The notes: a model not told the origin generated them from the sequence alone. 64,000 nt of DNA from Cirrosporium novae-zelandiae (GCA_026023565.1 JAPETS010000006.1:124001-188000), one strand, 5' to 3'; counted from the first letter of the stretch, positions 1 through 64,000 are shown. Translations and numbers: made by a program.

Positions 1-823
1 TCAATTAGTTACGGAATATATCCATCTCATCTAGCTAGTTAATATCATTCTTATCTCGGGACTCCATAAACTACGACGAGCAATGGGGGCGTCTTGTAAC
101 TGATCCCGACTCAACTAATTGCTACAAAGTGTAGGAGAGTACCATAGTACTTGAGTTGAAGATGAAGATTCCAAAGCTGTTCTAATTTCTACCAGTACCG
201 CTAACCTGTTCCCCCTGCATCATTTCGTCCCCAATCCCACCCCCGTCTTCCCTTTCCAACCCCGTTTCCCCTCCTTTCAAAAGTACACCCCTAACAACAC
301 AAATCAGAACAGTCGCGACGGAGGCAGTTCATGCTTCTTTTTCTGTCACTTTACGGACCAATGAACTCCTCCATTTCAATGATGATAAACAACACCATCG
401 CAGCAGCATGCAGGGCAAGACAATATTCAAAATGCTTTGCTTTCCTTCTTCACCGCTTATTCGTTCCCTCCCGAATTTGCCCCTTCTCTAAATACACGTA
501 TGATAAACCCAAACTCCTTGCTCGGAAAACCAATGCAAAATATATATTTCTCAACAACCAAAAAAAAAGAACTGAATCTCAAAACCTTCCCAAAATAGTC
601 TTGCTCATCTTCTCCCCTCCAGTAGAGATGGCAGGGGATTGTATGTACAAGTGCAGGGGTTCCTACAATGTCCAGAGAAAATTAGGGAAAACCAAACAAT
701 AGAATGATATTGCTAAATGAGTGTACGTGACAAGCAATCAAGCAAGCCGAGTGATTTATCATGCCTCATGTCAACTTTCTTTTGTTGATCTAATGGAATC
801 CTTCACGGAAGAATTCAGCGGAT

Positions 824-2161
824 TCAAAGATCCATGCTCCATCTTTGTGGAAATATATTCGTCACGTCTTCTTGTTCGTCCACCCAAGGCGCCCATGATA
901 ACTCACTGGGAGTATACTTTTTGTTTTCGCGGATCCTGAGATCTCTTTCGTCATCGGAACCTGCTGGGGGTAGCGGAACCTTTGCTTCTGAAGCTGGTGA
1001 TACGGATTGTGAATTAAGGGTGGTAGAAGGCGTGGCTAGTTCCTGAAGAGCACGCAACGAAGGGGATCGAGAGGAGAGATTCTGTCGGGATTTCATAGCC
1101 TGTGAGGCGTGTGGGGAGGAAGAGCGTGATGCCGACGAAGTAAGAGAGTTTATTGTGGAAAGGGGAGGTCGAGTTGTGGTGGTCTGTGTATGCCTACGGC
1201 CGTGTGCGTTGGATGCAGTAAAATAATCATTAGGGCCATCGACTATGATGTCGGGTTTTATATGGACAAGATCAGGAATATCGATTGGCGGAGGAGGTCC
1301 TCTTCGTTTCGAAGAACCTTCTGAAGTCCGTCTAGGTTTCTCCGTCGACGGGAAGTTTCTATCATGTTTTTGTCCATTTAGCGTAGCTACGTCTTTCGAG
1401 CTCGGATCCTGGGATCTTCCTCTACTCCTCGTTCGTACGGAACCTCGACCATCAGTCCCCGCATTGCTGTTTAGGCGATGCCTTAAACTTGACCTGCTGC
1501 TATGCGATGTTCCTGACCGCTCACGAGTAACGGGTTCTTTACCGGCCATGACCTTCGCTCGCGGTGGAGGCTGCAACATCCATTGCACTTCTTTCCTCGA
1601 CCTACCAACCTTGGTTCCGGCAACTGGAGCTAATGGAGGAAGCTCCTTGTTCCTTCTTTTTCGTTGAGATCTCGACTTTCGAGGGGACGATGTAGACAGG
1701 CGCTCATCTGTACCTGGGAGTCCAATCGATGATCCATGGGTATTCGGGTAATCCTCGTCTTCGTCTTCGGTCTCCTGGCCCCATAATAGCTCGTCTGCGC
1801 GTTGATATCTCTTGCGATTCCAGTCAGATCCATCAGAATCATCACCTGCATCAGTAGGACTACCTACTACTGTGGTGCCTGAAGAGTTCACCGGACTGGT
1901 TGCTGTACGTGACGCCTCAATCTCCTTCTTCCTGCCTCGAGATGGGGTGGGACCAGCTATTATCTCATCCCGCCAGTATATATTGGTAGAGTATTGGACT
2001 GGCTGCGGGATAAGTCCCGGCTGTTGCATGACAAGTTGAGCATTTTCTTTCTTGGACTGATTTGCTTCTTTTCTTCGTTTGCGCTCGTGCATACATTGTG
2101 TACAGGGAGCACAAGAGACGTAAAAAAATATTGCAGAACGTATGCCTCGAGAGAGGGACAT
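824..2161 (-). CDS. Conserved fungal hypothetical protein (basic/Ser-rich, N-terminal Cys motif)
   Basis: Single long ORF with ATG at 2161. It has an N-terminal SAIFFYVSCAPC motif, TNIYWRDEIIAGP, WNRKRYQRADELLWG, WMLQPPPRAKVMAGK and a C-terminal RWSMDL, which I recognise as an unnamed Pezizomycotina family. Confidence 0.75.
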   Translation of the reverse strand: MSLSRGIRSAIFFYVSCAPCTQCMHERKRRKEANQSKKENAQLVMQQPGLIPQPVQYSTNIYWRDEIIAGPTPSRGRKKEIEASRTATSPVNSSGTTVVGSPTDAGDDSDGSDWNRKRYQRADELLWGQETEDEDEDYPNTHGSSIGLPGTDERLSTSSPRKSRSQRKRRNKELPPLAPVAGTKVGRSRKEVQWMLQPPPRAKVMAGKEPVTRERSGTSHSSRSSLRHRLNSNAGTDGRGSVRTRSRGRSQDPSSKDVATLNGQKHDRNFPSTEKPRRTSEGSSKRRGPPPPIDIPDLVHIKPDIIVDGPNDYFTASNAHGRRHTQTTTTRPPLSTINSLTSSASRSSSPHASQAMKSRQNLSSRSPSLRALQELATPSTTLNSQSVSPASEAKVPLPPAGSDDERDLRIRENKKYTPSELSWAPWVDEQEDVTNIFPQRWSMDL

Positions 2162-2970
2162 TTCCAACAAAAGTCGGATGAGAAGTAAAGGATCGATTTA
2201 GGGTCGGAGAAGGTCTTAGAAATTTATGTCGAGGAGCATTGGCCGAAGTGAGAGGAAGGACAGTTAAAGGGTTCGTTATATTGGGTAGGTACACTTCACA
2301 GTGCGGCAGGTTCAAAATGAGCCTGCGAATACAGTATTGATGACCAACATTCTTCGGAAAGGTAGGAACGTGATCTAGGTCATCATAGCTAATAAAGGTT
2401 TAGGCTACCAGTTATTTTAGCAAGGTACCAAGCGGATGTCGAGTATTTTCAAAGCGAGGCGAAGCGATATTAAAAGGAGTTGAATCTGATGGGATTATAT
2501 TGTTGTGGCTTCGGTGGTACCTGGGTGTTACAGGAAGGGTGTTGATTGGTTGCTTCCTTTGGAATGAGGTGCAGGTCAAGTTCGGGAAGAGCTCAGGAAG
2601 TGAGACCAGTAAGATGCTGGAGGTGATGGAAACGGATAAATTGGTTCAATTGAGAAGCTAGTTAACGGTGAAAAATAGTCGTAAGTGAATAAATATGATT
2701 GAATGCTGAAGTCGTTGTTGGTTGGTTATGATGTGATGTGATGTGAAGTTTGGTTGACAGAAGAAACGAGAAGAGAGAGAAAAGAGAGGAAGAAGAGAAG
2801 GATAAAGTGTATAGTGTGTATAATAATAGGCGGTACGAGTGTACGAGGCAGAGTTGTATTTGATTGATACTTGTTAAGTTCAGTACGTATATATGGTACG
2901 AGACAATTAGAATTAGGAAAGGAATGCGAGGGAAAAGGAAGAAACAAGGAAGGTCAAGTTTTCGCGATAG

Positions 2971-3027
2971 GTAAAGTCAAGTAAAGTCGAGTAAAATCAA
3001 GTAAAGTCAAGTAAAGTCAAGTAAAGT
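2971..3027. repeat. Tandem 10-bp repeat (GTAAAGTCAA) x~5.7
   Basis: Directly visible: gtaaagtcaa gtaaagtcga gtaaaatcaa gtaaagtcaa gtaaagtcaa gtaaagt. Confidence 0.9.
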
Positions 3028-3261
3028 GGTAAGGTAAGGTAATGGTCACGAAACCACGAAATGGGACAGCTGGGCTGGTGAAAAAAGTCACAGGGAAAGT
3101 AAGTCATTTTTGGATCGAGTGGCTTTAACTGTGAGGGGTTACGCTCCTTCCAACTTGGGTCTGACACTAACGTCACTATCTTTGATGCTGTCTTTGATGG
3201 GTGTTCCTTCAAGGCGTCCAATCTATCGTCTACAAATACATGGAATTATATTTTAGGGTAC

Positions 3262-3296
3262 GGTACTTGGTACTTGGTACTTGGTACTTGGTACTT
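3262..3296. repeat. Tandem 7-bp repeat (GGTACTT) x5
   Basis: Directly visible. Confidence 0.9.
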
Positions 3297-3388
3297 TCAG
3301 TTAGTTTACGTACGTACAACTCAACTTGCAATTGTTCTTTTTGTTTTGTTTTTATTTTTGTAAGTTAGGCACAACAAACCTTAGGGGA

Positions 3389-3391
<3 letters not shown>

Positions 3392-3428
<37 letters not shown>
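3392..3428. repeat. (AG)n microsatellite
   Basis: About 18 perfect AG units. Confidence 0.95.
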
Positions 3429-3434
<6 letters not shown>

Positions 3435-4345
3435 CAGTCCATCTCAGTAATCTCCTCCCCCCAATCCCCCAATCCCCCCCAATCTCACCATGATCCATTC
3501 ATCAACAATGCCCAGGCTTGGTCCACATGGCTTGTCGCTCATATTATTGCACTGCACAGCCACCTTGACCTTCATCTGCCACCCAACCAACTAACCATGT
3601 TGCTAGCTAAACTTCAGGGTCCATCTTTTTGCATCATTTTTTTTTTCTTTTTCTTCTTCTGTTTTCTTTCTTCTTGTTCTTCTTTTACTTCCTCTTGTCC
3701 AAAAATGTGGCACGTTTTTGCTGGTGAATAATAAATGAGTGTGTCATTATTATTACTATCATCATCATTACTGTTATCATTATTATTATTACTATTATTT
3801 TTATTATTATTATCGGCCCTTGGCAAACAACGACGGAAATAGAAATGTGGAAACTTGGAAACATGGAGTTAGGAGTCCTCCGTAACCGCTAACACCCCCC
3901 AACACACCATACTTGTCCCTAAAACCTGAGATTGATGCATGAAATATTTTAAAGTCTGGTTTCAAATCTACATATGCTTTGACCCTTTTTTCACTACTTT
4001 AATCCTTGATGCCCAACATTTTACTGTCCTGTGCCTTCACTGTTGAAACAAGCCTTCCTGGAAGCTGCCGAATTATTGTGGCATTCATCGCCTTTATTCC
4101 GTCGGTTAACATCTGAGGCACAGTCATGAAACACCATTGAAGAATACTGTGGAGCAGACAGACTACTATACTGTATATAAAATGTTTAAGCTTTCGTGAT
4201 CCTCCATCTCTCAATTCATTCCTTTCATTTATTTGGGACATCCACTTGTCGCCATCTGGCACATTGCCAAAACACTGGCAAGGAGAAAAACTATAGAAAG
4301 TAGTGCGACCAATATTCTTCCCTATCTCATTTCCATTCGTCCTTG

Positions 4346-6154
4346 CTACTCTCTCCGCACTTTATACCCCACAACAGGCCTACACCAGCCTCTGACCTCT
4401 GCACTGCCACTCTCCATCAGATCCTTTGCCACCTCAACCACGTCCTTGTACGCCTCTGGTGCCTCCTCCCATATCAAAGCCTTGTCAGAACACACGATCC
4501 ATGCCCCTCCGCTATTTGGCTTCCCTCCTGCTCCATGCATTTTAGGGCGAGGAATAGTACTAAGTAAAGCCATTGAAGGGCTTTCTATGGTCGTAGTTGG
4601 AGCATCACTGGGCTTGGAGGATGTGGCTGAGGAGGAAGAGGGAGGTATCAGCATCTCTTCCCATTTACCATTATATTTTGATTCTAGTGATGAGGCAGCT
4701 TTGACCCGGGACATCGCTCTGCCTGCTCCGTGGGCTAGAGATAGTGCGTTGTTGAAACCGTGAGCATTCGTTTCGGAAAATCTTGGTTGAAGGATTATCG
4801 TCGAAGTTCCTCGAGATCCAGGCAAGGGGAGAAGAGGTAAGGGAATATGAGTTTTGGGATTGAGGGTGGGAGCGGCGCCTTTGCGATGAATGAAGAAGGC
4901 TTGAGTATTTTCTTTTTCTGGTTTTTGTAACTCGGTTTGCTGCTGTTCTTTGTCGGATATTGAGAGTACTTCTAAAGATGAAGCTGGACAACCATCAGGT
5001 GGCCACGAAGACTTTTCCACATTGTTGTGCCAGATGTCTACTACTTTTCTCACTCTCACGGCTTCCCTCGCCCTTTTGACTTCTTCCTCGTTGACGTTGC
5101 CGTCTTCGTTTACGCCTAAAGCCCAAGACTCCTCTCCGGGCTCCAAACATGCAAGGAACCTTAGAGCAATAAGATCACGATTTGCTTCTGCCCATTCGCA
5201 TGCGCGATTATGATCTTTGAGATAGGATGAAGCGGTTTCAGAAGGATATGGCATTGATACATGACCTTCAGGTGTATACTTGGTGAGAATGAAGCCGCCG
5301 TAGCCACGCGATCCAGAGTGTATGAGGAGGAGAACTTCGTTCTCTTTGATCTCGAATTTCGGTCCCAGATTAGGGAGGGATCTGTTTATGCCCTCGACAA
5401 CCTGCAACTCCGCGAAGTGATTTCCAGTTCCAATCGTCCCGAGAGAGGTATCCCATTCTTCCCCAGCACTATAACTGTTCCCTTTCTTATCCGATAGCCA
5501 TGCTTCTCTAGCAACTTGACTTCTCCAGGCGCCCTCCAACCCCCTTAATTTCTCGACTATCCTTTTTCCCTTGTCTCCTTCTACATGTCCTCTAGCTAGC
5601 TTAGTTCGAAACCAGGCCATGCCACAACCAATATCGCCGCCGATTAAAGGAGGATGAATCCAGTTCTTAGATACGAAGACAGCACCAATAGGAAATTTAT
5701 TTCCAGGGTGGAGATCCGGTTGACCTACGGCATGTATGATCCCAGGCAACGTTTTTGCTGTATTCCGGAGTTGGTAGATGGAAGTTGAATCAACATATGT
5801 AGTTTGGGCTAGGATAGAAACTGTAGCGGCCATTTTCGGTGAATTGTCACCATCTCCAGCAGAAGACGCTTCCTCCCTCTTACCAACATATTCCTCGCCG
5901 GCAGAAATAAGCAATACGATATCATTTTCTAGAACCCTCGCCCAATCCTCTTCTGAGAGAAGTTCCTGTCCACTTCTTGCAACAAAGACGCGACTTGGCT
6001 TCTTCAGTCGTAGTTTCGACTGTGCAGCTTTGAATATGAGAGACTGATAGGAATTTGGAGCTTTGGGGTCATGTTTTGCAGATCCAGGAAGTATAAGAGG
6101 GGACTTGACGGATTGCTTTGCGTTAAGGGCTACGGTTATGCGGGTTGATGGCAT
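4346..6154 (-). CDS. rtcB: RtcB-family RNA ligase (RtcB2 / release-factor-H-coupled type) with extra N-terminal domain
   Basis: Intronless 602-aa ORF with RtcB motifs PDLHPG, GGDIGCGM, SLGTIGTGNHFAELQ, HSGSRG, DIWHN, HRKGA, PGSRGT, SLAHGAGR and EEAPEAYKD. Confidence 0.9.
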   Translation of the reverse strand: MPSTRITVALNAKQSVKSPLILPGSAKHDPKAPNSYQSLIFKAAQSKLRLKKPSRVFVARSGQELLSEEDWARVLENDIVLLISAGEEYVGKREEASSAGDGDNSPKMAATVSILAQTTYVDSTSIYQLRNTAKTLPGIIHAVGQPDLHPGNKFPIGAVFVSKNWIHPPLIGGDIGCGMAWFRTKLARGHVEGDKGKRIVEKLRGLEGAWRSQVAREAWLSDKKGNSYSAGEEWDTSLGTIGTGNHFAELQVVEGINRSLPNLGPKFEIKENEVLLLIHSGSRGYGGFILTKYTPEGHVSMPYPSETASSYLKDHNRACEWAEANRDLIALRFLACLEPGEESWALGVNEDGNVNEEEVKRAREAVRVRKVVDIWHNNVEKSSWPPDGCPASSLEVLSISDKEQQQTELQKPEKENTQAFFIHRKGAAPTLNPKTHIPLPLLPLPGSRGTSTIILQPRFSETNAHGFNNALSLAHGAGRAMSRVKAASSLESKYNGKWEEMLIPPSSSSATSSKPSDAPTTTIESPSMALLSTIPRPKMHGAGGKPNSGGAWIVCSDKALIWEEAPEAYKDVVEVAKDLMESGSAEVRGWCRPVVGYKVRRE

Positions 6155-7128
6155 GGTTGTAGATGAAGATGAGAAGATCAGGTCTAGAAATGAAATAGTC
6201 TAAACTAATAGCCGAAATGGAATTAGCGAGCAGTATCTTGAAAATCCAATGTGAACCCTTCCCCGAATATATCAAAGGTCGAAAAGATGTAAGAGCGAGA
6301 AAAAAATGCAATTTTTTAAATACTCAGGTTTGTTTGCCAGGATTTTTGAGCAACATATCAAACTTCATATAATGAGTCATAAAAACAGACAACGTCTAAG
6401 GAAAAGCCGCCAAAGGCTATTCGAATCACTTCTGTGTCAATACTAGACGAGGGACCTCGGCGTACAGGCCGTAGTGGAGCAATAGGAGACCCCAATATAT
6501 CAGGATTTGCTCTATTTAAAAGATTATTTAGTCCGTTATATAAAGGATCAATAGTCATCGTAATTTGCTTCTTTATCTACAGACCTTCAATAGCCTAGTT
6601 CATATAGCTAGCTTACGGTAGATATACAAGTTACGATTATTTGGCAAGTTTTTCTCAATCGCGCTTGCGTTCATCCATACTCACCCATAATTAGTCTATG
6701 AAGATAATCTGTAGGTCTCTCTACGTTCCAACGAAGTAGACATCATGGCAGTTAAAAGCTACATATTCAACTCCCTCTATTGTGGCTTCACACCGTCCTT
6801 GCTTTTGCCTGCATACAGATCGCAGGTAGGCAATCCACAAGGCTAGATTGCAATACAGGAAAATAGTAAAACCCACCGCATGTTCATAATTTGCGCGAAA
6901 AGGAACACCTGCAGAGACAAGAAAAGGAATATTGAAGCTAGGGACTACCGGATCTGCACTTGGTCGCCTCCTCGTTATTAAAACCCAAAAGCTCTTCTCA
7001 TGACGCTTAAAGTACCCTTAGAGAGGAGACAATGACGAGAAAGTTATGCAAGGATAATGGCTGTTCATTCTGTCATGATGATCTGGGAGACATGGACGCT
7101 GTGCAGCTTCGACAACCGAGGAGAGTGT

Positions 7129-7866
<738 letters not shown>

Positions 7867-9146
7867 CTAGGTCTAGAGAAAGAGAGGATTAGGTCGTACA
7901 AATGCCTGGGATAGATAAGTATCTGTTCGTGAATTCTTTTGGAGGGCGAGGATCGAGAAAGGAGATTTGAGGCAAGCGCGACTGGAAATGATGGCGGTAA
8001 ATAGTTTGATGGGTAGCCAGCAAGGAACTGGAGGGAAAGGGTGATGAAGCCAAGAGGCCACAGAGCAGCACGCCACTAGCTATCACGTGGGATAGGGAAC
8101 CAACGATAGAGATTGGAAGTACTCACAGGTGATAATCAAGATATTTCAACAATAGATGTTGTACTGAAGGGGCTCTCGCCGCTGGGGTGTTCGGTCGATT
8201 AAGGTAGTCTTGTCCACTACTAGATGGGGGATGAAGCCAGGTGATTTTAGATGGGATTGTGAAATTCCTCGGCTAGCGTAACTTCAGTCCTGGGCGGTCC
8301 TTGACCTTTATTTAAAGATAGCCCCCTCTTCCGCAATTTGACTTGCAGGGGGATAAGCAAAAAAGAGTCCACTCAAGATGGAAAAAAGACAACAAGTACT
8401 TTGGGATCAACAAAAAACAATGATATTTAAATCTACCACAACACTACCACAGCACTTTCCCGCCACTTTATAAAACAATTGGAGCTTAAGTCCACGTTTA
8501 CAACTTCAAGGTCCTGCCCGCATCGGATTCCTGGCGCCTAAATTCCCGGTCATGCTTATCTAAGGAGGAAGCTGTATTAAAACAGAAAAAAAAAACAAAA
8601 AACAAAAGGCCAAGGTGGCCATTGACATGAAGTGTCTAAGCTTCTAGGCTTCTAGGTTTCTAGGAATACTATCAAAATCTATCTTCTTGATTTATACGCT
8701 ACTCGTCCCGGAATTCTACGAGAAGCTGGTCAGCAGCCAGACTTTGCCATAAGATGAGAGAAAACTATCGATGCATAAAATGCATTAGTCCAGCAACGGG
8801 GTTCCGTTACCAGAAGAGTCGAGATCACGAGCATCAAAACAGCTTCTTTGTCTAGAGACCTAATCGATAACAAATGCGACTATAGTCCGTAATAAACAAC
8901 TTGGATTTATTTCAAATCACATTGCTTAAAAGCTTCTTCAATGGAAATTCTCGTGTATGAATATTACACCTCGATGTAGTTTGCAACAATACAACCCTGT
9001 ATGCTTGCAGCCTTGACCTTTCTACTTCATTGTCAAACATGTCATGTTCAACAGTCATTCATCGGTTTATGCCAATGGGGAACATTAGTGTATTCAAATT
9101 ACAACCCCGAGAGCCTTCTCAATCATATTGCGCAACCTAGAATCTC

Positions 9147-11366
9147 TCAGCTTGCTTTCTTTTTTGCTCTCCGGAACGGGATCTTTGAGATGTCAAATAA
9201 CATCTGGCTCATTGACCTGTATATGATCTTTCCTTCAACTGTGTCGCTGATAAGCCCAAAAATAGAAAGAGCAATAGCAGACAGAGCCAGAATGACCGCA
9301 AAGCATATCCAATACGTTTTTGCCGTATACACCCCTTCAAGATCTGTTATTTGAACCGAAAAGTAGCCTGTCATGAGGCTGACAGGCAAGAACAGGAGCG
9401 TTCCCTTCGCAAGAAGTATTGTGATTCGTGTGAGCCTCTCAACAGCCTGGGATTCTTTCAACCCAATAAGGTTAAAGTTCTGTGGGAAAACATAAGCCTC
9501 AAACTTTTGTTGGAGCTTCATATACTCACCAAAAAGACCAAAGATTCCTTTTCATCAAGGCAGTCCTGGATTTCACTAAGTGCATACAACCGAATCCGGT
9601 CCCGAAGCCTCTCAAACCGTACGATAGCAGCGGAGCTAAGAAGAACACCAAGAGTTGGTGGCTCGATTTCAGAGTTGATTTCGCTACCTGATGGTTGGTG
9701 GGATAATGGAGTGGCGCCGTTAGGAAGATTTGAATCACTATGTATATTCACGGTGTTAGAAATGAGAAGTTGTTGCCTCTCAAGGATTCTGTCAATGATC
9801 AACTCATAGCTTTTATATATTCGTTTTAGTACCCCTAGTTGACGACCAATAGTGTGAAGTCCTGCTACCTTATCAGAAAATGTGTGTCATTGTAGAATTA
9901 ACTGGATGCCTTACGATTAATGTGATCCAGGTCTGGCTTATTTGACATTTCCTTCCGCTACATGGAATTAGCATATCAACATCAAGTTCAACGACTCAAT
10001 GGGTACATACGAGAATCTCAAGGCGGGTTCCGTACTGATGCTCCCTCCGGGCAACAAGACCGTAACTCGAGAACCAATCATCAAAGAGGTAATAGAACAA
10101 AAGACTCGCTTTATTCTTTGCAGCTGCATCTCCGTTGTGGTTTGACTGTCTAGACACTGGAAGCCCATGCCTAATAGGTAGTGCTAAAAGGGGATTTTGT
10201 AATTCGTGCATAGAAGAGGATTCATCAGCATCTGACAATTGCTTGAAGACGTTCAGAAGATTTCTTCGTGTAACTTCAAGTATTTGTTCTTGAGGCTCAC
10301 TCAGAGCACCACGATGATGTGGGAATGGATTTTCTTGAATCGTGATCACAGTAGCTGTTGTTTCAATGTCAGCCTTTTGATGATTGGCTAGATTTGGGTG
10401 GCCCAATAATACCATCATCACAAATGATCAACCACATCCAAATTCTTTTACCGTTTGGGAAGTCAGGACGCGACTCGTTTTCAGATTCGTCTCCTTTTGG
10501 ATCTTGAACCTCCTGTAGGGAATTATAGCCTATACATAGATCTAGAAAATAAAGGCCTCAGCATTTTAAGGCTAACCGCCAGAATCGAACACCCACATTT
10601 CTCCCCAGGATCAACGGACATAAAATGCCATACTTCGTCAACGATTTGGTAATGATTTAGACCAAGGTTTAATTCTTCTCCATTGCCCGATAATCTGGCC
10701 TCCATTGGTATTCCTGTTTCTTCGTCGGGATCTTGACGTAAAAACCTTAGACGCGCTGGACGTCTGAAAGGGAAATGGATATGGCTCCTTGTAGATTCTT
10801 CTGGTTTAGCCCCTAAATTAGGATGAGGTTCACACATCAAACCTTGAAGACGAGGAGAAAAGCCATATACGTCGCCAATAGCCTAGCAAGTTAGCATTAA
10901 ATCGGTAAGTTTTAGAGGGAATGATCACCCTGACAACATCTGGCCGTAGCTCTGGGCTCCAGATATTTCTTTATGCATCAAGTCAGCATGGACTAGCTTC
11001 CCTTCAAATTGTGTTCATACATCCATCTAGCGTCTACTGATTCCAATTTCTAACGAATAAACAGGACATAAGTAAAGCTCCCCGGATTGGGAAAGGCGTG
11101 CCCATCTAGGAACTCACCTTCTTCGTCAATAAGGTGGATACGTCCTCTGATTCAAGGTTAAATGCGGTCCGCGCTTCACAATCTCCAAATTTTACCACGA
11201 AATTTTTTGTATTGAAATCTTTTGCTTTATTTAATAAATGTGGAAAGTATCGTGGGTCGTCATGGTTTTGAAATTGTTGATCTGGTGCAGAAGCACCTGT
11301 TTCTCGGTCATACACTGGCGATGGCCTGCTGGCTATAGCTTGAGAATCGACATTGGACTGCGCCAT
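9147..11366 (-). CDS. CorA-like (2-TM) fungal membrane protein, multi-exon
   Basis: Spliced ORF segments end in ESQAVERLTRITILLAKGTLLFLPVSLMTGYFSVQI plus a second TM helix, which is the CorA-type FLP..GYFS signature. ATG is at 11366 and internal exon boundaries are approximate. Confidence 0.75.
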
Positions 11367-11726
11367 TGTATCATTGGAGCCTTGGGTGGATGAATGGTGG
11401 GGTTTCAACGATAAATGCAGTTGGCATGCTCTCCGCTTGTAAACATTTCAGAGGAAGCACATCACCTTCCTCTTGAACTACCTGCAAGAACATCGTAAAG
11501 GGAGTCAGTGCTAGGACGTATAGGTGTGACAACTCGGCTGCTTGCAAGGCTGAGGCTGAGGCATGCAAATAAGGAAGCTCTGACATCTTGGCGTGGCCCA
11601 TCTATAACCAGTCGGTTCTATATGACCGATTGATCTCCCACCCTTTATGATAATTTTAAATATTCGAGTCATACCGTTAAGTTTGAGTATATTCTACTGA
11701 GCTTTTTACTGTGAATTCTCCTAAAT

Positions 11727-12434
11727 ATGGGATTATCTCTAGGGTTTAAGTTGTGGGCTCTGCCTAAAGAATACCCGGATGATAAGGCAATACACGCAGC
11801 ACTTCAATCTTTCAAAACTCTGCGCCTGAAAGCTCTAGAGCTTGAACCAAGCGCATTTGCTTCAACTTATGAACGAGAGATTGCCTTTACGGACGATATC
11901 TGGATTGATCGTTTGCAGAATCCTTGAGTAAAACAAATTGTTGGTACCTTGACGACTGGGCAGAACGATATCCAAGAGAAGTGGGATCCTTCTAGATGTC
12001 AAGCCGAATGGTCAGCCATGATTGCTATTGTTGGACCAATCCCATCAAACTCGGGGACCCTCGTTGGCAAAGCACCGGACTGCCACAGACAGTCTAACGT
12101 TGATGCCAAGTTCGTACTCCAGTTTTTGATTAATGGCTTGTTTGTCCTTCCTACTGCACGTTACATAGGACTCGGACAGGCGCTTATTCAAGCGGCATTG
12201 GAGGCGACAGAACAGGATGAAATCTGTGCCGATGCCCCTTGTATCAAAGTCACAGTTCTGGTGCACCCATCAAATACTGCTGCTCGAAAACTGTATGAGA
12301 AATGTGGCTTCAGGAATGCCTCGATACAAGAGTATGAAGTAAGAACAGGGACTAAAAGAATGGCAGTATCCCTCGAATATGATATTTATCCAAACCGCGG
12401 AGGTATCCTAGTGCCCTCCACAGACCTCAGGTAA
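11727..12434 (+). pseudogene. GNAT acetyltransferase interrupted by one in-frame TGA (11925-11927)
   Basis: ORFs 11727-11927 and 11949-12434 are in the same frame. Motifs are LRLKALELEPSAFASTYERE, GLFVLPTARYIGLGQALIQA and VHPSNTAARKLYEKCGF. Confidence 0.75.
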
Positions 12435-12671
12435 CTTAAAAGGCTCACCAATATCTTTGTGTTCACTAACTCCTTGTTAAATTTGCTGCACTGAAACACA
12501 TTATAATCTATATTGGATACCTACTAGTTTGTCTAATATATCTCATGTTCTGTATACTAGAACTATCATCAGCAATGCACCAACTATGCCACTTTTTTTT
12601 TTCACCACAAGGGCTTTACAGGAATTCAACAGAAACTGTCACAAAAGAACAAATCAGAGCAGGCTTGCAAC

Positions 12672-13514
12672 TTAATCCTTCGCCCATTCATTTCCAACCA
12701 TACCACCAAGTATTGCACACTTTTGACCTTGAATAACCTCTCCTCCATCACCTCCTTTACACCCAAGTTCACAACCCCCGACCCACCATGCGGCTGCTCT
12801 CACAATTTCCCCCACAATCGCTATTTCGTCCTCACTTCTTGGTGCATAGATCATAACGAACCCTTCTGGGACACATCCAAGTAGCCGATGCGCGCCTGAT
12901 AGGGGATGCCTTTCACCCCAGCCATTTTCTATGACCGCCTTCACGTCCCCTGGATGCAGAGTTGTATGCATACTTCCGTCAGAAGGGTGTGCATGGGCAA
13001 TTTCTCCTGAACAAGTTTTGTTTATCTCACATATAGAGAATAGACCACAAGAATGTTTCTCGAAACATGAGGTCCCCTCTTCGAGAAGCGCAGGATGCGT
13101 CTCAGCAAGACCGTGAAGGTGATTGGCAAGAGCACTGTACAGTTCAGGAGTAACCTTTTGTGTAATCTGACGTTGTGGAGCTAGCCCCTCAACTTGCGGA
13201 CGAGGACCACGGCGTTTTGGGAGGTTAGACAATCTTCCAGGAAAAAGGGCCAAAATTGGTGGGAATGGTGGAGGCTTGAGTGGATCACGAAGGGCAAAAG
13301 GGCGAAGACAGAGGATACGGAGGTATCCAAGGAATGTAGAAGGTGTACCACCAGGCCCAAGTGCAAGGAAACGGTGATAGTCGGCAACAACGACGCGTTG
13401 AAGATAAAATATAAGAGGAAGGAGGAAAATGAAGGTCAAATCGTGGAATGAGAAAGCGAAGAGAGCTTCAATTCCATGGTAGAAACTAGGGGAACAAACT
13501 TTGCAAGATTGCAT
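12672..13514 (-). CDS. Luciferase-like / DUF5519 domain protein with N-terminal membrane anchor
   Basis: DYHRFLALGPGGTP, RRGPRPQVEGLAPQRQ, SCFEKH, GEIAHAHPSDGSMHTTLHP, GWGERHPLSG and FVMIYAPR are the motifs of the fungal Luz-related family. Confidence 0.8.
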   Translation of the reverse strand: MQSCKVCSPSFYHGIEALFAFSFHDLTFIFLLPLIFYLQRVVVADYHRFLALGPGGTPSTFLGYLRILCLRPFALRDPLKPPPFPPILALFPGRLSNLPKRRGPRPQVEGLAPQRQITQKVTPELYSALANHLHGLAETHPALLEEGTSCFEKHSCGLFSICEINKTCSGEIAHAHPSDGSMHTTLHPGDVKAVIENGWGERHPLSGAHRLLGCVPEGFVMIYAPRSEDEIAIVGEIVRAAAWWVGGCELGCKGGDGGEVIQGQKCAILGGMVGNEWAKD

Positions 13515-15403
13515 CTTAAGAAGCCCCTGTGCTGCTAATTAGTCCCATATTTTGATAAGTTTAATACTATTGAGATCTGTTTGTCCTCTGCAAGTTGATC
13601 TTGGTCCACAACAACTTCGACTTGAGATGCTCAACCGTTAACGGTCTCCAAGAGGCGTTATATAAAGCTTGATATGAGTCTGATTTAACTGTGAGGTGGG
13701 ACTGCATCACGTACCAAAAGTCTTCTAAACGATTAGATATAAATTTGATATATTTATGAATCCTTAAACCTCCGATAGTAAAAATGGTCTTTTATTTTAT
13801 TATGAATCGAGGTAGATAAAAATATGGTAATGGAGATTGCTATGGAGAAATGGAAGAGAAGAAGAAGCGTGTTAGAGGGAAGGAGAGAAAGCAAGGTAAA
13901 ATCTGAGGTGAGGAAGAAATAGTAATGTGAATGTGAAGGGAGTCATGTAGTGTACTTTAACCTTGTCACGAGGAGTGAAGCCACAAATACGGAAGAGACA
14001 CAAGCAGCGACGCACGCGGTTTGCCCCACAAGGTCAGAAGTTGGGGAAATTGAAAACATGAGGTGAAATGGATTGTTTTAAGTTGTTCTGGTTAGGTCAT
14101 TATCTGTTAACTGTTTCTATACGTCAGATACAAACCATTGAGAGAGATAGCAAGAGCTAGAAGACATACAAACAAATCAACTTTGGAAGAGTATTGTATT
14201 GCATGGGAGGAGGGTATTTGAATTCAAGCAACCCAGAGAAAAGCGTGTCGGTACAAATATGCTGATAAGAGCAGGGGAGGTGGAAGTGCAATTATCGTGA
14301 GAGAAGAGAACAGTAGCCTCCGCTTTGGAAAATACCAAGTACTGTAGTCACACGTACCAACATTGAGGGGAGCTTCTTACAGCTAACCAAAGCATACATC
14401 TAGTAGACTAATTATCATTATTAACAAGACGAAGAGTCTAGGTAGTCAGAATACCCCGCGATTCCAAGATTCCGCAAGTAAGATGCTGCATTAGTTGTGG
14501 CTTGCTGTCGCTCGAATTTTAATTAATGGGAAACTTCCGATTGAATGAATAATTTTATGATTGTTATGTAATCACTTATGAACTGAAGAGCCAAGAGAAA
14601 CGGCGGCTCAGCTTGTGGTGATTATTAAAACCCCCTTTAAGACCTGAAAACAGATCTTCAAATTTCACCTGCGTAGTGACTTAGTACCTATATAGTAAGC
14701 GAAAGGATTTCACCATACGCAAGCAACGATCATTAGATCATCCGAGATTTATTTCAGGGAAAAATGATCGGTGTGGGGGGGATGAAGAGGAGGGGGGCAG
14801 ATAATGGTCGAGCTTGTCTCAGTTTGTCCCTTTTTGCTACTTGATTTGGGAACAGAATGGACATTACATTTTACTTGACAAGAAAAATAGGTTGTGATAA
14901 AACTAATATTGATAATAGGTGCATGCATAGGTTCCCGTTGCCCCTGAGACCGAGGATTCACTAACCTTTGTTTGGCTCAATTCACCGATAAAACCACCTA
15001 TGATAGGAAATACCACGGCTGTTGCAACTTCAAAGTTCGATGGAAACACTTGAAGCTTCCCTGGCGACACAAAACATAAAAACATTGGGGCCTTTTGATA
15101 AACTTTGAAATTACGCCTTTTGACTTCTGCATGTCTATAATCTTCACCTCACTCACTTTACACCAAGCTCCTGTATATATCACAAACATTCCAACTGCTG
15201 TCTACCTATTGCTCCATCCATCCAAATAACCCTCAAAGTTATATCGTGTTTTGCTATCAATATCCTAGTATGCTCCTTCATCTGAAGTCACTTTAGTGCA
15301 CTCCGCTCATTGAAGAATTTCTCTAGATAACCCACGTTCCAACCCAACCAAGGTCTTCTTACCTTGACACAATCGAATCTTGCATGTTATCTTGTAATCG
15401 CTA

Positions 15404-17806
15404 ATGCCCTCCTTCATGAGAGGGAGGCAATGGCCCTCCCGGTTGTCGGATTATCGAAATCAACAGAAGCTGGATGTGGAAAAGCACTTATACGAGAGAG
15501 CCGATACCGATGATGACGAATACGACGACGATCCATCGTATTCTGATCCTTCTTCACGCGTTACATCCGATTCCTACCAGCCAATGCTTGGCAGATCTAG
15601 TAGATCAACCTCACACCATCACAAGAGCATTTATGCATATCGGCTGCCAAGCCGTCTTACACGATACCTATGTCTAGTCCTATTCTCAACGCTTATAATA
15701 TTCATCTTTACTTTAGTTCGCATGAGCTGGGCCTCGGCAAAAAAGGTGGAAGATGGGGTAGCAAATCCTAAACCACCATCCACACCACAGTGGGAAAGCT
15801 TCGAGTTTTTGAAAAGATACTATGGGGGGATACGAACATTAACGACAAAGTCGCAAAGCCTTCCAGAGTACCCATGGTCTACCAGTGAAGAGCAATCAGG
15901 AGATTCTAGCAATGCCACCGCAGAAATGCAGTACACCACACACAATGTTACTCGCAGTTCCATTTTCAACCCTTACCCTGAGTATACATCCGCATCATAT
16001 CTTTCCCAGCACATGCCTGTGCAAAAGTGTTATTTGGATGATAAAAATACAATAGAAGTGCCGATGCTTCATCACTACGAAGGGGTAGTTGAAGGGTTTC
16101 CAGAGGCTGTTATAGGATCAAACAAAGTTATCGGTGTTCGAGATGATATTTGCTTTGACAGATTTGGTCGCTTAGGTCCATACGGTCTTGGGTATAGCTT
16201 AAAAATGGGCGGCAGCGGAGCAAGTCTCAACGGGGACCGAGAAGGAGCCGACGAAGTTTGGAAAAAGTTACCAGAGGTTGATTATGGCAAAATTCGCTGG
16301 GCTAGGGCCCAGGACAGGTGTCTTTCTGCGAATAGCAAACGTTTTGCTAAGCCAGCCACCGATGGGGACGAGGACACCCATCCAATGGACAAGGATATGG
16401 ATATAAGGAGGGCCAACAACCCACATCCTGAATTTGTATCGGCTAATATTACAAGATCCCAAGACAGCGCTACTGGAAAAACACTCTTATCAAGGACTGC
16501 AGTCATCATTCGTACTTGGTGGGATTATGACTATAAGATCGAAGATATTATGTACCTGCGAGCACTTATATCTGAGCTCTCCCTACTTTCGGGTGGAGAG
16601 TATACGCTGCATTTCTTGATCCATGTGAAAGATGATAATCTGCCCATATGGTCCGACACCGAAACATACGAGAGGGTGCTTCGAGACTCACTTCCAGAAG
16701 AATTCCGTGGCATGGGAACTCTCTGGACTGAAAGGGAGATGGGACTCATGTATGGCGGACTTGAGGAAACTTTCTACCGAGACCTGCCCGTTCATGGTGT
16801 CTACCGAAGTTCATTTATGCCACTCATGTATTTCGCCCGTCGACACCCAGAATACGAATATTTCTGGAATTGGGAAATGGATGCTCGCTATACCGGTAAT
16901 TGGTACAGTCTGTTTGAGAGCGTCCGTCAATGGACCAAATCGCAACCTCGAAAGGGACTCTGGGAACGTAATGGAAGATTCTATATACCTTCGATTCATG
17001 GCTCCTGGGATGAATTTAAACAACGCATTAAATTCCAAACAGAGGAAGGAACTAACACTCCTAATAACATGTGGAGTCATATCAAAAACACGCCAGGCAA
17101 TAAACCAGATCAAGTTGCTGGCGACAAGCCCATCTGGGGTCCTGATCCTCCCATGAACCAAACTTATGACGACACTGGCGATATTAGCCCCCCGACATCG
17201 GAAGAAAAAGACTCTTACACCTGGGGTGTTGGCGAAGAGGCCGACCTTATAACTTTCAACCCCCTTTTCGACCCGGCTGGAACAACCTGGCTTCTCGCCG
17301 ACGACGTTACCGGATACGACACATCTAAGCCGGTCCCTCGCCGCACTGCCATTATCACAGCCTCTCGTCTTTCTCGTCGCCTTCTAAATACTATGCACCG
17401 AGAGACGGCTCTCTATCGCCATTCCATGTTCTCTGAAATGTGGCCTGCTAGCATGTGTCTCCATCACGGGTTTAAAGCTGTGTATGCTCCTCATCCTGTC
17501 TATATTGATCGCAATTGGCCTGTCCCATACCTTGCAGCTATCTTTAACGGTGGTCGTAATGGCGCTTCTGGTGGTGCTCGCACCTCCGTTTTCGGGGATC
17601 GTGAACACAATTTCAGGGGCACAACCTGGTATTACAACGCTGGATTTAGTCCTAATTTGTGGAAACGCTGGCTTGGGTATCGAGTTGATGGCAATGGCGG
17701 TGAAGAGGAAGAACTTGCCAATGAGGGACGCATGTGCTTGCCCCCAATGCTATTACACCCAATCAAAGAAGTCAACATGGTGCAAGAGGGACTCCGGGAT
17801 CCTTGA
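15404..17806 (+). CDS. DUF3405 family type II membrane protein (glycosyltransferase-like)
   Basis: 800-aa intronless ORF with a single TM near aa 88-107. Motifs are CFDRFGRLGPYG, RTAVIIRTW, LRALISELSL, YFWNWEMDARYTG, WGVGEEADLIT and CLPPMLLHPIK. Confidence 0.85.
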   Translation: MPSFMRGRQWPSRLSDYRNQQKLDVEKHLYERADTDDDEYDDDPSYSDPSSRVTSDSYQPMLGRSSRSTSHHHKSIYAYRLPSRLTRYLCLVLFSTLIIFIFTLVRMSWASAKKVEDGVANPKPPSTPQWESFEFLKRYYGGIRTLTTKSQSLPEYPWSTSEEQSGDSSNATAEMQYTTHNVTRSSIFNPYPEYTSASYLSQHMPVQKCYLDDKNTIEVPMLHHYEGVVEGFPEAVIGSNKVIGVRDDICFDRFGRLGPYGLGYSLKMGGSGASLNGDREGADEVWKKLPEVDYGKIRWARAQDRCLSANSKRFAKPATDGDEDTHPMDKDMDIRRANNPHPEFVSANITRSQDSATGKTLLSRTAVIIRTWWDYDYKIEDIMYLRALISELSLLSGGEYTLHFLIHVKDDNLPIWSDTETYERVLRDSLPEEFRGMGTLWTEREMGLMYGGLEETFYRDLPVHGVYRSSFMPLMYFARRHPEYEYFWNWEMDARYTGNWYSLFESVRQWTKSQPRKGLWERNGRFYIPSIHGSWDEFKQRIKFQTEEGTNTPNNMWSHIKNTPGNKPDQVAGDKPIWGPDPPMNQTYDDTGDISPPTSEEKDSYTWGVGEEADLITFNPLFDPAGTTWLLADDVTGYDTSKPVPRRTAIITASRLSRRLLNTMHRETALYRHSMFSEMWPASMCLHHGFKAVYAPHPVYIDRNWPVPYLAAIFNGGRNGASGGARTSVFGDREHNFRGTTWYYNAGFSPNLWKRWLGYRVDGNGGEEEELANEGRMCLPPMLLHPIKEVNMVQEGLRDP

Positions 17807-18315
17807 AATCTCTTGATTCAAGCATGAGACCTGAATTATTTTAAAATTTTATAGGGCCGAATGAAGTTGTATATACCCAGCGTTCCGAAAGATGGAGCAC
17901 TCAAGTCTGGTCTGGATCAGTCTCTGCATAGAAGAGATGACGGGGAAGTCTCTATCGCTTTGTTCAAATCCCCTTTATCTTAAAGGTGTTTAGGTGTGTT
18001 GGGCCCTTTCTATATTCTTGGTTTTTGCATCGCATCTTGATATGGATAGTGCAAAGGGAAATAGAAAGGAACATGGAGAGTATGGAAAGTATGGGAATGG
18101 TGAAAGGGGGCACAAATTCTATTAAGCCTTTGAGGGGTGTTGGTTTTTAGGCTCTCTCTACACTGAAGGTCGACTCAGGTTTTATGTAGTACACGAAAAG
18201 AATGCCCAACGTACATAGCGATAAATAACACTAATAATAATAAGCTGGCTTGATACCAGATCCTGACGAGCGTGCAAGGATTAGAACGGTCAACCAACAA
18301 ATCCAACAAGCGCCG

Positions 18316-20330
18316 TTATAGCTCCGAAGGTACATTTACATAATGCCCATTGAGCTCCTCAAAAAAGGTTTCAAAAATTTTCTGCCCTCTAGACCCCTTA
18401 CGCCCACCCAACACTGCAAACACAACCTCCAGCCACCATCCCTGGAACTCCGTCTCAGTAAAAACCTCCTTCCACAAGTCCATAATCTCCTCCGGAGGGT
18501 TTCCGAAAGCCCCGCATCCAAATGCTCCTAGCACGATTCTCCTTTGCTTCATACCAGCCATGATGCGCAAAATGGAGCGCATTTTTTCCCGCGTTAGGTC
18601 GCGGTCCTTGGCATATTTGAAGCGGGGAGGGTCGGCGTTTGTGAGGCCGGGCCGGTTGATGGCTGCAACCGTGACAACGCTGAGAACGGGGAGGTCCTTG
18701 GGCTTTTTGAGATCCAGAAGCTCATTTCCGTCGGCCATGGATTTGCGGAAGACGACAACTGAGGGGGAGTAGATGCCGCCGGTGTTGCGTAGGGGATAGT
18801 ATTTTTTGTTTAACGTGGCGCTCAGGGTGCTGCGGAAGCATAGGGCTTCTTCTTGGGCTCGAGTACCCGCAAGCCAACCGCCCCCTGGGCGAGATTGATT
18901 TGCGAAGCTAAGGACACAGACGGTGGAATTGCGTCTGCCTTCTTCCATCATCGAGAGGGCGGCATCGAAGCTGTCTCGTTTCACGACGCGGATGGTGGTG
19001 GGGGGGTAGCCAGGGGATTCTGTGTCAAGAGAGTCTAAACTTGTGATTTGACCTTTACGTTGTGTTTCTGGGGGTATGTATAGCTTGCTTTCTATGGTGG
19101 CTCTATCCTTGTAACTTTCGAGAATTTGTGGTATGAGTTTTTGGGTTTCTTTGGCTACTGCCGCCATTGCTTTCTGCGAAGGGGCAGGGCGCGTCTTGGG
19201 TTTCGGGGCTTCGGGGGGAGGTTTTGTCTTCTTAAGTGGCGCTAGCTTTGGAGATTCTAGAGACTTTAGAGATTTTGGAGACTTTGGAGACTTTGGTGAC
19301 TTTGGTGCAAATTTGACGGGAGAGCCCTTCGCGGGTGTTTCTGTAACAGCTCCGGACTCAACTAGCTCTCTAGGAAGTTCTACAGGGAAGAAGCTATAGA
19401 AATCCTCTTGCAATTTCACATCGCCATGGAAAAGCGTTGTGACTTTCTCAGCAGCCTTAGCTGCTGTTTCTAAATTAGTTTCCCTAAAGGATAGGATGAG
19501 CTAGGCAAGACAATTCCCTTGCAATTCATACTGAACTTACCTAGCAAGTACAAACTCATACACGCCATCGAAATAGTCTCGCAGATATTGGAGAGTAAAT
19601 GTAGGGTTTTCGAAGAACTGGTCAAGAACGGCATTTTCAAACTTGATGTATGAATTCCAAACGCTGTCAAGTCGAAATAAGCTGTTGATTTTATTGAATA
19701 TGATAGAACGTGTGTCGTTGTCTATGCCCGCGATAGTGAGAAAGTCCTATTGGGAATATCTTGTTAATCATGTAGAACGATGTCATGCAAGAGGAAAGTA
19801 TCTAAGATAGCTGGAGAATATTTTAGGGAAAATTCAACTACCGTTCTACTTAAAGCATTCAAGATACAAACAACGTATGGGGAACGAACCAAAGTTTTTT
19901 CCAGACGCTTTATTCGCCCGTGGTTATGAGGTGGTGTAGTATCAAAATATTTTGGTTTTTTCTGTGCGGATTCCCCTTGCTCGGGATTCTCTTCATGTCG
20001 AGGATGTTTCTTAGATACAGGGTTGTTGATTTTATCTGTACTTTGCCTTCTTGTTATTTTCTTGCTTTCCTCCTGGTATCTAGCAGGTGAAAATGCCATG
20101 ACTTCCTCGATTGATTGCCGGAATTCTTCTTCGGTGGGGGGATCCTCCAACCAAGTAAGTACTACCTTTAGCCTATTGAAAAGAGTTTGCTTTTTAGATC
20201 TTGAGGTTAATTCATCGTTTTGGTCTGTGCCGTAAAGTTTCATCAACGAGAGAATTTGATACTCGTTCAACTGCATCAACCAGTATTGGTCTTTCCACCC
20301 AAATAGGGAAATAGGCTCATTTAAAGACAT
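18316..20330 (-). CDS. Bacterial-type PARG / TIGR02452 (DUF2263) macrodomain protein with long N-terminal extension; predicted exons 20330-19890, 19746-19541, 19483-18316 (~604 aa)
   Basis: The C-terminal domain has VLSFANQSRPGGGWLAGTRAQEEALCFRS, IYSPSVVVFR and IVLGAFGCGAFGNPP. Two introns (GTTCGT...TAG phase 0 and GTAAGT...TAG phase 2) join three open exons in frame. Confidence 0.8.
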
Positions 20331-21430
20331 GTTTAGTTTCTTCAGACAGTAGACGATAAAAAAATGGAACTCGAAGTAGAAATTAAGGAGTTTAATGTTT
20401 AGAGAAATGTTAACAGAACTAGAGATAATAAAAATCAAGTATCCTTATTGCTGGTTTCATTGCATCAAAGCCAGTAGCATTGTCTTTGTGGTAGCATGAC
20501 CGGAAGCGGTCAAGATCCATATGCGGCGAGGATATGAGGGCACTACTTAGTATGATCTGAATGCAGATAGGTTTTTATCATATATATTATTCTCTTGTCA
20601 AAGTGGTGGTCAAATATTATTATTTTATGGTGGTGATAGGATAAGCTTAATATAGAGTATACTTTCTCGGCTCTTCCGCCAATGTTTGTTTACCACACCA
20701 CCATCCCACCACCCATACCCATCACTCACACACTACGCCCCCACTCCCAGCCACCATGCCTTCCTTCGCTCAACCCGTCAGGGTATCCTCCTATAAAATC
20801 TGTGCATTGATGCAATATCTGCAATCCCCTCCGCTTTCTAAACCCAAAATTAGGAATAGTGTAAATTCATACCATCTTTCTTATTCGACCACGATGACGG
20901 GAGGGTCGCAGGATGGTCGCAAGAAGCTCCTCTGACCCCACACACAAGCACACCGAGCCCCAACAATAGTCCTAGAAATAATAGAATTAATTTTTACTGC
21001 AGTTTGGGCTGAGACACATGGTTCTATTTGGATAAGACCTACATATCCGAACTACGCTGTGCCAGGATCTTCTTCCTTTTTGGCTGACAACTAATTTCCA
21101 AATTTGATCCTTCAGGTTACACGTGCACGCATTCATATGTGCGGCCGATGATTACTCATTCTCTGATACGAGGTCGTCATGAACTTCTCTTTTCTCATCA
21201 TGAACCACTAGAGCAAGCCTACCGACATTCAAGGACCCGATTCCAGAGTTTTGTCCGGCCTGCCCATGTGGTGGCCTGTCAATTGACCATAGAGTGTCAT
21301 GATCAAACTTATCTGCCTTTTGTCGTTGTACCCGAAAATCTAAGTCCAACGATCCCCCCGGGCCTTGCTTATCTATACCAGTAGCTCATTAACAGTTTTT
21401 CTTTATTTTCCCGCTTTTCTAAAGGCGGAC

Positions 21431-21474
21431 GATGCCCAGATGATGCCCAGATGATGCCCAGATGATGCCCAGAT
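21431..21474. repeat. Tandem 11-bp repeat (GATGCCCAGAT) x4
   Basis: Four perfect copies about 180 bp upstream of the Cys-rich membrane protein gene. Confidence 0.9.
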
Positions 21475-21653
21475 CGGTGGCGTGAAAGCCGTGAACAATA
21501 GTTACTTCTTCTTTTTGCGGACCCCCCTTCAGCCTCCCAAACTTGCGCAACGCTGATCCTACCTACTTCTTCTCAAAAGAGATGGACATCTCCATCCTTC
21601 TACTTTCTTTTTCTCACCCAACTTTATCTGCATAGCGACCGTTGTCATCCGCT

Positions 21654-22607
21654 ATGGCTCACATCTTTTCAAGAACCTCGAATCTCTTCTCTTGTCCCAG
21701 TGGTGGTGACTGGTATGCTTGTACTCCGGGGGGCTTCGTCGGCTGCTGTGCAAGCGATCCATGTACCAATGACTGTCCGGATGGAAACCTAAAGCCTGCA
21801 AGTTTCCAAGCAAGTCAATATGGAAAATTTTCAGACCAGCTTTGCAATCTTGGGAGTTCGTGGTACACATGCGCATATACAGACCCACCGTTTATGGGGT
21901 GTTGTGAAGTATGTTTTTAATGCTAGCAAAGGAGAACCCAAGAGAAGGCTGACTTAAGCTAGGTGAACCCATGTGCCAACACCACTGGCTGCCCTACTGA
22001 TGCTCTTACACCTGGTTTTCTCAAGTCGGCTCCCGATGCCATAGCGCCTTTCGTCGCAGTGACGGCAACTGGATCAGTATCGACGTCCACCTCGACTCCC
22101 ACTAGTGCTGCCATAACTACGACCTCAAAATCCTCCCAAGTCTCTACTGGTGCCGTTGTTGGTGCCATCATTGGTAGTATAGCAGGTGTTGCTATACTTC
22201 TGACCCTCCTCTGGTTCTGGATCCGCGGCAGACGGCGTCGACGGTCTAATATTGCAAATAGTTCTCACAATATGGCAATGGCAAATCACTCGTCACAACC
22301 GCAGGACCCTTGGCAGCCGCAGACTACATGGGTTAGCGCACAAGAACGAGATAAACCACAAATATCTCCTGGTTTTACCAACTCTACCGCAACAACACCA
22401 ACATTACCGAGATACACGCCCGACAATCCTTCCATTGCGAGATTTTCAGGTCAGGCTCCGACATTTGGGAGAAGATCAGGGATGAGAGATGAGGAAGTGC
22501 TTTCAGAACTACCTGGTGAAAGTGCTCGATTTGAATTAGAGACGCCACATACCGCTCAGCAGGAGCTTCTGGGGAGTTCGAACCATGATTATCACAGTCG
22601 TGGGTAA
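21654..22607 (+). CDS. Single-pass membrane protein with duplicated Cys-rich ectodomain; intron 21909-21962
   Basis: Two repeats of C..G..WY.C....F.GCC...PC...CP, then a Ser/Thr stalk, a TM helix (GAVVGAIIGSIAGVAILLTLLWFWI), RRRRR and a cytoplasmic tail with ELP/ELE motifs. Confidence 0.8.
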
Positions 22608-23466
22608 CAAAAGTCTTGTTCCATTACATTGACACCGCCTTTTTTTTTTACCTGATAGATTCCCCAGCAAAAAAATGCTTCTCGGTTTGGGTTCTTGTTT
22701 TCTATTTTTGGTGTTATGACTCCTTGTGAAGAATAGTGATACTACTACATTCGGAAATTCTAGGTTAGACAGTCCTGTTATTGTACATGTACATACCCAA
22801 TTTACCTTTAAGTCTTATATATTTTTGCTAATACAACCAAAATCAAATATATAATGAAGATAAGTGCCTTGGAGTAACTTCTTGAAACGCATCAAGCACC
22901 TAAAAGCTAGGACAGAAACAAGGTGTCAGGAGTGATGGCTAACATTCACAAAGTCCCCATTAGACCATTTGGTGGAGGAGAGCTTCAGGCAAGATGAGGC
23001 GCTTGGTCGAAATAGACTTTTAGATTTTTGCATCTAAAAAGGACATGGCCTGGGTCGTCTCTGGGGAAATGAGCACGGATGCACTTGTTTTAAACTCCCT
23101 AATATTTGAAACACGGAATTGGATTTTCGTTGTCTCTCCTCTCCAATAACTGATTTGAACCAAGACCTTATTTTATTTTAAAGGTCCCCATCCCCAAACA
23201 TGAATTGATAATCAGGTAATTCTATTCTTATTCAAAACTGTTAATGTTAATTATCTTGGTAGTAGTTATGTGAACAAAAAGGCTAAATTTACAGACTAAT
23301 ATGTTGTAGCCTGGTACTATATACTGTTACAGGTATAAAAGACTGTCATGGCCCTCAGTAACAAACAAAAAGGACTTTTCAGGAAATGATGTTAATACAC
23401 ATAGCCAAAACTCATACGCAGCCCGCTCACCCACTACCACCTTCGGCGTCCCATGCTATCCTTCAC

Positions 23467-24803
23467 CTACCTACCCATGAAGGCGTCTTCGAGGCTCTTT
23501 CCTTCAGCTTTGAGTCTTCTTATATCTGCTCCGCTTAGTATCACCGGCGATCTCCCGGATCTTTTCTTTCTGGCTGGTGGAGCTTCATAATTACGGCTAA
23601 GGAGATTAGAACTTTCTTGCTTTGTATCCGGAGTAGGCTTCTTTGGGCGTCCTCTTCTAGTGATTTTGGCAGGGAGATTGCGTTTTTCTTCTCCATCGCC
23701 TCCTCTTCCTTCTTCTTCTTCTTCTTCCTCCTCCGCTTCTTCCACTTCTTCTTGTTGAACTTTTCGTTTCTTGGAGCCTTTCCTCCCCGCCTTACCACCA
23801 GCTACTTGGTCGTCCTCTAGACCTTCCTCCTTCACGTCACCTGCCGTCGGCCTAGTCTTCTTCTGTACGCTTGGCACAACAGCGCTGGTTCTTCCACCTA
23901 CAGTGATATGCACAATTTTCTGGCCATTCGGTAAGGTTTTTGGATGATCTTTTTTACCCTTGCCCCAACGATGCTTGAAAATCCAGTCGTCAGGAAAGCG
24001 CTCGGAGTCCCCGAGGAGGTCGACGGCCGTAGAGGTAATGTGCAGGATCGAGGTATGCAGTTGGTGAACCTGGGCAGATGTTAAGGTATTACTGTGCTGT
24101 TCGGGGTGAATTTTGGCGTGATAAAGGATTTCATCTCTGAGATTATAAATCAGTTGGTTGTGTACTGTAAACATACATATAGGAGGATCATTATAGCTTA
24201 CCCAACCCAATTACCAATACCACTAATGTTCGCTTGGTCCAGAAGGAATGCCTTCACTGGCTTTTTAATGCGCTTCAACTTATTTGTCAGCCATTCTGCC
24301 GTCAATATATCCTTATCGATAATCGGGTCAGGTCCATTCTCTTTTAATGGCGACACAGTCCTGATGTCATCGCCAGCGCAATCAAGTAATTTAATCCTTG
24401 AGAAGCGCCTAGCGTCCACAAATGCAACTTCGCACCTTTCCTCCCCTTCCCCTTTCGCCTCCAGAATGAACTTCCAATATTTTGGTGGCCACTCTTCCTC
24501 AGTATCTTCGGACTTTTCCCGATAATAATAAGTCTCCTGCCCACGAATCTTCATCCAACCAGTCATGCCAAAGTGCATGACTGGGTGGGGAGGTGACGAC
24601 ATGACTAGCCAAAAGTATTTTCCTTGCTGACCGGCGCCAACAACGGTCTTGCCGGTCATGGCGGTTTGAAAATGGGCGGAGGTGGCGCCAGCTTTTCCGT
24701 AGACATTGTTATCTTCTTGAACTAGGACTCGGGAGAGGGTTTTGGAGACGAGGTGGAGGCGGAGGAAGTGGACTATTCGAGCGACCTCGGCGATCTCGGG
24801 CAT
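23467..24803 (-). CDS. mutM: Formamidopyrimidine-DNA glycosylase (Fpg/MutM family); intron 24201-24137
   Basis: Catalytic N-terminal MPEIAEV, GKYFW, MHFGMTG, H2TH motif LLDQANISGIGNWVGDEILYHAKIHP, and a basic/acidic C-terminal tail. Confidence 0.93.
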
Positions 24804-25583
24804 TCTGAGAAGATGGCGATGTTCGCTTTGAAGATAATGGGTTGAAAGTCGAGAGCGATTTGTTGGGTGATGATGATGATGATGATGATATCAGAGACGT
24901 GTTTCACCTGGCACGAATTAGCTAATGTCGCGGGGTCTCGTGACAGTCAGAAGTAATTAAAGTATTAAAGTTCATTTACTGTGGTATCAGGCGAAATAGT
25001 CCCTAGTACAAACTTAAATTATAATTTCCTCTAACCATATGAGGCAGTCACCATACTAAACATCGCCTAGCGGTTATTTGAAGTAGTTAAATTCCGCGTG
25101 TAACAGCTCCACCGTATTACTCTTGTCGCTTGAGCTGACTTTGGACTACTTTTCTCTCCTCCAGCTCCTTGTTATCTTCGTGTTGACAATCAAAACCTCT
25201 GTGGACTAGTTTATAGATCTAGGGATTATTTCGCCTGATACCACAGTAATCCACCACTACCACTACCAACCACCACCACCATGGAGGAACTGACAACACC
25301 GTTAACTGTGGTAATATTTTCTGAGTAGATATACCATATGTCGGCGAACCAAACCTAGAGCTAGAACTCGCCCTAGCTAGGCGCTATAGCACCTTCTCTG
25401 ATGCGATGATGTTTGCTGAGCTGAAACTACCTTCTCAATAATGCATCAAAAGAACAAAGCCTAAGATGGTCCAATATCTCATATAATTCATCCTATCCTT
25501 GTCCTATGATAAGAATAATTTAAAGGCAATACGCCTTGATCTAGAAATCCTACTTGACTCGGCCAACACTTTCAAGCTTCATT

Positions 25584-26438
25584 ATGGCCACCTTTTTCAG
25601 TGTTAATAATGGTACCGAACTAGCCTCAGACCGTGACGAATCCAGATTTGATCGCAAGTTTAGTCCTGAGGTCTCCGAAGAGATGGATGCTGATGGTAAT
25701 TTTCTACGCCTGAGCGAGCTCGAAGAGGAATGGGTTTTTCCAGTATGTAAAAAGAAGGGATCCGATGACCTCATTCGGATAGATAAAACATTCATTCGGA
25801 TGGACCAAATATTCATTGCAGTCTATGGCATTTGTAGGGGCCAAAGCCACGCGAGATATATCACACAATCTCCATCCTCGTTCGTTGGAGTTTACTTCTC
25901 GTCTTTCAATCCTTTCAATCTTAGCATGCGTTTATATGATCGTGCACCAACACCAGAAAAAGTGGAGCTGGCGGCCTGCATTTACGCGCTTAGACAGGTA
26001 AAGCATCTTAAGAGGTTCACGTTCGGTGAAGAACCCGAAACAACGAGGATGGTCGAAGAATTTAGCGTCTTATCTCATGTTGAACCGTTTTCTAAGATCA
26101 AACCCCTGACTAGAGTTATCATCAAGTCAAGCTCGGAGGATGTAGTGAAGGGCATGACGGAATCGGTCTTCACGTGGCGCTGGAATGGATATAGGAATCC
26201 CCATAGGAAAAAAATCACAAATAGTGATTTATTCAGGCAGCTTGATATGCTGGTTGAGGACCTGAACATGATGGGGGTCGAAGTTAAATTCTGGCACGTT
26301 CCTAAGGCTTCGAATAAGGGTGCTGAAATGCTTGCAAAAAAGGCCTCGAACTACGAATTCCAGTCGGATATTATGATGGGTGGACGCATCCTAAGACTTC
26401 ATACTAGAGTTTTGACTTTTGGCAACCTAATCTGCTAG
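25584..26438 (+). CDS. RNase H1-like fold protein with substituted catalytic residues
   Basis: IFIAVYGIC, VGVYF, KVELAACIYAL, VIIKSSSEDVVKGMTE, WRWNGY, NSDLFRQL and VKFWHVPKASNKGAEMLAK follow the RNase HI pattern. The start codon and 3' end are uncertain. Confidence 0.75.
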   Translation: MATFFSVNNGTELASDRDESRFDRKFSPEVSEEMDADGNFLRLSELEEEWVFPVCKKKGSDDLIRIDKTFIRMDQIFIAVYGICRGQSHARYITQSPSSFVGVYFSSFNPFNLSMRLYDRAPTPEKVELAACIYALRQVKHLKRFTFGEEPETTRMVEEFSVLSHVEPFSKIKPLTRVIIKSSSEDVVKGMTESVFTWRWNGYRNPHRKKITNSDLFRQLDMLVEDLNMMGVEVKFWHVPKASNKGAEMLAKKASNYEFQSDIMMGGRILRLHTRVLTFGNLIC

Positions 26439-26603
26439 CACTACCTCGAGGAGATATATATTATGTCACCTGTAATACCGCAGGTAGATGAAGCTGATTT
26501 ACGAGGAACGGAGGATAAGTGGAGGGGTGAACTAATAACTTGAGAGCTAGATTTTAAAAAGGTTAAATATGTGTTCTCCCCTACACTTTGTCCTTCATTG
26601 TCC

Positions 26604-27771
26604 CTACTCAGTCCGAATCACTATCTTTCCTACAGCCTGCTGTTTCATCAAGGCTCGGAAGGCATCCTTAGCTTCAGCCCATGGATATGTTTGTGCGATT
26701 ACCGGATGGATATCATGCTCCTCGACCATTTCCACCAGTTTTTCTAGGTGTGCTTTGGCGATGCCGAGCACCCCTCGTACTGCAAACACATGCTCAGTAT
26801 ATTGTTTTGTTTTAAATTGTGGTCATGTCTTCTATAGAAATAAAAAACGAGACAAAAAAAAGTGGAAACTCACTAATCTTCCCCCCAAACAGAATATCCG
26901 GCACCAAATCCTCCTTCTTCCCCTCCGTTAACACCCCCACAACACTCACTGCCCCACCTGTTCTCACAGCTGCAAGACTCTGCTTAATGGTCCCCGACCC
27001 GCCAACATCAACGACAAAATCCACGCCTTTCCCTCCCGTAACCTTCCTAGCCTCAACCTCCCATTCAGGCGTCTTCCTATAATTAATCAGATACTTAGCC
27101 CCCAACCTCTTCGCAATCTCTAATTTTTCATCAGAGCTACTTGTCGCGACGACCGTCGCCCCCGCCGCAATAGCCAGCTGAATCGCCCAGCAACTCACGC
27201 CGCCCGTTCCCTGCGTTAGTACCACGTCGCCCCTTTTCACTACTACAGGACCGAAGAATAGTGCGTGCATTGCCGTTCCCCCCGCTACGGGCAACGTGGC
27301 AGCTTCCTCTGGAGTCAGGTTCCGCGGCATGCGGACGAGGTGAGAGTCATGTACGATTTTATACTGTGTCAGCATTCCGGCTGTGGTGCCCACGCCGCGT
27401 ACGCTCTGCAGGTCCATGTCGCGGATATCGGTGCCGTGTAGCCAGGAGGTGTTTTGTGTCATGATGACGGGGGTGTGCGGGACCCATTTGGAATCATGGG
27501 AGTGATTTTGGGCGGGGGATACGACGGTGCCGGCGCCATCGTTGCAGGGTATTAGACCTTTGGATGGTGGGATGGGATAGGCGGGGGAGGAGGAAATCTG
27601 GAGGAGGTCAAGGTAGTTGAGGGCGATGGCGGAGAGGCGGATGAGCGAGTGGTTTGCGGGGATGGTGGTCGGGAGGGAGATTTCCGTTAGATGGAGGGCG
27701 TCGAGGGCTTCTAGGGAGGTTGGGGAAGATGACGGGGTGGGGAGGGGGTGGATTTCATATGCTTCAGGCAT
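26604..27771 (-). CDS. Medium-chain dehydrogenase/reductase (zeta-crystallin-like, NAD(P)-dependent); intron 26873-26780
   Basis: ALNYLD, PCNDGAGTV, EEAATLPVAGGTA, Rossmann motif VLTQGTGGVS, INYRKTPEW, GVDFVVDVGG and C-terminal GKIVI. Confidence 0.9.
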
Positions 27772-28234
27772 TTTCAAGATGGTGGAAAGGGGGCTTCCCG
27801 AAATGTTATAATTGATGTAGATGTTTGAGAATATCGCTCTTTCTTTAACAAAGGTGAAATCCTTTCATTTTGTCCTCATATTACAGTTTGTTTTTTATAC
27901 GGTTTTCTCCCTTATCCTCGCTACAAAAAGCAATTGATTTATAATCACTGATCCTTAGCTTTTCCAAGCTCCTAAATGCACGATTATAAATCATTCCCTG
28001 TCGAAGGTAGAAATATGACGACAATGCCTGGTGTTAGATCTAACGTTTCTTATTCAAATTCAAGTTCGCAGCCTATTATTAGACATGTGTAAACAAAAGT
28101 TGTACCTACCACCTAACGACACATCATGTCTGGATATCTCAATGCCCTAAAACGCCGTCGCTAATCTAGAGCAAATAACCCCCAATTCATAATCCTCATT
28201 TCTCTTCCTTTTTGCTCTTCTTAATATTATATCA

Positions 28235-31200
28235 TCAGTCGAAGAGCACCTTAACGATTTCATCCAACAGAGTATACGCTAAATGCGTATTCAACCTCGC
28301 ATTGTTCATTGTCGCAAATATCTTACGACTTGCTGCTTGTGCATTGGCTCTTCCTACTACATTCCCGGCCATGTCCGGAACTAGAGTTGCTAGCATGAAA
28401 CCAGCTTCTCTTCTACTCTTGACTTTGTCCGAGGGAGTGCGAACTTTGGTTTCGCGTGGTGTTTCACCGTTGTTGGGCCACATGGTATCTTTTACCATGT
28501 CTAGATATTTAAGTATAGAGTCCTCTTTAGCTAGGTCCTTAGCATTATCACGAACTTTACGTTCGATTGTCCCACCAAGGAGTTGATGGAGCACAACTAC
28601 AACGGCACGACCACGAAGCCAATTGTTACCGCGGTTGAGTTCGAAAATTTCGAGGAAGATGTCACAGATGGGCTTGACGAAGGGCTCAAGTTCACGATTT
28701 TCAAAGGCGTTAAGTTCTGCTTCTGCTTCGGCAGTACCTATTGGGTCTTCAGGCAATGTGGAAGGTAGTGTGCTAAGATGGTTTGTCGCAGCGGAGATGA
28801 GGTTCTGTCCCGCGATAGAAAGTTGGTCGAGGACAGGAATGTTTCCGAGGAAATCATCCATCCCATCTGTGACGGAGTTGTAGATTCGGGTGATGATGTC
28901 TTGGGTACCTTGGTTTCGATCACGATCATCAGAGGCTATGATGGCTTGCTGGGAGAGGAAGGCTCGGAGATCCCGACTTCGGCAGACTTCAGGTAATCGA
29001 AGTAGCGCTTGAAGGTAATTTTGTAATGCGTCACGCCGTTTGTGTAAGAAATCCTTTTGCAACTTCATCACCATACGCCGTCTTGGAAACTCAAGGCCCC
29101 GAACCGAAGGATAGCATGCTCGTAATCTTGCATGAAGTTCGTGAAACTCACTATACCGTCGGGCAATCACCCAAGATGCAGCTGACATTTGTTCTCCAGC
29201 CTTGCGCTGTACTTCGATCATATATAACGCAAATTCCTTTCCGTCATCCTCCTTGCCGACCATGATCTTTTTAATCCTGACTGACGAGCGACCATACAAA
29301 CTATTGTCGCTCTCTTGAACGATATATTGTTGGCGTTGTAACTCTTTTCGACGAATCTCACGTCTCAAACTGGCTTTCGATTTGCTCAAGATTCTTAGTT
29401 CAGCCGCGTTATTGGTCAATTCCGCCTTTTTAGTTAGGGCGTCAACGACCGCTTCCTGGGATGTTAAGCGTTCAATATCACTGGTTAAAGCGGCTATTGC
29501 CTCGACTAAACCTAAATCTCCTGGAGCAGCTTCATGTATTTCGTCTTCAGGCTCAGTTTCCTTCTCTGGTTGCACTGGATCGGCATGCTCATCTTCTGCA
29601 AACTTTTCCTCGTCCTCAAATAAATCGTTGTCAGAGAAGACGCCGATACGTGATGAAGTATTAACAAGACCTAAAGAAGCCAGGCTAGGTTTGTGCTTTT
29701 CTTTGTCGGAGGAGCTCATTTCTGACCGAAGCTCTGATCGAGATAACTCCATTGAACTCTTGGGCGAGTCTTGTTCTTGATATGAATTACTCAAACTTGG
29801 TTCCCGATAGCTAAAGATGGAATCCTTAATTTCATCCTCTTGGTCTTGAGGGTCAGTGATAATACTGTTCAGGGCTGCTTCCATTGCTTCGACGACTTGG
29901 GTTTGTGCATGGTCTTCACTATCCCCATTCCGTGAGCCATTTCCCAAGCTTGCAGTTGAATGTGCTAAGGGGTCTGTGTCATATTCGTCATCAAATAGTG
30001 GTGCCGAGGTATTGTTGTCAAGAGATCGTCGCTGCTGGCCAGACTGTTCAGAAGGCTTCATCGATCGAATATCTGTGGAAGAATAGGCACTACGGGGGAG
30101 AAATGACACCCTTGAGGAGCTGCGTGGCAACATTCTTGCCGTTGTCTTTCGTGAAATAAGACGGGGTCTGTCATCCTGGGAGGGTAGTTCAGTAATTGGC
30201 TTCACAGGAAGTGTGGACAGTATTGCCGTTTCATCAGTCGTAAGGTATTTGTAGTATAAATCTGATTTCTTGAAACCTGGAAAATAATTGTTTGTGAGTT
30301 CTTCTAAGACTGCTGTTTGTGACTTTAAGATAGCACTCCGCGCCTTTCGATATTGTAAAGGTGTAGCATGACGCCCAGTCTTTAAGAATGCTCGTACAGC
30401 CGCTCGTGATTGTTCAGGCACCTTAAGTTCGGGTTTAGATAGATAAGCCTCATTTATTTGAGCAACATCCATTCGTTCTGAATTAGTCCACTCAGGAAGA
30501 CCTTGAGAGTCCTCCTGATCAACAAAATCGCTCTCCAGGGGATTACGAAAGCCGTCTACCACTATCCAAAACTGAACAAGCGACATGAGCTGTTGACGAT
30601 CCATATACTCCATGAAATAGGAAAGACCAGCTGCGTTGTGCATGATTTCCACGAGAGATACATTGGCTTGATGACCACTTTCGCTTCCATTTCTGAACTC
30701 TGGGGGGATGGACGACTTCGATGATTGCCTACCGGTACTACTTAACTTGGCCACTCGTTGATCGAGGACTCTTTTTCCAATTTCTAGCCGTCGGAGGTAG
30801 ATTGGATCTTGCCCTTCCACGAGAGATTCCCTTTTCAGTTGGCTGGATACTTCACTTCTCATCCTGCGAGCATCTGAAAGATTGTTAGCTTGTCGAATAG
30901 CTCTAATAAATCTTTCAAATTGCCGCTCAGAGTCACCAGCGGAAAGTCTCGGAAATGAGACCCTAGGTTCGGAAGATTTGGGATTAGGAGATGCATGCTC
31001 ATCCAAAGCGGCGCGTAGCTTCCGAACCGTCTTTCTATCTTGTAGAGCAGCTCGAGCCTTGCAGATAATAGTTAGTAAAAACTTTGTAGCACTTACGAAA
31101 ATACTTACATATCCTTCCATGAGCTGGTTCCAGGTATCGGGATCGGACAGCATCTGCATGATCGGGAAAAGAACAGAACAAGCAACTATCTCTTTGATGA

Positions 31201-31969
31201 GTACCGATACGGCTCTGCTCCTGATCAACTCGCCCGGAAGTATCTGAGGCAACAGTCTCACAACAATTTTTCGCAGATGGTCTTGCTGTGCGAGCTTGAG
31301 ATCTGAGAAGGACAATGAAGCGGCAGCATGGAGTTTTCCATCTCGGTATTTTGAAGCAATGGCAACGTCCAGCTCTTCCGATTCTGTAACATTACGATTG
31401 AGATTCTTGCCCCTGACGAGTCTCTCTGCTTCACCAAAATCCTTGAGATGGTTGGTAATGATAGGCACAAGCCTGGACACCCCAATCTCAGCTAAATCCA
31501 GAGCTTCCAATCGCCCCACGATACTATATATCGCCATCCGGATTGCTGTATCGATATGCTTTCTGAATCGAGGGCTTTGGCTGATGCCTCTGTACCATGA
31601 TGTAATATAATCACGCTGAACCAACTCCAGAATGTTATCAAGCTTATCAGAAATCACAAAGGATGAAGGATATAAAGCTTTCTTTCTGTAAACTGCACTG
31701 GCCTTCCAGGAAGCAGTCTCCGTTTGCCATGTTTCTGGTTCAAGGAATTTGACACACTGGAGTCTTGGTGGGGTATTATAGGTATCTTGGGAGTTAACGA
31801 GCTTCGAAGATAGTAGTATCAAAGCTGTGATGGCCAGGAGAGCTGTTATGAATCCAAGGGTAAAGGCATAGCCGATGAAACGAAGGAAAGGGAGCTCTTT
31901 CACAGCGAGACCCCAAGTAATGAAAGCGACGGTACCCGCAAGGATCACATCTCGACGGCTTAGGGCCAT
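28235..31969 (-). CDS. MDM1: PXA-RGS-PX-Nexin_C sorting nexin (Mdm1/SNX13-like); in-frame intron 31108-31058
   Basis: Two N-terminal TM helices, PXA (RDYITSWYRGIS), RGS (GLSYFMEYMD...LVQFW), PX (RRYSEFHELH...FP) and Nexin_C (IFELNRGNNWLRGRAV). Confidence 0.9.
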   Translation of the reverse strand: MALSRRDVILAGTVAFITWGLAVKELPFLRFIGYAFTLGFITALLAITALILLSSKLVNSQDTYNTPPRLQCVKFLEPETWQTETASWKASAVYRKKALYPSSFVISDKLDNILELVQRDYITSWYRGISQSPRFRKHIDTAIRMAIYSIVGRLEALDLAEIGVSRLVPIITNHLKDFGEAERLVRGKNLNRNVTESEELDVAIASKYRDGKLHAAASLSFSDLKLAQQDHLRKIVVRLLPQILPGELIRSRAVSVLIKEIVACSVLFPIMQMLSDPDTWNQLMEGYVSIFVSATKFLLTIICKARAALQDRKTVRKLRAALDEHASPNPKSSEPRVSFPRLSAGDSERQFERFIRAIRQANNLSDARRMRSEVSSQLKRESLVEGQDPIYLRRLEIGKRVLDQRVAKLSSTGRQSSKSSIPPEFRNGSESGHQANVSLVEIMHNAAGLSYFMEYMDRQQLMSLVQFWIVVDGFRNPLESDFVDQEDSQGLPEWTNSERMDVAQINEAYLSKPELKVPEQSRAAVRAFLKTGRHATPLQYRKARSAILKSQTAVLEELTNNYFPGFKKSDLYYKYLTTDETAILSTLPVKPITELPSQDDRPRLISRKTTARMLPRSSSRVSFLPRSAYSSTDIRSMKPSEQSGQQRRSLDNNTSAPLFDDEYDTDPLAHSTASLGNGSRNGDSEDHAQTQVVEAMEAALNSIITDPQDQEDEIKDSIFSYREPSLSNSYQEQDSPKSSMELSRSELRSEMSSSDKEKHKPSLASLGLVNTSSRIGVFSDNDLFEDEEKFAEDEHADPVQPEKETEPEDEIHEAAPGDLGLVEAIAALTSDIERLTSQEAVVDALTKKAELTNNAAELRILSKSKASLRREIRRKELQRQQYIVQESDNSLYGRSSVRIKKIMVGKEDDGKEFALYMIEVQRKAGEQMSAASWVIARRYSEFHELHARLRACYPSVRGLEFPRRRMVMKLQKDFLHKRRDALQNYLQALLRLPEVCRSRDLRAFLSQQAIIASDDRDRNQGTQDIITRIYNSVTDGMDDFLGNIPVLDQLSIAGQNLISAATNHLSTLPSTLPEDPIGTAEAEAELNAFENRELEPFVKPICDIFLEIFELNRGNNWLRGRAVVVVLHQLLGGTIERKVRDNAKDLAKEDSILKYLDMVKDTMWPNNGETPRETKVRTPSDKVKSRREAGFMLATLVPDMAGNVVGRANAQAASRKIFATMNNARLNTHLAYTLLDEIVKVLFD

Positions 31970-32612
31970 AATCTGATGGCTGCAGCGGTGTGGAGAATCG
32001 ACATGGTGGGTGCTCGAATAAGTCGAGCAGCCACCGTGCTTATGCAATTATATTGAAATATTCTTCCTTTAAATTCATATTCTTTTTCGCAGTATCATAA
32101 TCAAGACTGACTCTCTTTGGGCTTTGGGCAGTAGCTTACGACACTGTTCTTCCTAATCCCGAGGAGCACTAAAACAGTGCATGGTCACACCTAGCAAACA
32201 AACCAAACAAACAAACCAAACTAAATCAGCCTAGATCAAAATAAACTCCTAATTTGTACAGTACTTTAGCGGGCGTGAGCGGTAGTGCCAATGTCGGAAA
32301 CAATTTTGTCCGACTTAGCTATCATTGGCTGTAAGTCATCTAAGCATTTCGTCAAAGCAGGTCGGAAGCGAGTCAGTTGCAGCAACTTGCAGGTCTCGAG
32401 AGAATTCAAAGTCCTTGGGCTTCTACCCCTACCGTTCGCTTCTAATCTTTCCTCATACTCCATCTTACGGGTCAGAGAGACACATTCTATTACCATATTC
32501 CATTTACGATCTAAATGACACATCCAATCCTATCAACTCTTCAGTTTCTCTATGAATCAACCCTGACCAGCTAGACGACCTTGGACTTTCTTTCGCAGAT
32601 CCACTTCTCGAC

Positions 32613-34466
32613 ATGGCTGCTCAAGCTGCCCTTATCGCCGAGACAATAGAAGGCATGAAGAAAAGGATCAGAAGGGAAGAGGACTGTATGTTCTACTTCA
32701 TATGTCTATTAATTTTATGCACTTTCCTATGAGCTCTTTAACTGATTTGCTTGCTGTTTAGCTTCTGGTTCTGACACAACTATTGACCAACCTACCAACC
32801 GTGGAAATAAGCTGAAGAAACATGCCCGCTATATTCGCCGAGGTCAGTTGCTTCCAGCAGATGGTCTTAGAGTTAACAAGAAGGTAAGTGGGCCAAAACA
32901 CTTGTGTTCTTCCACATTGTGATTTATTGGACACGAGTACTAATCAAATCCATGAAATAGAAGGTTAATTACGCGGGTTACGATCGATACATAATCAGTC
33001 GCAATCCTAAAAGATATGATACGGATGGCGACGAACTGGAGGATGACGAGGAGGATGAGGAAGCTGACGCTGCTGCCCTCGAGGAGAACCCCTACGGAGA
33101 CATCCACCTAGAAGGTCCGTATATATAATACACCTCGGGAGCGGCAATAATTCCTGCGACCCTGATATTTTTTTGAATAGGCAATACTGATTATTGTACT
33201 CCAGAGCTCCTAAAACCATTGACTAGCGCTGCTGAATTACCCACCCATCCTTCTCTTTCTGAGCCCTATCGCTCCAATGTTTTGACCGAAATGGCTATCA
33301 ATGCTCGTGCGACTCTACACAAGGAACAAGTTTTACTATGGCGGATGAAGGGCTTGATGACGAGATTCCGAGGAGATGACCCTTGGGTACCCTGCAATGA
33401 ATTCGAAACCGAAGAGGATCAGGACATATTTGGGCCCTTGCCAGAGATTCTCGCACCACCAAACACGAACCCTCGTCCTTTCGTTTATGATTTTGATGAG
33501 AAGCTTCCCGACGCGCCTAACGAGGGTAATGGCAATGGCTCGCAAAATACGCATGACACTATGAATGGTGGCATTCTAAAACTTAACTTAGAGCATCCAT
33601 CACAAGAGCCCAGTGGAACAGCTTCTGATGCAACTGCTAAAGCGAGCACTGAAGATGTTACTATGAAAGATGTTACAGATAGAGCAGCCCATGAAAACGA
33701 AGATAACATTGGCAATCAAAAAGATCCCCAGGACCAAGGCAATGAGGTTAGTACTGTAGATCACAATAACTCGAATGGGACCTATCTCGGCGAATTAGCA
33801 AATGGCGACAGTTCAAAACTTGATTATAGCCCTGCCAATTCACACGAAACCAAAGACCCCGAGAGTCTATCCACGAAGCAAAATGGTGGCCCTACAAGGG
33901 AATCCTTGACTGTTGAGGGAACAGTTGAAACCAAAATGGAAGATATAAACGATGCATCAAACCATGAGGATGATGACCACAGTGGCTCAGAAGAAGACTC
34001 CCAGCCCACAGTTCATCGCATGACAACCCGCGCGCAAGCCCAAGCAGCCTCCGACAAGACCGTCTCTTCCACCCATGAACGTTCGCCTTCCATTACATCC
34101 GACGCCTCCATTCCCGTAGATCCCCTCTTTCTTATACCCCCCTCCTGCAGGCCCGATCGCGATTTTGACATGCACCCAAATCTCGCCGAAGACCTGCGCG
34201 GAATTCTAGCAATGTTTGTTCAAAAACAAGAAGAAGTCGTCCGAGGAGCAGAACAGTTATATGAAAGTCTCATGAAGGCGGATAGGTTGAAAGCGCAGGT
34301 ATTAAGGTGGTGCAAGTCGGATGGTCATGTCGGAGAAATGAGTGATGGGGAGGATTGGTATGACAAAGATGAGTGGGGACTAGAAGAGGACCTGAAGAAA
34401 GGCATCGACGAAGAAGAGTTGGAGGCAGAATCACATGCAAAAAAAACCAGACGGGGAAGAGGCTAG
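32613..34466 (+). CDS. RXT2: Rxt2-like subunit of Rpd3L histone deacetylase complex (multi-exon)
   Basis: MAAQAALIAETI..MK, TNRGNKLKKHA, ENPYGDIHLE, LKPLTSAAELPTHPSLS and C-terminal HVGEMSDGEDWYD. GT-AG introns lie at about 32686, 32884 and 33114. Confidence 0.85.
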
Positions 34467-34897
34467 AGTTATAACCGGGAGTCAAAAAATAAGAAGTGGG
34501 GGAGAATCAGATCTTTTACATATGGTTTGGCTTTTTAGACGGTTCTGAGCTTGAAGATATAGGAGGCATTGAACATGGTTGTTCGGGCAGCATTGATCCC
34601 GAATGCGTGTATTATTCCATCTCTCTTTTTGATCTTTGATTACTGGCGAGATATTCTCACCACCGGGGTATTTCTAAAAAACAAACCAGAACCATGCAAG
34701 ACCTTTTCTCTAGTCCTAGTAGGCGACAGAGGGTTGAAAACTTCGCCTTTTCTCAAGTCAAATGACCCACCCATTTTTATATCCTCATTCATGCAACCAT
34801 TCATTCATGAAACCAAGGCGTTGAAGCCAATATCAAAATATACCACCCCCCTTCTATCTCTTCACCGCCAACCCCCCCCTTTCACACCCCCTCTCTA

Positions 34898-35815
34898 CTA
34901 CTCTTTCTTCGCCCTCTCCCTCTCCCGTTTTTCATATATCATACCCGTAAACGGATCCTCAAACCTTAACGCCACCAAATAAACCAGCAACACCTCCACA
35001 GTCAACAGCACCCCAGCCCCCTTCCCAAACCACAACGCGGTCCCCAAAAAGCTCATTGTACTCCCATAGTACATCGGGGCGCTACACACGCTAAACGGAA
35101 ACCCGGTCACCATATCATCCATCAAGATTCCAAAGTAATCACCCAGGTACGTTCCCGTGATCCCGAGTGTGTACATGCTGGTGAGCACGAGGGTATTGCC
35201 GACGGCGAGGAGAAGTAGCGAGAGCGGCACTGTGAGCGGGGAGGTGGCAAGGTAGGGGGACGGTGGCTGTGTGCGTAGGGCGCGCTCGTAGAGGCTGTCA
35301 CGGAAGAGGCCCAGGAGGAATATCGCTACGGCCAGGGCGTAGCAGCCCTGGTGGGGGGAGCCGAAGGTTCGCGTTAGGATGTGTTGGTGGTATTCTAGGA
35401 TAGGAGGAGGGGTTAAGGTGCGGGTGGACGGAGAGAGAGAAAGAGTGCGGGGGGAGGGGGAAAAGTACCTAAGCGGGCCATGCAACTGCCGGGGGGAAAG
35501 AGAAGTATTAGTATTAGTTATATTGACATTTTGATCCTAACTAAATGATTGGGAATAGGGGAGACGTACTTCCAAAAAATTGGATTGAATGCAATACATC
35601 CCGCGGCGACTATGTCACTTTATCAGCTCCCTGGAACTGTCGTCGTCGTCGCTACATTGCATTGCATTGTATTGTGCTCTCATCCCTCTTGCCCAGAACT
35701 AGGCAGGCAGGCAGGCAACGAGAGTGAGTCTAGCAATTGAGAGTTTTTACTTACCCCAGAAACTGGGCTGGCTGAAGTTAACCGGGAATTGGTCTGGGCT
35801 CAAGAACTTTGACAT
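34898..35815 (-). CDS. OPI3: Phosphatidyl-N-methylethanolamine N-methyltransferase (multi-exon, includes 17-nt micro-exon 35485-35469)
   Basis: IAFNPIFWN, ARLEYH, LGITGTYLGDYFGILMD, TGFPF, PMYYGST and FEDPFT. Confidence 0.93.
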
Positions 35816-36290
35816 TTTTGCTGCTGTGGTTGAATTGATGTTGCCTCGTTAATGGAGATTTCTTCTTTTTGTTGGGAAATTCGGAGATGGGGTGGGGGAG
35901 GAATCAGAAATACACGAAAAGCAGCTGAAAATCATTCTGAAAATGAGGGATGACGTTTTCACCGACGAGGGGGGGTCGGGGCTCAGGTCATCTACACAAC
36001 AATTAGGCACGAAAGTATACCGTATGCTGAACAAAGTGCTACCACTACGAGATAGACTAGTCTACATCAAACTTCCACAGATTTTCATAACATATTTTCA
36101 TTTCATTCATTTCGTCTATGACCATACATTTCAAGACGTTTTTAACCGGGGGCAAAAGTCAGTGAGTTTCTGCAGTCACATCCTTTCGCATTGCGTTTAT
36201 CATATATGTTCCTGCTTCCCATTGACCAAGCCGAGCCTGTTCAAAATACAATCTAATTTTCACCCTTTGATTTCATTTCCAGAATATCAT

Positions 36291-37721
<1,431 letters not shown>

Positions 37722-39467
37722 GTTGATAGATTTTCTGATGGTGGGGTAAGTTGTTAGTTCGAGATGATTCCAACAGATGTAAATCGAGAGGAGTTGGAAA
37801 CGAGATGATGCAGAGACAACTCACTTATTGGTGATTTGGATGGAGTTGAATTGAAGGTTGGAAGGGGAATTGAAGACGAGAATGAAGAGAGAAAAAATCA
37901 AGAGCAGAAAACAGTGGGAGGGTCGGGTTAGAAATACTGTTTGTGTTGGGTGATGGAGGGGCATCCAGTGGGTAAGGCAATTTAATGGACACCTATGGCA
38001 CCCACGGTTCCTCTGGTCTTCTTCTAGTAATACTTAGTTCGTACTTTGCTCCTCTCAACATTAGTACCCAGTGTCCCATTAACAATGACACTCAGCACGG
38101 CGTATAGGGATCCATCGAGGGGTTCCATATACGTCGTCATTACTTGACTCCATGCATCCATCAAGAGCCTTATTGATTATACGTCTGGATACCTAGGTAA
38201 TAATGAGAAGCAATGAGAGAGCTATTATTCCAATTGCTGCAACTATTCTATCTTTAAAATTTTCCATTTCTGCATACCCTCTCAAGGCCTTCTACTATGT
38301 CAGAATCGAATGATCTCGCTCCTTGATCCCATTTCAATACCATCCAGTAATATCCAGAACTGCTTGCTGATATTCTTTCTCCCCTCTGACCGTGAACTCA
38401 AACACATCAAATTCCCCGTCCCCCGAAGTATTCCTGTAGTTCTTCCACTCTCTTTACTTTGGTACTCATGGTAGTAGCTCATCTAAAAGGGTCACGTTGG
38501 GAATTTTGACCGGAAGTTTTAGTCCGACTCCTCTTTGTGGCTACAGTTTACTTTATTTTTTTCTTGTCATCCTTAATTCTTTTTTTTTCTTAATTAATTC
38601 TACTCGAGTACTGTAGATACCTTTCGTTGCCCTTCTACTGAGTACCACGCGCGTGCCACGGCACGCTCCAGTACGTCCCAGCAAGTCCCAAACAATCAAT
38701 TGTGCTACCTCCGACCCACCGCTCTTACGCCAGCGATTTCCTTCCCAGTCAGATCAAAGCACCTGATGCATCTTGTGAGACTCAAAAAAAAACAATAGAG
38801 TCCTTTAATGGAGCTCCTGAGCTTTCCAAAGAACAGGCCGTAACTACTTCATACGTCCCACACTAATCTGGGGGAAAACCACCCATCTTCCAGGAACCCA
38901 CCCACGTTCTAACTCCTGTCCTGACTCCCGAAGCCTCACCAATGTAACTCCAAGCGGCTAATTGCCCCTATTCTCGATTAATTTGCAGACAACTGGTGAT
39001 CATATTTATGCTCGGCTTCCCTAATCTTGGTAAAATCTGCTGCCACTTGAATAATATGCTTAGAAATCACGACAAGCTTGCCATGTTATAATCACTGTCT
39101 ATCATCATCAAAATTATGAAATAAGCGCATTCGCGTCTTGTTTTTCTTCTTCTTGGCATTATCTGGATGTTATGAGTCCTTATTTTCAGCTTAATTAGTC
39201 AGATATCACTTGCCCATTCATCAATACCACCTGATAGTGACACAGTTTCACAGCCTACTGACGTACTCGAGTAGAGAAAGATAACGGGCACACAGGGCAC
39301 GCCGTATTCGGTAACCGAAACAAAAATCTTTCTAGTCAGTCAGGATACTTCTTTGAGTCTAAAGTGTATATAGCTATTTCGGTCGTGATTTGAAACCGAA
39401 ATTTTTGTCTGGATGAACCTTCTCTTCAGCGCCAGTAGCAGTTTGACTAATTCCTGTACATCATTGC

Positions 39468-40152
39468 TTATTCCTCCTTCACGCCTCCCCGACCGCTTCG
39501 CTCGGCTGCCTCAATGCTAGCCTTATCAGTCTTGATCTCACCGCCGCCCGCCATTCCCATCATTCCGCCGGCTGCCTTCCAAGGTCTCTTCATATCGCCG
39601 GTTGCTAGTTGTCCAAAGAGATGAATCTTAGCCAGATTGCTTTCGAAGGCCCCCTTGAGTGGGATGATGGATTGGATAAGTAGGGGGTTGGTGTATTTGA
39701 AATACAAGTGCATGACACACATCATGCCAATACCCATAAGTTGAGACTTGCGAAGACTTCGGAGCTGGGATTCGTCATATTTTTGGATTGTTGTGGTGAT
39801 GAGTTTGGGTTCTTCTTGGGAGCCCATTGGTGCTGGTTCCACGTATTTCAGTGTTGCCATATCTTATCGATAAAATTAGCACAACCGCAAGCTTTATATT
39901 CAACGATAAGTCGCATACCTCTCTTCTTAGCAATCTGCATACCAATATATTGGTAGATGGCTAAGATGATAAGATTCGACACCAGGTATAAAATACGAAC
40001 ACCTAGAAGGATATTTGGATCATCAAAGGGAATCTTCTTGGAGATTTGCATCATCCCAATGATGATGATGAGGTTGGTGCTATCGTCAAGTTAGCATCGT
40101 CAAGTTTCATATTACCCCACGCGCGCACTTACATTTGTGGACTTGGAGCCAT
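39468..40152 (-). CDS. PHO88: Pho88/Snd3 ER membrane protein (multi-exon)
   Basis: MAPSPQITNLIII..MMQISKKIPFDDP, TLKYVEP, MHLYFKYTNPLLIQSI, IHLFG and RPWK. Confidence 0.92.
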
Positions 40153-40653
40153 GGTGAATATGTAATATGAAAAAAAAACCTGTCCGAAGTCGTAGAATTA
40201 AGGTAAGGATGAATTAGAAAAAAGATCCAAAGAAAATGCAAGAAGTATTGCCAGTCCTCTTCTCAGATAAAGTCCAAGAATGGTAGAGAGGAAAGTGGAA
40301 GAGCTGTTGGGTTGATAATTGGCCTGGATGAGGAAAAAAGTCGAGATTGGTAGTCGCCATTGTGTTGCCTGCCGGGAAACTTTAAGCGAAGGCCACATAT
40401 TCGCTTCTGGGAGCCGTCCCGGAGATAGATATCTTGAAGATCCGGCCGAACTTTTTTCTTTATCAATTTACAAACTCTCTTTATAATTAAAGAAAGATTC
40501 CAGTTCCCTTTTTAGTTATATATGACTATTATTGATATTCTGATATTTAGATCAAAGGCAACAGGATACGCTACTGACATAAAAATAAAATTAAACCAAT
40601 CAAAAGATAGTTATTATTCCCAATGTGATTATTGGAACCAATCTATCAGAGGA

Positions 40654-40725
40654 TGAGCATGCTGGGGATCGAACCCAGAATCTCTTGATTCGTAGTCAAG
40701 CGCCTTGCCATTGGGCCACACACCC
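40654..40725 (-). tRNA. tRNA-Arg (anticodon ACG), intronless
   Basis: The reverse complement GGGTGTGTGGCCCAATGGCAAGGCGCTTGACTACGAATCAAGAGATTCTGGGTTCGATCCCCAGCATGCTCA folds as a cloverleaf, with anticodon stem CTTGA/TCAAG and T-loop TTCGATC. Confidence 0.95.
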
Positions 40726-41078
40726 TTGTATCTTGAAAAGCTTTCTCTTAAAGAAAACTAAAAGTATAAGCCCAAAATCTTTCAGAGAAGTAGGTTGGTG
40801 GGGTTAGCTCTCTAGAAGTGGGGAAATTCCGTCGTCCCGTCAGAACATATATTCGACTCGAAAAGAGTAACTACTGTAATCCAAGTACAGTAAATAGTAT
40901 TCGAATAGTATAGTAGGGAAGGTCCTTGGAAAAGAAAATGATATTTGGATCCCACGATTTCCTGTATGAGACCCCCGTTGCACTTTTGGCCACAGCAGCC
41001 TCCTGTAGGAAACGAAGTTAATCTCTGTAATATTTGTCTCTCTTGCTTCTGGAGTCTAGCAAAAAGCTCCAGAACATC

Positions 41079-41624
41079 ATGACTTGGATTTCGAAGGCCT
41101 TGACCTTCTTTGGGAGCTTACTGCTCGCCCATGCGTATGGTATCTGCTCCCATATTTTTCTAAATATCCGCTAATTTTCATTTTTCAGCTGCTATTCTGC
41201 CCACGAGTTTTCCTCTCTGTCAGCAAGCCGATTCAGCCAAAGTTCAAGATCACCCCAATCTCTGCCTCTTGATATAACAGCAGAAACATTAGTTTCTGCC
41301 TTCATAATATGTTTAGGGTTGGTGTTGGGGGCTGAGAAACTAAAACCAATCAGCTGGAGGGTTTGGGCTGGAAACATCGAGCGAGAGGCACGGGAAGGGA
41401 AACAAGACGAAAACACGAAATTAGATGGCAGAGGTGGTAATCCTTTTGCTGGACTTGAACACAGACTAGGATTTGTAGATATCAGGGTATGTTCTACTAC
41501 TCACATATTGGAATTATACTACTATTTAAGGAGCCGTCGTTATATCACTAACTCTATTCTGCAGGCCCAAAGGAAGGAGTTTGCGAACTGGGTTAGAGAG
41601 ACTGGCGGTGTAGCTAAGAACTGA
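41079..41624 (+). CDS. EMC5: ER membrane complex subunit 5 / MMgT-like (2 introns)
   Basis: LLLAHACYSAHE, LPLDITAETL, LKPISWRVWAG, LEHRLGFVDIR and RKEFANW. Confidence 0.85.
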
Positions 41625-42215
41625 GCATGTGGGATTCAAGATGCTGTCCATAGACTGCAATCCCTCAGAGATATTTTTTTGCTCCTTAAACAAATCCACA
41701 TGTCTCAAATTATCACCAGCTACTAGACTATCATGAAGATAGTATCGATACAGAATCATATGAAATTATGTGGAGATTCTCATTTATGCAGTTGGAAATC
41801 GCTGGCTTGCCTCTACAAAGAAATGTTCTTGACACGTCCAGGCATCATTAGCCATAAATTCCAGGAGAAGATACTAACAGAGTGTACAATCTAAACCCTC
41901 TTTCACCATCCTAACTTCAATACGGGGCTATACACTCTTGATGGATATTTAAAAAGGCCTCTATAATGCTAGTGGGTAGCAGAAAAGACTTTCTGGACGC
42001 GGTTTGCGACTTTTTTCTACCATAACAATATCAATTCCATTTTATTTTCTTTCCCTTTCCTTAGGGCGATAACATCTTCTGTTGGGTCTAATCCACCAAC
42101 ATGGTTCATCGTAACAAATCCCTTCGCCCCCGCAAGCCTTACACTTTCGGCGATAATTGAGAGTACCGAGTTGCAATTTCTTTATTACCTTCTATATATA
42201 CCTTGAGAAATCACC

Positions 42216-45200
42216 ATGTCCTCGAGATTTGGCGTTCCTAGATCCTCTTGGAATCGGAAAAGGAATGGATCGATTGCTTCGCCTTCAACAAACCAGCGTT
42301 CTTCAAGATCATCGTCGAGATCTAGAGTGAATCCCCCTTTCACTTCTCGTCGACGTGTCCACTTCAATGCTAGATCAAATTTGTCCCGAGACTCACCAGT
42401 TACTATCGATGAACAGCTCTCTACCAACCAATCCCAAACTAATACTAGTTCCGAAGACCAGGCCGAGACTGAGCGGAGGGAAAACAACGATGCATTATAT
42501 GAGGTGGTTATGGCTGTTGACTTAAGAGAACGAGGAACAGTCGGATGCTCCTATTACGTAGCACGGGAGGAACGGCTATATTTCATGGAGGATGTGAAGC
42601 TTGGAGGGCTTGATGTGATCGACATATGTAACGAGTACCTATGATGAGCATATACATAACTAACATCGTAGCAGTGAAGGTGCAGATTGAGCCTACGGTT
42701 ATTCTTCTCTCAACCAGAGTTGACGAAAGTGTCGTTATTCGATTTGAATCAGGTGATAGCAGGGAAGGGTCAAATTCTATTAATGGTATTTATCATGAAC
42801 TCTCAGAGACCATCTTAGATTGCTGATGACTTATAGGCGAACAATTCAGGCTACCCTATGTGCTTGAAACACGGCCATCTCCAGAGTTTGGTTATGAATC
42901 TGGGAAGAACAAATTACTGAATACCATTATTGACTATGAGGACAGCTCTGACCTGATATTCAAGACACCAGGCGATGCAATCTCTGATCCTAATCCTAGG
43001 GATGGTTTTAATGATGGTTTTACTAGTCAACAAGGAAAACTACTACGACTATCAAGTCTTATCGATCTCGAGAGCAGAATCTCGATTGGATCTGCTGGGG
43101 CCGTTCTGAGCTACCTCCAGCGAAGAAAAGCAGTGGAGTTCCTCTCAGGAGATGTCGCTGCTCATGATGCGTTCCGAGTCACTAGCATCGAAATGTTTAG
43201 TGTCTTCGAGTCTATGTAACTAATTATTCACTAAAGAATACCTGCATTTGACTAGGCTGACCCCTTTCAGGTTTATCAATGCTGATACTCTCGCCTCTCT
43301 ACAGATACTGCAGTCCGAATCTCATCCTCATACAATTAATCAAGGGTCAACCAGGTCTTCCTCTGGCTCGAAGGAGAGTCTGTCACTGTACGGTCTATTC
43401 CATCATCACGCCCATACGCCGCAAGGGAAACACCGTCTACGCCAAATATTTCTTCGCCCATCAGTGGATCTCGATATTATCGATGAAAGGCTGAATACAA
43501 TCACTATTCTTCTCAGGCCTGAAAACTCCGTTGCTCTAGATGACTTAATCAAAAGCTTGAAGCACATCAAGAACATTCGAACTGTATTAATACACCTTAG
43601 GAAGGGCCTAAGCGTTGGAAATACCAACCATGGGGCGATTAGAAGTGGAGTATGGGCCACCCTACGATCATTTGCATTCTATGGGTTGAGGATTCTTGAC
43701 GCGTTCCGAGAAACTATGGGAGCAGAAAATCTCGCTATTCGAGGGAAGATTTTTGATGCCATCGATGGCCCTCGTTTTGCACAGGTTGGAAGAATGATCA
43801 GTTTAGTGGTCGATTTTCCGGCTTCCGAACAGCAGCTGAGAACGGTTGTGAAGCATGGGATTGATGATGATCTAGATACTATCAAACGAACATACGATGG
43901 CATGGATTCAATTCTCACCGAGACTGCTGCTAAGGTCAGTGAAGTGTTTCCACCTCATCTTGCTGGCGTTAAAACCAGTGTTATATTTTTCCCTCAAATA
44001 GGATTTCTCATCGCAATGCCCATCGACGAGGAGACGGGAGACAGTGTTTATGAAGGTGAACCTGGCGGTGATGCCTGGGAACGCATGTTCAGCACAGAAG
44101 CAAATGTCTACTACAAAGACCACCGCATGAGAGAGCTAGATGCCTTTTTCGGAGACCTCTATGCAATCATTTGTGATAAAGAGATTGAGATGGTGCATAA
44201 TCTTGCTCAAAAAGTTCTGGAATTTGAGGAACTTCTCGCGATGGCATCAGACACCTGTGGGGAACTAGATAGTCTCGTTGCTCTTGCTCGAGGGGCATAT
44301 ACCCAAAAATATACGAAGCCCAGAGTTACTCGGAGTAACATCATTAACATTAAAGGCGGCAGGCATCCTTTACAGGAACTCACAGTCCCGTCTTATGTAG
44401 CGAATGACACCTACCTCGTTGGCGGCGAAGACAACACCTTACCCGAACAACAAGCAGAATCAAACCAAGCCTCACCTTCCACAACCCCACAACACCCTGA
44501 CCTAGATACAGAAGACGGGCCCAGTATGCTCATTCTAACCGGCCCTAACTATTCTGGCAAGAGTGTCTACCTTAAGCAAGTCGCCCTTATCGTCTACCTC
44601 GCCCATATCGGGAGTTTCGTTCCCGCAGACAAAGCCACCATCGGCCTAACCGACAAAATACTAACCCGTGTCGCTACTACTGAGACCGTCTCTAAGATGC
44701 AAAGCACCTTCATGATTGACCTCCAGCAGATAGGTCTCTGCCTCACCCAGGCAACACCCCGAAGCCTCGTTATCATCGATGAATTCGGAAAAGGTACCGA
44801 CTTCACCGACGGTGCCGGTCTTGCTTGCGGAGTCTTCGAAAACCTCCTGAAGCGTGGGATGCAAAGGCCAAAGGTCCTCGGCGCAACACACTTCCACGAG
44901 ATCTTCGAGAATGGATTTTTGCAACCCCGTTCTGAACTGGGATTGGGACATATGGAAGTACGCATTGATTCCACGGCAAGGGAAATCGAAGAGCAGATCA
45001 CATACCTATACAACTACTGCCCCGGGCGTAGCACAAGCAGCTTCGGGACTCTTTGCGCAGCCATGAATGGCATCGACCCAACAATTGTACATCGTGCAAA
45101 TGAGCTGATCCTTCTAGAAGCAAGGGGCGAAGATCTGATAGCCACATGCGCGAAAATATCCAAGGCGGAAACTGACGAACTTGAAGATGCGGTGAATTTC

Positions 45201-45388
45201 CTCCTCCTACTATCACTTAACCTTGAGAGGAATTCTGGACCTAATCATGAGGACTGATACGCTAATGGAGTAAATAGGAATGCATTGCGAGATCTTTTCT
45301 CGAGAACAAACTTTCGGAATGGGATGATGCTAATGATCCGAGGAGGATACTGGACGAATTGATGAGTTTAGAGGGATGTTCAAGTTAA
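42216..45388 (+). CDS. MSH5: MutS homolog 5 (meiotic crossover protein), multi-exon
   Basis: FINADTLASLQI, KESLSLYGLF, Walker A TGPNYSGKSVYLKQ, STFMIDL, Walker B IIDEFGKGT and ATHFHE. There is no mismatch-binding domain, and the last exon ends at TAA 45388. Confidence 0.92.
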
Positions 45389-46638
45389 TAGAATGAGAAT
45401 TAGATTCTCTCTCTCTGCAGTGGACTTCTATCACGAAGCTTGCTGGGAATTGCATCATGATGTAAAATATTCTTGGAACATATATGGGTCCTGCATGACT
45501 CGTAAGCTATTCGATATTGGCCCAATAAATATGCTTTAGTAAATGAACGAGCATTATCAAATCTAGCTTTCATGATTCACTCGTTGGCCTCCCATTCTCT
45601 CTTTCTATTATTTTTTCTTTTTTCTTCTCCCTTTCCCTTCGTTCTTTATATATATATACCTAGGTACTTAAACTGGTATTATATACCCATTACCTTCACA
45701 GCCCAATATAAAAAACCAACCGTCGTATCTCCAACTAGAATCCGCCTACTCCAACACACACACCCCTAACTCCATTTCAATTGAAAAGGCAAACCATATT
45801 TTCCAATCTAAACATATATCTTAAAGTTCTTATTATTGATTATATACATAAAAGTTAGGTAACAGATTTGCAAAAAAAAATCCTCGCCTTTTAATAACGT
45901 GCCCCCGCTCACAAGCCCCCCTTTTCTATACTTTTAAGGTGGATCTTTTTTATATATATAGAATAACACGAGAGCCTTAATTTCGAAAGTATTCACCAAT
46001 ACCAAGGAAAAAAAATCATAGATTACTTTCTCGATGTTCAAAATGGCACTTCAAAGAATATGTTTTATAGGGATAGCTCTACATTCTTTTACATCGAATA
46101 CTACTACCACACATACCATAGAAACGACGAACAAGAAACCGAAGCTGTTCTTTGAAGGTATATATTTTTATTTTCTTTGATATAACGATACTAATGGTTC
46201 GTCAGAACTAGCAATAAGCAATGCCAAAGACAAAAACCTAAGTTTGATTTCCATCAGAAGCTAGTTTTAATCAAAGCCTAATGTTTCTCGGAGACAGCCC
46301 TTAGCATCACTTGATAAATGTTTCTGCTATGAAAGTCTCTTGATGTGTCAGGTTAGCTACGTGTAGCGAGGTAATACTATAGCTACAAGAGGACAACATC
46401 AAGATGTTAATGTGGAGCGAAGTTTACTTGAATGTTGGGAACAGGTAGCTGGAGGGAATGAAAGTCTTTCATATCACATAGGTCTATCATCACCATCACT
46501 ATGCTTTCCCATCATATCATCATTGCAATCCGCATAAACCATCTGCTCCCGCACTGGAACGCAAGCAGGTTCATATTCATCAAGCGGAAATTGACTAAGT
46601 CATGAATTCTTTTTTTTTGTGTTGTGGTATTACCCGGC

Positions 46639-47646
46639 CTATAGCTTTTGCATCGCAGCCTAGTTTACTCATGTTAGTGTATATATTGTAGGTAAGCAAT
46701 GGATGACTTACAATATCAGTGGATTGGACATGATCCTCATCCTCTTCGATCTTCCCCTGAAGGTCCTCAAGGGAGACCTTCTCGTCTTCAACGACCAAGT
46801 TGATCTGAAGCTTCTTGATGCCAAATCCAACAGCAACAAGTGTAGAGGCACCCCAAACAAGACCATCCTGTTCAATGCCACGGACGTTCTCTTCCAGTTC
46901 TTTCATAGATGTTTCATCGTCTTGAAGCGGATCAGCAAAGCTACAAAAGCTTCAAAGTAAAAAAACGGTTTGCATACCCCAAGGCTTAACGTCCATTGTA
47001 ACAATAGATTTGGCAGCGGGCTTAACCTTTCCTTCCTTCTTCTTTTTGTATTCTGCCAATCGTTCTTCCCGTATTCTGACGGCCTCGGAATCTTCTTCTT
47101 CGTCATCGCTACCGAAAAGATCGACTTCCTCTTCTTCCTCCTCTGGGGCATCTTTGGGGTTCACTGGGATCTCAGATTGCTCCGGACCATAGGTGCTGTA
47201 AGCTTTGGAAGGATCACCGGGAAGGGAAGAGAAATCCGATTCGTAACTGGCAATGTGCTTGTACCAGCGAGCGGCATGGGGGTATTTAGAGGCATCTGGG
47301 GAACTACTGATAGCCTTGAAACTGACAACATCTGCCTGGGAAGGACCGAAGCTGAAATCCTATTAATAACCATTGATCAAAAGTATCATGTGAAAAAGAT
47401 AAGAGTAAAGATAAAGAGATCAGAGGTGCGCTGAGCGCAATTGGAGTAGTCACACGGCGGGGTCTTAAGCCGCCTCTTAAACACGGACCAATATGTTTTC
47501 ATCATAAAAGGTAAAGGAAATGAGGAAGAATCAGACGATGTACAAAATATAAAGCAACATACATACCCAACAATGTAACTTCTGGTCTTTGCCCAGTTGT
47601 CCAGCATTGTAAGACCGGCATCGGACACAAGGTCAGCGAAACCCAT
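46639..47646 (-). CDS. EFB1: Translation elongation factor 1-beta (3 introns)
   Basis: [58 protein letters not shown] and AAMQKL. Confidence 0.96.
47420..47505 (-). ncRNA. snR18: Box C/D snoRNA U18/snR18 in intron 1 of EF-1beta
   Basis: The minus strand has box C ATGATGA (47505-47499), guide TTGGTCCGTGTTT complementary to LSU rRNA AAACACGGACCAA, and box D CTGA (47423-47420). Yeast snR18 is also hosted by the EFB1 intron. Confidence 0.88.
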
Positions 47647-48098
47647 GATGATTATCGTAGAGTAGAAGAAGATTTATTCGTATGTAGAGAAAATGTATGA
47701 GGGGTGATTTTTGTTGATGTTGTAGTGGAACAGATTTCTTCGAGGTCACAAATTTGAATGGGGCCCAATTTTGGTGTTAGTCATTCATTAGTGCACTATA
47801 GTGACGGGCGGAATTTACCGCAACCGAGCCCGACCTGCCGAACATTAACTTTACAAGACCCCTCCACCACCAAGGTACCTTAAGGTATTTACAAAAAATT
47901 CATTTTTGTTACCAGCCTCATTTTAATTGAGGGCTCCAGAGTACTAGTGGCTCATGATAATACTATGTAAATTTATTTACTAACACCTTGTAGCAAGGGC
48001 TTTGCACCACCCAACTATTTTTACCATATTTATTGTGTATCGTTCTATCAACTACCGACACTAAACTAAAGATGGAAGAATGACCTTGGCTCTATTTA

Positions 48099-48162
48099 GA
48101 AAGTATTCCGGCAGCTTCCACAGAAATCTGGAAGTCGAGAATGCCATAGAACGCTTCTCGAG
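48099..48162. promoter_or_regulatory. Possible heat-shock element cluster upstream of HSP78
   Basis: Dense GAA/TTC triplets lie 80-140 bp upstream of the HSP78 ATG, but their spacing is not a perfect nGAAnnTTCn array. Confidence 0.3.
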
Positions 48163-48240
48163 TACATAATGAAAATATGTTTCCTACCTTCTCCCGATAG
48201 TTAGAATATACACACTTTGTTCTTATGATTCACTTTCAAA

Positions 48241-50628
48241 ATGATTTCTCCTCAAATGCGCCTTGCTTCGAAACGTTTAGCAGCTAGAAATATACGAATC
48301 GTCTCCAATTCTGCATCCCGAACCTCCCTTTCTAGTCAAATTGCGCGGGCATCTCTCATACGGCTACAATGTATTGGATCCCAATCGGTATCTTTTACGT
48401 CAATTCGAACATATGCAAATGGGCGCCCGCATCCTCCAGGAGGGACACACCGGATGAACTTAGGAGGGGAACCCGAGAAGTCAGCACTTGAACAATATGG
48501 TGTCGATCTTACAGCAAAAGCAACAGAAGGCAAACTAGATCCAGTGATAGGAAGGGATGCGGAAATTCATCGGACGATACAAATATTGTCGCGGAGGACA
48601 AAGAACAATCCCGTCTTGATAGGAGCAGCAGGCACAGGGAAAACCGCTATTCTAGAAGGTCTAGCGCAAAGGATAGTGCGAGGTGATGTGCCAGAGAGCA
48701 TCAAGAACAAACGTGTCATCTCCCTTGATCTGGGACAATTGATTGCTGGCGCTAAATTCAGAGGAGACTTTGAAGAGCGGTTGAAATCTGTTTTAAAGGA
48801 AGTCACTGATGCTGAAGGCGGCGTCATTCTATTCGTGGATGAGCTACATACTTTGTTGGGTCTAGGAAAAGCAGAAGGAAGCATTGATGCTAGCAACCTT
48901 CTAAAACCTGCCTTATCTCGCGGTGACCTTCAATGCTGTGGTGCTACCACCTTGAATGAGTACCGCCAGATTGAAAAGGACGTCGCACTTGCCAGGAGGT
49001 TCCAGCCAATTCTTGTAGGAGAGCCGACAGTTCAAGATACCATTTCGATCCTTCGTGGAATAAAAGATAGGTACGAGGTCCACCATGGTGTCCGAATAAC
49101 AGACGGAGCACTTGTCGCGGCAGCGTCCTACAGCAACCGATATATTACCGATCGATTCTTGCCCGATAAAGCCATCGATCTAGTTGATGAAGCCTCCTCT
49201 GCATTGAGACTTCAGCAGGAATCCAAGCCAGATGCCATACAGGAACTAGATCGACAAATCATGACTATACAGATCGAGCTAGAATCACTTCGTAAGGAGA
49301 CCGATATTGCTAGCAAAGAGAGGAGAGAAGCTTTGGAGAAAAATCTGAAGGGTAAACAAGAGGAAGTTGCAAAATTAACCGCTATCTGGGAAAAGGAGAA
49401 GGCTGAGTTAGATTCTATCAAAAAGGCTAAAGGAGAACTCGAACAAGCTAGGATTCAACTAGAGCAGGCTCAGCGGGAAGGAAATTTTGCCAAAGCAGGT
49501 GAACTCCAATATGCGACCATCCCCCGGTTACAAAAGCAGCTACCCCAAGACGATGCCAAGATTCCGCTTGGAAAGAGTGGAACTTTGATTCATGATGCCG
49601 TTACTGCTGATGATATTGCGAATGTGGTATCAAAAACAACAGGCATACCAGTCACTAAACTTATGTCTGGCGAAGTCGAGAAACTTGTGCATATGGAAGA
49701 CACCTTGAGACAATCAGTCAAAGGACAAGACGAAGCTCTTACTGCAGTCGCTAATGCTGTTCGAATGCAACGAGCGGGGCTTAGTGGAGAAAATCGACCA
49801 ATAGCTTCCTTCATGTTCCTCGGGCCAACAGGTGTTGGAAAGACGGAGCTCTGCAAGAAGATGGCTGAATTTCTCTTTTCAACTCAAACGGCAATGGTCC
49901 GGTTTGATATGAGCGAGTTCCAAGAGAAACACACCATCAGCCGCTTGATTGGCTCGCCTGCTGGTTATGTTGGGTATGATGATGCTGGCCAGTTGACAGA
50001 AGCTGTCAGACGGAAACCCTATGCAGTACTATTGCTTGATGAATTTGAGAAAGCGCATAGAGATATTTCGTCGTTACTCCTTCAAGTGCTTGACGATGGA
50101 TTTCTTACGGATGCTCAAGGGCACAAGGTTGACTTCCGGAACACTATAATAGTTCTAACATCTAACCTTGGAGCAGAAATTTTGGTTGGGGAGGATCCTA
50201 TACACTCTCACAAAGGAAAGAAGGATAGCAACGAGATTACGCCAGATATGAAGAAGGCCGTGATGGACGTTGTCAACCACTCCTATCCTCCCGAATTCCT
50301 AAACAGGATTGATGAATTCATCATTTTTAGGAGGCTTTCCAAGGATGCGCTGCGGGAAATTGTCGATATCAGATTGCGCGAACTTCAGAGCAGACTTGAT
50401 GATCGGCGAATAACCCTTAAAGTTGACGATGAGGTAAAGGTTTGGCTCTGCGAACATGGATATGATCCACGCTTTGGTGCTCGGCCTCTCAATCGTCTAA
50501 TCTCCAAGAAAGTTGGGAATACTCTTGCAGATCAAATTATTCGGGGAGAAATCCGTAGTGGAAACGCAGCCCATGTTATGTTAAACTCTGACAAGAGTGG
50601 CATCACACTTACGCCAGAGGAATCATGA
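48241..50628 (+). CDS. HSP78: Mitochondrial ClpB/Hsp100 disaggregase
   Basis: Arg/Ser-rich mitochondrial presequence and no Clp N-domain. Two AAA+ modules ([16 protein letters not shown]) flank a coiled-coil middle domain, with GARPL near the end. Confidence 0.96.
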
Positions 50629-51729
50629 ATAATGAAGTATATGGGCACATAAAAGGTTGTATAATATCAAAAGGTTAACGCAGCACTGTTCCTTGCTTGA
50701 TGAATGGAAGACCGCTGGTATAATGGCCGTCGCTTGGTGTTTGGAAAACTTTAGATGAATTTTTTTACTAGGAAATTACGACTGACTATGCCACTCCTGT
50801 ACAATAAAAAATAAATATGTATCAAAAGAATGAAACCATTATTAAGAAATAACATTTCTCTATTATTAGAGCCTTAGAATTTTTATATGATAATTACATA
50901 ATTACTACCACACAAAAGTTATAGAACTGCAGTAAATTCAATCCAATCTTAAGTTTCTCCTTTTAATTGGTCCAAGGTACTTCTGGAAAAATATCGAGTA
51001 TAATTAGTGAAAAGTAAACTGTCTTATCCTCCAGATCTCTCATCTACGTCTATTCATCTATCTCTTGGTGGTATAGTTGATTATCAAGCACCAGTAGAAA
51101 AATCGCTTCCGGCACCTCGAAAAGGAGGACTCGTCATATCCTAAATATTCCCTAGAAAAGCAGGTCCTTCCCCTTGCTGTCGCTGTCAACATCCTCCTTC
51201 AGGCCGCTATACAAGCCATGGCTCATTCACTAGCCAACCTCTATCTGGCTTCTTGATTCTATAGTGATTTAGTGCTGAAAATTAATAATTAGCATTATAT
51301 CTCTCTCTCGGAGGGCAACACCGAAGGTGACGTGGGGAGGTCTTCTACTCTATCGGCCTAACGTACCGTCATCTCTCCATCAATGAAACCACCAACATCA
51401 CAACAATTGTAATATTGTCTATAGCAGCCACGAATATAGACAGCAGTTTCTTCCAAGGGTGCTATAACGGAAAGCATATCCGGGGTCCTACAGGTAACAG
51501 GTTACGTTAGGTTGACCCACATGGTACGCCCTTTCGTTGACGAGCAGTGGACGCCTTTTCTGGAATGATATTTTCGGGGATTTAAAATTTTATAAAAAGC
51601 TTTATCCATACAGTTCTCATATTTTTCAGTTAATTCTTCAAATACTCAGTTACAAACTAACTATATAAGTTTGCAAATATCAACACTTAGAAATATTCGA
51701 ACGAAATTATATTTGTTCCCTCTGCCACC

Positions 51730-52518
51730 ATGCAAGACCCCAATGAAACAAAATCTCTGACCTCCTTCAAGTTCCTTGCATTTGACATATATGGCACCCT
51801 TATCGACTGGGAAAGTGGAATCGTTTCGCATCTCTCTCCACTAGTATCTCAATTACCCGAAGATGATCCCCTGAAGAAAGACCGCGTTACTCTATCCAAA
51901 AAATTCAATGTAATAGAAGGCAGTATACAAGCGGAACATCCTCAATTGGAGTACAGCAAAGTCCTGGCACTAGTATACTCCGGCTTGGCAAAAGAGCTTG
52001 GCGTCCAAGCCGACTCGAAGGAAGCCGAGGAGTTCGGCGAGAGCGTGGGAACATGGGCTGCATATCCCGACACCGTGGAAGCCATGAAGATATTAGGAAA
52101 ATACTACAAGATGGCACCGCTATCAAATGTTGACCGCGCCAGCTTTGGTCGCACACTCGCGGGGCCCCTGAACGGAGTCGAGTTTTCGGCGATATATACC
52201 GCGCAGGACATCGGGTCGTACAAGCCGTCGCTGAAGAACTTCCACTACCTTATCGAGCATGTGAAGGATGAGTTTGGGATCGAAAAGAACGAGATCCTGC
52301 TTACGGCGCATAGTCTCTTTCACGATCATGTTCCGGCCAAGAAGATGGGGCTGCATAGTGCGTGGATTTCCAGGGAGGGCGCTGATAGTGGGATGATGGG
52401 CAGTATGGAGGAGCTGGTTGGCAGTCAGCAGGTTGGGTTCGGGTGGACGTTTAAGACTTTGGGGGATATGGCTAGGGAAGTGGAGAGGGCTTTTAAGGAA
52501 GAGAAGGAGGGGAGGTGA
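51730..52518 (+). CDS. Haloacid dehalogenase-like hydrolase (HAD type II)
   Basis: FDIYGTLIDWE, LSNVD, IYTAQDIGSYKP and AHSLFHDHVPA. Confidence 0.92.
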   Translation: MQDPNETKSLTSFKFLAFDIYGTLIDWESGIVSHLSPLVSQLPEDDPLKKDRVTLSKKFNVIEGSIQAEHPQLEYSKVLALVYSGLAKELGVQADSKEAEEFGESVGTWAAYPDTVEAMKILGKYYKMAPLSNVDRASFGRTLAGPLNGVEFSAIYTAQDIGSYKPSLKNFHYLIEHVKDEFGIEKNEILLTAHSLFHDHVPAKKMGLHSAWISREGADSGMMGSMEELVGSQQVGFGWTFKTLGDMAREVERAFKEEKEGR

Positions 52519-53828
52519 ATGGTGGTGGGGGTGTCTTGCTTGCAATGGATTGGGCATGGTCATGTATGTATGCGTGAAGCCCATGAAGTAGTTACGATGT
52601 TATGAATAAGTTGCATTGTGTTATCTTAAAAAAAAAGAGCATGACTCTAATATTTCGATCTTGAAAGTAACATATTTGTTGTGTCCGTTCATGGCCTTTC
52701 AATACTAGCGAGGCTACTTGACAAGATATTGGAATACAAGCATTCACATCGAGGCTGATGAAAGGGTGGATTTTGTCTGATTGTATCAAGTGTGCAACAC
52801 TACATACTAGCTAATAACTTGAGGTTCTTGGATATGATTTATTCATGTTATTGTGAATATGTGTGGCAAAAGACTCTTCGGAGGCTGATGTTTAATGAAC
52901 ACGCAAATACAGTTAACGTCTGATATTTTAATTGACCCCTGGCATAATGACCAATCCCTGTAGTGTATAACATGCTTTGGTTTTTTTGGTTCCGTTTCCG
53001 TGATGCATGTTGCTTTCCCCTCTATTCCCGTTCCCCTTCTCCTTATAATCGGTAATAGTGGATTTTGTTGCGATTAAATAGGGACAAGAACGCGAAGTGA
53101 GGTACCCTAAGCTTTTTTGGACTCAGCATATTCTTCATAAACCATGGTTTGTAATAATGTCCTGATAATAAAAGGTTCAAGTATCGTGTCATCTTCCAAG
53201 TCTCTAGCATGCTTGAGGGTCTAGAGGTTGAAGATCTCAAGAAATAGTTTCTTTCATGATAAGAATGTAAAAAGTGCTTACGCAAGTGTCGAGTTATTAG
53301 GACACTCTTGTTGTTTGTGTTGTTAACTAAATATGAGAACATTCCTTAAATGTAGATTTATACGTAACTTGCGAAGCCCCACACAAGTTGAGGGCAATAG
53401 CTATGAACGGAAAGAAACACATGGTCCGTGGAAATTAGTTGGCACTGATAGTGGATGACCGGTATTTAGGTATAAATTGGCTGCATTATAACAGGGACGT
53501 TGGCAAACATAATGGTCTAGTATATGATGCATGAAATATCTATAATCTAGTAAGTTGCATGTGGTTGATCTTCGACATTTCACCAACCCCACATTAGCTA
53601 AGAACGGAAAGGTGGAACATGTAACGAATTATCAATCAGATAATCAACCGGCCCTTGTAAGGAGTATCAAATCCCATATCCGATCAAGTTATATACTTAC
53701 AAATCCTAGGCCAACACTTCTACCTTTAAAATGCTAGAGACTAGCCTTCTAAATATAGTCTATCAACCTACTATGGATTAAAAACATATCCAAGGTTATC
53801 TTGATCTATCTAGCAACAACTACAATTT

Positions 53829-54521
53829 ATGACCACTCCAGTTACAATTGAGGGTTTGCAAATTGCTCCAGGGTTCAACATGACTTCCCTTCTAGAGAGG
53901 GCTCTCTCCCTCATAGATGCCGCCCATTCCCTTGACCCCAATATTATCACGCTCTCCTCTGGTTCCACTGTTCCATATGAGCTCCACTATGCCCAAAGGA
54001 TGACCTCTTATCTGAATCGTCTCTTACAATCTTCATCAAACCTTCTTTGCCTTGCTGTTCGTGCTCAACATTTTCGCCGCTGGGAAGTTCCCCGTGATAC
54101 TTATCCCCGGACTAAAGTAGGATATCTGGCTTGGCGAGAAGGGCTCAAGAAACGGCAGGCAGAACTTGTGAAGGCAATATGCTTGGATAGCGGGTATTCT
54201 GCTGGCGATGCAGGAAGAGTCGGTGCATTAATTCGAAAAGAAGGACTGAAAGAAGGTGACGAGGAAGTATAGGTACTGGAAGATGTGGCCTGTCTAGTAT
54301 TTCTAGACGATCAATTTGAAAAGTTTGAGAAAGACTATGGTAACGAAGATAAAGTAGTAGATATTTTGAGGAAATCTTGGAAAAAGATGTCGCCTAAGGG
54401 AAGGGAGGTTGCTGGAGAAATAAAGTTGGATGGACGAGCAAAAGATGTGTTGGCTAGAGCACTCGCCAGTGCCGAAAAAAATACGCCTGAGCCTAATATA
54501 TATATCCCGAAACCATCATAA
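53829..54521 (+). pseudogene. DUF4202 family protein with one in-frame TAG (54270-54272)
   Basis: IDAAHSLDP, PYELHYAQRMT, AQHFRRWEVPR..YP, GYLAWR, DEEV*VLEDVACLVFL and ILRKSWKKMS all lie in one frame. Confidence 0.8.
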
Positions 54522-54697
54522 ACCCGAGTTGCTCTCCTGAAGTTCCCCTTCCCCCAGGTCTCTTTTCCACTGAGCGCCATATAATGGCTGAAGATGGAGT
54601 ATAGAGCCGTTATAATCTTTCGTCATATCCCAGGCGCAGAGAGCATTAATACTATTATAATAAGGAGTTATTGTATGATACAATACTGAAAGTCCCG

Positions 54698-55243
54698 TTA
54701 ATGACTCAAAGCCTTAGCCAACCAAATAAAGCCAACTACTGATACCCCTCTCACGATGTCCATTTGGATGGCCGATTTCAGTCCTGCCTAGGCGACTTCC
54801 TTCCGACTCCATCCGTAGATGAGACATATTTTATATAACCGAAGATGAAGAGAGCAATTCCAATAACGCCAATGCTGATATACAGAGTCCTTAGAACGCC
54901 ACTTTTAATCACTAGGTACGGAATAAGTGGAACAAGTCCACCAATAAAGTGGCCGATAGCTATTGTTATTACAGAAACGAGCGCCCTGCTTAGGCGTGGT
55001 TCCTCTGCTTTATAGTGGAACGTGAGCAAGAACCGCAATATCCTGTCGGGGGGCTAGAGCAAAGGGGACCATGAGACCATCAGAAACCCTAAAGTCGCTT
55101 CGGCAATCACTTTTGCAGGTGCTCGAATTTGGTAAGGCTGAATTAATGTTACTATTTAGACAAAGCCCTTTTGCTCTTGAGTTCCTATAATAAGCGACTG
55201 GTTTAATGGACGTGGTCATTCTAAGCTGGTATATCTTCTCCAT
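54698..55243 (-). pseudogene. CCC1/VIT1 vacuolar Fe/Mn transporter relic
   Basis: AKVIAEATLG/SDGLMVPFALA (1-nt frameshift) joins almost directly to RFLLTFHY...SRALVS...IGHFIGGLVPLIPY...LFIFGYIK. A further frameshift and a TAG precede AGLKSAIQM. The central part is missing. Confidence 0.8.
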
Positions 55244-56239
55244 GTGAAACGGGGTTTGTGTATACTGTATAATGATGACTTGTATGGTACGGTGGAAGGC
55301 CTTGGGTACGAGTGCTTAAAAAAGGAGTGTGTACAAAACTGAGAGGGGGGTTAATTATAAGAAGAACCGAGAAGTATCAAACAACCTTGCCACTTTGCTA
55401 TTCGGATGCTTGCTTCCAATCATGAATCAAGATCATCGACCACCTCTTTTCTGGATTACGGTTATTTAGGCGGATTCCCGGTACATTCATTCTCCTAATG
55501 TGTAAGAGCAAAGTAGAACATGTGTAACGGCATGCCAAGCACGTGCGCTTCGTAGGCGCATAGGCGAGGCTGGCATATGGCTCAACCCTTATGTAGGAGA
55601 ACGCTGCTTGATTTATCAAGGCAGCGTTCGACTTTTGTATCTACAGAAGGAGCACTTCGAAAGCTATCATCATTACTTGCGTCTTGCATGCGAATAGCAC
55701 GTTATACCTATTAGTTATATATTCTATTGCCTCACTAGTCTACCACACTGCCTGTACTAAGCGCTGCCTTTACATGTATGGAATGAGATGGAAGCTCATT
55801 TCACTACAAGTTTGTCTATATGCTCGAGGAATCATCTATAACCAATAGTAATAGCGTTATTGGTTTACAAATACCTTTAAAGATATGGCATGACATTATG
55901 GCAAGTGTGCCTAAATAACGCAGTTCACGTTATGTATACTTGAAATGTTTGATCGACGGAGAAGATCGATCTCTTCGAAAGCCTACAGTAATTTTTTCTT
56001 ATACGATACTGCAAATCATATAGCAATCAGGACCTACACAATAATTTGTATAGAAACATGGATATATGGATGTATCAGAGTAGGCGTGTTGATTCATTTT
56101 ATCGTATCAATATAAACCAATATTATAGAAGCACCTCCCCTAACATGCATGCATCACCGAATTCCTGCCAATAGACGCTCATTAAGAATCCACAAGCACA
56201 CTTGTCTTTGATTCGGTAGTCTTGCAGCTTAGGCTCCCC

Positions 56240-56482
56240 CTACGCGCCGCCCTCTCGTTTCGCATACTCCTCCTCCATGCGCTCTTCATACAGTTTCTCT
56301 GCCGCTAATTCTGCCTCACTCTTCTGCTGGCCCACTGCACCTGCACTTCCGCTGCTAACTTCAGCATCGGTAGTATTGTTCGTTGTTTGATGCTGGGTGT
56401 TAGTTGTTTCGGCGGCTGGGGCAGAGAGGGCCTCAGAGTTGGAAGGGTTTTCAAGGGAGGATGTGGTTAATGGGATGGGCAT
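56240..56482 (-). CDS. Small conserved fungal protein (80 aa)
   Basis: A low-complexity N-terminus precedes the C-terminal motif AEKLYEERMEEEYAKREGGA, which I recognise from filamentous ascomycetes. Confidence 0.75.
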   Translation of the reverse strand: MPIPLTTSSLENPSNSEALSAPAAETTNTQHQTTNNTTDAEVSSGSAGAVGQQKSEAELAAEKLYEERMEEEYAKREGGA

Positions 56483-57032
56483 CTTGATGATGAATGTAGC
56501 AGAGGATGATTAAATTTACTTGTATGGATTGGATGAAATTCGAGTGTCTTTGTAGAAGAGTTTAGGAATACAATAGGTAGGAGTAAAGACATCATGGAGA
56601 GGAGAGATGTGGCATTTACTCGAGTACTATCGTGAGTTATTGACGTCATCTGTGGCAGTGCAGCATCATCTCCTATAATATTAAAGGTCATATATAACCA
56701 AACCCAATCCCCTCAACTAACCAGATGCTGATTACTTTTCATCACCCTTGGATTGACCAATTCCACCAAAGAGAAACTATTTTCAGCTGTAAGAATTGCT
56801 GTAAGGGTTTGGGCACCAGAGACGCCTAAATGACGAATCACGACGAAACACGAAAAGGGCAAAGACGCGCTGACTTAATTTAGTACCTATACCTATGCCT
56901 AAGTAGTCGCTTTAAATTAATTTACTAGCATTCATCAATTTATGTTGTGTTGAAGGAGACTTTCAATCAACATTTGGTGTTAATTGAAATCCATTTTTGT
57001 ATTTGAAAAAGTTCACAAAGTCTCCAGGCAAA

Positions 57033-60000
57033 ATGGACGACGGACCTGTTCATCTTGGGGACCAAATACATTCAATGGTCTGGGATTATACCTCTCCAAT
57101 AAATCAACTCCAATCCAGTGAATGTGCCCGTCTTCTCGATGATATTGGCAGACTTCGTTCTCAAGGCATCAACCATTCCTTACCCCTTCCTAGACTCATT
57201 GTTTGTGGTGATCAGTCTGTAGGGAAAAGCTCCGTTCTCGAAGCCATATCTCATGTGAAGTTTCCTACAAAGGACCAACTTTCTACGTGTTTTGCTACAG
57301 AGCTCATACTACGCAAAACTCCTGGGAATTCATCGGTCGCAGTCACAAATGATACCGGCCATTTGAAAGGTATCCCCGCTGTCAAGAAAGGAAACGATTG
57401 CCCCTAGTTTACTGCGAACTGATATTTATCTAAATAGGAACCAGTGTTACTTCGGTCACTATTGAGCCAGGAAAGTCAAGATCTCATGAAGATGAAAAAA
57501 GGCTTCAGGAATTCAAGCCTAGTTTAACAACTATTGATAATTTTCCATCTTTGGTTGAACAGGCAAAAGAGGCTATGGGGACATCTCCTTCGGGAGGCTC
57601 TCTCTATGATGATATTCTACGAGTAGAGGTTTCTGGCCCATACATGCCTCATCTCTCTATTGTCGATCTTCCTGGACTTATTCATTCTGAAAATAGCCAA
57701 CAGGCTGCTGAGGATGCCGAACTTGTCTCAAACCTAGCTCAATCATACATGGCAAACCCTCACAGCATTATCCTAGCTATCATATCTGCAACAAATGATT
57801 ACGCCGATCAAATTGTGCCAAAGCTAGCTCGGACGTTCGACAGGGATGGGACTCGTACACTAGGTTTAATCACAAAACCAGACACGCTGCATCCTGGTTC
57901 TGATAGTGAGGTAGCGTTCCTTAGACTAGCTAAGAATGAAGATATCCACTTCCGGCTTGGCTGGCATGTACTTAAAAACCGAGATTATAACACGTCCGAT
58001 CCATCTGCCAAAACTCGTGATGAGGCCGAAAGAATATTCTTCTCCTATGGTTCTTGGGCAGGTCTCAGTTCAACTTGCGTGGGTATAGCTGCCCTTCGAA
58101 ACCGACTGAGTAAAATCCTGCTCGAGAACATTAGCAATGAATTACCGAACCTCGTTGGAGAGATCAAACGCGGAATCGATGATTGCTATAACAAATTGGC
58201 TAAACTTGGGGCTCCACGTCCTACAACAACTGATCAAATATCATTCCTCACAGGTATTAGTCAGACATTCCAATCTCTTACAAGAGCAGCCATCGATGGG
58301 AATTATGGTGATCCGTTCTTTGGAGATTCAACCTTAGAATCAAGCTATAACAAACGTCTTCGGGCTGTTATCCAGAGTTTAAACCAAGACTTTGCTACCT
58401 CAATGAATCTACGTGGGATGCATCGGTGGATTGTGGAAGATCTCCCTTCAATAAAATATGAAGGTTTCCCAGAAACTATAACGAGGGCTAGCTTTATCGA
58501 AGAAATACGGAATTCTCTAGAATGCAATAGAGGTTGCGAACTTCCTGGCACCTTTAGTCCACTTGTTATCGGAGACCTTTTTTTCAGGCAAGCAGCGCCC
58601 TGGAAGGATCTAGCTGATGACCATATTACCGATATCTGGGATGCAGCCAGGTCATACTTAGAATTAGTGATAAGTGAAATCTCAGACAAGAGAACTTGCC
58701 AGGCTTTGTTACGAGAAGTTATTGATCCAGCTATGGACACAAAATTGGATATATTGCGGACCAAGTTGCAAGAACTCCTTATACCACATCAAAGAGGTTA
58801 TCCAATCACTTACGACCGGAATTTCACTGAAAAAATCCAGTTGTTGAGGCATGAACGTCAGGTTAAGAATACCACAGAAAAACTGTCCCGTTACTTTGGA
58901 CTCCAAACAGAGAGACCAAGTGCCAACACTGACATCCAGCTTCCATATTTATCTTTCGATAATGGCAAGAAAAATGAGGGCATCTCGACAGAATCTAGCT
59001 CAACCGCATCTTCAGTCTTTCCCAGTCAAGATAGTCAGCCTATGGGAAATGTTTCAGACCTAGTTGCGGCTCTAACATCCTATAACGTGAGAGATATGCA
59101 TAAAGACATATGCTCAGAGATGTTGGATTGCATGGAAGCCTATTATCAGGTATTACTAAGTCCCCCCAAGAAAACCACTACCATCCTAACCATTCCTCCA
59201 AGATTGCCATAAAAGTATTCGTTGATAATGTCGCTGCTATTGCAGTCGAAGGTTGTCTTATGGATGGGCTTGTAGACATTTTGTCGCCCTTCTCCATATT
59301 ACGAATGGACGCAGATATGATCACAAGGATTGCTAGCGAATCTGACGAAGCTTTAAATGAACGTCTTTATGCTACCCAGAAGCTTAGTGTTCTAGAGGCG
59401 AGTCTGCAGACCTGTAAACGTTATGCTCCTCGGAAGCTCACTAGTAAGTTTTTTTCCTTCTTATAGCCTTTTGCCCATCTATCGTTCACATATATTACTT
59501 GGAGATGTCCACATGTCATAGGCAGATATGCATCAGTCAAACTAGTTATTTTATTAACTACTGTATGAGCCTGATCTAGCTCATCTTCAATGATGAGGGC
59601 ATCAGTGTTTTTAAATTTATTTTCGAGTGCTAATTCTCTATTTAGATAGGGCTAAGGCACCCACTATATCACCAGTTAAATTAGAAGTGAAACATAATGA
59701 ACAAAACTTAGACGCTGTTACACCCACTTTTAGCAATTATGAATCAGATCTCAATTCAACAGTACGATCAAAAGGAACATCAAATGCCTTTGACACACTA
59801 GGAAATGCAGATGCAGAACCTCTACAAAGTCCCCCTCAACGCCCTTTTTCGGTACCCTTGTCAGGTCCGGCAGCTTCTTTCTCACAAATTCTGGTCACCC
59901 CTTCTACTTCAGCAGCACCATCAGAAATAGCATCGAATGGAACAGCCAAGGAAGAGACCTTCTCTAAGGAGCCTGGAAATAAGTTCACTTTTAGTGAAAA

Positions 60001-60103
60001 TCCTTTCCCTAGTCCAGTATCATCTCCAAGGTTTGGTCGAGGGGCGGGGAGCTCTTCTGCTTTTGGGGGATCTCTTTTTCAAGGTAGTTCTCCCTTTCAA
60101 TAA
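57033..60103 (+). CDS. Mx-like dynamin-family GTPase; introns 57370-57437, 59150-59202, 59444-59645; possible spliced extension to 60928
   Basis: G1 GDQSVGKSS, G2 TCFATE, G3 DLPG, G4 TKPD, LGWHVLKNR, RGCELPGTF, and GED region YYQIAIKVFVDNV. All three introns keep the frame, and a Ser/Pro-rich tail follows. Confidence 0.9.
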
Positions 60104-60417
60104 CGGCATTCTCGACATTTTTTGGCTATAGCGACTAGAGGGTCGAGACAAGATATAAGCCGATTTATTGCAGCTTTCTTTTGCTTAAACTAAGGTGGAA
60201 CTTTGAGCTGCTTTTACAAGGGCATAATTTGTTGAAGACAGGCAACTTGGCTCTCATGAATAAAAGGTTCATGGGTATCCCTAAATATTATATCTGACTT
60301 GTTCGTTTGATTTCAAAATGTATTTCTTCAACTTTACTGAACAAACAATGTCGCCCACCCTTTACGACCCAGATATTCTAGGCAAGTCAACTTGCAGATT
60401 ACTAACATGTTCTCCAG

Positions 60418-60928
60418 GTACTCATTCAACCCAAGATATCTCGAATCAGCACGGCAGAAAGCCCTCGACCAAAGGCCTAGGAATCTTTCACAAACAACAA
60501 CAGACGCTTGAGCCTCAAACCCAAACCCAAGCCCAAGTCCTAGCCCAAGCCTCGCTACAAGCATCATTAACCGAGAAGAAATGGTTCAAAAACTACGGAA
60601 CGAGTTGTCTGCCTTCTTCTATCTGTTTTCGATTTCTAGAGGGGAACTTACCAGGTACCACCGAGGTGTACGAGGCTATAAGCGCGCTGAGGAATTACGA
60701 GGACTACTCCTTCGAGGTGCGTGTGTAAAAATCTAAATAATAATAATTCAAAATGTCATCCCCTATCCCCCAATGTACACTTCTTTTTTCTTTGTTAGCT
60801 GATATATATATCTTTCTCTCTATTTTTAGGAACTTCGATTATCGGATTACATTTTAAGCCAGAAGTCAGACCTTAGCCTGGAGACCCCCCTCCCTCTTTC
60901 CGGGCGGGACAGTGTGGGACGTCCATAG
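60418..60928 (+). CDS. Exons encoding a Nup98/Nup116-type GLEBS-like motif (60418-60716, 60830-60928); either 3' exons of the dynamin gene or part of a small separate gene
   Basis: A phase-0 intron (GTGCGT at 60717 to TAG at 60829) reconstitutes YEAISALRNYEDYSFE|ELRLSDY. An upstream branch point CTAAC and CAG acceptor lie at 60417. Confidence 0.65.
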
Positions 60929-61544
60929 GGTGACGCTGGAAATTAGTTAGCAATAGTCATTTCGAGGAGAGAATTTTTGATTCACTGGGTGCCCCCTCCC
61001 CCCCTAGAGCAATGAATTGATAGATTCTCTCTCCTCTTCTTTCTTTCATTCCTTCCTTCCTTCCTTCTTTGGCGTTCATTGAGACATTCTAGCGATTGAA
61101 AGTGTGAACCGGAAGGGGGGATGTTAAATGCTAATATGTCGAATACTACTACTACTACTACTACTACTTTGTTACTTAAAAACGGTTCAAGAATCTTATC
61201 TGTAGGCCTGATTATTTGAATCACCATCACCATCTCCCCCCATTTTATTTTATTTTTGTTAAAAAATCTATGCGTAATGCCATACACAACAACACAACGG
61301 TACTCAACTCAACTCAACGAACGAACGAACGCGCTATCGTACATATACACATTCAAATCAAGTTTCCCACCAAAAACCAAAAACCCACAACCCACAAACA
61401 ACAACAACATCATCATCATCACTAAAAAAATATTTTGCAAATAAAATGTCTTTTTTCCCCCAGATTGGATCCAAAATAGATTTTAAAATAAAGAAAGAAA
61501 TGTTGAATCCCCCCCCTCGCTTCAATTAAATTTTATTCAATCAA

Positions 61545-64000
61545 TCAATCAGGTTCGTCGTCTAGCCTCATACCTCTCCCTTCAGCAGTCGTATCACAAT
61601 TTCCTCCTCCTTTTCCTCCTCCAGCTTCCAAGGACCTAGTCGAGGGTTCTAGGTCTGGTGGCACTGGTGTATTCTTGATCCCACCAGTAGTAGCAGTAGT
61701 AGCAGTAGTAGTAGTAGATTTCTTCTTCCCTTTCCCCTTTTTCTTTCCCCTACCCTCCCCGGGAACGATAGGCGCCTCCCTAACCCATCTAGCCACCGCC
61801 TCCGCCCTCTCGGTACTGATAGGATATTCTTTTGCATCCTCCTGAGAAGCCCATCCTCCCCTCCCCCCCGCACCACCACCCCCATCTCCACTCTCTTCCT
61901 TCCTCAGCTCCTCCGCGCGTCTCTCGCGCGCCCTCAACGCAGCCTGAAAGCTCTCCTCGTCCTGCACGCGCTCGTCTGCCAACGCCTCCATGATAACCTC
62001 ATGTTTCCTGCGTTCTTTTCTCTCTTCTTCTGTCTCCTCGCGCATGAGACTGCCGGGGCCGTAGCCGCCGCCGGCGCGACCGGAAGCCGGTGGCGGTCGC
62101 TTCTCGCAGAGAGTTTCCCAGCTTTGTTGGAGGTTTAGCCAGTTATTGGCGCGGCGGACGATTTCGATCCAGTCTGCGCGTGCTGGGGAGCGCGCGGGTA
62201 GGAAGATGGGGCTGCCGTCTGTGATGCGAGTGAGGCGGGCGACCATGTGGGCGTGGCGGAGGAGCTCTTTTGGTGAGGTTTGGATCAGCGCGTGGCAGAG
62301 CAGGAGGGAGTGGAGAGCGTCGGTTATGAGGGGATGGTAGGTTAGATGTTCGATTAGGGGGTGGGCTGACTCCGGGAGTGGGGCCTTGGATTTCGGGATT
62401 AGGGCTTGTGAGGATGTGGGGTAAGGGGGGAGGTTTGCTGGGGGGCTGGGGGAAAAGAGGGTGTTGACCGGGTGGGCTTGGATATGGAGGGGGTAGTTTG
62501 GGGCGTGGGAGTAGCTGTGGCTGTTGTAGTGGGAGGAGTGGTTGATCTGTTGCCGGGGGACGAGGCTGTTGTCTGTTGGTTGGCAAGGGTTATTGGACTG
62601 GTCGAGCAGTCTAGAGTTAGAGTGGTTCCTCCGAGTAATGTTGATTCCACCAACTGTTAGCTCGTGATATCTTCGAAAGAATTCCTCAAGCAGTTCTGAA
62701 GGGTATTCTGGACTGTAGCTGAAGTGCGATAGATAAGCTATATAATCTCGGAGTGCACGTTTGGCACATGTTTTGACAATCTTTCGTGCTTCCGCCCTAT
62801 GTCGGGCAGCTTCCTTCTCCTTGAAGCTTTGTATGGGTGGTTTTTCGATACCAGAAGGTGGTGACCTCTCTGTGGTATTCTGCGTTTCTTGCGCGGGTTT
62901 CAATACATTAAGAGCATCATCAATATGTCGGACGGCGATTGTGAGATAGGTACCTGCCCGATGAAATAATAATTGGATCTCCATGCTGCTAGGTTGATCT
63001 TCGTCAGTGAGTTTTGGTTGTTCATATCTTGCATTTGGATCTCGTGCTTGACTTTTTAATGCAAGGGCCATCTCTTCCTCTTTTATAGCTCGGTGCTGTG
63101 CTAGCATCCTGTATTGGCCTAGGCCGCTGGTGAGGTCTGCAGCAGCACCGGCGAAGTCCTCCTTGAAGATTTTTGTCAGCGCCCTGGTACGATATGCAGC
63201 AACATCTGATTGAAATGGTCCAGCTACGATAACATCATCCAAAGGTTTCAGGTCGGTACACTCGGCTAACATGCGCGAGGGAATCTTTTCATGGAAGAAA
63301 TGAACATATTTAGCATCAGGATCATCCGGACTTCTATCCAGCACATGTTTAGCTACCAGTTCAAGTGATGAAGCAGACTGCATTGTTGCCACGCTCGCGG
63401 CAATCTCGTCAAGATGGTAGGCTTTGGAGAGCTTTTGTGTTGCATTTTCTCTCATTCTATGTTTTCTCTCCCTGCTCAGTTTTGCATTTGTCCCACCTCC
63501 ACCTATACCAAGTCCCAGAGCTGCTGCACTTCCACCACTAAATATTCCATTGCTGGCATTGATAGAATTCTGGAGGGCTGAGGACGTTGTGCCGTTTGCG
63601 GCGCGCACAGCTAAACTGGTCGCTTCCTCGACGAGACGGCGGATCTTGACAAGGTCGAAGAACACCGCGGGATCAATAACCTGAGGTCGAGGAAAGTAGT
63701 AATTATAGTAGGCAAACGATTCGAGGAGCTCGGGGGGCAATTGCAGCCAAGGACCGTGGAAAGCAGATATATATCGCCAATGCCTGTAGCATGGAACACG
63801 GTCAGCCAACAATATTCTAACTTTTCCATTGAATTGAGAAGGCAATTCCACTCAAGACCTCAATTTTCCCCCACAAGTCTACTCACTTATTCCGACAGAT
63901 TATCAGTGCTGGTTCAGACATCTTCGGGCGAGTCTGCTTTGCTGCCGGCCCTGGTTGTTGCAGTGCGGTAGACATCTCAGTCGAGGTGTTGGGATCCGTT
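61545..64000 (-). CDS. Conserved fungal hypothetical protein with TPR-like helices (5' end beyond window; intron 63886-63784)
   Basis: NKHWRYISAFHGPWLQLP, KLSRERKHRMRE, LDEIAASVATMQSAS, YVHFFHEKIPSR, TYHPL and SPARADWIE. Confidence 0.8.

What the first reader, a model, noticed from the sequence alone, without database searches (positions are those of the whole stretch)
57033..60928. Mx-like dynamin that can splice to a Nup98-type GLEBS motif: candidate nuclear-pore-docked GTPase
Seen in the sequence: the dynamin's Ser/Pro-rich tail ends in FG-containing sequence (FGRGAGSSSAFGGSLFQG). A donor CAAG|GTAGTT (60084, phase 1) and an acceptor CTAAC...CTCCAG| (60417, phase 1) join this tail in frame to two more exons. 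A second intron (60717-60829) builds YEAISALRNYEDYSFE-ELRLSDY, which the ORF track cannot show. Established knowledge: this resembles the GLEBS motif (..SFEELR..DY) through which Nup98/Nup116 bind Rae1/Gle2, and vertebrate MX2/MxB acts at nuclear pores against viruses. Inference: this fungal Mx-type GTPase may carry a nucleoporin-like Gle2-docking tail. Not splicing 60084-60417 stops translation at 60103, which could give isoforms with and without the motif.
Basis: partly seen in the sequence, partly recalled or inferred. Interest (0 to 1): 0.78.

Follow-up and report, generated by a model that had tools for sequence, protein, structure and literature searches.

The report
Mx-like dynamin with a nucleoporin docking tail
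A fungal relative of the antiviral Mx GTPases most likely ends in the short peptide that nuclear-pore protein Nup98 uses to bind the mRNA-export factor Gle2/Rae1, and the same pairing turns up in other fungi and an unrelated eukaryote, hinting that pore mimicry or pore docking is a recurrent trick of Mx-type proteins.

Summary
The window comes from Cirrosporium novae-zelandiae. Its NCBI model KAI9738628.1 already uses the 60083/60418 junction, but stops at 60728 and misses the second intron that completes the motif.

Spliced as proposed, the 1041-aa protein scores 37.0 bits against a profile I built from 96 Nup98-type GLEBS peptides. The best of 5000 shuffles scores 8.2 bits.

Two of 24 long dynamin relatives carry the same C-terminal motif:
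- Pseudogymnoascus KFY42057.1, with 11 FG repeats in its tail and a sub-threshold Pfam Nup98_GLEBS match.
- Myotisia KAK2741135.1.

One of 123 metagenomic GLEBS loci, L027, has a GLEBS above Pfam's threshold plus FxFG repeats directly upstream of an Mx-like dynamin.

No transcript data could be obtained, so the 60083/60418 junction rests on architecture and gene models only. Gle2 binding is inferred. The window's own tail has only 2 FG dipeptides.

Text searches found no paper linking GLEBS to a dynamin or Mx protein.

Verdict: a probably real new domain architecture within the known fungal MxF (Mx-like) family. Interest is high.

The parts
57033..57369 (+). Exon 1: start codon and the P-loop (GDQSVGKSS) of the dynamin G domain
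   Evidence: Pfam Dynamin_N 2.2e-08. The exon model translates without stops.
57370..57437 (+). Intron 1 (GTATCC...AAATAG), 68 nt, phase 1
   Evidence: It is needed to keep the Dynamin_N frame. It is identical in NCBI model P0121.
57438..59149 (+). Exon 2: rest of the G domain (DLPG, TKPD) and the middle/stalk domain
   Evidence: Pfam Dynamin_M 4.4e-21 and Dynamin_N 3.6e-16. Best solved relatives are Mx1/Mx2.
59150..59202 (+). Intron 2 (GTATTA...CTCCAAG), 53 nt
   Evidence: It joins ...MEAYYQ to IAIKVFVDNV..., as in the homologues' GED region.
59203..59443 (+). Exon 3: GED / bundle-signalling part
   Evidence: It aligns with the GED regions of relatives printed. Pfam GED itself was not detected for this protein.
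59444..59645 (+). Intron 3 (GTAAGT...CTATTTAG), 202 nt, GC 0.34
   Evidence: If it is left unspliced the frame stops at 59466.
59646..60083 (+). Exon 4: disordered Ser/Pro/Thr-rich tail ending RFGRGAGSSSAFGGSLFQ(G)
   Evidence: The ORF 59615-60103 contains no Met. Codon score is +0.167 in frame. It holds 2 FG dipeptides. Its end resembles the FG tail of P0140 (blastp E 0.004; 21 of 1000 shuffles reach the score).
60084..60417 (+). Candidate intron 4 (GTAGTT ... TACTAAC-12 nt-CAG), 334 nt, phase 1. If retained, translation stops at TAA 60101-60103.
   Evidence: GC is 0.39 and the codon score is negative in all three frames. The acceptor is unique in the window. NCBI model P0121 uses this junction. 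No RNA evidence.
60318..60350 (+). In-frame ATGs at 60318 and 60348. They could start a stand-alone protein of 165 or 155 aa (the rival reading).
   Evidence: The ORF 60285-60728 is open and in frame with exon 5.
60418..60716 (+). Exon 5: Gln/Thr-rich linker and the first half of the GLEBS motif (YEAISALRNYEDYSFE at 60669-60716)
   Evidence: Residues 911-1009 of P0121. It has no other homologue among 1.84 billion representatives. It scores 18.4 bits against the GLEBS profile on its own. Codon score is +0.057, intermediate.
60717..60829 (+). Intron 5 (GTGCGT...GCTGATA...TTTTTAG), 113 nt, phase 0, GC 0.29. The NCBI model misses it.
   Evidence: Only its removal produces the complete motif, which scores 37.0 bits against 15.4 for the unspliced model.
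60830..60928 (+). Exon 6: second half of the GLEBS motif (ELRLSDY at 60830-60850), 25 more residues, stop TAG 60926-60928
   Evidence: 9.8 bits alone. EELRLSDY is identical in P0142.

Best explanation
The span 57033-60928 is one six-exon gene. It encodes a 1041-aa Mx-like (fungal MxF-type) dynamin GTPase: G domain, stalk and GED, followed by a disordered tail of about 260 aa that ends in a Nup98-type GLEBS motif.

Shown here:
- The dynamin domains and intact G motifs.
- The frame-preserving canonical introns.
- The match of the spliced C-terminus to natural GLEBS sequences.
- The same motif at the end of, or just after, dynamin relatives in two other fungi, one of them with a true FG-repeat tail.
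- A GLEBS plus FxFG head directly in front of an Mx-like dynamin in an unrelated metagenomic eukaryote.

Inferred mechanism: the GLEBS hairpin binds the WD40 propeller of Gle2/Rae1 (or its paralogue Bub3). That would place an oligomerising GTPase at the nuclear pore or the mRNA-export machinery. Alternatively the protein imitates Nup98. This is the same place where human MX2 acts, but the pore contact would be built into the protein rather than recruited. A role in defence against viruses or other nucleus-targeting parasites is plausible from the family. It is untested.
For: Gene model:
- Searches give the exon model, with no internal stops and canonical GT..AG introns with CTRAY branch sites. 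The donors of the homology-verified introns 1 and 2 (GTATCC, GTATTA) are as weak as GTAGTT.
- One search shows Dynamin_N and Dynamin_M. One search shows the top 8 solved relatives are Mx1/Mx2.
- NCBI model KAI9738628.1 joins 60083 to 60418.
- exon 4 has no Met of its own.
- unique TACTAAC...CAG acceptor.

GLEBS motif:
- the spliced protein scores 37.0 bits on a profile of 96 natural GLEBS peptides. P0142 scores 37.7, the unspliced model 15.4, and the best of 5000 shuffles 8.2.
- the spliced last 60 aa against the P0142 tail score 70, against 25.0 +/- 4.6 for shuffles (0 of 2000 reach it). Against P0139 the score is 46 (1 of 2000).
- among 145 fetched proteins, the two best matches of the tail are the FG-tailed dynamins P0142 (E 4e-4) and P0140 (E 0.004).

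Relatives:
- 2 of 24 non-self long relatives carry EELR..DY near the end of the dynamin.
- P0142 matches Pfam Nup98_GLEBS at E 0.0012.
- 6 of 6 PDB hits of the P0142 tail are Nup98 GLEBS chains.
- P0142's tail has 11 FG against 2.0 expected, and P0140's has 8 against 1.0.
- the tree constrained to hold the four FG/GLEBS-tailed dynamins as one clade is 5.15 log-likelihood units better than the free search (p-AU 0.63).

Independent case:
- in L027 a Pfam Nup98_GLEBS match (33.9 bits, above the gathering score of 27), four FxF[G/S/N] motifs and a Dynamin_N/M ORF lie on one strand and are joinable by a 28-nt GT..AG intron. The best structures are Mx2/Mx1 at 3.6e-38.
Against: - All three fungal protein models are predictions; I saw no transcript support for any of them. 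P0139 is clearly chimeric downstream of the motif, with MARVEL-like and P450 pieces.
- Similarity exactly across the 60083/60418 junction is not above shuffles: 342 of 1000 against P0142 and 21 of 1000 against P0140.
- Exon 5 has no homologue outside this genome. Its codon score of +0.057 is intermediate: only 0.9% of true coding windows score as low, and only 0.4% of off-frame windows score as high.
- An in-frame ORF with ATGs at 60318 and 60348 could express the motif on its own.
- The donor GTAGTT is weak, and 334 nt is long for this gene.
- The window's tail has only 2 FG.
- The motif departs from the usual GLEBS at positions 4, 5, 10 and 18. It has L, R, Y and S where 88, 60, 69 and 69 of 94 natural motifs have M, P, K and E.
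- P0142 stays under Pfam's gathering score (19.3 against 27).
- My profile was built from sequences chosen with a pattern modelled on the motif, so 9 of its 20 core positions are fixed by design.
- 0 of the 120 nearest relatives carries the motif.
- The four tailed proteins sit on long branches.
Confidence: 0.62

Rival explanations
1. There are two genes. The dynamin ends at TAA 60103 (915 aa). A separate small protein of about 155-165 aa starts at ATG 60348 or 60318, carries the GLEBS motif after the 60717-60829 intron, and stays linked to Mx-like dynamins as a conserved neighbour. Gene finders fuse the two.
For: The ORF 60285-60728 is open and in frame, with two ATGs. Exon 5 is an orphan sequence. 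No significant similarity spans the junction. The donor is weak and the intron long. P0139 shows that predictors do over-fuse in this family.
Against: Only about 215-245 bp would be left for a terminator plus a promoter. P0142 runs from the GED through 11 FG repeats into the GLEBS as one model. In L027 the GLEBS ORF overlaps the dynamin ORF, and its stop lies about 70 nt before the first Met of the dynamin frame. The stretch 60285-60416 shows no likeness to the relatives' tails. The acceptor signal sits exactly where the frame allows a join.
Confidence: 0.22
2. The annotated NCBI form is the real one. Intron 4 is spliced but 60717-60829 is retained, so the protein ends ...YEDYSFEVRV. It then lacks the EELR..DY half, and the likeness to GLEBS has no function.
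For: This is the deposited model.
Against: The retained stretch has GC 0.29 and negative codon scores, and canonical GTGCGT / CTGAT / TAG signals. Splicing raises the GLEBS score from 15.4 to 37.0 bits and recreates EELRLSDY exactly as in P0142.
Confidence: 0.06
3. The GLEBS exons are a dead fragment of the fungus's Nup98/Nup145 gene, or a chance match, and are not expressed as protein.
For: Exon 5 has weak coding statistics and no homologues.
Against: A recent copy of the Nup gene would have matched its parent family in the exhaustive search, and only self was found. An old dead copy would not keep an intact frame, an intron, a stop codon and a 37-bit motif. The same motif recurs after dynamins in other genomes.
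Confidence: 0.06

Closest known systems
Human MX2/MxB (interferon-induced Mx GTPase acting at the nuclear pore)
   Same: It is in the same dynamin lineage by best solved-structure matches. It also has a disordered extension outside the G-stalk body that ties the GTPase to nucleoporins. MX2 binds several Nups through its N-terminus (PMC6264145, search listing and start of abstract). It also forms FG-Nup-containing condensates proposed to act as nuclear-pore decoys (bioRxiv 10.1101/2023.06.22.545931, abstract and passages).
   Different: MX2 recruits nucleoporins in trans through a short basic N-terminal region and has no GLEBS; the MX2 preprint mentions RAE1 0 times. Here a nucleoporin motif is part of the protein itself, at the C-terminus in the fungi and at the N-terminus in L027. 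Antiviral activity is unknown here.
Fungal MxF proteins (Langley et al., PNAS 2025, PMC11789081)
   Same: They are uncharacterised fungal Mx-like dynamins with high gene turnover. The window's protein has the same domain set and Mx-first similarity, no close orthologue (best identity 50%) and a long branch.
   Different: The paper's main text has 0 occurrences of 'nucleoporin', 'GLEBS' or 'Nup98'. I did not place the window's protein in their MxF1/MxF2 tree and did not see their supplements.
GLEBS motif of Nup98 / Nup116 / Nup145N (Pfam PF21240), the Gle2/Rae1-binding sequence
   Same: The core I-[ST]-A-[ML]-x2-Y-x3-S-x-EELR-x2-DY is present. It has profile and PDB-level likeness through P0142. 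FG repeats lie beside it in P0142 and L027.
   Different: The host protein is a GTPase, not a nucleoporin. There is no autoproteolytic domain and the motif is terminal. The three fungal dynamin motifs share Tyr before the Ser (3 of 3, against 4 of 94 natural motifs). They lack the usual Glu two residues before the end, and they lack the Q-x-G-x-K-G that usually follows.
GLEBS-like motifs of Bub1/BubR1(Mad3) that bind Bub3
   Same: This is a short WD40-docking peptide of the same name. Rae1 and Bub3 are homologous (PMC2172680, start of abstract).
   Different: The window's motif follows the Nup98 type. All 6 PDB hits of the P0142 tail are Nup98, none Bub1/Mad3. The Bub1/Mad3 consensus is recalled and was not tested.

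Membership tests
Dynamin superfamily, Mx / fungal MxF lineage | Dynamin-type G domain with intact G1 (GxxxxGKS), G3 (DxxG) and G4 (TKxD) motifs | tested here: met
   Pfam Dynamin_N 4.5e-26 on P0121. GDQSVGKSS, DLPG and TKPD can be read in the translation.
Dynamin superfamily, Mx / fungal MxF lineage | Middle/stalk domain and GED, with no PH domain or proline-rich domain | tested here: met
   Dynamin_M 2.4e-20. No PH or other domain at E<=1. GED is not detected by Pfam in this protein, but exon 3 aligns with the relatives' GED regions.
Dynamin superfamily, Mx / fungal MxF lineage | Groups with Mx rather than Vps1/Dnm1/Dyn in a phylogeny | tested here: inconclusive
   Only a proxy was tested. 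The top 8 PDB matches are Mx1/Mx2 (4.4e-26 to 1.7e-24), then Vps1 (6.6e-23). No tree with reference MxF, Vps1 and Dnm1 sequences was built.
Dynamin superfamily, Mx / fungal MxF lineage | Antiviral restriction activity | not testable with these tools
   This needs infection assays. It is also unknown for fungal MxF in the literature read.
Nup98-type GLEBS motif (Pfam PF21240) | Scores at or above Pfam's gathering threshold (27 bits) | tested here: inconclusive
   The spliced peptide was not submitted to Pfam or PDB, because the tool takes unbroken window translations only. The two halves alone give no hit at E<=10. Homologue P0142 scores 19.3 bits, E 0.0012, below the threshold. L027 scores 33.9 bits, above it. 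On my own profile of 96 natural motifs the spliced protein scores 37.0 bits.
Nup98-type GLEBS motif (Pfam PF21240) | Conserved core I-[ST]-A-[ML]..Y...S.EELR..DY | tested here: met
   ISALRNYEDYSFEELRLSDY after splicing. Of the free positions, Tyr7 matches 84 of 94 natural motifs and Phe12 matches 48 of 94. Positions 4, 5, 10 and 18 are atypical.
Nup98-type GLEBS motif (Pfam PF21240) | Binds the Gle2/Rae1 beta-propeller | not testable with these tools
No job was sent.
Nup98/Nup116/Nup145N nucleoporins | GLFG/FG repeat domain around the GLEBS | tested here: not met
   The window's tail has 2 FG against 1.2 expected. The feature is met in relative P0142 (11 against 2.0) and, as FxF[G/S/N] motifs, in L027.
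Nup98/Nup116/Nup145N nucleoporins | C-terminal autoproteolytic / NPC-anchoring domain (Pfam Nucleoporin2) | tested here: not met
   No such Pfam hit at E<=1 on P0121, P0142, P0139 or P0140. The protein is a dynamin and ends 25 residues after the motif.

The most novel reading that the evidence does not exclude
Mx-type GTPases have repeatedly fused to pieces of Nup98: FG repeats plus the Gle2/Rae1-binding GLEBS. This happened at the C-terminus in Pezizomycotina and at the N-terminus in another eukaryote. The result would be self-contained 'nuclear-pore mimics' or pore-docked guards. They would be the cis-encoded counterpart of the FG-nucleoporin decoy condensates proposed for human MX2. They could either trap nucleus-bound parasites, or watch the Rae1-Nup98 interface that animal viruses attack (VSV M, sarbecovirus ORF6, gammaherpesvirus ORF10; abstracts listed). 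That would make pore association an ancient, recurrent property of the Mx lineage. It would also give the uncharacterised fungal MxF proteins a first testable mechanism.
Probability: 0.3. Interest if true: 0.9.

Novelty: new variant of a known kind. Interest (0 to 1): 0.78.

Why it matters
Fungal and protist Mx-like GTPases were recognised only recently and have no known function or partners (PMC11789081, Discussion read). A built-in Nup98 GLEBS motif, with FG repeats in some members, names a concrete binding partner (Gle2/Rae1) and a cellular address (the nuclear pore and mRNA-export machinery). This parallels how human MX2 works with nucleoporins.

The pairing appears in three fungal genomes, and in the opposite orientation in an unrelated eukaryote. 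It is therefore unlikely to be an accident of one gene model.

It turns an open question, what non-animal Mx proteins do, into simple experiments: binding, localisation, deletion of 25 residues.

It also gives a practical annotation lesson. The deposited model misses the final intron and so hides the motif.

Tried and rejected
**Searches that gave nothing usable**
- RNA evidence: the look-up of sequencing runs on 57033-61000 listed no RNA holder, so read laying was never used.
- No whole genome is held for the window. Earlier findings were not open. The L027 record is not held for extension.
- Exon 5 alone gave no real homologue. Among 1.84 billion representatives the only hits were the window's own NCBI model and P0122, a 1341-aa repetitive ENA protein at 26% identity, which I treat as spurious.
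- Exon 5 also gave a sub-threshold Pfam hit to SSTK-IP (20.5 bits against a cutoff of 27) on the Gln/Thr-rich linker. I reject it as compositional.
- The two halves of the motif, sent separately, found nothing in PDB or Pfam at E<=10.
- The third homologue search, with the P0142 GLEBS region, found only itself. Short motifs cannot reach significance in a database of 5.8 billion sequences.
- ESM-Atlas look-alikes of the P0142 tail were FG nucleoporin clusters (Nup42, Nucleoporin_FG, NUP98A) at only 0.78-0.81, so they are a lead only. The Atlas did not resolve the taxon of L027.

**Tests that were inconclusive or negative**
- Similarity across the first junction, of exon 5's first 60 aa, and of the ORF part upstream of the acceptor to the relatives' tails was not above shuffles. 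The exception is the FGGSLF end against P0140.
- Codon statistics do not decide between intron and intergenic spacer for 60084-60417.
- Trees: FastTree on 144 rows and a quick IQ-TREE on 40 rows (4 tailed proteins plus 36 picked at random). Both have long branches, so a single origin of the tail is allowed but not shown.

**Not done**
- No complex prediction was run, because no Gle2/Rae1 sequence was available.

**Considered and rejected**
- A merged Nup145 neighbour as the source of the tail in P0142 or the window. Both proteins stop 19-25 residues after the motif.
Full report
**Observation**

The region was read directly and the proposed exons were joined by coordinates in a script.
- Start codon ATG at 57033.
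- Three 5' introns (57370-57437, 59150-59202, 59444-59645), which are needed to keep the conserved dynamin frame.
- A tail exon ending ...RFGRGAGSSSAFGGSLFQ, followed by CAAG|GTAGTT at 60084.
- TACTAAC at 60400 and the acceptor CAG| at 60417.
- A second intron, 60717 (GTGCGT) to 60829 (TTTTTAG).
- A stop codon TAG at 60926-60928.

The six-exon CDS is 3126 nt and gives 1041 aa. Without the first of the two tail introns the protein is 915 aa and stops at 60101-60103. In-frame ATGs at 60318 and 60348 lie in the ORF 60285-60728.

**Identity of the locus**

An exhaustive HMMER search with exon 5 (99 aa) over 1.84 billion representatives found two proteins.
- The first is a 1012-aa protein, 100% identical over its residues 911-1009. 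It is NCBI KAI9738628.1, 'MAG: hypothetical protein M1834_008133 [Cirrosporium novae-zelandiae]'.
- The second is an unrelated repetitive protein.

The deposited model therefore already uses the 60083/60418 junction. It ends ...YEDYSFEVRV, because it does not remove 60717-60829. I saw no indication that this model rests on transcripts.

Cirrosporium belongs to an isolated Pezizomycotina lineage (PMC6712537, listing and start of abstract). The surrounding genes are ordinary housekeeping genes: RtcB, GAPDH, MutS, an Hsp104-type AAA protein and a sorting nexin.

**The GTPase**

- Pfam finds Dynamin_N and Dynamin_M.
- GDQSVGKSS, DLPG and TKPD are intact.
- Among solved structures, the eight best matches are Mx1/Mx2 (4.4e-26 to 1.7e-24), followed by Vps1 (6.6e-23).
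- Langley et al. 2025 (PMC11789081; abstract, passages and Discussion read) describe such uncharacterised fungal 'MxF' proteins as part of an ancient Mx lineage with high gene turnover.
- The nearest of 2128 relatives is only 50% identical, and the protein sits on a long branch.

'Mx-like' is therefore reasonable. I did not build a tree with reference MxF sequences.

**The motif**

The spliced C-terminus reads ...YEAISALRNYEDYSFEELRLSDY, followed by 25 more residues.

The tools take only unbroken window translations, so I could test the motif only indirectly. The two halves alone give nothing in Pfam or PDB.

I therefore scanned JGI metagenome contigs with a degenerate DNA pattern for I-[ST]-A-[ILMF]-x6-[S-like]-x-EELR-x2-DY.
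- Of 94 distinct matches, 66 have at least two FG dipeptides in the open in-frame flanks, so they look like Nup98-family nucleoporins.

Scores against a profile built from 96 distinct peptides:

| Target | Bits |
|---|---|
| Spliced protein | 37.0 (E 5.5e-10 among 7,718 targets) |
| Deposited unspliced model | 15.4 |
| Exon 5 ORF alone | 18.4 |
| Exon 6 alone | 9.8 |
| Best of 5000 shuffles of the tail | 8.2 |

The two exon halves are the top two of 2,571 six-frame pieces of the window.

There is a caveat. The training set was chosen with a pattern modelled on the motif, so nine core positions are fixed by design.
- At free positions the window agrees at Tyr7 (84 of 94) and Phe12 (48 of 94).
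- It is atypical at positions 4, 5, 10 and 18.

**The architecture recurs**

None of the 120 nearest relatives of 313-998 aa carries the motif. Many of those are bare ORF calls without tails.

Among the 24 non-self relatives of 999-2850 aa, two carry it.

P0142 = KFY42057.1, Pseudogymnoascus sp. VKM F-4513, 1013 aa:
- It runs from the GED into a tail with 11 FG dipeptides (2.0 expected; GLFG, SLFG, GFGS types).
- It ends ...YRHISAMPVCEEYSVEELRLSDY plus 19 residues.
- It matches Pfam Nup98_GLEBS at E 0.0012 and 19.3 bits, under the gathering score of 27.
- The only six PDB matches of its last 73 residues are Nup98 GLEBS chains, at E 0.3-0.49.

P0139 = KAK2741135.1, Myotisia sp., 1178 aa:
- It has ...HICFIPSFDKYSPEELRVGDY about 150 residues after the GED.
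- It then continues into what look like fused neighbours, with MARVEL-like and P450 pieces.

P0140 = KAF4625074.1, Cudoniella acicularis:
- Its tail has 8 FG (1.0 expected) and ends ...NVFGGSLFGSSSS...
- Its model has no GLEBS.

Comparisons with the window's protein:
- The spliced end aligns with P0142 at a score of 70, against 25.0 +/- 4.6 for shuffles (0 of 2000 reach it). With P0139 the score is 46 (1 of 2000).
- Of 145 fetched proteins, the two best matches of the whole tail are P0142 and P0140.
- All three fungal motifs share a Tyr before the Ser. That is found in 4 of 94 natural motifs.
- In a 40-row tree, holding the four tailed proteins together gave a better likelihood than the free search (+5.15; p-AU 0.63). 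One origin is therefore allowed. Long branches forbid a firm claim.

**An independent case**

A tblastn of the window's dynamin against the 123 GLEBS loci hit one, L027 (E 5.6e-27).
- On the minus strand of L027, an ORF with Pfam Nup98_GLEBS at 33.9 bits (above the gathering score of 27) overlaps an ORF with Dynamin_N (1.3e-29) and Dynamin_M.
- The best solved relatives of that dynamin are Mx2/Mx1 (3.6e-38; the top nine are all Mx).
- A 28-nt GT..AG intron (L027 1984-1957) joins the two ORFs into an open reading of at least 710 aa. That reading is Met, GLEBS (residues about 33-53, with the canonical SAGNK after DY), four FxF[G/S/N] motifs, then the G domain.
- The GLEBS ORF stops about 70 nt before the first Met of the dynamin frame, so two separate genes are unlikely. 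The tiny intron is an inference, though, and a frameshift error is possible.
- The organism is unknown.

So the motif sits at the opposite end of a distant Mx-like dynamin (25% identity). That argues for an independent fusion.

**How sure is the 60083/60418 junction?**

For:
- The frame is preserved.
- The acceptor is the only TACTAAC-N(5-25)-YAGG site in 64 kb.
- The donors of the homology-verified introns 1 and 2 are equally weak.
- Exon 4 has no Met of its own.
- The spacer has intron-like GC (0.39) and negative codon scores.
- The NCBI model uses the junction.
- The continuous architectures of P0142 and L027 support it.

Against:
- There are no transcripts.
- Similarity across the junction is no better than shuffles.
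- Exon 5 is an orphan with intermediate coding statistics.
- Usable ATGs lie upstream of exon 5.
- Joinability alone is cheap.

I put the single-gene reading at about 0.6 and the linked-small-gene reading at about 0.2. The second intron is much better supported, because only its removal creates the motif.

**Mechanism**

Established knowledge:
- GLEBS anchors Gle2 to Nup116 in yeast and RAE1 to NUP98 in mammals (PMC2133102, abstract start).
- Several animal viruses target the Rae1-Nup98 complex (PMC3460625, PMC8790125, PMC7604486, PMC9376891; abstract starts).
- MX2 binds nucleoporins through its N-terminus (PMC6264145, abstract start).
- MX2 is proposed to build FG-Nup-containing condensates that act as pore decoys (bioRxiv 10.1101/2023.06.22.545931, abstract and passages).

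Inference: the tail docks the oligomeric GTPase on Gle2/Rae1 at the pore, or lets it imitate Nup98. The FG repeats of P0142, P0140 and L027 would add pore-like binding.

The atypical residues in the fungal motifs mean that binding strength or partner (Gle2 or Bub3) may differ. The window's own tail has almost no FG.

**Novelty**

- A full-text search for 'GLEBS' with 'dynamin' found 2 papers, both unrelated.
- A search with GLEBS/MX2/MxB/MxF/dynamin-like found 603 papers holding at least two of the terms. None of the 10 listed contains 'GLEBS'.
- The MxF paper's main text has 0 mentions of nucleoporin, GLEBS or Nup98. I did not see its supplements.
- The precomputed Pfam lists for P0121, P0139 and P0142 hold only dynamin domains.

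Within these searches the architecture is unreported. I class it as a new variant (a new targeting module) of a known kind (Mx-like dynamins).

Noticed in passing
window 60717-60829 and NCBI model KAI9738628.1 (P0121): The deposited gene model retains the last intron and ends ...SFEVRV. It therefore lacks the second half of the GLEBS motif and the true C-terminus, which hides the motif from domain scans.
   Followed up: yes
P0015, P0019, P0035, P0048, P0050, P0091, P0093, P0100, P0116 (relatives): At least 9 of the 24 relatives longer than 690 aa printed end in a polybasic Lys-rich patch (for example KKKKKGIRR, KKKKKAKQ). This looks like a nuclear-localisation or membrane-binding signal. The variable tail of this dynamin family may generally encode its cellular address.
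   Followed up: no
P0139 (KAK2741135.1) residues 851-1178: After its GLEBS-like motif, the Myotisia model continues into a MARVEL-like membrane segment and a cytochrome P450 fragment (Pfam). It is very likely a chimeric gene model that fuses neighbours.
   Followed up: partly
P0140 (KAF4625074.1) C-terminus: The Cudoniella dynamin has an FG-rich tail (8 FG against 1.0 expected) ending NVFGGSLFGSSSS, close to the window's SAFGGSLFQG. Its model has no GLEBS. A missed 3' intron, as in the window's model, is possible, but the DNA could not be fetched.
   Followed up: partly
L021/L022, L078/L079 (two contigs), L074, L008; also L065/L066: Some metagenomic contigs carry two GLEBS motifs 700-1050 nt apart on one strand. 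In the first group they lack FG repeats in the flanks (...GPDGAPNSS...ITAM.AYQSCSFEELRVQDY). These look like GLEBS-bearing proteins that are not classical FG nucleoporins.
   Followed up: no
window 61545-63851 (-): A 768-aa open frame lies on the opposite strand just downstream. It has no Pfam match at E<=0.001 and has Gly/Pro/Lys-rich low-complexity ends.
   Followed up: no
window 60990-61540: The spacer after the gene is full of short microsatellite-like runs: (CCTT)n, (TAC)n, (CAA)n, (CAT)n and (CGAA)n.
   Followed up: no
window 18319-19500 (-) and 12675-13538 (-): The window also holds a microbial-type PARG catalytic domain ORF (3.8e-21) and an ORF with a 'Luciferase domain' match (5.7e-22). 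Neither is near the finding.
   Followed up: no
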